From positions 1 through 44,406 of the forward strand of contig CAXXHG010000028.1 of the NCBI GenBank assembly GCA_963666315.2: 44,406 nucleotides of DNA, read 5' to 3'. Both the position numbers and the translations under genes were made by a program. The notes beneath the pieces are model-generated. The model did not search any database, was not told the origin of the DNA, and worked only from the letters and a program-made list of their open reading frames with translations. Positions 1 through 44,406 of this stretch are shown here, piece by piece. Positions within the stretch are counted from its first letter, which is position 1, and each line of letters opens with the position of its first letter. This DNA comes from Candidatus Binatia bacterium. GTDB taxonomy: Bacteria; Desulfobacterota; Binatia; Bin18.

Positions 1-1
1 G

Positions 2-352
2 GGCCATGCCATTGCCCAAGAAGACGAAGAGCAAGAACTCTTCATCGTGAATGACGAGGAAAATGGCATCAATAATTTGATTATTGACTGTGAGGATCCT
101 TTGCTCATCTTGGAGCAGGTGATTATGCCCGTGCCCGGCGACCCCGGTGATCTATTCCGGCGTTTACTGCAAATGAACCGTCTGCTCGTACACGGGGCAT
201 TTGTGCTGACCGAGGACGCCCAGACCGTACTCTTTCGCGACACACTGCGCATAGAGAACCTGGATAGCAACGAGTTGGAGGGCTCTATTGAGGCGCTGAG
301 TCTCGCCCTGGCAGAGAACGCGGAAGAATTACTCTCATTCAATAAACGCTAA
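2..352 (+). CDS. CesT/Tir-like (YjfI/YbjN-type) chaperone-fold protein, 5'-truncated by window edge
   Basis: Frame is open from position 2 (GHAIAQEDEEQELFIVNDEENGINNLIIDCEDPLLILEQ...LLQMNR.LVHGAF...FRDTL.IENLD.NELEGSI.ALSL). Acidic small protein directly upstream of pspA, as in PspA-polyamine loci. Confidence 0.75.
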   Translation, partial: GHAIAQEDEEQELFIVNDEENGINNLIIDCEDPLLILEQVIMPVPGDPGDLFRRLLQMNRLLVHGAFVLTEDAQTVLFRDTLRIENLDSNELEGSIEALSLALAENAEELLSFNKR

Positions 353-374
353 CCCGAATCTGGAGGAATATATT

Positions 375-1085
375 ATGGCAGGACTTTTTCAACGACTCTT
401 TAAAATCGGACAGTCTGAAGCGCACGCGGCATTGGAGGGTCTGGAAGATCCGATCCGTATGACGGAACAGGGGATACGCGATCTGAAGACAGATCTCCAG
501 GCGAGTATGACAAGCTTGGCCGAGGTCAAAGGAGTGGCCATTCGGCTCAAAAAGGATGCTGAGGGCCATAAAGCCATGGCCGCCGAGTATGAACGCAAGG
601 CGATGATGCTGCTCCAAAAAATGCAAAGTGGGGGACTCAACCAAGCCGAAGCGGAACGGCTTGCAACTGAGGCCTTACATAAGAAGGAAGACGTGAGCCA
701 AAAGGCTGCGCAGACGCTGAAGACCTGGGAGAGCCAAGACAGCATGGCCTCTCAGTTGCAAGGCAAAATCGAAAAGCTCAAATCCACGGTGACCAAATAT
801 GAAAATGACTTGATCACACTAAAGGCGCGCGCCCGCACCGCGACTTCGACAAAAAAGATCAATCAACAATTGGCCAAGATCGACTCTTCCAGCACCATCG
901 CCATGCTGGAGAAGATGCGCAATAAAGTCGAAGAAGACGAGTCCTTAGCCCAGGCCTACGGCGACCTCGCAGATATCGATAAGAGCGTGGACAATGAGAT
1001 AGACGCCGCCCTGGCTCAGGGAGGCAGCGTGGCGACCAGTGACTCCTTGGCTACACTCAAATCGAAGATGGGCATTGCGGCGTAA
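375..1085 (+). CDS. pspA: PspA/IM30 family protein
   Basis: MAGLFQRLFKIGQSEAH..LEDPIRMTEQGIRDLK N-terminus, long coiled coil, LKARA motif, LKSKMG C-terminus; GGAGG RBS. Confidence 0.92.
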   Translation: MAGLFQRLFKIGQSEAHAALEGLEDPIRMTEQGIRDLKTDLQASMTSLAEVKGVAIRLKKDAEGHKAMAAEYERKAMMLLQKMQSGGLNQAEAERLATEALHKKEDVSQKAAQTLKTWESQDSMASQLQGKIEKLKSTVTKYENDLITLKARARTATSTKKINQQLAKIDSSSTIAMLEKMRNKVEEDESLAQAYGDLADIDKSVDNEIDAALAQGGSVATSDSLATLKSKMGIAA

Positions 1086-1092
1086 ACGATTA

Positions 1093-1153
1093 CTCCCCTC
1101 TCCCTAGCGCCCTGCTAGGGAGAGCAACTGTGTGAGCAGACGCGGGTGAGGGT
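1093..1153 (+). repeat. REP-like palindromic element / possible terminator after pspA
   Basis: 11-bp stem CTCTCCCTAGC-gccct-GCTAGGGAGAG (1098-1124) followed by GGGTGAGGG, the CCCCTCTCCC...GGGAGAG...GGGTGAGGG pattern of dispersed intergenic repeats. Confidence 0.6.
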
Positions 1154-1569
1154 CTCTTTCGACTCAACACTGCACGAACGCATCCACCGCACTAATTCCC
1201 GTCAGACAGAAAACCACCTTGTAGCTGAGAAACAAAGAGTAGAGAGCCGCGACCGGCCATCTTGTAGGAATGGACGGTAAGCGCGCAATTTCTTCTATTC
1301 TTGCAGGTAAATTCCCCCGTTAAAGAAGGTATGTTTACTTCACTATTACTCTTTGTAAACTTCCCCTTCTCTGTCACTTTACACAACCTCAGTGAAGTGA
1401 GTTCAGATCGACATGTTGTGATTATTTTTCTTTGATTGCCGTTGCGGGAACAATTCAAGCGACAGAATCACAACAATGATGGGAATTACGAGGAGGTGCT
1501 GACGCATAAACAGAGCCCCGCCACAATGAGAACAAAAGCCATTAAAAACCAAGACGAGAAAAGAAGGAG

Positions 1570-2070
1570 ATGAAAATAAAAAATAAGAACATCTTCCGTA
1601 TCATTCCGGCAGCCACTCTGACTGTTGTCCTATGTTGTCCCAGCGTGAGTCAAGCCCAGCCGTCTGATCCCCCTGTCATCGATCGAAACGGCCATTCCCG
1701 GGCCAACGTTGGACTAGGGGCGGCCACCCGGGATGACGAGGTTTTAGATCTCCTGCTGCGCCACAACGTCACACCCCGTGCAGTCTTCATGCAGACTCCT
1801 GGTGGGTTTAGCGGGGCACACCGCAACAACGACGGTCAAGATGCTCAGACATTGATCGAGGAAGCACGGGCTAAGACGGCCGAGTCATTCGAGAACAGCC
1901 TTGAGGGCAACCTGGTCCGGCTGCGGGACTTGGCGGAGACGTATACGGAGGAGGACATAGCGGCAAACGAGGATGCCCGGAATCAAGCCCGTTCACTTTT
2001 GATCCATCGTGCGGCCTTCGAGGTCAGTCTCGCGGCGGCAAAGAATGGGTCTGAGAAGGACTTGTTTTGA
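1570..2070 (+). CDS. Secreted hypothetical protein, paralog of 3688-4524, probably 3'-truncated
   Basis: AAGGAG RBS; signal peptide ending VSQA|Q; aligns by eye to the 3688-4524 product up to FEVSLAAAKNG, then runs into the antisense of a response regulator. Confidence 0.7.
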   Translation: MKIKNKNIFRIIPAATLTVVLCCPSVSQAQPSDPPVIDRNGHSRANVGLGAATRDDEVLDLLLRHNVTPRAVFMQTPGGFSGAHRNNDGQDAQTLIEEARAKTAESFENSLEGNLVRLRDLAETYTEEDIAANEDARNQARSLLIHRAAFEVSLAAAKNGSEKDLF

Positions 2071-2281
2071 GCTGTCGGATGATCTCAATGCCACTGAGGC
2101 TGGGCAGCCTCGGGTCAGTGACCATGATCGTAGGTTTCAACGTCTTTGCTTTCTCTAGTTCTTCTCTGCCACAGGCAGCCTCGCCTACCACCTTTCTGTC
2201 CTCTAACTGTGCTAGAGCGTTCAAGCACCCTTGACGGACAATGCTATGAGCATCGACGAGCAGCACTGTTTTGCATGCCAT
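2024..2281 (-). pseudogene. Truncated NarL/LuxR-type response regulator receiver fragment
   Basis: TVLLVDAHSIVRQG...VVGEA..G.E.LEKA..LKP.IMV.D..LP.LSGIEIIRQLK; ends before the receiver is complete, no HTH. Confidence 0.8.
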
Positions 2282-2580
2282 AACTTACCTTTATACTTCC
2301 TTACAGAGTGCTACAGGAAAGATTGAAAAGATGGTCTCGTACCGGAGCGTGGAGTGGTGATTTCGAGCTTGATTAAATAGGATCTATCTCTATTTCTATT
2401 ATCCGTCTTGTCTTGTACACGGTCTAACAAAAAACACAAGATACAGATGCCTCGGAGCTACTGCTGGTCGACTTGGAAGGTGTCGTCAGTTTCAGTGGGC
2501 TCTAGGCAATTGGTATTTTCTATGCTGGAATAATGGCCCCCTAAAGGCCTAGGTTATGAAACTCTCGAAATACAGCGACG

Positions 2581-2626
2581 GGGGACCCACCCCGGCGCTA
2601 CGCGCCACCCCTCCCCAGAGGGGATT
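2581..2626. repeat. REP-like palindromic element
   Basis: CCCACCCCGGCGCTACGCGCCACCCCTCCCCAGAGGGGATT; contains GGCGC-TAC-GCGCC and CCCCTC-CCCA-GAGGGG hairpins. Confidence 0.55.
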
Positions 2627-2699
2627 GTTGGGATCTGTTGGGATTTGAGGGGGGTTTTCTGATTAAACAAGAGCCTGCAAGAGCCTAAAGGAGTCCGCC

Positions 2700-3251
2700 G
2701 TGTCTCTGTGGAAGAAACTCTTCGGTAAGAAAGACGCGCAGCCGGAAACAGACCCGCTGCATGATTTGACGTTATCTAACCTGAAAGTCGGATATCTGCT
2801 CGACTATGATCTCAAGACCTGGGAGGTCAAGAGCCATAATCGCTATGATTTCGAGGGGACGCGCAGCGACGAGTGGGAACTCGATGCCGGAGATGATGGC
2901 TGCTATCTGGGGCGCGAGGTCGATGATGAAGTTGAATGGAGCATCAGTAGGAAAATAAATATTTCAGACCTTGGTCAAGCTGTTCGCGACCACATCAAGC
3001 AGCACGACGACCCCCCCGAAGAAATAGAGTATCAAGGCGTCCGCTATCGGTTGGAAGAGAGTGGAGCCGGACATTACTACCCTGACGACCGCGTTGCCGG
3101 TGATGAGATGATCTATTGGGACTACACGGATGCGGATGAAGACAAGATTCTGACCATCGAGCAGTGGGGCGAAAACGAGTTTGACGCCGCGGTGGGTAAG
3201 TGGGTGAAGGAGTATGAGTTCTCGAGTATTTTACCGCGGGAGCAGTCCTGA
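2700..3251 (+). CDS. DUF4178 domain protein (PspA-locus partner)
   Basis: LKVGYLLDYDLKTWEV...EW.LD...PPEEIEYQG..Y.LEESG.G...YWDY...L.IEQWGENEF.A.VG..V.EYEFS.ILP; AAGGAG RBS; fits the locus context. Confidence 0.8.
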   Translation: MSLWKKLFGKKDAQPETDPLHDLTLSNLKVGYLLDYDLKTWEVKSHNRYDFEGTRSDEWELDAGDDGCYLGREVDDEVEWSISRKINISDLGQAVRDHIKQHDDPPEEIEYQGVRYRLEESGAGHYYPDDRVAGDEMIYWDYTDADEDKILTIEQWGENEFDAAVGKWVKEYEFSSILPREQS

Positions 3252-3388
3252 AGCCCATCCTTTGCAATGCCGCAAGAGCCAGACGCTCCATAAGTTTTAG
3301 CGGCGTATCCTCCACGCATTCTCTCATTCCTCAATCAGTAAGAAAAGAGCCGTAGAGTCAAGGCGGTACAGGATTTGTGGAGGCCAGC

Positions 3389-4524
3389 ATGAGATACACA
3401 ATGTGGTCTTGGTTCCTTATCTTGTTGGGAGGGCTTGGAGTCCTCATCGTACTGAACCTTGTGATTCTAAAGTTTGTGGTGGGCGATGGGTTCGACCGAC
3501 TGTCAGAGAAGGAGCGAGCTGCTGCACAAGAAGTGGTCAGTGAGCTTAATATTACTTGCCTAGACAATCCAATCGCGCGCCTCCTAACTCGCCAGATACG
3601 GGTTGTTGAGGTACATTCGTAACGGGCTGTGCATCATCGCAGCCAGGGAGCGAGGGATGGGTTGCCGCCCGCATAGCATCTGGATCGATGTTTGCGCCAC
3701 ACGGCTTGCTCTATAAGAATAGCCAAGACTACCGGATTGTTATCGAAGCATACACGTTGTTGGGGATTCCACTATTGAAAATCTTCAGCTGTTGCAATGG
3801 TTCCGTTTCCTGTAGGCGGAGCGGAGATAAGCGAATCCACGATCCTTACTCCTCACGACATCGGGGAGCTGTGATTGAACCTCAACGGACTAATTTTTCC
3901 CAGGCAAACATTGGATACGGGCATGCCATCAGCGATACCGAAGTCATAGAGCTTCTGGAGCGTTACAATATCAAGCCTCACGTGGTCTTTATGAAGACTG
4001 TCGGCGGGTTGAGTGGGTCACACCGTTTTGACAACGAAAAGGAGTTTGCAACACAGATTGGCGAAGCACGAGTTACCGCGGTCGAGACATTCGAGATGAG
4101 CCTTGAGGACACGCTAGTCCGGCTGAAGCGCTCTGCCAGCATGTATACGGAGGAAGAAGTTGCTGCAAACGAGGGGCTCCAGAATATCGCACGTTCGTTT
4201 CTGAACTTTCGTCCGGTCTTTGAGGCCAGTCTTGCTGAAGCCAAGCAGGCTAAGCCTCTCATTTATTCTGTTGAGGTAGCTGGCGTTCCAATCTCGATTG
4301 AACAGCTGAGCAACGATAAGAAGCTCAAGACGTTCCAGCCAGCTATAGAAGAAGACGGCGAGATCGCAGTCCCCCGTCCAGTAATGCCCAACCCATTTCA
4401 GGTGGATTATCTTGATCCGAACGTTGAGGGGATGAGCGCCAAGGAGCTGTACCAACGAATCCAGGCACTGGGGGGGGGCAGCTCCAGACTCATCCACAAC
4501 TATGGAATTCTAAGAAGGCAATAG
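3389..4524 (+). pseudogene. Membrane-anchored hypothetical protein split by one frameshift near 3610-3622 (ORFs 3377-3622 and 3688-4524)
   Basis: First ORF has an N-terminal TM helix and CLDNPIARLL. The frame of the second ORF is open from 3610 (GTFVTGCASSQ...), overlapping the end of the first. C-terminal part is paralogous to 1570-2070. Confidence 0.6.
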
Positions 4525-4563
4525 AGGAGGAACGGGCTCTGACCTACATTTTCGGGGCAGGCA

Positions 4564-6117
4564 TTAATACACTTCCCACCTGCCCTGCTTATAATACTCA
4601 TGTAAGACCGGTCGACTCTCCCGATTAATTTTTATCTTGTCCGCTCCGTCAAATACGCCTTTCCCAAAGTGGACCATCGAGATCATCGCATCATGGTTCA
4701 TGAAGCGTGTTTCCACATCCTGGAAGGACAAGCGTTGCACGGTTTCTTTAAGCGCCTGAGACTCCATAAGCTGGTCATCCACGCCTAACACAAATCCCCA
4801 TTCTCCTAGCGTTGGGATGTGGTTGTGGTACGGCAAGGTGCTGAATCCTGCTTCTTGCATAGTCTTTTGGATGCATAGAAATGCTTGGCGCGAAAAAAAT
4901 GGACTGGTTGCCTGAGTCACGATAGTGCCGCCGCGTTTGAGATGCTTTTTGCATAAACGATAGAAGTTCAGCGAATACAGGCGCGCTAACTCGACCGAGT
5001 TCGGATCGGGCAAATCAATAATAATCGTATCGAATAAATGGTGTGTGTCTTGTAAAAATGCGAATGCATCCACGTTCACCACACTCACCCGCACGTCACT
5101 GAATGCGTTTTCATTCAACTGGACAAAGATGGGATGCGAAGCGGCCAGCGCCGTCATAGCAGGGTCGAGATCAACCAGCGTCACTTTTTTTACGGCAGAG
5201 TATTTCAGGACCTCGCGCAGCGCCAAGCCATCGCCACCACCGAGTATCAACACTTCTTCTCGATTGCCAACCAGCGAGAGAGCCGGATGGATCAAGGGTT
5301 CGTGATAGCGCTCTTCATCGTAGCTGCTGAATTGCTCGTTGCCATTGATATACAGCCAATAATCGTTGCGCCAACGCGTCAGGACAAGACGCTGGTAGGG
5401 CGTTTGTTTGACCAGGATAACGGTGTCCTTATACAGCGCCTGCTCACCAAACAGCACGATCGGTTCGGCCAAAAAAAAGAGACCGATAAGACCCGCGCCC
5501 ACAACGGCCCAGGCGCCACTCAGCAGCCGGGGGGCGGCGAGTAAGGACCGAAAACGAAAGAGAAACAGCGACGCAATACAGAAGTTCACCGCACCCAGAA
5601 TCACCGGCGTATAGCTGAGCCCCAAGTAGGGCAGCCCCACAAACGCAAAGAACAGTCCACCCAGCAGTGCCCCGTAATAATCCTTCTCCATGACGGAAGA
5701 AATATTCACTCGGAGTTCTTCGTAGGCGGCATTGACCCGAGTGATGAGCGGGATCTCCATCCCGATCAGCAGACCAATAGCAATCCCGAACGGATAAATC
5801 ACCAGGCCGACGTTATTGAGAAATGGAGAAAGCGCATACGCCGCAGCGGCAGCACTGGCGCACAGCAGGGACAGTGAAAACTCTAGGACGGTGAATGCGT
5901 CCACCAGGTTTTTTCCCAGATAGCGACTCAGATGACTGCCTAGGCCCATGGCGAACAGCATGAACGACATCATCAGCGTCCACTGCAGGACCGCATTCCC
6001 CAGAAAATAGGTCGCAAGCGTGCACAGCACAAACTCCGCGACTATGCCCGCGCACCCAGTCGCGAACAGGCAGAGTTTGAGGAGGTTAGAAACACCACGT
6101 GATGAGGAAGGACGCAC
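4564..6117 (-). CDS. speE: Polyamine aminopropyltransferase (long, membrane-fused spermidine synthase type)
   Basis: N-terminal multi-TM region; QTPYQ, LYINGNEQFSS.DE.RYHE, VLILGGGDGLALREVLKY, LVDLDP, IIIDLPDP motifs. Confidence 0.92.
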   Translation of the reverse strand: MRPSSSRGVSNLLKLCLFATGCAGIVAEFVLCTLATYFLGNAVLQWTLMMSFMLFAMGLGSHLSRYLGKNLVDAFTVLEFSLSLLCASAAAAAYALSPFLNNVGLVIYPFGIAIGLLIGMEIPLITRVNAAYEELRVNISSVMEKDYYGALLGGLFFAFVGLPYLGLSYTPVILGAVNFCIASLFLFRFRSLLAAPRLLSGAWAVVGAGLIGLFFLAEPIVLFGEQALYKDTVILVKQTPYQRLVLTRWRNDYWLYINGNEQFSSYDEERYHEPLIHPALSLVGNREEVLILGGGDGLALREVLKYSAVKKVTLVDLDPAMTALAASHPIFVQLNENAFSDVRVSVVNVDAFAFLQDTHHLFDTIIIDLPDPNSVELARLYSLNFYRLCKKHLKRGGTIVTQATSPFFSRQAFLCIQKTMQEAGFSTLPYHNHIPTLGEWGFVLGVDDQLMESQALKETVQRLSFQDVETRFMNHDAMISMVHFGKGVFDGADKIKINRESRPVLHEYYKQGRWEVY

Positions 6118-6931
6118 TCACGTAAGAGAACATCTCAATGCAGGCCGCACCGAGATTGGGTTGCTCATACTCGACTAATTCAGCCGTAATCGTTGTTCCC
6201 GGCAGAAGAACTTTGTCGGTGGCCAGTCGGATAATCGGGAGCGCCACCAGACCAACCAGGGCCAATGATCCAAACGTCATCAGATGATCTTGCCACGAAA
6301 AGAAGTCGCCACTCACCGCGTAGCGCAGAATATTGCCCATGGCGATGAGTGCCCCGGCAAAACTCACACCGACGGCGACGTTATCCTTTTCAATTTCGTC
6401 GTGGATGCTATACGGCGTGATCCAGTCATACATAAAGGCAGTCAAGATCAGCGCGACCTGACCCAGCCCCCAAAAACCGATGGCAGTCCAGACCGTACCG
6501 CCCTCACCCGAGATCGCGCCAAACAGTATGAGTCCGGTGGCAGCATACACCCCGCCAACGGTGATGCCGGTGCCCGCGTTCTGATCCTGGATAATCTCCT
6601 TGGTATTGCTGAATCGGTACAGAATCAGACGGTCACTGACTATGGTCGAAATATTGAGCAGGACAATGGCGAGTGTCCCATAGAGAAAAAGGTCGAGCAC
6701 GTCATCAACCACGCCGTGAGACGGCCCGACTATGGCGCCCCCTATGGCAAAGACCAGCCCAAAGTAATAGCCAACCAGAGCCAGCGCGAGGGCGATATTT
6801 TTGTTGCCGATCAGTTCTTCATGCACATGGAATTCGCGGTGGGCCAGGTTAAAAACCAGCGTCCCGACCCAGAACAATACGTAGGCACATATGAGGTAGA
6901 CGACGGCAAGGATGAGAGCATCGATAGTCAT
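6086..6931 (-). CDS. DUF350 family membrane protein (two repeats)
   Basis: Hydrophobic, with repeated 'EL...N.A.A/G' motifs (EELIGNKNIALAL; DEIEKDNVAVGVSFAG; EQPNLGAA). Confidence 0.85.
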   Translation of the reverse strand: MTIDALILAVVYLICAYVLFWVGTLVFNLAHREFHVHEELIGNKNIALALALVGYYFGLVFAIGGAIVGPSHGVVDDVLDLFLYGTLAIVLLNISTIVSDRLILYRFSNTKEIIQDQNAGTGITVGGVYAATGLILFGAISGEGGTVWTAIGFWGLGQVALILTAFMYDWITPYSIHDEIEKDNVAVGVSFAGALIAMGNILRYAVSGDFFSWQDHLMTFGSLALVGLVALPIIRLATDKVLLPGTTITAELVEYEQPNLGAACIEMFSYVSASFLITWCF

Positions 6932-6952
6932 GGGTCTATTCGTAATCGCCGC

Positions 6953-7648
6953 CTATTTGCCAAAGCCAAATCCCCGCGACCGAACCGGCACGCTACTGCG
7001 CCCCAATCGATTATTGAATTTCTGCCTGAAGCGTTGCCGTTTGGCGACGTCGCGTGACCGGCGACGCTCAAAAAACGACGATTTCCTTTGCTGTGTCACC
7101 GTGCCGCGCGTCCCGTATTCTTTTCCGGTCGGTCCATAATACGGGCGGCCGCGCGAGCGAGTGCGCTCGTAGGAGTTATAGTCGCTGCGAAAGATCGATC
7201 CCCGTCCCAGGCCGAACATGCTGCTCATGAACGCATACTGGCCGTAAAACGCCCAAAAGGACGTACCACTATTATTCGTCTGCCACTGTCCGTAACGAGC
7301 ATTACCGACATAGCCATACCCGGCCGGATGCGGGACATTGTTTTCGCCGTCGGGTGTTTTGGACGCGAGCGTCATGCCCAGGAAATTCTCATTGGCGCGG
7401 TATAACGACTCCGGCACCTGCAACCAGTCCGTTGTCCAGGATTTCTCGCCCTGCACAACCCGGTACTGATGGAAGTAGGAAGAGATAAACGTCCCCTCCT
7501 CGCGCATATCGGCAAGAATGATGGAATATTCGGGTGCAGAGGAGAGCTGTGCTTTCAGTTTGTCCAACGGAGTGGCCGATGGCGAGCAGCCGCCAAGGAG
7601 CACGGCAAGACAGCAACCCAAGCCTATCCTCCAGATCGTCTTCCGCAT
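6953..7648 (-). CDS. Lipoprotein with Gly/Ser/Arg-rich C-terminus (PspA-locus partner)
   Basis: Likely start ATG 7648 (MRKTIWRIGLGCCLAVLLGGC, lipobox); P.GYGYVGN.RYGQW..N.SG.SFW.FYGQYAFMSSMFG; tail RSRGFGFGK. Confidence 0.8.
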   Translation of the reverse strand: MRKTIWRIGLGCCLAVLLGGCSPSATPLDKLKAQLSSAPEYSIILADMREEGTFISSYFHQYRVVQGEKSWTTDWLQVPESLYRANENFLGMTLASKTPDGENNVPHPAGYGYVGNARYGQWQTNNSGTSFWAFYGQYAFMSSMFGLGRGSIFRSDYNSYERTRSRGRPYYGPTGKEYGTRGTVTQQRKSSFFERRRSRDVAKRQRFRQKFNNRLGRSSVPVRSRGFGFGK

Positions 7649-7759
7649 GCCTTGAGAGGCTGTTCTTTTAATCCCCAGCATCGTGCTACTCTGCATTCCC
7701 ACAATGCAGGAACTTTCGCACACCGTCAAGCAAGTCCATACGTCCACGAAAGCATCCAC

Positions 7760-8110
7760 GTGACAGGCCAACATCTTTTCGCCGATCTGTATGAGATTGA
7801 CGCCGCGCTGTTGCGTGATGAGGCGACGCTCATGCAAGTTTTTCGCTCGGCTCTTGAACGCTCAGGCTTCTCTATTTTGAATCAGGTCAGCCATCATTTT
7901 CCAACCGGCGGTCAGGGTGTTAGCGGTATGTTTTTACTCGCGACCTCACACGCCACTTTTCATACGTTTCCAGAGCGCGCCTATATGGCCATCGATGTTT
8001 TCTCGTGCGGAGGGGCTGATCCAGGAGCAGTCCTCGTCCTATTAAAAGACGCCCTGTCTCCACACCGGGTTCAAAGCAAGATTGTAGAGCGAGGAGACAG
8101 CCGGATTTAG
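7760..8110 (+). CDS. speD: Pyruvoyl-dependent S-adenosylmethionine decarboxylase family protein (class 1B-like)
   Basis: GTG start at 7760: MTGQHLFADLY...HHFP.GGQGVSGMFLLATSHATFHTFPE..Y.AIDVFSCG...VERG. Cleavage site reads TSH instead of ESH. Confidence 0.85.
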   Translation: MTGQHLFADLYEIDAALLRDEATLMQVFRSALERSGFSILNQVSHHFPTGGQGVSGMFLLATSHATFHTFPERAYMAIDVFSCGGADPGAVLVLLKDALSPHRVQSKIVERGDSRI

Positions 8111-8205
8111 TGATTTGACTTCTTCTGGCTCTCAGTAGTCTGCGCCGGGCTTCCCTTGCCCCAGACCGGTCTTTTCGCTACGTCATTGGCAGTCAAAAAG
8201 GAGGG

Positions 8206-9096
8206 ATGGTTATGAAATACGGTTTACACTTAGCTGGGGGCGCGTCGGTGTGTGATCGGAAGGTCCTCATGGATGTTGCCAGGATTACCGAGGAGGAAGG
8301 GTGTGACTCTCTTCTTATCGGTGATCATATCGTCTTGCCCAAAAAAATCAGCTCTCCTTGGCCGTATGAGAAGTATTACGACGGTAAGCCGAACTATGAC
8401 GTCTACACCAGCATGGAGTGGTTAGACCCGTTTGACACCCTCGCTTTTGTCGCGGCGATCACAGAGAAGATCCGGATCGGTCTGAGCGTGCTGATCGTGC
8501 CGTATCGACACCCTTTTGACGTAGCCCGACGGGTCGCCACCATCGATGTCCTTTCCGGCGGGCGGTTTATTCTTGGCACCGGTGTTGGTTGGCTGGAAGA
8601 AGAGTTCGATCTCCTTGGCGTCCCGTTTCAGCGTCGCGGCAAGCGCACGCGTGAATATATTGCCATGATGAAAGCGTTGTGGACCGAAGACAGCCCACGT
8701 TTTTCGGGTGAATTTGTTCAACTGCAAGAAGACGTCAACGTCCTGCCTCGTCCCTTACAAAAACCGCATCCGCCCATCTGGGTGGGGGGCGAGTCAGTCT
8801 ACGCACTGAAACGCGTGGTTGCCTTTGGAGATGGCTGGCATATTGCGTTGCTTACCTTTGATCAGATTCGCCCTCTGTTGGATCAACTCAAAAAACTCGT
8901 GGATGAAGCAGGTCGCAACTATGATGATCTCGAATTGACGGCCATGACCGACCCAACCCGCACCACGCCAAAAGATATCAAAACCTACCGCGACCTTGGG
9001 GTCAAAGTCTTGTATATGGTCCCCTTGAGTCGAGACCCGGATGGCATTGCAAAGGAAGTGCGGGCGTTTGCCAAGCAAGTACAGGATGTATCGTAA
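8206..9096 (+). CDS. LLM class (probably F420-dependent) oxidoreductase
   Basis: GDHIVLP, LDPF.TLAFVAA.T..IRIG.SVLI.PYRHP, DVLSGGRFILG.GVGWLEEEF, PRPLQKPHPPIWVGG. Confidence 0.9.
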   Translation: MVMKYGLHLAGGASVCDRKVLMDVARITEEEGCDSLLIGDHIVLPKKISSPWPYEKYYDGKPNYDVYTSMEWLDPFDTLAFVAAITEKIRIGLSVLIVPYRHPFDVARRVATIDVLSGGRFILGTGVGWLEEEFDLLGVPFQRRGKRTREYIAMMKALWTEDSPRFSGEFVQLQEDVNVLPRPLQKPHPPIWVGGESVYALKRVVAFGDGWHIALLTFDQIRPLLDQLKKLVDEAGRNYDDLELTAMTDPTRTTPKDIKTYRDLGVKVLYMVPLSRDPDGIAKEVRAFAKQVQDVS

Positions 9097-9100
9097 ATTC

Positions 9101-9128
9101 GTCGGGGCAACGCATGCATTGCTCCGAC
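9101..9128. repeat. REP-like hairpin
   Basis: GTCGGGGCAA-CGCATGCA-TTGCTCCGAC imperfect palindrome in a short intergenic gap. Confidence 0.5.
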
Positions 9129-9151
9129 CCGTACCGAAAGGGATAAGAGCC

Positions 9152-9571
9152 ATGCTCAGCCGCGACGAAATCTCGACCGCACTCGCCAAATGGGGCACAG
9201 CCTGGGAGGCCCACGACCTCGACGGCGTCATGGACCTGTTCCATGACGACATTTATTTTGAGAATTGGACCGGAGGCTGGGTCCGAGGGAAAGAGAACCT
9301 GCGACTGGCCTGGACGCCTTGGTTCGCCGATCACGGTGGATTCACGTTTACCGACGAAGAAACCTTTATCGACGAAGTCGGGCAAAAGGTCCTGTATCGC
9401 TGGCAGCTCGATTCGCCGTCCTTTGAAGAAGGCTGGGAAGACAAACACGAAGCCCGGCGAGGGTTGGATGTGATCCACTTCAAAGACGGCAAGATTATTC
9501 AGAAGCTGACTTACTCAAAGACAACGATCGAAATTGGTGGCGAGCGGGTGCGGCTGGTGCCGGGGCGGTAG
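9152..9571 (+). CDS. NTF2/SnoaL-like family protein
   Basis: AW.AHDLDGVMDLFHDD..FENW.G..VRGKE.LR..W...RGLDVIHFKDGKI..K.TY. Confidence 0.85.
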   Translation: MLSRDEISTALAKWGTAWEAHDLDGVMDLFHDDIYFENWTGGWVRGKENLRLAWTPWFADHGGFTFTDEETFIDEVGQKVLYRWQLDSPSFEEGWEDKHEARRGLDVIHFKDGKIIQKLTYSKTTIEIGGERVRLVPGR

Positions 9572-9680
9572 TTCCTCGGTGCGCAGGGCGCACGCTACGA
9601 TTACTGATATAGCGAAAGACAGATTGGTGTGGCATGCTTCCAGCAATCTCAACCGTACTTTCATCTCAAAGGAGGGCCGT

Positions 9681-10757
9681 ATGGAATTTAGTCTGACTGT
9701 GGCAACCAAGATCGATGACTGGCAGCTGATCAAATACGCCGAAGACTTGGGTTATGACCGTGCCTGGATACCCGATTCACAAATGATCTGGTCCGATTGT
9801 TATGCCACCATGGCACTCGCCGCTCACAACACCTCCCGCATTAAGCTCGGAACGGGGGTTGCCATACCAGGCACCCGCCTGGCCCCGGTGACGGCCCACT
9901 CGATCGCGTCGATCAACCAAATTGCCCCGGGCCGCGTCTTCCTCGGTATTGGAACGGGCCACACCGCGATGCGCGTCATGGGCATGAACCCGATGAAAAT
10001 TCGCGACTTCCGAGAATATCTGCGGGTGGTCCGCACCCTGCTGCGGGGCGAGGAAGTCGAATATACGCTCCACGACACAACGCGGGCTATCCAGTTTCTG
10101 CACCAAGACCTGAAGTTCATTGATCTAGAGCATCCCATTCCCATTATCGTAGCGGCCAATGGACCCTTAGCCCTCAAAGCCGCAGGCGAATTTGGCGATG
10201 GGCTGGTCTCGGTCCTCAACGAACAAGAAGCGGTTCTGAATCTCAATATGGACTATGTAGGCCAAGGGGCCGCCCGGGTCGGCAAAAACCTGAGCGACTA
10301 TCATACCGCCTCGCTCACCTCAGTAGTGGTGCTTGAGCCGGGTGAAGATTTGACCTCTGATCGCGTCATCGACGAATGTGGCTCTTGGGTTTCGGCCGTC
10401 TTACACTTTACGTACGAAATCTATGAATTTACGGGCAAAGAGGAGATGATCCCGCCCTCCATACACGACGTTTGGGACGAGTACTGCGCGTATGTAAAAA
10501 AGATGGAAACACCGGCTGAGAAACGATATCTGCAGATACACAATGGACACTGTACTTTTCTCGTACCTGAAGAACGCCGCTTTATTACCCCGAAGGCGAT
10601 CGAAGGCTCGTGCGTGATTGGGACACCTGACGAAATTATTGAAAAACTGCGCAACGCGGAAAAGAACGGCTTAAAAGAAGTCGCCCTTCTACCGCCTATG
10701 GCCAGCGCCCGCAAGGTCCTGGGCGATTTTGCCGAGAAGGTCATGAAGCGCTACTAG
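9681..10757 (+). CDS. LLM class flavin-dependent oxidoreductase (Mer-like)
   Basis: AAGGAGG RBS; AEDLGYDRAWIPDSQM, TSRIKLGTGVAIP.TR, APGRVFLGIGTG, IPIIVAANGP.AL..AGE..DG. Confidence 0.9.
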   Translation: MEFSLTVATKIDDWQLIKYAEDLGYDRAWIPDSQMIWSDCYATMALAAHNTSRIKLGTGVAIPGTRLAPVTAHSIASINQIAPGRVFLGIGTGHTAMRVMGMNPMKIRDFREYLRVVRTLLRGEEVEYTLHDTTRAIQFLHQDLKFIDLEHPIPIIVAANGPLALKAAGEFGDGLVSVLNEQEAVLNLNMDYVGQGAARVGKNLSDYHTASLTSVVVLEPGEDLTSDRVIDECGSWVSAVLHFTYEIYEFTGKEEMIPPSIHDVWDEYCAYVKKMETPAEKRYLQIHNGHCTFLVPEERRFITPKAIEGSCVIGTPDEIIEKLRNAEKNGLKEVALLPPMASARKVLGDFAEKVMKRY

Positions 10758-10837
10758 AGATCTGCGCATGGGAGACAAGGGCGGTCCGGGGGCATCGGGT
10801 TACAGATGGTTACAGCTTGCCCGGATCGCCTCAAGAC

Positions 10838-12001
10838 TTAACCATCCCTATCCATTCCGGCGTTCTCACAAATGACCTTGAGGCATTTACGGGCGCGCCA
10901 TTCGAGTTGACGCACCCGCTCTTTGGTCAATCCGAGACGCGCACCGATCTCTTCCAGCGTCAGGGTCCGATTCCCGTCAAAGCCAAACCGCAGTCTCACG
11001 ATTTCTTCCTCGCGTGCCGGTAGGTCGGTTAACACCTCCCGCAGCTTCTTGCCCAGACTCTCCCTGACCGCTTCTTCTTCCGGAGACAATATGTCAACCT
11101 GCGCGATCACGTCCCCCAGCCGACCCTCTTCTCCTTCTTTGAGTGGGGCATCAAGCGACACCACCGTGAGCGGTGTATCCGGCAAGGCTCGTGTCCCCAA
11201 CGTTTCTGCAGCAGCCTCGCGTAACTCTTCCTCCGTTGGTGCGCGGAGCAAGGCATCTTCTAGTTCAGAGGTTAAGCGCAGGAGACGGCGCTGGTCGGCC
11301 TGAACCGTCGTCGGAGTTCTGATTACGGCACCCCCATGAAGTTGCTGAGCCCGGCTCATCGCCTGCCAGATCCACCAGATCGCATATGTCCCGAAGCGAA
11401 CGTCTTTTGCAGGATCGAATTTTTCAATGGCTCGCATCAGCCCGAATGCACCTTCTTGGACCAGGTCGAGATATCCTATGCCTCGATCTTGATAATGCCG
11501 AGCCAGATTAATCACTAAACGCAGATTGCGCCGAACGAGTTCGTCACGACATCTCCGAAAACGCTCTAGTCGCTCTTGGATGTCGGCGAGGAGCGTCGCC
11601 CATACGCCCACGCGTCGGCTATCACCTTGGTCGTGGGCACGTTCGAGTAGAGCGACAACCTCACGTTCGGAGAGTCTACCCCACGGCTTGATTCTAGCGC
11701 CGGTATTGTCGCCCGTACTGACTAAATTAGCCAGTGCGGCTCGGTTTTCCTCAAGCACGGCAAGCAAGCTTTGCCACGCTGCTCGCGCTTGTCGTGTTAA
11801 CCTCTGCTCTTCAGATTTCTCCAGCAGCGGGGATGCACTCGCATCGCTATACAAGAGGTGTTCAAGTCCGAGCAGCACAGTCCGCTCCGGTTCTGCATCC
11901 GCGGCGTCCGGCGCGTTGTCATACTGCGGTCGACCGTGACCGTTCTGACCCCTGCCACCCTCTTCCGTCCTCTTCCTGATTAGGATGGGCGGCCGCTGCA
12001 C
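10838..12001 (-). CDS. Sigma-70 family RNA polymerase sigma factor (RpoD/RpoS-like, no region 1.1)
   Basis: LVRRNLRLVINLARHY..RG...LDLVQEG..GLMRAIEKFDP....RFGTYA.WWI; SLDAP; REEEIVRLRFG...TLEEIG..LGLTKERVRQLE. Confidence 0.92.
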   Translation of the reverse strand: MQRPPILIRKRTEEGGRGQNGHGRPQYDNAPDAADAEPERTVLLGLEHLLYSDASASPLLEKSEEQRLTRQARAAWQSLLAVLEENRAALANLVSTGDNTGARIKPWGRLSEREVVALLERAHDQGDSRRVGVWATLLADIQERLERFRRCRDELVRRNLRLVINLARHYQDRGIGYLDLVQEGAFGLMRAIEKFDPAKDVRFGTYAIWWIWQAMSRAQQLHGGAVIRTPTTVQADQRRLLRLTSELEDALLRAPTEEELREAAAETLGTRALPDTPLTVVSLDAPLKEGEEGRLGDVIAQVDILSPEEEAVRESLGKKLREVLTDLPAREEEIVRLRFGFDGNRTLTLEEIGARLGLTKERVRQLEWRARKCLKVICENAGMDRDG

Positions 12002-12082
12002 GTTCTCTCCCCTCCTCCGGGTTTAGTGCTCGCGTATACACGGTGCGCGTGCGCAGGACGTGCGTCCTGCGTGACAGTTCCT

Positions 12083-12943
12083 CTAAGCCAATACTTCCAC
12101 CCGATCCCCCACCGAGACGGATCCCTGCGTTTCAACCGTCGCATAGACACCCAGATTGTGATTTGCGTCGCGCACCAGTGTGCGCATAATCCGCGGATCC
12201 TTCGGCAGATTGGCAAAGCCAAGGGTTGTCATCACACAGCGCATACAGTTCATCTTAACGTTGAGGGTAATCTCACCGATACGCAACTGCTTGCCGGGCC
12301 AGTCCGTCTCTACAAACCCTGCGACGTCTTCCGTTGCAATCAAAACATTAGGCCGAAAACGACGGGCATCGATGAGGGAGTCCGGAGCCAGCGACTGGAG
12401 CTTTGTCAGGGATGCATCGGTTACCAACAGAAGCGGAAACGCGTCGAAATACGTGCCGGGTGGAGATTCGTATTTCATGATCTCTTCAGGTAAGTCGGAT
12501 AAATCCGGCAACGGCTCGTTCGCCTCTATGCCGAAGACCGATCGGAGCTCTTGCTCCAGGTTGTCGTGGGTGGGCTTCCCGCGCCGATAATGATCAAGGT
12601 TCTCCGCAGGCTGAATAGGCCAAATTGAAACCTGATGATCTAGCGCTCGGCTGAGTTTCGGTGCCGCGTCCGGCGCATTAGACAAGAAGGTCGTCCCATC
12701 CGGTAGCGTGATTTCAACCGGTCCGGTCTGCTGTGCAGTCGGGTTTTGAGGATAGCGTGCCTGGCACTGCATGAGGGCTGGGATTTTTTTTGCGCCGCGG
12801 ATACCGCCGCGCACTTCGTCTCGTACCGCCCAGCCCCGATCACCAAGCAATCCTTGGGAACCGACTAGGGCACGGTCGAGGAGCTCGCCTATCATACTCT
12901 TAAAGGGGTAACGCCAGATCTGCTTGACTGTCCCGACATGCAT
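12083..12943 (-). CDS. MOSC domain-containing protein
   Basis: IWRYPFKSM.GE, GDRGWA, FDAFPL, RRFRPN, C.RCVMTT, GVYA.V...G.V.VGD. Confidence 0.9.
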   Translation of the reverse strand: MHVGTVKQIWRYPFKSMIGELLDRALVGSQGLLGDRGWAVRDEVRGGIRGAKKIPALMQCQARYPQNPTAQQTGPVEITLPDGTTFLSNAPDAAPKLSRALDHQVSIWPIQPAENLDHYRRGKPTHDNLEQELRSVFGIEANEPLPDLSDLPEEIMKYESPPGTYFDAFPLLLVTDASLTKLQSLAPDSLIDARRFRPNVLIATEDVAGFVETDWPGKQLRIGEITLNVKMNCMRCVMTTLGFANLPKDPRIMRTLVRDANHNLGVYATVETQGSVSVGDRVEVLA

Positions 12944-12990
12944 AGGCTGCTCTCCTCACGCGTTGGACATTCCCCGTGCTGGCCTGCGGC

Positions 12991-13470
12991 TCAGGCATGC
13001 GTCTCCGCTCCACCATGACTCGGTGTCTGTGGGGCTAAGGGCACAGTCCCGGTTGCACCGCCAAAGCGAGGCACCTCATCGCCAATGACAGTCCAGTCGG
13101 CGCGGTCAAAAAAATAATAATGCGCCTGCGGTTGGCGGTCGATGGGACCGTGGAGATTTGCCAGGACGATATCGATGACATCCGGATGGCTGTCGGACTC
13201 ACAAAACAACGAGCTGCCACATTGATCACAAAATGACGGCTTGCCGTGATCCGAGGAGGAAAAGGCAGCCAGATGATCGGGTCCTGCGGTCAGGCTGAAC
13301 TGCTCTACCTTCACCCCTATCCAGGTGACATAGCCCGTACCATACGCCCGGCGACACATGGAACAGTGACAATGACCACAGAAGAGCGTGGGCAGAGTAA
13401 ATTCAAACTGGACGGCGCCACGCAAGCAGGCGCCGTGTACAGGAGTCGCTCTTTCCATCTGATCGTCCAT
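12991..13470 (-). CDS. GFA (CENP-V) family protein, possibly degenerate
   Basis: GAC(L)RGAV (expected CLCG), HCHCSMCRR, FCDQCGSSLF; GGAGG RBS before ATG 13470. Confidence 0.8.
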   Translation of the reverse strand: MDDQMERATPVHGACLRGAVQFEFTLPTLFCGHCHCSMCRRAYGTGYVTWIGVKVEQFSLTAGPDHLAAFSSSDHGKPSFCDQCGSSLFCESDSHPDVIDIVLANLHGPIDRQPQAHYYFFDRADWTVIGDEVPRFGGATGTVPLAPQTPSHGGAETHA

Positions 13471-13550
13471 AGGATCCTCCTTTATCAGGCTGGACAATAT
13501 CTTATCTGTGAGATAAAGGAATTCGTGTCGGCCGACAACCCAAGACGGCG

Positions 13551-13886
13551 CTACTGAAAACGCGCTCCGCCGCTCTGGTCTGTGTAGCATTCGTCATCAA
13601 TATACAGACCACCGTGTAAACGACACGTCTGCTCATCACGTACGGCAGGGTTGGTATCAGGCTTATAACATTGTTCGTTGTAAAAGACGCCGCCTTGGGC
13701 TTGACAGCGGCCGGCCTTGCCTTCCGCTTGGAGCATTTCCTGGTCAATCCGCTGGTTGAACTCGGTCATTTTTTGGTTCCACTTGCTCTCAGCATAGGTG
13801 CACGAGGATCCAGCCAACAACACCAAACCCACCGTCAGGAAGAGAAGAGGCGATACGGAGTTTTGATGGCCCTTGGGGTCCAGCAT
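13551..13886 (-). CDS. Small exported/lipoprotein-like protein with tandem Cys motif
   Basis: Hydrophobic N-terminus ending LAGSSC; two repeats CQAQGGVFYNEQCY / CRLHGGLYIDDECY. Confidence 0.6.
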   Translation of the reverse strand: MLDPKGHQNSVSPLLFLTVGLVLLAGSSCTYAESKWNQKMTEFNQRIDQEMLQAEGKAGRCQAQGGVFYNEQCYKPDTNPAVRDEQTCRLHGGLYIDDECYTDQSGGARFQ

Positions 13887-13932
13887 ATAGCCGACCTTAG
13901 CGCGTCAGAACTGCACCCATGCTATTGCTATC

Positions 13933-15042
13933 CTATTGGAGGACAGGTTCCAGGACAGGAATTGGATTCGATTGGACTACCTCAGCCATTTCGTATAGCA
14001 AGGTTTGCGTCTCGTCCCAGCCTATGCACGCATCGGTTATCGACACTCCATATTCGAGGCTGGAACCCTCTTTCCAGGTCTGGTTGCCCGGCTTGAGATT
14101 ACTCTCAAGGAGAATACCCATCACATCGTATTGCTGCTCTCGACGCACCGCCAGAACGTCACGGCAGATCTGCCCCTGACGCGTGTAATCTTTATTCGAG
14201 TTGCCGTGAGAACAATCAACCATAATCGATCGGGCAATCCCTTCTTTGGCAACGAGCGCCGTCACCTGAGCAAGATCTTCCTGGCTATAATTGGAACGTC
14301 CGCCGCCGCCGCGCAAGATTATATGACGATCCGGATTGCCTAAGGTCTTGATCATGCAGGTGATACCATCGCCGTTAATACCTAAGAAGCGGTGCGGATG
14401 TCCGGCTGAGATCATGGCATTGATCGCACCTGAGACTGCACCCCCAGTCGTATTCTTAAAACCAATAGGCATGGACAACCCGCTCGCCATCTCTCTATGG
14501 ATTTGGCTTTCAGTGGTGCGGGCACCTATGGCCGCCCAGCTCAACAAATCTGCGACGTATTGCGGCGTCACCGGGTCCAACAGCTCACTCGCACACGGCA
14601 CGCCGAGATGGTTAATCCGCAGCAGAATTTCCCGTGCCAACTCAAGGCCGGTCGGGATGTCACACGAGCCGTCAAGATGCGGGTCGTTTATCAGCCCCTT
14701 CCAGCCCACCGTTGTGCGCGGCTTCTCAAAATACGTCCGCATAACAATGACCAGCTGGTCTCGGGTTGCGTCAATAACAGGCTTCAGCCGTTCGGCGTAT
14801 GCATAGGCCGCTTCAATGTCATGAATAGAACACGGCCCGACCACAACCAACAACCGCTGTCGATCATGACCGTGCAGGATATCGCAAATGGCTTGCCGCG
14901 TGTGGAGAACAGTCCCAGCCGCACCCTCGGTGAGCGGGAGTTTGGCTTTGATTTCTCGTGGAGAGACCAAGGGCGTCATCGTCACCAGATGAGAATTTTC
15001 GATTCGTTCAGGCATGGCATGTTCCAAAAGAAAGGCAGGCAT
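13933..15042 (-). CDS. aroF: 3-deoxy-7-phosphoheptulonate (DAHP) synthase, class I-alpha
   Basis: VVGPCSIHD, MRTYFEKPRTTVGWKGLINDP, AIGARTTESQIHRE.ASGLS.PIGFKN, DCSHGNS.KD, YGVSITDACI.W. The paralog label (aroF/G/H) is not determinable. Confidence 0.95.
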   Translation of the reverse strand: MPAFLLEHAMPERIENSHLVTMTPLVSPREIKAKLPLTEGAAGTVLHTRQAICDILHGHDRQRLLVVVGPCSIHDIEAAYAYAERLKPVIDATRDQLVIVMRTYFEKPRTTVGWKGLINDPHLDGSCDIPTGLELAREILLRINHLGVPCASELLDPVTPQYVADLLSWAAIGARTTESQIHREMASGLSMPIGFKNTTGGAVSGAINAMISAGHPHRFLGINGDGITCMIKTLGNPDRHIILRGGGGRSNYSQEDLAQVTALVAKEGIARSIMVDCSHGNSNKDYTRQGQICRDVLAVRREQQYDVMGILLESNLKPGNQTWKEGSSLEYGVSITDACIGWDETQTLLYEMAEVVQSNPIPVLEPVLQ

Positions 15043-15138
15043 ACAGCCTGCCTGCTCGTGTTCTTATTTTGGGCTTGAGCTGTTCACCGAACGACTCAAG
15101 GCTACGGCATAACACGTCTTTTCGACGAATGCGAGAGC

Positions 15139-15675
15139 CTATCCTACCCGGATAGGTAGGGCCGACTCGCTATACTGCGAAGCATCCCGCCAGCAGTATG
15201 AGCGGGCCCAGACAACTTTAGAGTCTGGAAATACCATGTTGAGAAAATCCATGAAATACTTCTCAGCACGCTTGGCACTCGCCCGTGTAGGGTGCGGCTT
15301 GATCAACTCTGCGGCAACGAACAATTCCTCGACCATAGCCGGATCAAGCTGTACGCTCAGGCGGACTCGGCCCGGAGGATCAGCGGATGAGCATAAACAG
15401 ATCTCGAAACTGCCTTTGAACAGACGCCGTGCTTCGTCAGCATCGGACCAGAACGAGAGGGCGAGAATGATATCGGGTTCTTCCAGATACAAGGCCGAGA
15501 GGACAACGCCTTCGTGTGTGAACATTTTCACACGCCAGGAGACCTCGGCCAAGGCAATACCAAACGGTTGGATACGACGATTAAACTCTCTCTGCGGGAC
15601 TTCGACCTCCAGCACCACTCCCATGGACTCCTCCTCCACATACCACAGCTCCACCACACCACGGAGCAACTCCAC
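15139..15675 (-). CDS. Hypothetical protein
   Basis: 178-aa ORF filling the gap; plausible alternative start with GAGGAG RBS at MGVVLEV; no recognised motif. Confidence 0.55.
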   Translation of the reverse strand: MELLRGVVELWYVEEESMGVVLEVEVPQREFNRRIQPFGIALAEVSWRVKMFTHEGVVLSALYLEEPDIILALSFWSDADEARRLFKGSFEICLCSSADPPGRVRLSVQLDPAMVEELFVAAELIKPHPTRASAKRAEKYFMDFLNMVFPDSKVVWARSYCWRDASQYSESALPIRVG

Positions 15676-15908
15676 ACATCCACATCATGACAACACCACT
15701 AGAAATGTTGTCTGTTCTTAATTAGAGGATATCATCTTAGAAGTAAAGTCGCATCCCTCCTTCCACCGAGCCGCGTTTCATCGGTCCCGAGCGAGCTCGG
15801 CGTACCGGCCTCCAGCTCTATGGCCATATTGCGCAGGCACCACTCTGGGCGACAAATGAAACACGCCGTATCCTCTGCTACCATAAGCATCAACTGTGTG
15901 GGGGAGCT

Positions 15909-17154
15909 ATGAGTACTAACGACAAGAAGATCATCTTTTCACTCGTCGGCGTGGGGCGGGTGCATCCACCCAAGCGCTACGTTCTCAAAGACATTTACCT
16001 GTCTTTCTTTTATGGGGCTAAAATCGGCGTGCTCAGGCTCAACGGCTCCGGTAAAAGCAGTCTGCTTCGCATTATTGCCGGAGTCGGCACTGATTATCTG
16101 GGCGAGATCACATTTGCGAAAGGCTACTCAGTTGGTTTCCTCTAACAAGAACCTCAGCTCGATCAGCACAAAACAGTCAAAGAAATTGTTGAAGAAGGCT
16201 GCCAGGAAGTCATGACGCTGCTGTCCGAATACCAAGCGGTGAGCGCTCGCCTCGGCGAGGATATATCGCCCCAAGAAATGGAGCAGCTGATAGAACAACA
16301 GGCCCGGCTCCAAGAAAAAATTGAAGCCGTTGATGGCTGGCAGATCGAAACCAAGCTCGATATTGCCATGGACGCCTTACGCTGCCAGCCACCGGATACT
16401 CCAGTTAACATCTTGTCGGGCAGGGAACGGCGCCGGGTAGCCCTGTGTCGCCTGCTCCTCCAGGAGCCTGACATTCTGCTGCTTGACGAACCGACGAATC
16501 ATCTTGATGCCGAGTCCGTCCAATGGCTCGAACATCATCTTCAACAGTATAAGGGCACCGTCATTGCCATCACCCGCGATCGGTATTTCCTGGATAATAT
16601 TGCGGGCTGGATACTCGAATTAGACCGTGGGCACGGGCTTCCCTTTGAGGGCAATTATTCATCCTGGCCGGAGCAAAAACAGACCCGCCTCGCACAGGAA
16701 GGCAAGGCCGAGAGCAAGAGACACAAGACCTTAGAGCGTGAACTCGAATGGATACGTATGTCCCCGAATGGCCGCCAGGCAAAAGGAAAAGCACGCGTAA
16801 CACAGTATGAAAACCTCTTGGGGCAAGAACACGATCAACAGGCTCAAGATCTAGAGATTTATATTCCGCCCGGTCCTCGGCTGGGCGACGTCGTCTTAGA
16901 AGCACAAAACCTGAGCAAAGCCTTTGACCAGAAGACCCTGTTTGAGGACGTCAGCTTTATGCTTCCACGCGGTGGCATCGTCGGCGTGATCGGGCCCAGT
17001 GGTGCTGGCACACATCTTGGCCTTTGAAGGGGAGAGCAAGGTGGTGTGTTTTGAAGGCAATTACAGTGCATACGAAAAGGACTGTAAACGCCGCCTTGGC
17101 AAGGACGCCGATCGTCCGCATCGCATTCGATATCGGAAGTTGACCCGGGACTAG
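15909..17154 (+). pseudogene. ettA: EttA (ABC-F translational throttle) pseudogene
   Basis: VLKDIYLSFFYGAKIGV...; in-frame TAA at 16143-16145; LLLDEPTNHLDAESV.WLE; YIPPGPRLG. After GPSGAG the sequence jumps (new frame) to HILAFEGES...FEGNY...PHRIRYRKLTRD* ending 17154. Confidence 0.92.
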
Positions 17155-17176
17155 AAGAACTATTTGATACACCGCG

Positions 17177-17827
17177 TTACTGCAACGACTGCAACACCGG
17201 CTGCAATACCTTCCAGACGTTGTTAGCAACTATCTGATGCCCTTCCGCGGTGGGGTGTATCCCGTCAGCTAAATTGAGGTCCGGTCGCCCGCCAACATCT
17301 TGGAGTAAAAAAGGAATGAGGGCCGCACCATTAGCTTGGGCCAGCCGCGGGAAAACGTCTCGAAATTGAGCCGCGTAGTCACGGCCAAGATTGGGCGGCA
17401 CCAGCATCCCGGCCACAATAATTTCTACGTGTGGATATTTTTTTCTGGTGCGATCGATTATGCCTTGGAGGTTGCTATAAATGGTTTTCGGATCAATTCC
17501 TCGGAATCCGTCGTTCACGCCAAGTTCCAAGAGTAGGACGTCAACCTGTTGGCGTAAGAGCCAGTCTATGCGGCGCAGTCCGCCCGAGGAGGTTTCGCCA
17601 CTCAGGCCCGCATTGATCGTTTTGAATTTCCAGGCCTTAGCATCAATCTTTTGCTGGAGTAAAGCCGGGAATGCCTGGGGCCTCGCAAGTCCATAACCCG
17701 CCGTCAAGCTATCACCAAAACAGAGCAGGATACGTAGCGGTGTGTCGCCTTGGCCGAGCGCGTCCCCCGTCCAACTCCCAATAAAAAAGCTACTGAGCCA
17801 CACCAACACCACAACCCGTCGAAGCAT
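17177..17827 (-). CDS. tesA: Arylesterase / acyl-CoA thioesterase I (SGNH hydrolase, TesA-like)
   Basis: FGDSLTAGYG, NAGLSGETS.GGL.R, LELG.ND.FRG, DGIHPT..G; divergent from ybbA/ybbP as in the known arrangement. Confidence 0.9.
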   Translation of the reverse strand: MLRRVVVLVWLSSFFIGSWTGDALGQGDTPLRILLCFGDSLTAGYGLARPQAFPALLQQKIDAKAWKFKTINAGLSGETSSGGLRRIDWLLRQQVDVLLLELGVNDGFRGIDPKTIYSNLQGIIDRTRKKYPHVEIIVAGMLVPPNLGRDYAAQFRDVFPRLAQANGAALIPFLLQDVGGRPDLNLADGIHPTAEGHQIVANNVWKVLQPVLQSLQ

Positions 17828-17872
17828 GTTTCCGACCTTTCAGCAGAAAGTATTTGAAAACTCACCGTACAC

Positions 17873-17899
17873 GTCACTGCGAGCTAAGCGAAGCAATCT
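17873..17899. repeat. GTCAYTGCGAG...GCAATCT-type palindromic intergenic repeat (half copy)
   Basis: GTCACTGCGAGCTAAGCGAAGCAATCT resembles a widespread short dispersed repeat motif (recognised from memory). Confidence 0.5.
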
Positions 17900-18032
17900 A
17901 TAGTGGTAAAAGCGAAAACTCTCATAGGGGAGTAGTTTTTACGATGCGGTTCGGCAGCTTGATAGGCGAGCCGGCCAAGCTGGACCGGACCACGGCACCA
18001 TAAGGATATATTGATCTCGTATAACAGGCACT

Positions 18033-18722
18033 ATGGAGACTCCGCCCCTCCTTGAGGTTCAGCAGGTTACGAAAACCTATCGCACCGGAACGCACTCGCT
18101 GACGGTTCTGGACAATGTATCGTTTTCCATCCCGGCCGGTGCAACCTGCTGCATCGTGGGACCATCAGGAAGTGGGAAGACAACCTTACTCGGACTGTGC
18201 GCGGGATTAGACCGTCCCAGTTCCGGGTCCGTCATATTCGATGGGATGCGCTTCAACGATCTCAATGAGGTTGAACTTGCCGCTGTGCGCAGCCGTAGCG
18301 TTGGTTCTGTTTTTCAGACGTTTCAACTTATCCCGACGCTCACGGCAGTAGAGAACGTCATGGTGCCGGCTGAGCTGCAAGGGAATACGCAGGCACACGA
18401 GCGCGCAGCCGGCCTGCTCCAGCAGGTGGGTTTACAAGATCGACTCCAGCATTATCCAACCCAACTCTCGGGCGGAGAACAGCAACGCGTTGCGCTGGCA
18501 CGGGCTTTTGTGAATCGGGCGAAAATTTTGTTTGCCGACGAGCCGAAAGGCAATCTGGATGAAGAAACCAGCCAAACCATTATCCCCCTCCTGTTTGACT
18601 TAAACCGGAGCGCTGGAACGACGTCGATCCTGGTGACGCATGACTTCGACCTAGCGCAACAGACGCAACGAGTCATTCGTCTCAAGGGTGGAGCCGTCTT
18701 CTCGGACACGTGTCCCCCATGA
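18033..18722 (+). CDS. ybbA: ABC transporter ATP-binding protein (YbbA-like)
   Basis: GPSGSGKTT, LSGGEQQRVALARA, ILFADEP, VTHD; several atypical residues (VGSVFQ, DEPKGNLD). Confidence 0.88.
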   Translation: METPPLLEVQQVTKTYRTGTHSLTVLDNVSFSIPAGATCCIVGPSGSGKTTLLGLCAGLDRPSSGSVIFDGMRFNDLNEVELAAVRSRSVGSVFQTFQLIPTLTAVENVMVPAELQGNTQAHERAAGLLQQVGLQDRLQHYPTQLSGGEQQRVALARAFVNRAKILFADEPKGNLDEETSQTIIPLLFDLNRSAGTTSILVTHDFDLAQQTQRVIRLKGGAVFSDTCPP

Positions 18723-21288
18723 GCACGGCCCGACCTTTTTCGCCCAGACCCTTTTCCTATAGTTGGGCTTGGAAAATAGACTGGCGCGATAGCTGGGCGA
18801 GTCGGAAACGTCTCCTTTTGACTCTTTCGACAAGCGTGTTCGGTATTGCCGCCCTGATTGCGATTACGTCGTTCGAAGCCAATGTACGCGTCGCCATTCA
18901 AGATCAGGCCAAAACCCTATTCAGCGCGGATTTTGTCATCAGCAGCCGTCAGCCGTTCTCTGCGGAAACAGAAGCGTTAATGCGTACCCTAGGCGGACGG
19001 CAAACGCGTGAGGCCACTATCTCATCTATAGTCTATTTTCCGAAAAACGGCGGGACTCGATTGGCTCAAATACGCGCGCTGAACGGGATTTTTCCTTATT
19101 ATGGACGATTGGAAACAGTCCCGACTGACGCCGCGCAGCGATTTCAGACCGGCCCGTACGCCATCGCCGATAATACCCTTATGCTGCAGTTTGATGCCCA
19201 GGTTGGGGATGCCATCAAAATTGGCGCTTTTATTTTTCAGATTCTCGGTACGCTCAAGAAAGCGCCGGGTGAGGCTGCGGCAGTATCGCTGGCCGGTCCG
19301 CGCCTGTATATTTCTGCGCGCTATCTGGATCAAACCAAACTCATTCAGATGGGCAGCCGTCCGCGCTACAAGGTCTATTTTAAATTAGCCCCAACAGTAG
19401 ATCTTGCCAGATTCCGTGCACAAGCATCTGGCGCACTTTGAGCGGCATCGTCTGGCAAGCGAAACACTCCAGGAACGCCCCAGCAGTATTGGCCTAACGT
19501 TGGAAAATCTGACCCAGTATCTGAATCTTGTCGGCGTTATAGCCCTACTCCTGGGCGGTGTGGGCGTAGCCAGCGGCATGCAAGCTTATATCAAACATAA
19601 ACTCAGTACAGTCGCGATTGTGCGCTGCCCCGGCGCACCGCCCCAGCAAATTTTTGCAGTGTATGTCATCCAAGCGGGTTGCCTGAGTGTTATTGGGGTT
19701 GCTGTGGGCGCCTTCCTGGGCATTGCCATTCAAACGATTTTACCTCAAATTATGCAAGATTTTTTGCCTGTCCGGATCAATTTTTTTGTGGCGTGGGAGG
19801 CCATCCTACAAGGCATAGCCGTGGGTCTGGGCATCGCGCTGCTGTTTGCTCTGCCGCCTCTCCCGTCAGTTCGCACGGTCTCACCCCTGCACGCACTGCG
19901 CATCTCAGCCCTGGATCTTGCTGTGACAGGCAAGGACCCCTGGCGCCGTCGGCTGTATGTCGTTTTGGCGGCGAGCATACTCGGGTTTGCCGTCATGCAG
20001 ACGCGCCAGTGGTCGCACGCGCTCAGTTTTGTTGCCGCTCTAGCCATCGCAGGCGGACTGTTAGTACTGACCGCACATGGGCTGACACGTCTGGTCCTAG
20101 CCTATTTCCCCTCGGGCTGGACGTTTGAGTGGCGCCAAGGCTGAGCCAATCTGTATCGTCCTCAGAACCAAACGCTCACCCTGCTCCTCTCACTCGGACT
20201 CGGCACGTTTCTCCTGCTCACGCTGTATTTGACACAATCTATGCTGCTCAAAATGTAGAATTATCCGGCGGCGCCAATCAGCCCAACCTCATCCTCTTCG
20301 ACATTCATCCGGATCAGGAAGCCGCCGTTGCCCACTTAGTCCGCTCCTTTCATCTCCCGATTCTCGAAACTGCACCCATTGTGACCATGCGTCTTTTGAC
20401 GATTAAAGGGCGCGCTATTGCGGATATCCGCAGAGGCCCGGACGCTGCCGATGCCGAGTGGCCGTTGCAGCGGGAATATCTTGCGACGTATCGAGCCGAA
20501 CTCATCGACACAGAATCCCTGGCTGCCGGCAGCTGGCAAGGACAGGTTGCTGCTGCGGATGAGGACCAGCCCATCCCCATTTCTCTTGAGCAGGAGATTG
20601 CTAAAATACTATGGGTGAGCGTCGGTGATGAACTGGTCTTCGATGTCCAGGGTGTGCCGGTAACGACTGTGGTGGGAAGTATCCGTGCCGTCGATTGGCA
20701 GCGTGTCCGGCCGAATTTCTTTGTGGTGTTTCCCACCGGCGTCTTGGAAGCCGCGCCGCGCTTTGTCGTGTTCGTCAGTCGAATTGAGGATTCGGCACGG
20801 CTTGCGGCGGTTCAACGCGCCGTGGTACAGCAATTTCGGAACGTGTCGGCGATTGATCTGGATTTAATCCTGCAAACGTTTGATACTTTGTTAGGCAAGA
20901 TAACCTTTGCCTTTCGGTTTATGGCTTTCTTCAGCCTAGCAACCGGATTGGTTGTTTTAGCCAGCGCCGTCAGCGCAGGCCGCTATCAACGCCTCAAAGA
21001 AAAGTGCGGCTGCGCACCCTGGGGGCAGCCCGTTCGCAACTCAAACGCATCCTCTTTATCGAATATTTATTTCTAGGCAGTTTTGCGTCTCTGGCCGGAG
21101 TTTTACTCGCGTTATTGGGCAGTTGGGCGCTGGCCTATTACTTATTTGAAACGGTTTTCGCACCCGACGTAGCGGCCATCGTGGGTAGGGTTTTCCTGGT
21201 CGTCAGCCTCACCATAGGGATCGGTCTCTTAGGGAAACGAGGGGTGTATGACCGTTCTCCGCTGGAGGTGTTGCGAGATGATGTGTAG
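18719..21288 (+). pseudogene. ybbP: ABC transporter permease (YbbP/FtsX-like), disrupted
   Basis: Pieces 18719-19441, 19404-20144, ~20250-21000 and 21004-21288 in different frames; in-frame TGA in RQG*ANLYRPQNQT; motifs PYYG, LLLGGVGVA, PNLILFDI, LRTLGA.R, PLEVLR. Confidence 0.88.
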
Positions 21289-21778
21289 ACAGAAAAAAGG
21301 GCATCTTTCCGGAGAAGACGCCCTCTCTCCAATGGCAATAGCATTACGTTCTGTCTCTCGTTCTCTGATATCCCGTCCTGTCCGCAGATGAGACGACGAT
21401 CCGTCACTGCGTCAGCTACCCGGGGCTTTTTCGGAGTCCGCGTTATCTCTAACCTCGCGTTTCTTATAGTCATGATGACTATTGCAGCGCCATCATGACT
21501 CGCTCTATTCGAAGAGTTCCGTCAAGGTGGACGTTAGGCAGTCTGAGGCTGATCTCGCCTTGTAGAACAGACATCGCCCGCAGACAGCAGGCCCCTATAG
21601 TCCGGCGGAATAGCATCCCCCATAACTCACTTTCTATGATATATAAAAATGAGGGTTCTTCAATGGTCGCGTGCCATCTTCGCCCTCCGCACTCGATTGG
21701 AGGTTGCGGGTGTACTTTTCGTCCTACACCCGTTAGCTCGCTGCCGTCAAATTTTTTTGTGGCTTATAAAATTGAACC

Positions 21779-22942
21779 CTAGAGGTCTCGATCTAAGCCG
21801 CGCTTAGCAATGATTTCGCGCATAATCTCTGCGGTCCCACCGGCAATCGAGGCCTGCCGAATATCACGGTAAAATCGCTCAACCGCAAACTCTTTCATAT
21901 AGCCATAGCCGCCATGCAGCTGGACACACTCGTATGCAATCTTATTCGCAAGGTTACAGCCATACAGCTTTGCCATAGAGACCTCAGTACTGCAGTCACG
22001 TCCGCTGGCGAGCACATCGGCCGCGTAATATGTCAGTTGTCGGGCGGCTTCCAATTCCGTCGCCATATCAGCCAGGCGATGCGCCACGACCTGATGATCG
22101 AAGATGCGCTGTCCGAACGTCTCGCGCTCACGTGTATATTTGAGCGTATCTTCGAGCGCTTGTTGCGAGGCACTCACAGCCATAATCGCCGCTATCAGCC
22201 GTTCGTCTTGAAAATTCTGCATGATGTAGTAGAAGCCCTTGCTTTCTTCACCCAGGAGATTTTGGCGCGGCACCCGCATGTCTTCAAAAACCAGCTCACC
22301 TGTGTCTGAGCTATGACAGCCCATTTTGTCCAGTTTTTTGGCGAGGCTAAATCCAGGTGTATCCCGCTCGACAAGAAACAGGGATATGCCACGCGCCTGC
22401 GCGTCTTTGTCGGTCTTGGCCGCTATGCAAAACACATCCCCGTGGACGGCGTTGGTAATGAAAATCTTGGAGCCATTGATGACGTAACTATCACCGTCTC
22501 TGACCGCGGTCGTTCGCATGCTTGCCACATCAGAGCCGCCTGAGGGCTCGGTGACACCAATAGCGCACACTGCCTCGCCCGTTATCATAGGGCGCAAATA
22601 TTTCTCTTTTTGCTCGTCCGTTCCATTCCGCGCGATATGTGTTGAAGACATATCCGTATGCACCATGACACTCGTCGGCAAGCCCAGAGCCCGACAGCGA
22701 CACAGCTCTTCACAGAACACGAGCGTCATCCAAATGTCACCACCACTGCCCCCGTACTCAACCGGGTGACGTATCCCGAGGAAGCCGAGCTCGCCCATGC
22801 GCCGGTAAAGAGATTTGGGGAAAAGACCTTCGTCTTCCCATTGATCAATATGAGGAGATATTTCTTTGCTGACAAAGTTGCGGACTTGCTCACGGAATAT
22901 TTGGTGGTCTTCACTAAAGAATCGAGATGGCGCCGTTAGCAT
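21779..22942 (-). CDS. Acyl-CoA dehydrogenase
   Basis: AIGVTEPSGGSDVA, INGSKIFITN, KMG.H.SDT.EL.FED, QLHGGYGYM.EF.VER.YRD, I.GGT.EIMREII. Confidence 0.95.
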   Translation of the reverse strand: MLTAPSRFFSEDHQIFREQVRNFVSKEISPHIDQWEDEGLFPKSLYRRMGELGFLGIRHPVEYGGSGGDIWMTLVFCEELCRCRALGLPTSVMVHTDMSSTHIARNGTDEQKEKYLRPMITGEAVCAIGVTEPSGGSDVASMRTTAVRDGDSYVINGSKIFITNAVHGDVFCIAAKTDKDAQARGISLFLVERDTPGFSLAKKLDKMGCHSSDTGELVFEDMRVPRQNLLGEESKGFYYIMQNFQDERLIAAIMAVSASQQALEDTLKYTRERETFGQRIFDHQVVAHRLADMATELEAARQLTYYAADVLASGRDCSTEVSMAKLYGCNLANKIAYECVQLHGGYGYMKEFAVERFYRDIRQASIAGGTAEIMREIIAKRGLDRDL

Positions 22943-23027
22943 GCGTATTCTTAGCCTCCTGTTGTCATATCGGACTGAACCTAGACGCTGCCCTTCAACC
23001 GGTCAAGATAATCAGACACTACGCGAG

Positions 23028-23511
23028 TTACGACGTCTTGGATTCGAGGTCTAAGCGTTTTGTCGTCTGGATAAACCGTTCGCGGAAGCCTGAGGCAATA
23101 TAGAGTTGTTTGGCAACCGTATTCTGAGACAACACCAGGAGGCGCAGCGTAGTCGCGCCCCGCTCGCGTGCGTACTGCTCGGCCCGTGACAGTAGCGCTC
23201 GTCCGAGTCCGCGTCCCCGATACGGTGTCAACACTGCTAGGTCTGAGACATAAGCGAATCCTTTGGGAACCTCGTCCGGGTCATTAATTGTCATATGAGC
23301 GTATACACACACAAGAACCCGACCGCCTTACAAACACCTGCCCGGCCCACCTCTCGCACCCGGCAAACATCAGCTTGAGATACGCATCGGCAACCTCTTC
23401 ACCCCGAGGGAGTTCAGGTTCAAACTCGCGTTCCGCTTCTTGGAGTTCGACGAAACAAGCGCGTACCGCGGGCGCATCTCGCTGAGGGTCATAGTCTCGA
23501 ACGCTAGCCAT
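23028..23511 (-). pseudogene. GNAT family N-acetyltransferase split by frameshift
   Basis: N-half 23284-23511 and C-half 23028-23312 (YVSDLAV...YRGRGLGRALL..AE..AR..GA..LRL.VL..N..A..LY...GF); break lies around a TG dinucleotide run. Confidence 0.8.
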
Positions 23512-23575
23512 AGCGTCTCCCCTTTCACAGCATCAGCATTGATTACGCTTTGATGAGACGGAGAGAGGCGAGGTT

Positions 23576-24514
23576 TCAGGCGAGAAGATTATTGCGCACC
23601 ACGTTGAGTTGAAGCCGCGCGTAACCGCGCTCTTCGGCCTCTAGATGCTCGGCGATTTCTGTGTGTATCGTCGGAAGCTGGCGCCAGGGAATTGCTGGCC
23701 AGGCGTGGTGTTCCGCATGGTAGTTCATATTCCACAGCCACCAGCTAATGAAGGGCGAGGTCAGCATTGTTCGTGTTCGGGCCAGGATAGACCCTTCGTA
23801 CGGCAATCCGGTGTGCTCCGTTGTGATCCACAGCACTTGGAAAACGTGGCCGATGAGGGCTGCTAAAAGAATCCAGCTCATGCCGGAGGGACCAACAACA
23901 GCCGCAATAATAAGCGCGAGCCAACACAGGCCAATAATGCGGGATTCCCAGGCCAGCCTCGGGCGTTGCTCAATTGAGGGTACCCAAGGCGCCCGCTCCT
24001 CCCATTGCGCATAGGACAGAAACGAGAAGCGCACCAGGATGCTGCCCTTCAGGATAGTCAGACCCATACCGGAGGCCATCATCAGCCAGCCTTTCAGACT
24101 GGTTGGCCAGCGGGCGGGCTGACTGGAGGCAGTCATGAGTTCGGGGTCTTTTTGCGGGTCCTGGGTGTGGCGATGATGCTCAAAGTGAAAGGCACGGTAG
24201 ACGGCCGGTGCCATTCCAAACGGAATCCCGGACAGCCAAGCGCTAATCTCGTTGAGCCGCTTTGATTGGAATGCGGTCTGATGCGTACACTCATGGAATG
24301 GAGCAAACAGGGTAGCCCAGATCGCTCCAAGCAAAACCGTCACAGGAGCCGCAACAAGGGGCACCCCTGATACCCCCACGACGAAACCAACGCACAGGAA
24401 GAAGGCGCTGAGTTGCAACGTCAATCGAATAATAGAAGGAAGGTCACGACGCTGCTGCAGCGCTCGGAGCGTCTCGCGGTTGAGGAGCGGCCGATGTTCA
24501 AAGCTCTCGTCCAC
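23576..24514 (-). CDS. Fatty acid desaturase family protein
   Basis: His boxes HECTH, HFEHHRH, TEH, YHAEHH. Confidence 0.9.
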   Translation of the reverse strand: MDESFEHRPLLNRETLRALQQRRDLPSIIRLTLQLSAFFLCVGFVVGVSGVPLVAAPVTVLLGAIWATLFAPFHECTHQTAFQSKRLNEISAWLSGIPFGMAPAVYRAFHFEHHRHTQDPQKDPELMTASSQPARWPTSLKGWLMMASGMGLTILKGSILVRFSFLSYAQWEERAPWVPSIEQRPRLAWESRIIGLCWLALIIAAVVGPSGMSWILLAALIGHVFQVLWITTEHTGLPYEGSILARTRTMLTSPFISWWLWNMNYHAEHHAWPAIPWRQLPTIHTEIAEHLEAEERGYARLQLNVVRNNLLA

Positions 24515-24576
24515 GCGGACACGCTATAACCGCCCCCCATAATCGTCAAGGGAGAAAGAGCGGTACCAAGATATGA

Positions 24577-25232
24577 GAGGTCTTGTCAAGAAGTGTAGAA
24601 ATACAATAGCGGCACAGTTGAGAAAAGAGAGGGAGTCCGCTGCTGGGTGACGGACTCCCTTCCCGTGCGTGCAGGTCGCTACAGGCTGCAGCCTCTGCGG
24701 TGGTCCTCCACCATCACGCCCAGCAGCAGCCCGGCTAGAAATCTGCCCAGCAAGCCGCGTAAAGCCAGGTCAAAGTCGCCCAACGCTAACCCATGTAAGT
24801 ATAACTCAGGCAGCAACTTGCCCACCTGCTTGGTGTGGCGTTTGAACATGGGGAGGACTCGACTTTCAAACCGCTCCGGCAAGTCTCGGACACGCGGACG
24901 GCGGACCGTGATCGTCCCGATTGGTGTACCTAACTTCCGCGGCTTCCCGTGGCCATTGCGATACCCCATGGACGCCGGGCTGGTCTTGCGGCGGGCCGAT
25001 TTAGGCCGCCCTAATAGCTCAGTAACCTTTTCTTCCAGCAGAGTTTGGATGAACTTCTGGATATGCTCACGGACATACTCTTCCAGGTGGTCCCAGGATG
25101 GGCGAGACGATGACTGTAACGATGTGACTGGCCGTGTCATGGTGGCTCCTCTTTACACTCCAGGGGCAGTTCGGTTTTATCCAATCTGGATATGCCACCT
25201 GGCGCTACTTCCACACCGTTTGGTATTACCTC
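24577..25232 (-). mobile_element. Internally deleted IS256-family element with both ends and 8-bp target site duplication
   Basis: AGATATGA at 24569-24576 and 25233-25240. Imperfect terminal IRs GAGGTCTTGTCAAGAAGTGTAGAA / GAGGTAATACCAAACGGTGTGGAA. Transposase N-terminus at 24679-25140 (GYRNGHGKPR.L....G.I.VRRPRVR...FES..LP...LYLHGLA.GDF). Confidence 0.88.
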
Positions 25233-25555
25233 AGATATGATGATTGAGAGTATTAGGCGTTACTCCTTTTTCTTTCATGGCAGCGCGCCAAGCTCACACG
25301 TCGGAGACCATCACATCCCTCCCAAGCCGTCTATCCGTCTTTCTCCTGCTCTCACGAAAATCTAACCAAAATCTTACAGGAATCTTATGACTTAGAGACG
25401 ATGGGGGCCTATCCTTGTGTCACTGGAGTAGTTGAAGGAGTAGAGGGTGCTGGAGCAGGGTTATACTGAAGAAATATTCAAACAGTTCAACAACTAGATG
25501 ATGCAACAGGCAAGCCACTGCCGCAACCAACTAAACAAGAAGGAGAGCGTGACCC

Positions 25556-26110
25556 ATGAAACGAATTCAAGGGTGCAATCTGTGCTTCACCGCCATTTTC
25601 TTTTTCCTCGTGCTGGGCGTGGGAACAGGCACGGCCACAAGTCAAACGGACTCAGCAAAGGACTACCAACAGCCGAACCTCAAACAAGAGCTTCAGGAGG
25701 TGGTTGAGCATTACCCGCTCGTTGCGCACGCCAACTCATCACTTCTAGATCACCAATCTTCTGCTCCCTGCAATCTGGACGACGCGTGCTTTGTCTCCTA
25801 CCAGGACTTTTGCCTGGCTAGCGGTCGCAATCCCACGTATTGCCTCGAGAATGCCCTAGCAGCTTGTTGCGAACAACCGGTACTAGCACCGCCGGGGACC
25901 GCGCCCTGTCCGAGCGGAGAGCCGTTGCCCGGGAACGTCGTGACAAGTAGTTCTGAAGTGTTCACGGCTGCGGCGAAGAGTCTCCTGCCTGCCTGCAACC
26001 TCCCCGCGGAGTTCGGCCGCTGTAGTTGCATCCTCGACGAACTCCAAACATCGTGCGACATCGTTAATCGCAGCCTGGACGCCGGATTCTGCATGAGAGT
26101 GGTGGAGTAG
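25556..26110 (+). CDS. Secreted cysteine-rich hypothetical protein
   Basis: AAGGAG RBS, signal peptide, 12 Cys in the mature part arranged 6+6 around a Pro-rich linker. Confidence 0.65.
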   Translation: MKRIQGCNLCFTAIFFFLVLGVGTGTATSQTDSAKDYQQPNLKQELQEVVEHYPLVAHANSSLLDHQSSAPCNLDDACFVSYQDFCLASGRNPTYCLENALAACCEQPVLAPPGTAPCPSGEPLPGNVVTSSSEVFTAAAKSLLPACNLPAEFGRCSCILDELQTSCDIVNRSLDAGFCMRVVE

Positions 26111-26450
26111 GAAGCGGTGATCGGGTCTGCAGAGATGCCATGGCTTTGGCGCTGTGGGGGGGGCCTTACCAGTGGATACACGGGGGCAGTCCGTGGCCAA
26201 GGAACCCCACTTCCCCTCAACTGCCTTCGTGAATTCGTTATCCGAGGCGCCCATCAGGCTAGTCAAGATCCGTCTCTCCGTACCAGACATTGCGCTTCGC
26301 ACGCAGGTCAGGTAGGCGGGCGGGAGCTGGTATCCGCAGGAACGCATCGGGGAGCTCAGGTATAACCACGCCGTGCACTTGTGGCGGACAAGCCTGATCG
26401 TGGGACATGGTTTGTAGATGTAGATACATCTGCTCGTACTTTAATTAGAG

Positions 26451-27015
26451 TTAGCTGTTATAATCTGTGGCCTGTATTTTCTCTCCGGTAACAAAGTTGT
26501 ACGAGTCGATAATGAGCTGGGATGTCACTTCCAGTTCTTGCATGGACTGCGGGGTATAGAGCATGACAAACCCTTCCTATCCTTCTCGCTGACCAGCCCA
26601 AAGATGTCGGATTGCCCAGCCTGCCTGCACTGCTTCGTCGGCACCTTTTGGTGCCAGTGAGACATGCAAACTGCCATCGGGATGGATGTGGGCGAACTCT
26701 CGCTCAGCGATAATATTCGGGATGGACAAGAGTAAGGCTATCGCCTAACCACAGACCCCACGCGCCAGGTAAAGAGATGATGGATGGGCGCTTCTCGACC
26801 CCAGGCAGGATATACACCCGTCGAAACAGTTCGGTGTTGACTTCTGGCACGGGTTCTACCCCAATCTGGATGTGGGGGACACCTGGTGTCGTTTTTGGTC
26901 GTGGGCTGGCCCGCTGAGGTAAAGGAACGTCATCTTTCCCCGTTGTTTCGCCGGCAGCTACGACTATCACCAGCATTACGAACAAGATTATTTTTAAAAA
27001 CAGGCGGTTTCTCAT
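26451..27015 (-). pseudogene. DUF5519 / 'luciferase-like' domain protein, frameshift plus nonsense
   Basis: LPQR.SPRP.TT..VPH.Q, then after a frameshift near 26715 REFAHIHPDGSLH.SL...AV.AGWA..H...G*EGFVMLYTP....EL.V...LI.DSY.FVTG; stop at 26451. Confidence 0.75.
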
Positions 27016-27097
27016 TTCACATCTCCCTTGTGTTTGACACGGTTCTCCAGCTTTGTTGAGATTGTCCCATCCGGAGGCATGGGAAGACGGCAAAATT

Positions 27098-27583
27098 ATG
27101 GAAAAAGTTTCGATATTCGTGGATGTTCAAAATATCTATTACACCACAAAACAATGCCACAACTGCCATTTCAATTATAATGCGTTTTGGGATTATGCCA
27201 CGGCAAAGAGAGAAATTGTCACCGCCATTGCTTATGCCATTGATAGACGCGATGAAAAACAGCAACAATTTCAAAAGATACTGAGAGGAATTGGGTTTGA
27301 AGTAAAACTCAAGCCGTTTATTCAAAGACGTGATGGCTCAGCAAAAGGGGATTGGGATGTTGGTATCACACTCGATGTGATGGAATACGCACAGAAATCA
27401 GACGTCGTGATCTTGGCATCTGGAGATGGCGATTTTGATGTGTTGGTCAATAAAATCAAGAAAGACTTCCGTATTTCCGTTGAAATATACGGCGTCCGCC
27501 CACTTACTGCTGACTCATTGATTCGGGCGGCATCAAAGTTCGTACCAATTGAAGATGACTTGCTCCTGAAGGTCGCGAGGTAA
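27098..27583 (+). CDS. NYN domain (LabA/DUF88, PIN-like) protein
   Basis: IFVDVQNIYY, KGDWDVGITLD, LASGDGDF..L, VEIYGV..LTA.SL...AS.F; AT-richer than its neighbours. Confidence 0.9.
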   Translation: MEKVSIFVDVQNIYYTTKQCHNCHFNYNAFWDYATAKREIVTAIAYAIDRRDEKQQQFQKILRGIGFEVKLKPFIQRRDGSAKGDWDVGITLDVMEYAQKSDVVILASGDGDFDVLVNKIKKDFRISVEIYGVRPLTADSLIRAASKFVPIEDDLLLKVAR

Positions 27584-27604
27584 TACAGAAAAAGGCCTAC
27601 CCAT

Positions 27605-27964
27605 TTATTTACGAGGAGGATTTTTCCGGGCTGCTATGAGCTGGTCTATCCTTACCTGTATGAGTCCTTTTTCCACCTCGGCGAACTCGGTCTTGTTCAG
27701 CAGCTGTATTCGTCCCTCCTCACCTATTTCCCCTCTTCGAAGTTTTGTAAAAATCAGTCGGGCCGTTCTCTCTCGCAACTCTGCCACTCTGATATCAGTC
27801 CTTTCATTGTCCAGGGCTCTTATCCGCTCGAGTACCGACTTCTGGTCCTGCAGAGACAGCTCGGCTGCCTGCATCTCGTGACGAATCGTGGCGGCATCTA
27901 ATTTTCTGGTACGCAGTCGTCGCCACAGGTCCAGCACAAGTTGGTTTAGTTCCCTCTTCTGCAT
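27605..27964 (-). CDS. Hypothetical helical protein
   Basis: 119-aa charged ORF, no recognised motif. Confidence 0.55.
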   Translation of the reverse strand: MQKRELNQLVLDLWRRLRTRKLDAATIRHEMQAAELSLQDQKSVLERIRALDNERTDIRVAELRERTARLIFTKLRRGEIGEEGRIQLLNKTEFAEVEKGLIQVRIDQLIAARKNPPRK

Positions 27965-28024
27965 AATGCCCTTACAAGAGATGGCCGTATTTTTTAGGAA
28001 AATTCAGCCTCTCAGTATGGCTGC

Positions 28025-29353
28025 CTATGACCGCTGAGGGACGGTGGAGGAAACAAGAGCGCCGGTTTCTATCCCATACCGAAAGATGTGGCGAACAGCC
28101 GAACGGGGGGAGATATTGCTCAGATCCGCTAGCCCCGATGGGGGGAACTCCCAGCGACTCAGATCTATTCCCAAAGTGCCCAGACACCGCTGCAGCGGCT
28201 CGACCGGCATACCGAACACATACAGCCTGACCCGAGTAGCGAAAAGAGCGCTGAGAGCGGCCAGCGTGCCGCCTTCGACTTCTCGATAGAAGCCCTCTTC
28301 AAAGAGTTGGATCAGGTTACTAATACCCAGCGCATAGCCTATATACTCTTGTTGAAACCGCACGAGATATTCAGTCAGCCGAAAATTTTCGCCTATCCGT
28401 GACACCAGCACGTGTCGCCCCAACTGATTCAGACGCGCAACCCGGTGCAGCACCTCTGCCGCTGCCGGCGTCTCGGCTCTCGAGAGATTGGAAAGAGTAA
28501 TTTCCGGCACCCCAATCGGAGTTCTTTGGCCGTTGCCGACTTCCTTTTTCAACTCCTCGGTTGCCACGGAGAGCAGTTCTTCATACACGCTCTCACTTTC
28601 CCGAAAACCTCCCCGCTCGATGACCACGGGCCGTTTATAGAGCGCATCGATGGGTGCTATAGGCAATCCGCCCGGCTCAAAGAGGATGGCGCTGCACAGC
28701 GGCACCTGCAGGAGTTGAAGATTCACTTGGCCCGATTCGCACGCAGCAAAGGTCGGACCGTCTACGGACAGATAGTCAACTTCTATCCGCTCCAGCGACA
28801 GATCATCGAGCAGCGCGGGCAGAAAAGCGCCCAAGTCCTCTCGCAAATAAAATGCCCCGTAGATAACATTAATACCCAGAATACCCAGCGCCTCTTGCTG
28901 GAGCAGATTCGTGGCATCTCGCATATGGGCATGAAGAATAATGGTGTTTGGTTGCGAGCCGGGCACGGACTGGAAACGCAATCCCAGCCAGCCGTGACAA
29001 ATATTGGTGCCATAGTAATTTTGCGCCGAGACCGTGCTGGCAAAGGCGAAGAAAGTCGTTTCTGCGCCTCTCTTCTCCTGCAGGCGAGAGACAAGCAAAG
29101 CGAATTCGCTTTCCAGCATCCGCTCCAGCCGCTCCTGGGAAACATGCCTGCCCACCTGCCCATAGCGCTCATCGCTGACGGTCATGTCGTAGGCAGAGAC
29201 GGTTTGCGCCACCGTGCCCGACGTTGCCCCTACCCGGAAAAACCATGCGGCAACTTCCTGGCCGGCGCCAATCTCAGCTATCGTGCCGTAGATATTCCGC
29301 GCGAGGTTGAGCGTGAGAGCCTTTTGATGCGTATCGAGTGTGTCTTGCGGCAT
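28025..29353 (-). CDS. Conserved hypothetical protein (family loosely annotated as nucleotidyltransferase-like)
   Basis: KAL.LNL...IYGT.AEIGAGQEVA.WFFRVGA.SGTVA.T.SAYDM..SD..YG; CHGWLG.RFQ; QQEALGILG.N.IYGAF; LYK.P...ERG.FR. Confidence 0.8.
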   Translation of the reverse strand: MPQDTLDTHQKALTLNLARNIYGTIAEIGAGQEVAAWFFRVGATSGTVAQTVSAYDMTVSDERYGQVGRHVSQERLERMLESEFALLVSRLQEKRGAETTFFAFASTVSAQNYYGTNICHGWLGLRFQSVPGSQPNTIILHAHMRDATNLLQQEALGILGINVIYGAFYLREDLGAFLPALLDDLSLERIEVDYLSVDGPTFAACESGQVNLQLLQVPLCSAILFEPGGLPIAPIDALYKRPVVIERGGFRESESVYEELLSVATEELKKEVGNGQRTPIGVPEITLSNLSRAETPAAAEVLHRVARLNQLGRHVLVSRIGENFRLTEYLVRFQQEYIGYALGISNLIQLFEEGFYREVEGGTLAALSALFATRVRLYVFGMPVEPLQRCLGTLGIDLSRWEFPPSGLADLSNISPRSAVRHIFRYGIETGALVSSTVPQRS

Positions 29354-29380
29354 ATCCAGTGAGGGAGTTTCTGTACGCTA

Positions 29381-29737
29381 TTACCTCTCCACTATTGAGG
29401 CTTCATCCACGATGAAAGTGACACAGTTTGCTAAATCAAGGAACTTCTCTTCATCCGGTCGGATGATTTCTATATAACGGGGTTCAGTAAACGCTTTTTG
29501 CAGTTCGTCCACACTCTCGAACCAGATCTCCGCGATCCCATCGTACGCCGGGATGGCTTGGGGCGGGAATAATGCGCTCAGGCCTTGTACGGTATGCGAC
29601 TGGATATATTTGCGAAAATAGCGGCTGAACTCCGTTACATCCATGACCAACGGCGCGTGCGTCTCTTCCCAATACTGATGAAATTCTTCTTCCGACATGC
29701 TCGGCTTACGGCGCAAACAACCCATGAGCTTAACCAT
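29381..29737 (-). CDS. EthD domain protein
   Basis: LRRKP.MS.EEF..YW...HAPLV...Y.Q.H...YDGIAE.WF.S...IRPDEEKFLD; AAGGAG RBS. Confidence 0.9.
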   Translation of the reverse strand: MVKLMGCLRRKPSMSEEEFHQYWEETHAPLVMDVTEFSRYFRKYIQSHTVQGLSALFPPQAIPAYDGIAEIWFESVDELQKAFTEPRYIEIIRPDEEKFLDLANCVTFIVDEASIVER

Positions 29738-29929
29738 ATTCGTGTCTCCTTGTATCCATTCAGCTCTGCCGCATTAGATGCGGTTCGTAGTCCCCGCCAA
29801 CCCTACCACCCTCGACTTCGAAGCAGAAGCCTCCACCGAGGCAGATTGTAAGAAGGAACTCCGCCAGCGGGACCGAGGCGGGTTTTATCTCGTGCGTATA
29901 GCGGCACACTACCTCAAAGTTATGTCTCA

Positions 29930-30688
29930 TCAAATCGTATACCCGCCATTCGGACTCAGCACTTGCCCCGTGACATAAGCCGCGTCGTCCGACGCCAGGT
30001 ATAAATGTGCACCAGCAATGTCCTCCGGTCTGCCTAGTTTACGCATGGGAATACGACGAACAAAATAATCAACGACTTTGTCAGTTGCCGGCCCTGTTCC
30101 TTGGCGCACCATAGGCGTCTCAATCAGGCCAGGCGCAACCGCGTTGACCGTAATCCCAGAGAGCGCATACTCCCAGGCTAACGAACGCGTGAAGCCGATA
30201 ATCGCCGCCTTTGCCGCGGCGTAATGGGCGTTCTGCGGACCACCCGTCATCCCGGCGACCGAGGCAGTGTTAATGATGCGGCCCCATTCTGCCTCAACCA
30301 TATCCGACACCACAGCTTGGGTGCACAAGAATGTTCCCTTCATGTGGACGTCCAACATGCGTTGCCACTCGTCGGGAGAGATATCGAGAAAATTTTTGAT
30401 TTGGGCAATGCCGGCATTATTGACCACAATAGTAATCGGACCGAAGCGCTTGCGCGCCGCTGTCACTAAGGCGTCAACCTCGTCCTTTTTGGACACATCC
30501 GCACGCAGCGCGAGCGCCTTTTTTCGTTTGGATTCGCCATTGATCTGTGCCGCCACAGCTTCAGCCCGGCGCAGACTGATGTCCGCCACGATCACGCGTG
30601 CGCCGGCTTGGTGAAAGGCGAGAGCCGTTGCCTGGCCCAGCCCGGATCCCGCGCCTGTTATCAGTGCAATTTTTCTTTTGAGTCGCAT
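29930..30688 (-). CDS. SDR family oxidoreductase (FabG-like)
   Basis: TGAGSGLG, NNAG, YAAAK, VTGQVLSPNGG. Confidence 0.93.
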   Translation of the reverse strand: MRLKRKIALITGAGSGLGQATALAFHQAGARVIVADISLRRAEAVAAQINGESKRKKALALRADVSKKDEVDALVTAARKRFGPITIVVNNAGIAQIKNFLDISPDEWQRMLDVHMKGTFLCTQAVVSDMVEAEWGRIINTASVAGMTGGPQNAHYAAAKAAIIGFTRSLAWEYALSGITVNAVAPGLIETPMVRQGTGPATDKVVDYFVRRIPMRKLGRPEDIAGAHLYLASDDAAYVTGQVLSPNGGYTI

Positions 30689-30689
30689 A

Positions 30690-31454
30690 TCAGCACCACT
30701 TCGTATACAGACCGCCGTTCGGACTCACAATCTGCCCCGTCATAAACCCCGCTTCCTCGGATGCCAGATACGCCGCAGCATAGGCAATATCTTCAGCTCC
30801 GCCCAGCTTTCGCATAGGTACCGTCTTTATTATCCGCTCGACCCAGCGCTGCGAACTTTGTCGCACCATGGGTGTATCAATAGGTCCCGGCGCGACAGCG
30901 TTCACCGTCACCCCGGTGCGGGCCAGTTCACTCGCCATGGCAACGGTCAGCCCGGCAATTCCGGCTTTGGCCGCACAATAGTGCGCGACGCCTATGCCGC
31001 CCGTGAACGCGCCGGTCGAACACGTACTGATGAGGCGGCCCCAGCCACTCTCGAGCATGTCGGGCAGAACGGCACGGAAACAGTTATACGTCCCGTTCAG
31101 GTGGACATCAAACATGCGGTCCCATTGGGCTTCGGTCAGATCGGCAAAGGACACCAACTCGCCAATGCCGGCATTGCTAAAGAGAACGTCGACCCGGCCC
31201 AACTCCTGTTTCGTTTGCGCAACCGCAGCCTCAAGCGCGGCCAATTGAGTGACATCAACCTGCAGGGCAAGTGTTTTTCGACCCAACCGAGAGATTTCCT
31301 GAACCACTGCCTGTGCTCCATCAAGATTAATATCCGTCACTACCACGTCTGCTCCGCCTTGGGCTAAGACGATGGCCGTGGCGCGACCTATGCCCGATCC
31401 AGCCCCTGTCAAAAACGCCACTTTTCCCTCTACACCGGCCACCTTACGCCTCAC
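30690..31454 (-). CDS. SDR family oxidoreductase (FabG-like)
   Basis: TGAGSGIG, SNAG, YCAAK, MTGQIVSPNGG. Confidence 0.93.
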   Translation of the reverse strand: MRRKVAGVEGKVAFLTGAGSGIGRATAIVLAQGGADVVVTDINLDGAQAVVQEISRLGRKTLALQVDVTQLAALEAAVAQTKQELGRVDVLFSNAGIGELVSFADLTEAQWDRMFDVHLNGTYNCFRAVLPDMLESGWGRLISTCSTGAFTGGIGVAHYCAAKAGIAGLTVAMASELARTGVTVNAVAPGPIDTPMVRQSSQRWVERIIKTVPMRKLGGAEDIAYAAAYLASEEAGFMTGQIVSPNGGLYTKWC

Positions 31455-31908
31455 TTTCTGCTGCTTCAGCCTGTTCTGCCATTATAAACTCCGCCAGGCA
31501 TTTGCGCATGACGTTCTCATCAATGGCAATGGTCAGGTTTCCACTCGCATCAACGGTATAGCGGGCTTGCTTATCCAGCTCCATTGCCAGACGAGAGAGC
31601 AGGACATTTCGCCTGGGCCGGTCGAGTCCAGCCTGCTTGAGGTCTTGTCCACAAACCGTTTGGATTTTATCGATGACGCCTTTGTGCTTTTCGATATAGA
31701 ACATCGAATGACCGATTACACATTGACCGAACTGGAGTATTGTATACTGCCGCCCCCCGCGTTGCTCTTGAAAGCTGCGTTTCGGCGGGACAGGAAACTC
31801 CTGAATGTGGGAGCGAATCCACACATCTTCAGGATCGGGCTCCTCTTCACAGAACATCAGGTTGATGTGCTGCATGCCACCGGGTTTGGGATACATTTCG
31901 ATGAGCAT
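31444..31908 (-). CDS. Hypothetical protein co-oriented with VOC/SDR genes
   Basis: ORF overlaps the next SDR start; likely start MLIEMYPK; no recognised motif. Confidence 0.6.
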   Translation of the reverse strand: MLIEMYPKPGGMQHINLMFCEEEPDPEDVWIRSHIQEFPVPPKRSFQEQRGGRQYTILQFGQCVIGHSMFYIEKHKGVIDKIQTVCGQDLKQAGLDRPRRNVLLSRLAMELDKQARYTVDASGNLTIAIDENVMRKCLAEFIMAEQAEAAESEA

Positions 31909-32016
31909 CAGACCTCGGCCCCAGAGGCTGTCCACAAGGCACAAGGGCGGGTTTTATACCCGCCCTTACGGACCAATAGACAACGCGTTCGTAATGAAAG
32001 ACGTAGCGCGCTTGGG

Positions 32017-32397
32017 CTACGCTTCCGTCCGTAGCTCGACCACATTACCATCCGGGTCGCGCACAAAGATCACCGGGGGCAAGCCCAGTTCCGGCGGCGG
32101 AGCAAATTCTTGGAATTTCACCCGCCGTTTCTTGAGCACCCGCTTGGCCTCTTCAAGGTCTTCGATCTGCACCGCAATGTGGGGACCTATACCAGGCATA
32201 TCCTTGCCGGCCATCTTATTGCGCTGGCCGATGATATGGACCTGCGTGCCGTCGACTTCATACCAAATACCAGGAATGCCCTTGATATTGGGACGTTCGA
32301 TCTCATCAAAGCCGAGAATGTCCCCATAAAATCGCCTCGCTTTTCTGACATCCGTAACTGGAACCCCGGTATGGCGGATCGATTTCGCCTTAATCAT
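32017..32397 (-). CDS. VOC / glyoxalase family protein
   Basis: IRHTGVPVTD...ARRFY.DILG...HIA..I.DL...FVRDPDGNVVEL; AAGGAGG RBS. Confidence 0.92.
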   Translation of the reverse strand: MIKAKSIRHTGVPVTDVRKARRFYGDILGFDEIERPNIKGIPGIWYEVDGTQVHIIGQRNKMAGKDMPGIGPHIAVQIEDLEEAKRVLKKRRVKFQEFAPPPELGLPPVIFVRDPDGNVVELRTEA

Positions 32398-32510
32398 TTT
32401 CCCCTCCTTTCGGGTATGGTGTTACTCTCACAAAAAGCTGTATCAGCCTGCGTGTTGAGCGACAAGAGGAAAGAGACAGTTTCAGGGTTTCATCGATAGA
32501 GGAGCAACTC

Positions 32511-32819
32511 ATGCACATCGTATTTAACGTAATCTTCTCAGCCTGCGTCATTAGTTTCGTGGCCTGGCTTTCCGGGCAGGCGCCGCGTTTGGCCGGTTTC
32601 ATCATCGCCCTGCCGCTCTCGTACTGGCAGCACGGCAGTGCTGTGATTTCGGTTCACCTGGCAAAGAGTATCTTTATTGCCGTGCCGGTCTCGCTGGTCT
32701 TCTTTATTTCCTTTTTGCTCTCGGGTTATTTCAAACTTACATTCTGGCAAGCCTACGGCGCGGGTTGCGCCCTACTCTTCTTTGGCTACCATGCGCATCG
32801 GCTGTTGGTGCGGTTCTGA
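32511..32819 (+). CDS. Small membrane protein (DUF3147-like), possibly internally deleted
   Basis: SA.VISFV.WLS...P.LAGFIIALPL; SIF.AVP.SL.FF; GAGGAG RBS. The hydrophobic segment after ALPL appears short. Confidence 0.55.
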   Translation: MHIVFNVIFSACVISFVAWLSGQAPRLAGFIIALPLSYWQHGSAVISVHLAKSIFIAVPVSLVFFISFLLSGYFKLTFWQAYGAGCALLFFGYHAHRLLVRF

Positions 32820-34103
32820 GGTCTGTAAAACGGAATGCGCCGTCTGGGACATTTTTGACCGCAGCAGTAACATCAATCCAGACGCGCACAGCAGCCCAAT
32901 GCTCACCCCAGTAAATCCGAGGCGATAACTCCCGGTCGTATCATAGATATAGCCCATGCTGATCGGGCCAATAAAACCACTCAGACAAATGACAGTTTGA
33001 TACAAGCCGTAGATCACACCGTAGGCTTTCATCCCGAATATACGGCCGATGACCAGCGCGGTGAGTGGCGTCGTCCCGCCGAAGAGTACTCCAAAGCAGA
33101 CAATATAGCCGGCCATTGACATGACCGGGCCCGCCCAGAGTAGGCAGGCCATGCCTATCGCTCCAAAGGCGTAGCAGACGGCAGCCAGCCGGAAGACATC
33201 GTGGCGGTCACTAGCCCAGCCGAAAGTCACTCCGCTTAGCACGGCAAAGCCCAGCAGGATACTCACCAGGAGAGCCGCCTGCCCTGGCGGGAAGCCCTGG
33301 TCGGTAAAATAGGGATACTGATGAACCATAGCCGAGAACACGCACGTATACGCCAGTAGATACACCCCAACGAGAGCCCAAAAGCGACCGCTGCGCACAG
33401 CGTCACGCGCGGACATGCCCGCGTCAGCGCCCTCCACGGTCGCCCCAGTCACCGCTGCCCCGCGCGTGTCTCCGTCGGGTAAGAGTGTAAGGTCTGCGGG
33501 TTTATTACGTATGAGCCAAAACAGCACGGGAGCCAAAACGACCCACATGACTCCACCCAACACAACCAACGTGGGCCGCCATCCCAGGCTGTCAACCGAA
33601 GACGCAACCACAGGCGTGAGCAGCAACCCGCCGACGGATGATCCGATCATGGCTATGCCCATAGCCCGACCCCGTTTGCGGACAAACCACCGGGAGATAG
33701 TGACATTGACCGGAATATGGGCAAGCGCAGTAAACGCCACACCCGCACCAAGGCGGAGTACATACAATTGCCACAGGCTGGTCAGACGAGCCAGCAGCAT
33801 CAAGCACAAGCCGACAACGAGAGCAGCGGGAACCATCACCGCACGGGCGCCATAGATGCCGACAATACGCCCGACCAGAGGTGCGGCGACAGCAATCGCA
33901 AGCATAAAGGCGGAGATACCGCCGGAAACCTGAGCCCGACTCCAGCCGAACTCCTCAGTCAGAGGCTTGAGAAATATGGGGAAGGACAGATTACCGATAC
34001 CACCGGCCATAGCCATGCTGACAAAGCATGCCCCGACTACCCACCAGCCGTAGAAAATTTTTGAAGACTCGCGCCGGCCTCCGCCGCCATGCCTGCCTAC
34101 CAT
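32772..34103 (-). CDS. MFS transporter (OFA/MCT-like)
   Basis: FYGWWVV, PL..EFGWSR, WF.RKRG.AMGI, G.ASDR, GYIYD.TGSY; about 12 TM segments. Confidence 0.92.
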   Translation of the reverse strand: MVGRHGGGGRRESSKIFYGWWVVGACFVSMAMAGGIGNLSFPIFLKPLTEEFGWSRAQVSGGISAFMLAIAVAAPLVGRIVGIYGARAVMVPAALVVGLCLMLLARLTSLWQLYVLRLGAGVAFTALAHIPVNVTISRWFVRKRGRAMGIAMIGSSVGGLLLTPVVASSVDSLGWRPTLVVLGGVMWVVLAPVLFWLIRNKPADLTLLPDGDTRGAAVTGATVEGADAGMSARDAVRSGRFWALVGVYLLAYTCVFSAMVHQYPYFTDQGFPPGQAALLVSILLGFAVLSGVTFGWASDRHDVFRLAAVCYAFGAIGMACLLWAGPVMSMAGYIVCFGVLFGGTTPLTALVIGRIFGMKAYGVIYGLYQTVICLSGFIGPISMGYIYDTTGSYRLGFTGVSIGLLCASGLMLLLRSKMSQTAHSVLQTSEPHQQPMRMVAKEE

Positions 34104-34273
34104 TATTGATACGATAGAGTCTGGGTCCCCTACCCGTCTAGCGCCCGACTCTTCAACGGCCTTCAGCAAATAGTCCGCATGGCCCTATATATTTATTCTG
34201 AAAATCCGAAAGTATTTATGAAGGATGCTCTTCTTCTGTAGCTCTGCGCCTTACAATAGATTGTAGCGCAAAT

Positions 34274-35838
34274 ATGGCTCACTCTGACGAACATGCCCCC
34301 CTGCAGCCTATTCTTGAATTTGCCCCCATCGGCCTATTTCAGACTGTTGTACAAGGCGTTTGTGTGTATACCAATCCGGCCTGGAAAAAAATTACTCGGC
34401 TTTCAACAACGGAAAGTCATACCTGGACCCAGCATATAGATCCAACCCAGCGCGACGTTGTGGCTGCAGCCTGGAACACCGCAATATGTGAGCGGCAACC
34501 GTTTTCCTACGAGTTCCGATTCGTGAGACCGGACGACATCGTCAGCTGCATTATGACGAACGCGAGACCTACCTATTCGCCATACGGGACGTGTACGGGC
34601 CATGTGGGTACATTTGAAGACATCACGAGTCGCAAGTGGGCTCAGGAAGAACTCATCGATTATACTGAGGCTATTGAAGACGCCCAGCGTCAGATCGGCC
34701 AACAGGCCAAGGAGCTCCGAGAGGCGAAGGAAATCGCCGAACAAGCAACACGGGTGAAGTCCGAGTTCCTGGCCGGCATGAGTCACGAGATTCGTACCCC
34801 GATGAACGGCATCATCGGTATGACCAACTTATTATTGGACACGGCATTAACAGCCGAGCAACGCGACTATGCCGACACCGTACGCGCTTCGGCAGATGCA
34901 TTATTGACCGTCATTAATGACATCCTGGACTTCTCTAAAATCGAAGCCGGGAAGCTTTCCATCGAACCCATTCCATTCGACCTGTATGTCGCGATCCAGG
35001 AAGTCAGCGACCTCCTAGCCCCCAAGGCTGCAGAGCAAGGTCTCGAACTCATCGTGCGTTATGGCCATAACGTCCCTTCCTACGTTGTCGGCGACCCGGG
35101 GCGAATCCGCCAGATCATTACCTATCTAGCGGGTAGCGCTATTAAGTTTACCCACAGCGGTCACGTCCTTATCCACATCGAGGTAGAAAACCAGCAGGCA
35201 GAAAACCAAAACGATGCGTACGTTCGGCTGCGCTTTGTAGTAGAAGACGGCGGCATAGGCATCCCTACGGATGCACAAGATCAGTTGTTCGAGAAGTTCA
35301 CCCAGGCAGACGCATCCACTACGCGGAAATACGGGGTACCGGACTCGACCTGGCTATATCCAAACAATTAGTCGAACTCATGGGAGGTGAACTTGGGGTC
35401 GAGAGCACCCCAGGGACCGGCGCGCTCTTCTTCTTTACCTTGTCCCTACCCGTGTATCACACCCCAAGTACGCAGCCAGATTCAATCATCGATCTGTCTC
35501 AGGTTCGCATCCTCATTGTTCAAAGACACGCCTTGGTACGTACCGTCTTACAGGAACAGCTTGCCCAGTGGGGAATACCCTCGACCAGGCTTACTTCCGG
35601 ACCGAAAGCCCTGGATGCATTGCAAGTCGCTCAGGCCGAAGGCGATCCCTACCACATGGCGCTCGTGTCCGATCATATGGTTGGATTTGATGCAGATACT
35701 TTTTGCGCCACGATCAAGAATATGACGACCTTAGACGAACTCAGTCTGATCCTGATGGCTTCAGCCGGAATACACAGCGACGCCGCACGTTTAGAACAAG
35801 CAGGATTTGCGGGCTATCTCACGCAATCGTATCCGTGA
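34274..35838 (+). pseudogene. Hybrid sensor histidine kinase (PAS-HisKA-HATPase-REC), frameshifted and truncated
   Basis: [40 protein letters not shown]; 1-nt loss in the G run near 35335 ([19 protein letters not shown] resumes in another frame). N-box degenerate (YLAGSAIKF); ends after the first receiver. Confidence 0.85.
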
Positions 35839-35868
35839 ATAATGACACACTCGATCATTAAGGCTTTG

Positions 35869-36357
35869 TTATCCAACAAACAGAGTAAACGGCTTGCCGT
35901 TCAAATGTACCAGCATTTGCGGCAAGAGGAGTCGGTGATCCTGGGCAAGAACACGGTGAGCAATCTCGCGATTGATTGCCGGAACGGGGGCGAGTCCGTC
36001 TATCTCACCTAAAGTGAAGTAAGCAGCCCTATCTACCTCGTGCAGATCGGGTCGCGGCTCTCCACTGACAGGCTTCATCAGCAGGACGATATACAGGCTG
36101 TTACCGATATCAGAGTCATAACGGTTGCGTAGGCCGATCACACCTTCCACCTGTGCCGTAACCCCGGATTCTTCTTGGACCTCACGCACCACGGCCTGCT
36201 CAATGGTTTCCTCGGGTTCAACAAAGCCACCCGGCACCTGCCAGTTCCCCCTACCCCGCCGCGAAGCACGCCGGACCAGAAGCAGACGCTCATGGCAAAC
36301 AACCGCACCGCCAACGCCGAGGTTGTAGCCGGTGTTGTAGTGTTCGGGGATAGACAT
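35869..36357 (-). CDS. NUDIX hydrolase
   Basis: Nudix box PGGFVEPEETIEQAVVREVQEESG. Confidence 0.92.
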   Translation of the reverse strand: MSIPEHYNTGYNLGVGGAVVCHERLLLVRRASRRGRGNWQVPGGFVEPEETIEQAVVREVQEESGVTAQVEGVIGLRNRYDSDIGNSLYIVLLMKPVSGEPRPDLHEVDRAAYFTLGEIDGLAPVPAINREIAHRVLAQDHRLLLPQMLVHLNGKPFTLFVG

Positions 36358-36548
36358 AGCTGCAATCAGAGGGGCTGACTACAGCTCCATCGGTAGTCCT
36401 CTACATTGACATATTCCATACTGAATAGCCTTACTTCTCTTTTGAAGGGCATAGCATACCTACCCCATCCGAACACCTCTTTGGATGAGAGTATGGGAGA
36501 CTTGATCTCGTGTCACCTCGCGGTTAGTTTCTCGTGGAGGAGTTCCGT

Positions 36549-37082
36549 ATGACAACACAGGCAATTACACGCCATCCCTTCTCATGGTTTCTGGTCCTGG
36601 GCCTCGGTATCAGCGGATTTCTCATGTGGTTGATCTATTTCAACCCAGCCGCAACGGCAGAAGGAGATTGGGTCACGCTGCTACCGGCGGCGAATTCGTG
36701 TTTTAACGCGCTGTGCGCGTGTTGTTTGGTCGGCGGCTTCATCAATATTAAACGCGGCAATCGGCAAACGCATATGCGCTTTATGCTTGCGGCCTTAGGC
36801 TTCTCGACCCTCTTTCTCGTCAGCTATATTCTGTACCATTACTTCCACGGCGATACCGCCTTCCCTGGCCAAGGCCCGATTCGCATTGTCTATTTCTTTA
36901 TTTTGATTAGTCATATCGTCTTGTCTATAGTCACCCTACCGCTGGTATTTACCACCGTCTATTACGCCGCCCGAGGACAGTTTGAGTCCCACAAAAAGAT
37001 TGCCCGCTACACCTTCCCTATCTGGTTATATGTCTCCGTCACCGGGGTGTTGGTGTACTTTTTTCTCCGGGCGTATACCTAG
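36549..37082 (+). CDS. DUF420 family membrane protein
   Basis: LPAAN..FN, H.R.ML.A..FS.LFLVSY..YH...G.T.F.G.G.IR..YF.ILISHI.L, H.KIAR.T.PIWLYVSVTGV.VY. Confidence 0.9.
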   Translation: MTTQAITRHPFSWFLVLGLGISGFLMWLIYFNPAATAEGDWVTLLPAANSCFNALCACCLVGGFINIKRGNRQTHMRFMLAALGFSTLFLVSYILYHYFHGDTAFPGQGPIRIVYFFILISHIVLSIVTLPLVFTTVYYAARGQFESHKKIARYTFPIWLYVSVTGVLVYFFLRAYT

Positions 37083-37225
37083 GCGAGGGGCGGGTAAACG
37101 TATCAGCCCCCCTCTATATATAGCGACGCCGACTTTATTTTTCGTCCTTTCTGTGTCTCAGCTCCTGCCCAGAGTGGAGCCGACTCGGAGGTCTGGATGG
37201 CCCCAGTGTCTGGCGACGGTCAGGC

Positions 37226-37558
37226 TCAAGCCGAGGCATGCTGGCTGGTACTGTCGCGCCGTCTTAGATCAACCGTGACTGCTAGCGTCTCATCGAGAGC
37301 GGATAGCATGCGGATCATCCGGTCTAAGGTGAATCGGCCATAATCGGCATTGCGCACGCGGGAGAAATCTGCCGCCGCAAAGCCCATGGCTTTGGCTGCA
37401 TTGCGGACAGAAAGTTTCCGGCCTTCCAGAATGCCTATAATCTGGGCGGCTAGCCGCCCCTTGGCTTGGCGGATATCGGCGTCTGAATAGCTCAAGTCCT
37501 GCCAGATATTCCCACTGCCTGTGATCACTTCCACTTCTTTCTCTTTAGCTTTGCTCAT
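37226..37558 (-). CDS. XRE-family HTH antitoxin (HigA-like)
   Basis: GSGN.WQDL...DAD....K..LA..I...L....LS...AA...G....D.SR.RN....RFTLDR.I.ML..L. Confidence 0.88.
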   Translation of the reverse strand: MSKAKEKEVEVITGSGNIWQDLSYSDADIRQAKGRLAAQIIGILEGRKLSVRNAAKAMGFAAADFSRVRNADYGRFTLDRMIRMLSALDETLAVTVDLRRRDSTSQHASA

Positions 37559-37692
37559 GTGTTCCTCTCCTTCAACTGCTTCAGACGTGACCGGATCACC
37601 TCTACATCGACCTTCGAGGTCTTAATGTCGGTCGTGGATTTCTTCTGGGAGCTATGGTCCACCCACAGCATGTCCCCAAGCTGCACGGCATG
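37555..37692 (-). pseudogene. C-terminal remnant of RelE/ParE (Gp49-like) toxin
   Basis: Translates AVQLGDMLWVDHSSQKKSTTDIKTSKVDVEVIRSRLKQLKERNT*, matching the 'YAV......V.HAFQKKS..GIKT...D..LI..RLK' pattern; ATGA overlap with the antitoxin start. Confidence 0.8.
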
Positions 37693-37699
37693 ACTTCTA

Positions 37700-37729
37700 A
37701 ATGTTGTAAAATTCAACAACACCTGTCAA
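37700..37729 (-). promoter_or_regulatory. Putative TA operon promoter/operator
   Basis: TTGACA on the minus strand (37724-37729) and inverted repeat TGTTG-N7-CAACA (37702-37718); no clean -10 box. Confidence 0.45.
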
Positions 37730-37747
37730 CAATATTCTCTTAGTCCC

Positions 37748-37777
37748 GTAGGTCGGATTAGCGGAGCGTAGTCCGAC
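37748..37777 (+). repeat. GTAG-type REP (left flank of RAYT)
   Basis: GTAG-GTCGGATTAGCGGAGCGTAGTCCGAC hairpin. Confidence 0.85.
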
Positions 37778-37797
37778 ACTTCCAGCAGACGCCTCCC

Positions 37798-38275
37798 ATG
37801 TAATATCGACGAGCCTTTGTCCCAGGGGGGAACCTACTTCTTCAGTGTGGTAACCGAACAAAGACGAAAGCTGTTGGCCGATGAGGGGATTGTTGGGATG
37901 CTGCGCGAGGCGTTTCGACAAGGCAACAAGAAACGGCCCTTTACGGTCAACGCTATGGTGATCTTACCCGACCATCTCCACTGCATCGGGACCGTGCTGT
38001 TTGCTGATGAAGACTATCTCACTCGGTGGCATTTGATCAAAACCTGGGTGGCCAAGCATTACAAGACCCGCCTTAAACGCCTCTTGTCCCAGCTCAGCAA
38101 TAGCGGGCTAAGCAAGCAGTGTGGCAGGCTCTCTATTAGGAACACGTTATCCGGAACGAGACAAACTGCCCACAGCATGTGGAATACCCTCATTATAATC
38201 CGGTGAAGCATGGGCATGTCCAGAAGCCCTGGGATTAGCCGCATTCGAGTTTCCAGCAGTATGTGAAGGAGGGAG
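37798..38275 (+). pseudogene. REP-associated tyrosine transposase (RAYT), decayed
   Basis: M*YRRA..PGG/TYFFSVVT..RR; PF...AMVILPDHLHCI (HUH); RW.LIK; later frame VWQ..Y*EHVIR...HVEY.HYNPVKHG...PWD*PHSSF. Confidence 0.88.
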
Positions 38276-38278
38276 GAT

Positions 38279-38306
38279 GTTGGGCTACGCTGCGCTAACC
38301 CAACCT
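38279..38306 (-). repeat. GTAG-type REP (right flank of RAYT), interrupted by IS110 insertion
   Basis: Minus strand AGGTTGGGTTAGCGCAGCGTAGCCCAAC, inverted relative to the left REP; the leading GT of GTAG is replaced by the IS end. Confidence 0.82.
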
Positions 38307-39165
38307 TCCATGAGGGTCGTCAACCTCCGCTGGTTCCTGCGTGCCTCTCTGCTCTCGTGTCTCCTCCGACTGATGCCCAGGCAGTCCACGCTGGCTCGGT
38401 GTCGGGGTCGCGCGATGGTCCAGAGGTGAGTCTGGAGAACCTTCTATCCGGGCCGGAGAATTCCCGGCCCCCTATGCCACATGCGCAGTCCGCGCGGGTG
38501 CGACCCCGTTAGTCAGCGCCCCCTCTACGAAAACGGTCTGAGCGAACTCACCCAGGTTGGGTCCGGGCACTGACGCCACCGGGCGGGCGGCTCGGGCGCT
38601 TGTCCCTTAGGCTGGCGTGAGCACGGCCCCCGCCGGGAGCTGTCCCGTTTCCAAGTACCGCCACAAGGCAACACCTTCCGCGCTAGCGCACGCTCCCAAT
38701 GCGCCGCAACCGGGTCCCGCCGTGGGCAAAGCGGCGCTGAAACCACTGACGGAGGGCATTCTGGGGTTGGTAGCGCAGCCAGCACCAGCTCAGCTCTATC
38801 ATCAGCGTGCGCACACGCCGGTTGCCGGCCTTACTAATCCCTTGCTCGCGCTGGCGCTCCCCGCTCGCATACGGCGTGGGCGTCAGCCCTGCCAACGCGG
38901 CCAGCTCCCGCCGATTCCCAAACATGCGCCAGCCAAGAACTCCATCCCTAACCCCCACGCACTTTGCCACCCCACCGCCCGCAGCTTACGCAGCTCCTGC
39001 ACGACCCCCAGCGCGCCCGTCGGGGCCTCGGCCACCCGCTGCTTTTGGAGCGCCTCTAACGTTTGCACTTGGCGCTGCACCACTTGACACCGTTCCCACT
39101 CCCGTCGCAGCTCCGCTTGTAAGTCCGAGGGCAGCGGCTGCCCGTCCCAGCTTCGCAGGCCACGA
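38307..39165 (-). mobile_element. IS110-family element remnant (3' half of recombinase plus long 3' non-coding end)
   Basis: Frameshifted recombinase ~38607-39165: LRSWDG..LP..L...L.RE..R; NRRELAALAGLTPTPYASG...REQGISKAGNRRVR...IEL.W.WLR.QP; ALARK.L..LWRYLETG..P.GA. End carries TTGACG (38318-38323) pointing outward. Confidence 0.88.
38403..38574 (-). ncRNA. Candidate bridge RNA / seekRNA of the IS110-family element
   Basis: Two stem-enclosed internal loops. Loop segments match the insertion site (ACCCAACCT, CGTAG) and the IS end (ATAGAAG); see findings. Confidence 0.72.
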
Positions 39166-39490
39166 CCCGCAATCTTCATCTCAACCAGACCCCATTGGGG
39201 CTCTACCCGGCGACTGCTTCTTGCAGCGAAGGACTGCGGAGGGAGACGCTGACTTTCTGTTTTCCCTGTGACACACGCAGAAAATGGTTGAGGAATCACG
39301 CTCATACGGCCAATATCGGCCAATGCAAACAAGCCTTAATACAGATTCAGGGCACCTCCTTGGGAATAGTCATGCTTTTGCCTGTGGGGCGAGGAGGCAA
39401 AGCAGATTCCCCCAAAGGTTGGAGATTGACTGTTTGCATTAACTAATGTGGGGATACTGAACGGTATTGGCAAAGCCAAACAAAATCGAT

Positions 39491-41764
39491 TTAGAGTCGC
39501 AGAGTGATGGGCTCCAGCGCGTCACTGGGCGGCTGGACTGTGCCAATAATAACCGCCTGGTCATACCCCAGAGACTGAAGCTCCTGAACACAGGCTGGTG
39601 CTTGATCCGCAGGCAGGCTGGCCAAGAGTCCGCCTGCGGTCTGTGGATCAAAGATGAGGGGATAACGCGGATGGGGTGAGACCTGTTCAATATCTCGAAT
39701 CGCACGCCGCAGCCGAATATTCTGCGGTTGCAGGGATGAGAAGATCCCCTGTTCAATGACATCCAGGGCACCGGGAAGAATGGGCACTTGGTCAAGGCGC
39801 AGCTCAACATCGACTTCTGACGCACGGACCATTTCCACCAAATGCCCCAGCAGGCCAAATCCGGTGACATCGGTCATAGCCGTGGTCTTGTATTTGCGCA
39901 GGCATGCCGACCCGGCACGATTCGACAGACACATCGAGACCAGGGCGGTTTCGATCCAGCGGCTCTTGGCCTTACGGCGCATATCTGCAGCAAACAAAGC
40001 TCCCGTGCCCAAGGCTTTGGTGAGGACGAGCGCCTGACCAGGCTGCATGCCGCTCTTTTTCAGTACCGTGGCCTGATCAGCCAGGCCGTTGATCGCAAAG
40101 CCCAGTGCCAGCTCACTGCCTTCACTCGTATGCCCGCCGACGAGGGCCGTGCGCTCTTGATTCAGGACGGCGATAGCGCCGGCCATGAGCTGGGTGAGCT
40201 GATCTTCGACCTTATGTTCCAAGCCATACGGGATGGTGACCATGGCCAGCGCGGATTGCGGCTCAGCCCCCATGGCGAAGATGTCGCCCAGGGCGTGCGT
40301 GGCCGCAATTTTGCCAAAGATAAACGGGTCCTCAATAAAAGCCCGAAAAAAATCCACGGTCTGGACTACGACTTTTCCTGCCGGCACGGACACAACGGCA
40401 GCGTCATCCGGCGGGTGCAGGCCGACTAAGACGTCCGGCCGCTCGACTGGTTGCAGCTGGCTGAGCGCACGGGTCAGGACGGAACTGCCGACCTTGGCTC
40501 CGCAGCCGCCACAGCGCATGGCCAGGGCGGTGATATCCTTGATCACCTGCGGGTCGGCTAAGCGCGGATCAATATCCGACTGCTCGTCGGCGGCCTCGTC
40601 CATTGCGGGTAGCTGGTTGTATTTTTGAACAAAGCGCCGGTCTATCCAGTCCTTCCACTTCCACACCCAGCGTCCTTCCAGGGCCCACCCAGAACGTGAC
40701 GCAACGGCGTATTGATCTCCGGTTGAAATCAAACTCAGAAATTGCTTCTGGGGCGTAAACGGTTTCAGGGCGAGCCCGCGCACAGAGCGGCGCAGATTAT
40801 CTGCCAGCGGTGGACCTTGGCGGACAGCAAACACGCCGGATTTTGGGCGGGGATGATGCACCACCGCCGCAATATCTCCGGCAGCAAACACCTCGGCATG
40901 AGAGATCGACTGCAGACTATCCCGGACTGCGATAAAGCCGTGTTCATCGGTCTCCAGCCCCGATTCCCCAGGCCAAGTGGCGGCGACAGCCGTCGTGACC
41001 CACAGGACTTCATCCAACTCCAGAGGTGTTCCATCCGGGCAGAGAATATGTCCGCTAGACGCATGCGTCACCTGGCAGTTCGTTTTGATTTCAATATGGC
41101 GTTCATTCAGAATGCGGCGAAATTTGGAACGAACGCGGGCATTATGCGTGGGCAGGATATCGGCGGCGCCCGTCACGATATGGAAGACCAAGTCGCCAGT
41201 TGACCTGTTTTCCTGAACAAGTAATTGCATCAGGCGGTACTGGACGGCGAGGAGTAATTCAATACCACCCGCTCCACCCCCGATCACCCCGATGTGGGTC
41301 CGCTCAGTGCGTGCCAGGCACCGCTCGCGCAACTTTTCCCAGTGGCGCCAAAAGCCGTCGATAGGTTTGACCGGGACGCCGACTTGCTGTGCACCGGGAA
41401 TATTCATCATGGCCGGCGCAGAACCAATATTGATCGACAGCACGTCATACGGCACCGGTGGACGGTGCCGGCAGCGGACCTGTTTGCGGCTGAGATCCAG
41501 CCCGATCACTTCATCATGAAAAAAGCGTGCGCCGGCAAATCGAGACAGCGGCCCAAGATCTATATGCGCGTCGTCAAATTCATAATGCCCGGCAATATAC
41601 CCGGGCAGCATGCCCGAATACGGAGCGTGCGTGTCGCGACAGATAAGTGTCAATCGCAGCCCAGGCAACGGCTGCATGCCGAATTTTTTGAGGACCGTAA
41701 CGTGACTGTGTCCTCCACCTATGAGGACCAGGTCTTTAACGACCGGAGTTTGACTTAATTGCAT
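39491..41764 (-). CDS. selD: Selenide,water dikinase SelD fused to N-terminal FAD-dependent pyridine nucleotide-disulfide oxidoreductase
   Basis: [37 protein letters not shown]; [54 protein letters not shown]. Confidence 0.95.
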
Positions 41765-42019
41765 GCATACGCTTTCTCAAAGATAGAATGTCTCCCCAGT
41801 CATATAGGCACAGAAAGCGAGAAGAAATGGGAGTAGGACCGAGAGAGTGAATTTTGTCCTCCTCTAAAGACCGCGCGTACTCGCCCTTGTCCCAATTTAA
41901 GCGGAATAAGCTGTCTGAGGAGGAACGGAGTCGCAGCGCCTAAAAGCTTCTCCCCTCTTGGGAGGGAATTATATACCTTACTTGACAAAGAGCGGCACAG
42001 GTGGTAGCTGTGCACGATT

Positions 42020-42367
42020 ATGTGGCGTGGACGCCTACTTACCCTCGTGGGGCTGCTTGCCGGTTGGGCGGGTAGCTTTATGGTGGAGCCATTGTTTCCG
42101 TTAGGTGATCCTCGATGGTCCGTGTTCCCCATTGCTTGGATTATCTTGGCTCTCATTTTGTACAGAAAAGAGATTCACCATTGGTTTTCATCGAAGCCCT
42201 GGTCAAGAAAAAAGCATTTCACGGGGAATGCCCAACCGACAAGGTTTCATGTCAGCATGCCCCCGGCCACAGGAACTACTACCCCACCTTCGCTATGCTT
42301 CAGGCTCCGACACCATGCCTTGAATCTTGTAAGGAAGGTATGGGGCAAGGATAGAACCGAAGAGTGA
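42020..42367 (+). CDS. Hypothetical membrane protein
   Basis: Two N-terminal hydrophobic segments; C-terminus looks random. Confidence 0.35.
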   Translation: MWRGRLLTLVGLLAGWAGSFMVEPLFPLGDPRWSVFPIAWIILALILYRKEIHHWFSSKPWSRKKHFTGNAQPTRFHVSMPPATGTTTPPSLCFRLRHHALNLVRKVWGKDRTEE

Positions 42368-42393
42368 CAGTTGTAGTGTCTCATCAAGCAAGG

Positions 42394-42417
42394 GCTCGCC
42401 CTGGACGCAGGGCGAGC
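42394..42417. terminator. GC-rich hairpin between convergent ORFs
   Basis: GCTCGCCCTG-GACG-CAGGGCGAGC, 10-bp stem, no U-tract. Confidence 0.4.
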
Positions 42418-42426
42418 GGCTCATAA

Positions 42427-42609
42427 TTACCCAGCAACCGGAGCCGACTTCTTTGTGTCTTTCGGGAGCGGCGTTTTAGCCCCGCCAAACATCTTGTGAT
42501 CAGCCTGGCGGAACATCGCCGTTGCCAGTTCGCGTGGATCAGTCGGCATAGGCCGGTTTGGTTGCTTCGCTCCCTTGGTGGATTTCGTCTTCATCGCCTT
42601 TGCCATCAT
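42427..42609 (-). CDS. Small basic hypothetical protein (IS1595 passenger)
   Basis: AAGGGGGA RBS right after the HNH stop; PTDPRELATAMFR. Confidence 0.5.
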   Translation of the reverse strand: MMAKAMKTKSTKGAKQPNRPMPTDPRELATAMFRQADHKMFGGAKTPLPKDTKKSAPVAG

Positions 42610-42619
42610 TCCCCCTTTT

Positions 42620-43842
42620 TCAATCCCGTAAGCCGCTGGCTTTCAATTTGGCAATAAACTGTTCTTGTGATTTCGTCCCCTTCATCGAGTTACATGCGTT
42701 GCAAAGCAGTTGCAAGTTGTCGAAGTGGTCACTTCCGCCTTTTGACTGTGGAACGATATGGTCAATGGTCATGTTACGAAATGGGAACATGACGAGACAC
42801 CCCGTGCAAATCCCCTCTTGCTTGCCATAGAGCGTATGCTTGTGCGTCCGGTAGTTCGGCAACTCCCCTAAGTCCGTCCGGCGGGGAATGTCTACCCGGT
42901 GGTTGATATCATAGAACAGCCCCATTTCCTTTTCTAAGCGGACCTTAACGAGCTTTGCCGCCAAGGAGGAGATGTCAATCCCTACCCATTGCCTCCCCAG
43001 TCTCTCGGCAGAGATGCAGGCCGTCGCGCACCCTGCAAAAGGATCAAGAATCATATCGCCGGGGTTGGAACTGGCTTGAATGATCCGGTCTAGTAGCTTC
43101 AGCGGCTTTTGGGTGGGATACCCTAAATGCTCCCTGGCATTGAGCTGGAGTTGGGGCATGAAAAAGGCGGCATTCGGAGGAGTCCCTTTTCCCATATAGG
43201 ACTTCGCCCCTTTGATGATCTTATACCGGCCCCCTTCGTCTTCCTTATCATAACGCGCTATGGTGAGTGGACGGTAAGGCTCGGTGATTGCTTCCCAATT
43301 AAAGTGATATTCATTCCCCTTACTATAGAAAAGGATCAGATCATAGTTCTTTTTATACGCGCGTTTACTCGCATGAAAAGTGGAGTATTGCCAAACCAAT
43401 TCATTTCTAAAATGTTCCCACCCGAAAATGGCATCTAGCGCGATTTTCAAGTAGTGCCCCGCAGTCGGATCACAATGCAGGTACAGACTGCCCGTAGGTT
43501 TTTGAGCACGCGCTGTAATTCCAATAACCGCACTGCCATCATAATCAGATACGATTTCATGCTCTTGCCGTGGCTTAATACAGCGGCGTCAATAATGGCA
43601 TATAACGTCGGCTCTTTGTCCGCGATTTCCCCGTGCCATGCCTCGTCTACGTCACTCAAGGTCCAGGTATCTTTGAACGCTGCCCCGGCTGCCTGTGATC
43701 CGATCGGCGCGGAATAGTTCTTGTTAGAATTGAACGGCGGGTCCAGGTAGATGAGGTCTACCGACTCGGAGTTCATCCCCCTGAGAATGTCAAGATTGTC
43801 TCCGGTCCAGAGGGTGCGGTTCTGCCAGTTGGGCTCTGCCAT
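42620..43842 (-). pseudogene. N6A/N4C DNA methyltransferase (beta class) fused to C-terminal HNH endonuclease, single frameshift
   Basis: GDNL.IL...VDLIYLDPPFNS; frameshift at A5 (43499-43503), restoring [17 protein letters not shown]; YPTQKP..LL.RII..SS..GD.ILDPF.G..T; C..C...[24 protein letters not shown]. Confidence 0.88.
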
Positions 43843-43850
43843 GTATTCCT

Positions 43851-44406
43851 CTATGCAATCAAGTCCTGATACCGTAGGCGCTTCCCACTCATGCCCAGCG
43901 CCATCAGACTCATTTGATCGATGGTGTCTAGGGGGCGGGTATTGTGACGGCCTGAGAACTCGTTCACATAGCGGTTTAAGTGCTTTACACTCATCTTGTG
44001 GTAGGTGCCGTAGTAGCCGCGCCTCAAGGCAGCCCAGAAGCTCTCAATGCCGTTGGTATGCGCTTGTCCGTTGACGTACTCACCTGCGGAATGCTTGACC
44101 GCCTCGTGATTCTCCAGGCCAATGTAACCGCCGTGCTCGTCCGTGTAGACCTTCGCGCCGGGAGCAATCCGGGCATTCACAAAGCCTTGTAAGGTTTCTT
44201 GGTTCGTGTGCTCGACTACCTTTGCCTGAACCGTGTTTGTCTTTCTGTCCTTCATGCCTACGACGGCTGTCTTGCCTACTGTCCCGTTGGCGTTCTTGAT
44301 CTTCTTGTCAGCGTGCTTAGTGGCGTTGCGGCCACCCAGGTAAGCCTCGTCAACCTCGACTGGTCCGTCCGCCTTTCTTCGTCCAAGTTCCACGCTTCCC
44401 GTATCC
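43851..44406 (-). CDS. IS1595 family DDE transposase (5' part outside window; apparent frameshift near 44375)
   Basis: GPVEVDE.YLGG, K.AVVG, VYTDE..GY, V.HS.GEYV.G..HTNGIESFWA.L.RG..G.YH..S.KHL.RYV.EF..R.N. The upstream IREAW motif lies in a different frame. Confidence 0.92.
   Translation of the reverse strand, partial: DTGSVELGRRKADGPVEVDEAYLGGRNATKHADKKIKNANGTVGKTAVVGMKDRKTNTVQAKVVEHTNQETLQGFVNARIAPGAKVYTDEHGGYIGLENHEAVKHSAGEYVNGQAHTNGIESFWAALRRGYYGTYHKMSVKHLNRYVNEFSGRHNTRPLDTIDQMSLMALGMSGKRLRYQDLIA

Follow-up and report, generated by a model that had tools for sequence, protein, structure and literature searches.

A 5'-truncated IS110-family remnant inserted in a RAYT-flanking REP very probably carries a readable bridge/seekRNA gene

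Positions 38307-39158 (minus strand) of the window, as we term the whole 44.4-kb stretch of Candidatus Binatia DNA analyzed here, very probably represent an IS110-family insertion sequence of IS1111-like organization that is 5'-truncated and frameshifted, a dead remnant with a bridge/seekRNA gene. An earlier note made from the letters of this DNA had proposed that the 3' noncoding end of the element encodes such a two-loop RNA, programmed against the REP in which it sits. Every stem, arm, hairpin, and minus-strand coordinate that it named was found in the sequence, as were the plus-strand segments ACCCAACCT (38298-38306) and CTTCCAT (38305-38311), and homologous loci support its two-loop reading: an RNA covariance model recognized 76 of 80 of them, and both the stems and the loop arms covary.

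The transposase gene remnant occupies 38607-39158 on the minus strand and corresponds to residues 161-345 of a close homologue, the 345-aa transposase P0001, which tblastn aligned from residue 161 to its C-terminal end with 39158-38610 of the window. A 95-aa ORF of the remnant matched PF02371 on the minus strand (E = 7e-14). Full-length homologues carry both PF01548 and PF02371; the window element lacks both its left end and the N-terminal DEDD domain. Three-frame translation revealed at least two frameshifts. The metagenome relative X12 has insertions at 38671, 38674, 38688, and 38934; beyond 39158, the X12 sequence continues and is dissimilar to the window. We recovered 3895 transposase relatives, mostly of 377-383 aa, and the NCBIfam name for the family is "IS110 family RNA-guided transposase." Matches in the plasmid collection bore no element-specific name for the clade; they were labeled "IS110 family transposase" or belonged to the distant IS4321 family. 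A relative from a marine sediment metagenome, 90-97% identical and with unchanged guide sequences, is probably intact. The contigs of four sequencing runs speak only to the presence of the stretch.

The bridge/seekRNA is encoded in the ∼300 nt that separate the right end from the transposase stop codon (38607), and in the window it lies 33 nt past that codon. Its core, comprising the target loop and the donor loop as far as the right donor guide, lies at 38436-38574 (minus strand, as are all RNA features below) and was delimited by its match to R1, a covariance model of 144 positions built on 23 seed sequences including the window. The 5' strand of the target-loop outer stem, GUCAGUGCCC (38565-38574), folds with GGGCGCUGAC (38512-38521) to form helix 1. 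Within it lie target guide 1, ACCCAACCU (38554-38562), an inner hairpin (38535-38555; helix 2, with UGAG-UUCG-CUCA at 38539-38550), and target guide 2, CGUAG (38525-38529), after which come a conserved A and then the closing stem. A small hairpin, GCGC-GGACU-GCGC (38483-38495; helix 3), stands 5' of the left donor guide UGUGGCAU (38474-38481), a second donor guide that the earlier note had missed. The donor-loop inner hairpin (GGGCCGG/CCGGCCC, 38450-38472; helix 4) and the right donor guide GGAUAGAAG (38441-38449, with AUAGAAG at 38441-38447) follow. The donor-loop outer stem, CGGGGUCGC (38500-38508) with its 3' strand GCGACCCCG (38403-38411), was read from the fold together with the homologue alignment, and its assignment is supported by CNGG/CCNG at matching alignment places in homologues.

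Both the minimum free energy and the centroid folds contain the two outer stems and the two inner hairpins. The whole 393-nt stretch folded no better than its shuffles (z = +1.38; 94 of 100 shuffles folded at least as well). Because folding energy is thus nondiscriminating, the support for the RNA comes from the comparison of homologues. A scan of 37000-40000 against Rfam with E values up to 10 returned four unrelated matches, all under their gathering scores, and no relevant family.

A search with the window's noncoding end using nhmmer retrieved 22 loci. R1 scored the window at 98.8 bits, a value that is partly so by construction, as the window is among the 23 seeds. Its matches in the 76 homologous loci lie on the transposase strand, no more than 400 nt past the stop codon (median, 52 nt). 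Across the helices, 90.4% of cells were paired, compared with 31-50% in slid controls, and compensatory changes occurred in 19 of 27 pairs, a level that none of 500 shuffles reached. Changes on both sides were found in 7 of 10 pairs of helix 1 (93% of cells paired), 4 of 6 of helix 2, 2 of 4 of helix 3 (86.7% paired), and 6 of 7 of helix 4 (95% paired). On this comparative evidence, the 3' noncoding end reads as a conserved RNA with a pair of stem-loops, in both of which an internal loop surrounds an inner hairpin.

We then compared the arms of the target loop with the DNA flanking the elements. In the window, target guide 1 matches the right flank at 9 of 9 positions, predicting pairing with the transposase-sense strand of the right flank and core (AGGTTGGGT, 38298-38306), and the 9-mer ACCCAACCT occurs exactly twice in the 44.4 kb, once in the loop arm and once in the flank; shuffles gave a mean count of 0.19, with two or more occurrences in 0 of 100. 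All 17 loci of a first set scored 7-9 of 10 between guide 1 and their right flank (cross-pair mean, 4.36; 0 of 10,000 permutations as high). A larger set of 65 usable loci, drawn from 85 model matches, gave 7.22 of 10, and mismatched pairs gave 4.17, with no value as high in 5000 permutations. Six of these 65 pairs scored 5 of 10 or less, and in two of them, L061 and L062, the pattern had picked the wrong right end.

The window has lost its left flank and left end, so target guide 2 and the left donor guide were read through homologues and through a sister copy of the element in a related genome, G024. On the transposase-sense strand, the final 5 nt of left flank plus core have the same sequence as guide 2: in the G024 copy, the left flank ends in CCCGTAG and agrees with the guide at 5 of 5 positions, and every intact REP likewise reads CGTAG. 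Over 18 loci, guide 2 matched the left flank at 2.33 of 3 positions, versus 1.17 in cross pairs, and flank positions -3 and -4 equaled the arm in 17 and 15 of the 18 loci, respectively; neither result was equaled in 10,000 permutations. The core dinucleotide (38305-38306) is CT on the plus strand and AG in the transposase orientation. AG is present at both G024 junctions and occupies positions -1 and -2 in 18 of 18 left flanks. On the sense strand, the right flank is the pairing partner of the 5' arm, and the left flank has the sequence of the 3' arm; to judge from these alignments, the target-loop arms are complementary to opposite strands of the two flanks and overlap at the core dinucleotide. 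These data agree with the assignment of loop 1 as the target loop in the earlier note, which had matched its 3' arm to an intact REP, and covariation of loop arms and flanks over intact homologues, the check that the note had proposed, was strongly positive.

A corresponding relationship was observed between the donor loop and the element ends. In the right end of the window element (38307-38323, minus strand), a TTGAC box is accompanied by CCTCAT, one half of the subterminal repeat, and by GGA, and an A-to-G change relative to the sister copy falls in this segment; the conserved pattern in homologues is TTGACA-N-CATAGAA. The right donor guide is a copy of right end plus core. CGGATAG-AG is invariant among 23 aligned RNAs, and the right end reads CATAGAA followed by G in nearly all loci. 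The window right end, CATGGAAG, agrees with the guide at 6 of 7 positions, and that of G024, CATAGAAG, at 7 of 7. A G variant co-occurs in guide and end at L023 and L014 (GGAUAGGAG, with the identified right end CATAGGA).

The left donor guide would pair with the lost left end. Among homologues, 14 of 20 loci show 5 or more consecutive pairs between this guide and the left end, covering its first 5-8 nt, a count taken without a shuffle control, and the pairs covary (AAACT with AGUUU, ATCCT with AGGAU, and ATGCT with AGCAU). At L015, the left donor guide is identical to that of the window and the left end is ATGCTATGCA; the G024 left end starts with this same sequence (at L004 881). The donor-loop arms thus appear complementary to both element ends, which bears out the proposal that loop 2 is the donor loop. 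CTATG is common to both ends in 45 of 46 loci, with a total of 7-14 identities per 22 aligned positions, and the terminal extensions are AG plus 3 nt on the left and 1 nt plus AG on the right (published IS1111 values, 7 and 3). In reconstructed circle junctions, T(A/G)CTAT lies 19 nt past TTGACA in 32 of 46 loci; this spacing exceeds the usual 16-18 nt, and we therefore claim no junction promoter.

The REP that the element interrupts adjoins a pseudogene for a RAYT (REP-associated tyrosine transposase). The 5' GTAG head defines a REP. The interrupted copy (…GTTGGGCTACGCTGCGCTAACCCAACCT, 38277-38306, plus strand) supplies the right half of the target, and an intact, inverted sister copy (CCCGTAGGTCGGATTAGCGGAGCGTAGTCCGAC, 37745-37780, plus strand) lies on the far side of the RAYT gene and reads ATCCGACCTACG on the minus strand at 37747-37758. 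The RAYT gene itself (37817-38290, plus strand) is frameshifted after about residue 100, its tail continuing in another frame; its ORF matched NF047646 (E = 2e-22) with 79.5 bits against a cut-off of 80, and PF01797 weakly. The genome holds 24 copies of the 20-nt REP core pattern and 30 copies of AYCCRACCTACG; the family numbers 24-31 copies. Intact copies read CGTAG followed by GTYGG, and all listed copies carry the GTAG head. A repeated imperfect palindrome with two inverted copies flanking a RAYT ORF is the layout of a REP/RAYT system. The target ACCCAAC-CT-ACG, which had been proposed earlier, indeed corresponds to a variant of this REP; the exact 12-mer was found two further times in the genome, and the exact-match variant GGTTGGGTTAGC is rare (four occurrences). 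The wider suggestion of a REP-homing lineage held for this copy and for that of G024, which both sit in the REP, and only in part for the relatives, whose right flanks start a perfect hairpin in 11 of 64 cases compared with 1 of 59 control windows.

Taken together, the guides outline how an active copy would have worked. Insertion took place in the REP flanking the RAYT gene, at the CT (AG) within the GTAG head. In stem-loop 1, ACCCAACCU would pair with the transposase-sense strand of right flank plus core and the 3' arm CGUAG with the opposite strand of left flank plus core, so that both arms would specify ACCCAAC-CT-ACG, giving ACCCAACCTACG as the predicted target-site sequence. In stem-loop 2, UGUGGCAU would pair with the left end (ATGCTAT…), and the partner of GGAUAGAAG would be the right end (…ATAGA-AG) on its opposite strand. 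The RNA-bound recombinase would then draw together the REP target and the joined ends of the circularized element, with strand exchange at the core, a step modeled on the published work on IS621, ISEc11, and ISPa11. Production of the RNA, its binding by the recombinase, and its requirement for recombination are likewise predicted from published relatives.

The window copy evidently is a dead relic that can neither move nor be moved, as far as its sequence can tell. With the left end lost, the remnant cannot act as a donor. Its own genome, in an assembly that is 92% complete, gave one PF02371 match, no PF01548 match, and one R1 match, and there is no other transposase of the family in the assembly. 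DNA and RNA-model searches of this genome and 60 relatives yielded only one further copy, that of G024, so that 2 of 61 related genomes have an R1 match and both copies are broken; of 27 other genomes in the genus, 26 show no conservation of the locus. The G024 copy has the same position within the same REP family at a different locus. It lacks the 5' half of the target loop, and its right end still matches the donor guide. A target loop halved in this way speaks against selection on the RNA. The phrase of the earlier note that the guide survived while the protein decayed finds no support in the sense of retention, given the missing left end, the mismatched right end, the halved loop of the sister copy, and the lack of a transposase; the RNA gene would be intact since decay has yet to reach it, and not through demonstrated selection.

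Three other readings of the locus were weighed against this one. It is very unlikely that the RNA is still transcribed, for instance by read-through from the selD-fusion gene directly upstream on the same strand, and is functional, guiding an unassembled or newly arriving transposase or enabling the remnant to recombine at REPs. Such a role could draw on the intactness of all stems and all four guides in the window, on the weakness of the one terminator-like hairpin (39425-39409), on the incompleteness of the assembly, from which a transposase could be missing, and on the probably intact marine sediment relative with its unchanged guides. It is opposed by the lack of PF01548 and of a second PF02371 match in the genome, by a promoter scan of 38200-39500 that returned no sigma-70-like site against 0.3 expected, and by the state of the two copies: the left end is gone and the right end mismatches its guide in the window, half of the target loop is missing in the sister, and no more than 2 of 61 related genomes carry the RNA at all.

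Even less probable is a small RNA adopted by the host to act either on transcripts that contain REPs or on the activity of the RAYT/REP system. In its favor, the 9-nt arm shows complementarity to a REP variant on one strand, and the remnant adjoins the RAYT gene; against it, that gene is itself a pseudogene, the matching variant GGTTGGGTTAGC occurs only four times, and the locus lacks conservation in 26 of 27 other genomes of the genus. That there is no guide RNA, with the matches arising by chance or from REP palindromes copied into the element end, is hardly credible. In its favor are a G+C-rich region and a fold that shuffles equal; against it, the 9-mer recurrence was seen in none of 100 shuffles, the stems covary, and the loop arms track the flanks over dozens of unrelated targets.

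With the RNA and a long noncoding region downstream of the gene, and with the top-strand match 5' of the bottom-strand match, the element has two features of the IS1111 group. The published accounts, in the portions used here, describe IS1111-type elements as encoding their RNA 3' of the gene (PMC11187229, PMC11208160), with the top-strand match 5' of the bottom-strand match (PMC11187229). The only named IS1111-family relatives found were plasmid IS4321-family genes with 29.4% identity over residues 183-299 of 345, a weak basis for placement. The closest functional parallel is ISPa11 of Pseudomonas aeruginosa, an IS1111-family element whose 96-nt seekRNA homes to REPs, according to the sections of Siddiquee et al. 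(2024, PMC11187229) drawn on here; REP homing and subterminal inverted repeats are common to both. The window clade is distant, as judged through IS4321-family proteins (29% identity, C-terminal part). The subterminal inverted repeats of IS1111 elements as a rule span 11-13 bp with near-perfect matching, and their terminal extensions are short and asymmetric. Those of the window element are shorter and less perfect than in ISPa11 (CTATG plus a partial remainder, 7-14 of 22), and the copy is dead.

IS621 (IS110 group, Escherichia coli) shares with the window RNA target and donor internal loops whose left and right guides overlap at a CT core, in the part of Durrant et al. (2024, PMC11208160) that we used. 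That part also gives a REP target ending in CT-AC(G) (wild type, ATCAGGCCTAC) and an LTG/RTG arrangement that, read on the CT strand, is exactly the same: the 5' arm has the sequence of left target plus core, and the 3' arm is complementary to core plus right target. In the same account, the RNA of IS621 occupies the left end, on the 5' side of the gene, whereas the window RNA lies in the right end, 3' of a gene that runs opposite to the CT strand, and its left donor guide is preceded by the extra small hairpin, the multiloop arrangement noted there for IS1111 elements. At the protein level the relationship is remote: a phmmer search with P0001 against solved structures (IS621: 8WT6 and others) gave no match, and a 17-homologue profile matched ISCro4 and IS621 in their C-terminal domains only (E = 2e-7). 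For ISEc11 and ISXne4, the relevant excerpts of PMC11187229 report kept stems and two target-matching segments that change with the target, and the same was observed across our 65 loci, albeit in another clade and in a set known from sequence alone. ISPpu9, ISPpu10, and the ssr9-'tnp remnant of Pseudomonas putida resemble the window element, in the portion of PMC12288879 consulted, in REP insertion with AG at both ends and, for ssr9-'tnp, in the persistence of a 3' transposase fragment with a small-RNA module in the chromosome. ISPpu9 differs in that it belongs to the IS110 group and that Ssr9 is, by the same portion of that paper, not its bridge RNA and dispensable for transposition.

The bridge/seekRNA reading is right yet not new: this is an ordinary case of the mechanism described in 2024, and the novelty implied in the earlier note gives way to the 3'-encoded IS1111-type RNAs and the REP-homing ISPa11 published in that year. 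We consider it rather doubtful that the relic belongs to a deep, not-yet-described branch of RNA-guided IS110-family recombinases, and the clade may already be in published ISfinder-wide lists. The traits of such a branch would be the lack of a single-sequence match to solved IS621/ISCro4, an identity of just 29% to IS4321-family proteins that is confined to the C-terminal part, the 3'-encoded RNA, the short CTATG subterminal repeats, and the invariant GGAUAGAAG; the clade has members in Chloroflexota, Proteobacteria, Acidobacteriota, Planctomycetota, and others.

For the genome itself, the finding is of little import: it traces noncoding DNA beside a dead RAYT gene to the remains of a once REP-homing, RNA-guided insertion sequence. 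For the family, it provides a clean natural example in which all four bridge RNA guides can be read from sequence, and the comparison set (the 144-position covariance model, the RNA at 76 of 80 loci, and 65 guide/flank pairs) indicates that arm-to-flank covariation is recoverable from public genomes for a clade far from the IS621 and IS4321 types. Its use lies in annotation and possibly in the choice of new recombinase/RNA pairs, with the known mechanism unchanged. Should the branch prove to be as deep as the tentative placement has it, the 65 natural guide/target pairs would amount to a ready-made orthogonal set of programmable recombinases.

We examined the 3' non-coding end of the IS110-family remnant (window 38307-39158, minus strand), which reads on the minus strand as an RNA with two stem-loops. 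Stem-loop 1, the target loop, is closed by the outer stem GUCAGUGCCC/GGGCGCUGAC (38565-38574 with 38512-38521), which encloses arm 1, ACCCAACCU (38554-38562), an inner hairpin, and arm 2, CGUAG (38525-38529). Stem-loop 2, the donor loop, is closed by CGGGGUCGC/GCGACCCCG (38500-38508 with 38403-38411) and holds the hairpin GGGCCGG/CCGGCCC and, 3' of it, AUAGAAG (38441-38447). Reading through 37500-40500, we located every string that the earlier note had named, all at the correct coordinates. Both outer stems, read from the sequence, and both inner hairpins were present in the minimum-free-energy and centroid folds. The whole 393-nt stretch folded no better than its shuffles (z = +1.38; 94 of 100 at least as stable), so that energy argues neither way. 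The window contains just two occurrences of ACCCAACCT, one in the loop arm and the other at the flank (shuffle mean 0.19; two or more occurrences in 0 of 100 shuffles).

The flanking target belongs to a RAYT neighborhood. The RAYT gene (37817-38290, plus strand; NF047646 match, E 2e-22) is frameshifted, and a palindromic repeat stands on each side of it, the two copies being inverted. This repeat is a true REP: the genome holds 24 copies of GGTYGGRTTAGCGNAGCGTA and 30 of AYCCRACCTACG, and all intact copies read ...CGTAG^GTYGG... (^ marking the insertion point). In one copy, the element splits the sequence precisely between AG and GT. A frame change separates the HUH part of the RAYT gene from its ...YNPVKHG... 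tail, and a stop codon is present; both mobile-element genes of the locus, for RAYT and the IS110-family transposase, are dead. Near the sister REP, the intact inverted copy on the other side of the RAYT gene (37745-37780), lies a gene for a 110-aa HTH_37 protein (PF13744, E 5e-16), preceded with a 4-nt overlap by a 55-aa ORF without a family match (both within 37226-37722, minus), a layout that resembles a toxin-antitoxin pair. The gene immediately upstream of the remnant (39491-41764), likewise on the minus strand, encodes a 757-aa protein in which a pyridine nucleotide-disulfide oxidoreductase domain (TIGR03169) is fused to SelD (TIGR00476).

Conservation of the RNA was assessed in 80 loci from many phyla encoding full-length transposase relatives (50-61% identical). 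With nhmmer, the window non-coding end was found in 22 of them. The alignment contains the invariant blocks GCGCCCG, GGG, ACCG, AGA-UGGGGCGC, and CACGGAUAGAAG, and its two hypervariable stretches coincide exactly with the loop-1 arms that the earlier note had delimited. A four-helix structure was 90.4% paired on this alignment, compared with 31-50% in slid controls, with both-side changes in 19 of 27 pairs; none of 500 shuffles reached any of five measures. From the alignment we built a covariance model, which matched 85 times in 82 sources. In 76 of the 80 loci, a match lay no more than 400 nt past the stop codon, on the strand of the transposase gene, and a 77th, L069, was left out of this count solely because the stop-codon extension overshot.

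We compared the arms with the flanks. The right end was located from a conserved motif of its own, TTGAC...CATAGAA, without reference to the arms. The reverse complement of arm 1 matched 7-9 of the first 10 right-flank positions in all 17 loci (cross-pair average, 4.36; 0 of 10000 permutations as high). Across all usable model matches (65 of 85, the other 20 being without motif, arm, or sufficient flank), the mean was 7.22 versus 4.17 (0 of 5000 permutations as high), with six scoring 5 or less. The left end was set by A[TA]NCTATG, present in 20 of 22 loci. AG closed the left flank in 18 of 18 loci, and arm 2 matched position -3 in 17 and position -4 in 15 of these, fading beyond, which indicates a short guide of about 2-3 nt plus the core. 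Over three positions, the arm 2 match averaged 2.33 versus 1.17 for cross pairs (n = 18; 0 of 10000 permutations as high). The loop-1 arms thus track their flanks, as the earlier note had proposed to check. NTAG is specified at the left flank by 54 of 84 RNAs, and a perfect hairpin of at least 6 bp begins 11 of 64 right flanks versus 1 of 59 control windows; the relatives are only partly palindrome-homing.

In the donor loop, GGAUAGAAG reproduces the right end, and CATAGGA is present in the two loci that have GGAUAGGAG and in which a right end was identified. In 14 of 20 loci (raw count), the 5' arm of this loop is complementary to the opening 5-8 nt of the left end, and the two covary. Together, stem covariation and the arm/flank and arm/end matches bear out the proposed bridge/seekRNA with its target and donor loops.

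Several homologous loci showed unusual arrangements. L052 carries a second full model match (856-999; 111.7 bits) upstream of a complete element, and the right-end-like ...GATGGAA^G of this RNA directly adjoins the complete element at its left end, ATACTATGAAG, an arrangement that resembles a tandem or a right-end/left-end junction. L043 has an RNA module that lacks a transposase gene (863-993), located some 290 nt upstream of a complete element. The module has a right end to itself, CATCATAGAA, and its arm agrees with its flank, GCAGGCTGC, at 9 of 10 positions; it could represent a miniature element or one with a deletion. L065 (1194-1338) and L063 (301-438) have weak second matches (18.8 and 17.6 bits) upstream of the transposase gene, whose arm, GCGCCCACCCT, matches the flank past the right end, AGGGTGGGCC, whereas that of the strong downstream RNA, GCGCCCTCTCA, matches it at only 6 of 10 positions. 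Two identical inverted RNA copies within 1 kb at L010 (1790-1926, plus; 2639-2775, minus) suggest two elements inserted tail to tail. A -35-like TTGACA box is conserved 11-13 nt before the right terminus (right ends L005-L084; window 38318-38323) and, in 32 of 46 reconstructed right-end/left-end junctions, T(A/G)CTAT follows it at a distance of 19 nt; it may be part of a junction promoter, although its spacing is off the optimum.

The transposase itself is a fragment. A 95-aa ORF (38683-38970, minus) matches Pfam Transposase_20 (E 7e-14), and three-frame translation showed the C-terminal half split across three frames as far as the stop codon at 38607. Among full-length relatives, the closest is P0001 (345 aa), which is 88% identical to the 95-aa piece. 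By tblastn, 39158-38610 aligns to its residues 161-345, indicating that the window copy lacks the DEDD domain and all of the left end. Contigs from a marine sediment metagenome (X12), 90-97% identical over 38310-39158, have small insertions at 38671, 38674, 38688, and 38934, the frame-change sites of the window, and run into unlike sequence past 39158. This comparison fits deletions and truncation in the window copy, and a version of the element that is probably intact exists in the environment. The guide sequences of the X12 relative are unchanged from those of the window.

In the element's own genome (assembly 92% complete), we found no second DNA copy, no second match to the RNA model or to PF02371, no PF01548 match, and no transposase of the family. 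Only one of 60 related genomes, G024, carries a copy, at a different locus. Of the gene it retains the N-terminal half, in which the frame is broken; an internal deletion extends from the middle of the gene into that of stem-loop 1. Both junctions are kept: the left is CCCGTAG^ATGCTATGCAGG and the right CCCTCATAGAAG^GTTGGATTAGC..., which agrees with the window insertion in REP family and in position. This copy provides the parts that are missing from the window element: its left flank ends in CGTAG, which is arm 2 of the window RNA; its right end, ATAGAAG, is an exact copy of AUAGAAG; and its left end, ATGCTAT, pairs with GUGGCAU(C) of the window RNA.

The earlier note had also held that the guide survived while the protein decayed. 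Nothing points to survival in a selective sense: the left end is gone, the window right end, CATGGAAG, no longer matches the guide AUAGAAG whereas that of the G024 copy does, and the G024 copy has lost arm 1. A promoter scan found no promoter-like site in the remnant. The RNA part differs from the X12 relative at 7 of 282 positions and most coding pieces at more (6 of 130 up to 22 of 207), a difference that tells nothing of selection in the window copy, and the contigs may mix several variants.

Written as the CT strand, the target reads ACCCAAC-CT-ACG, with the 5' arm representing the left target plus core and the 3' arm the complement of core plus right target, the same LTG/RTG logic as in IS621 (PMC11208160). 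Marks described for the IS1111 type are a top-strand match that comes first, an RNA 3' of the gene, and subterminal repeats (PMC11187229). In transposase orientation, the top-strand match precedes in the window element and the RNA is 3' of the gene; the element ends in the family share short subterminal CTATG repeats. At the protein level, the clade stands well apart from the two types that have been studied: it is 29.4% identical to IS4321-family genes across residues 183-299, a phmmer search of solved structures gave no match, and a profile reached only the C-terminal domains of IS621 and ISCro4 (E 2e-7). We therefore call the organization IS1111-like, without a group assignment.

RNA-guided IS110/IS1111 recombination was published in 2024-2025, as were the placement of the RNA 3' of the gene in IS1111-type elements (of which 93% have a predicted bridge RNA), the REP-homing members ISPa11, IS621, and ISPpu9/10, and natural retargeting (PMC11187229, PMC11208160, PMC12288879). 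The NCBI family model already carries the name "IS110 family RNA-guided transposase." The window element, which the earlier note read correctly, is a decayed further example of this already described type of RNA-guided element.
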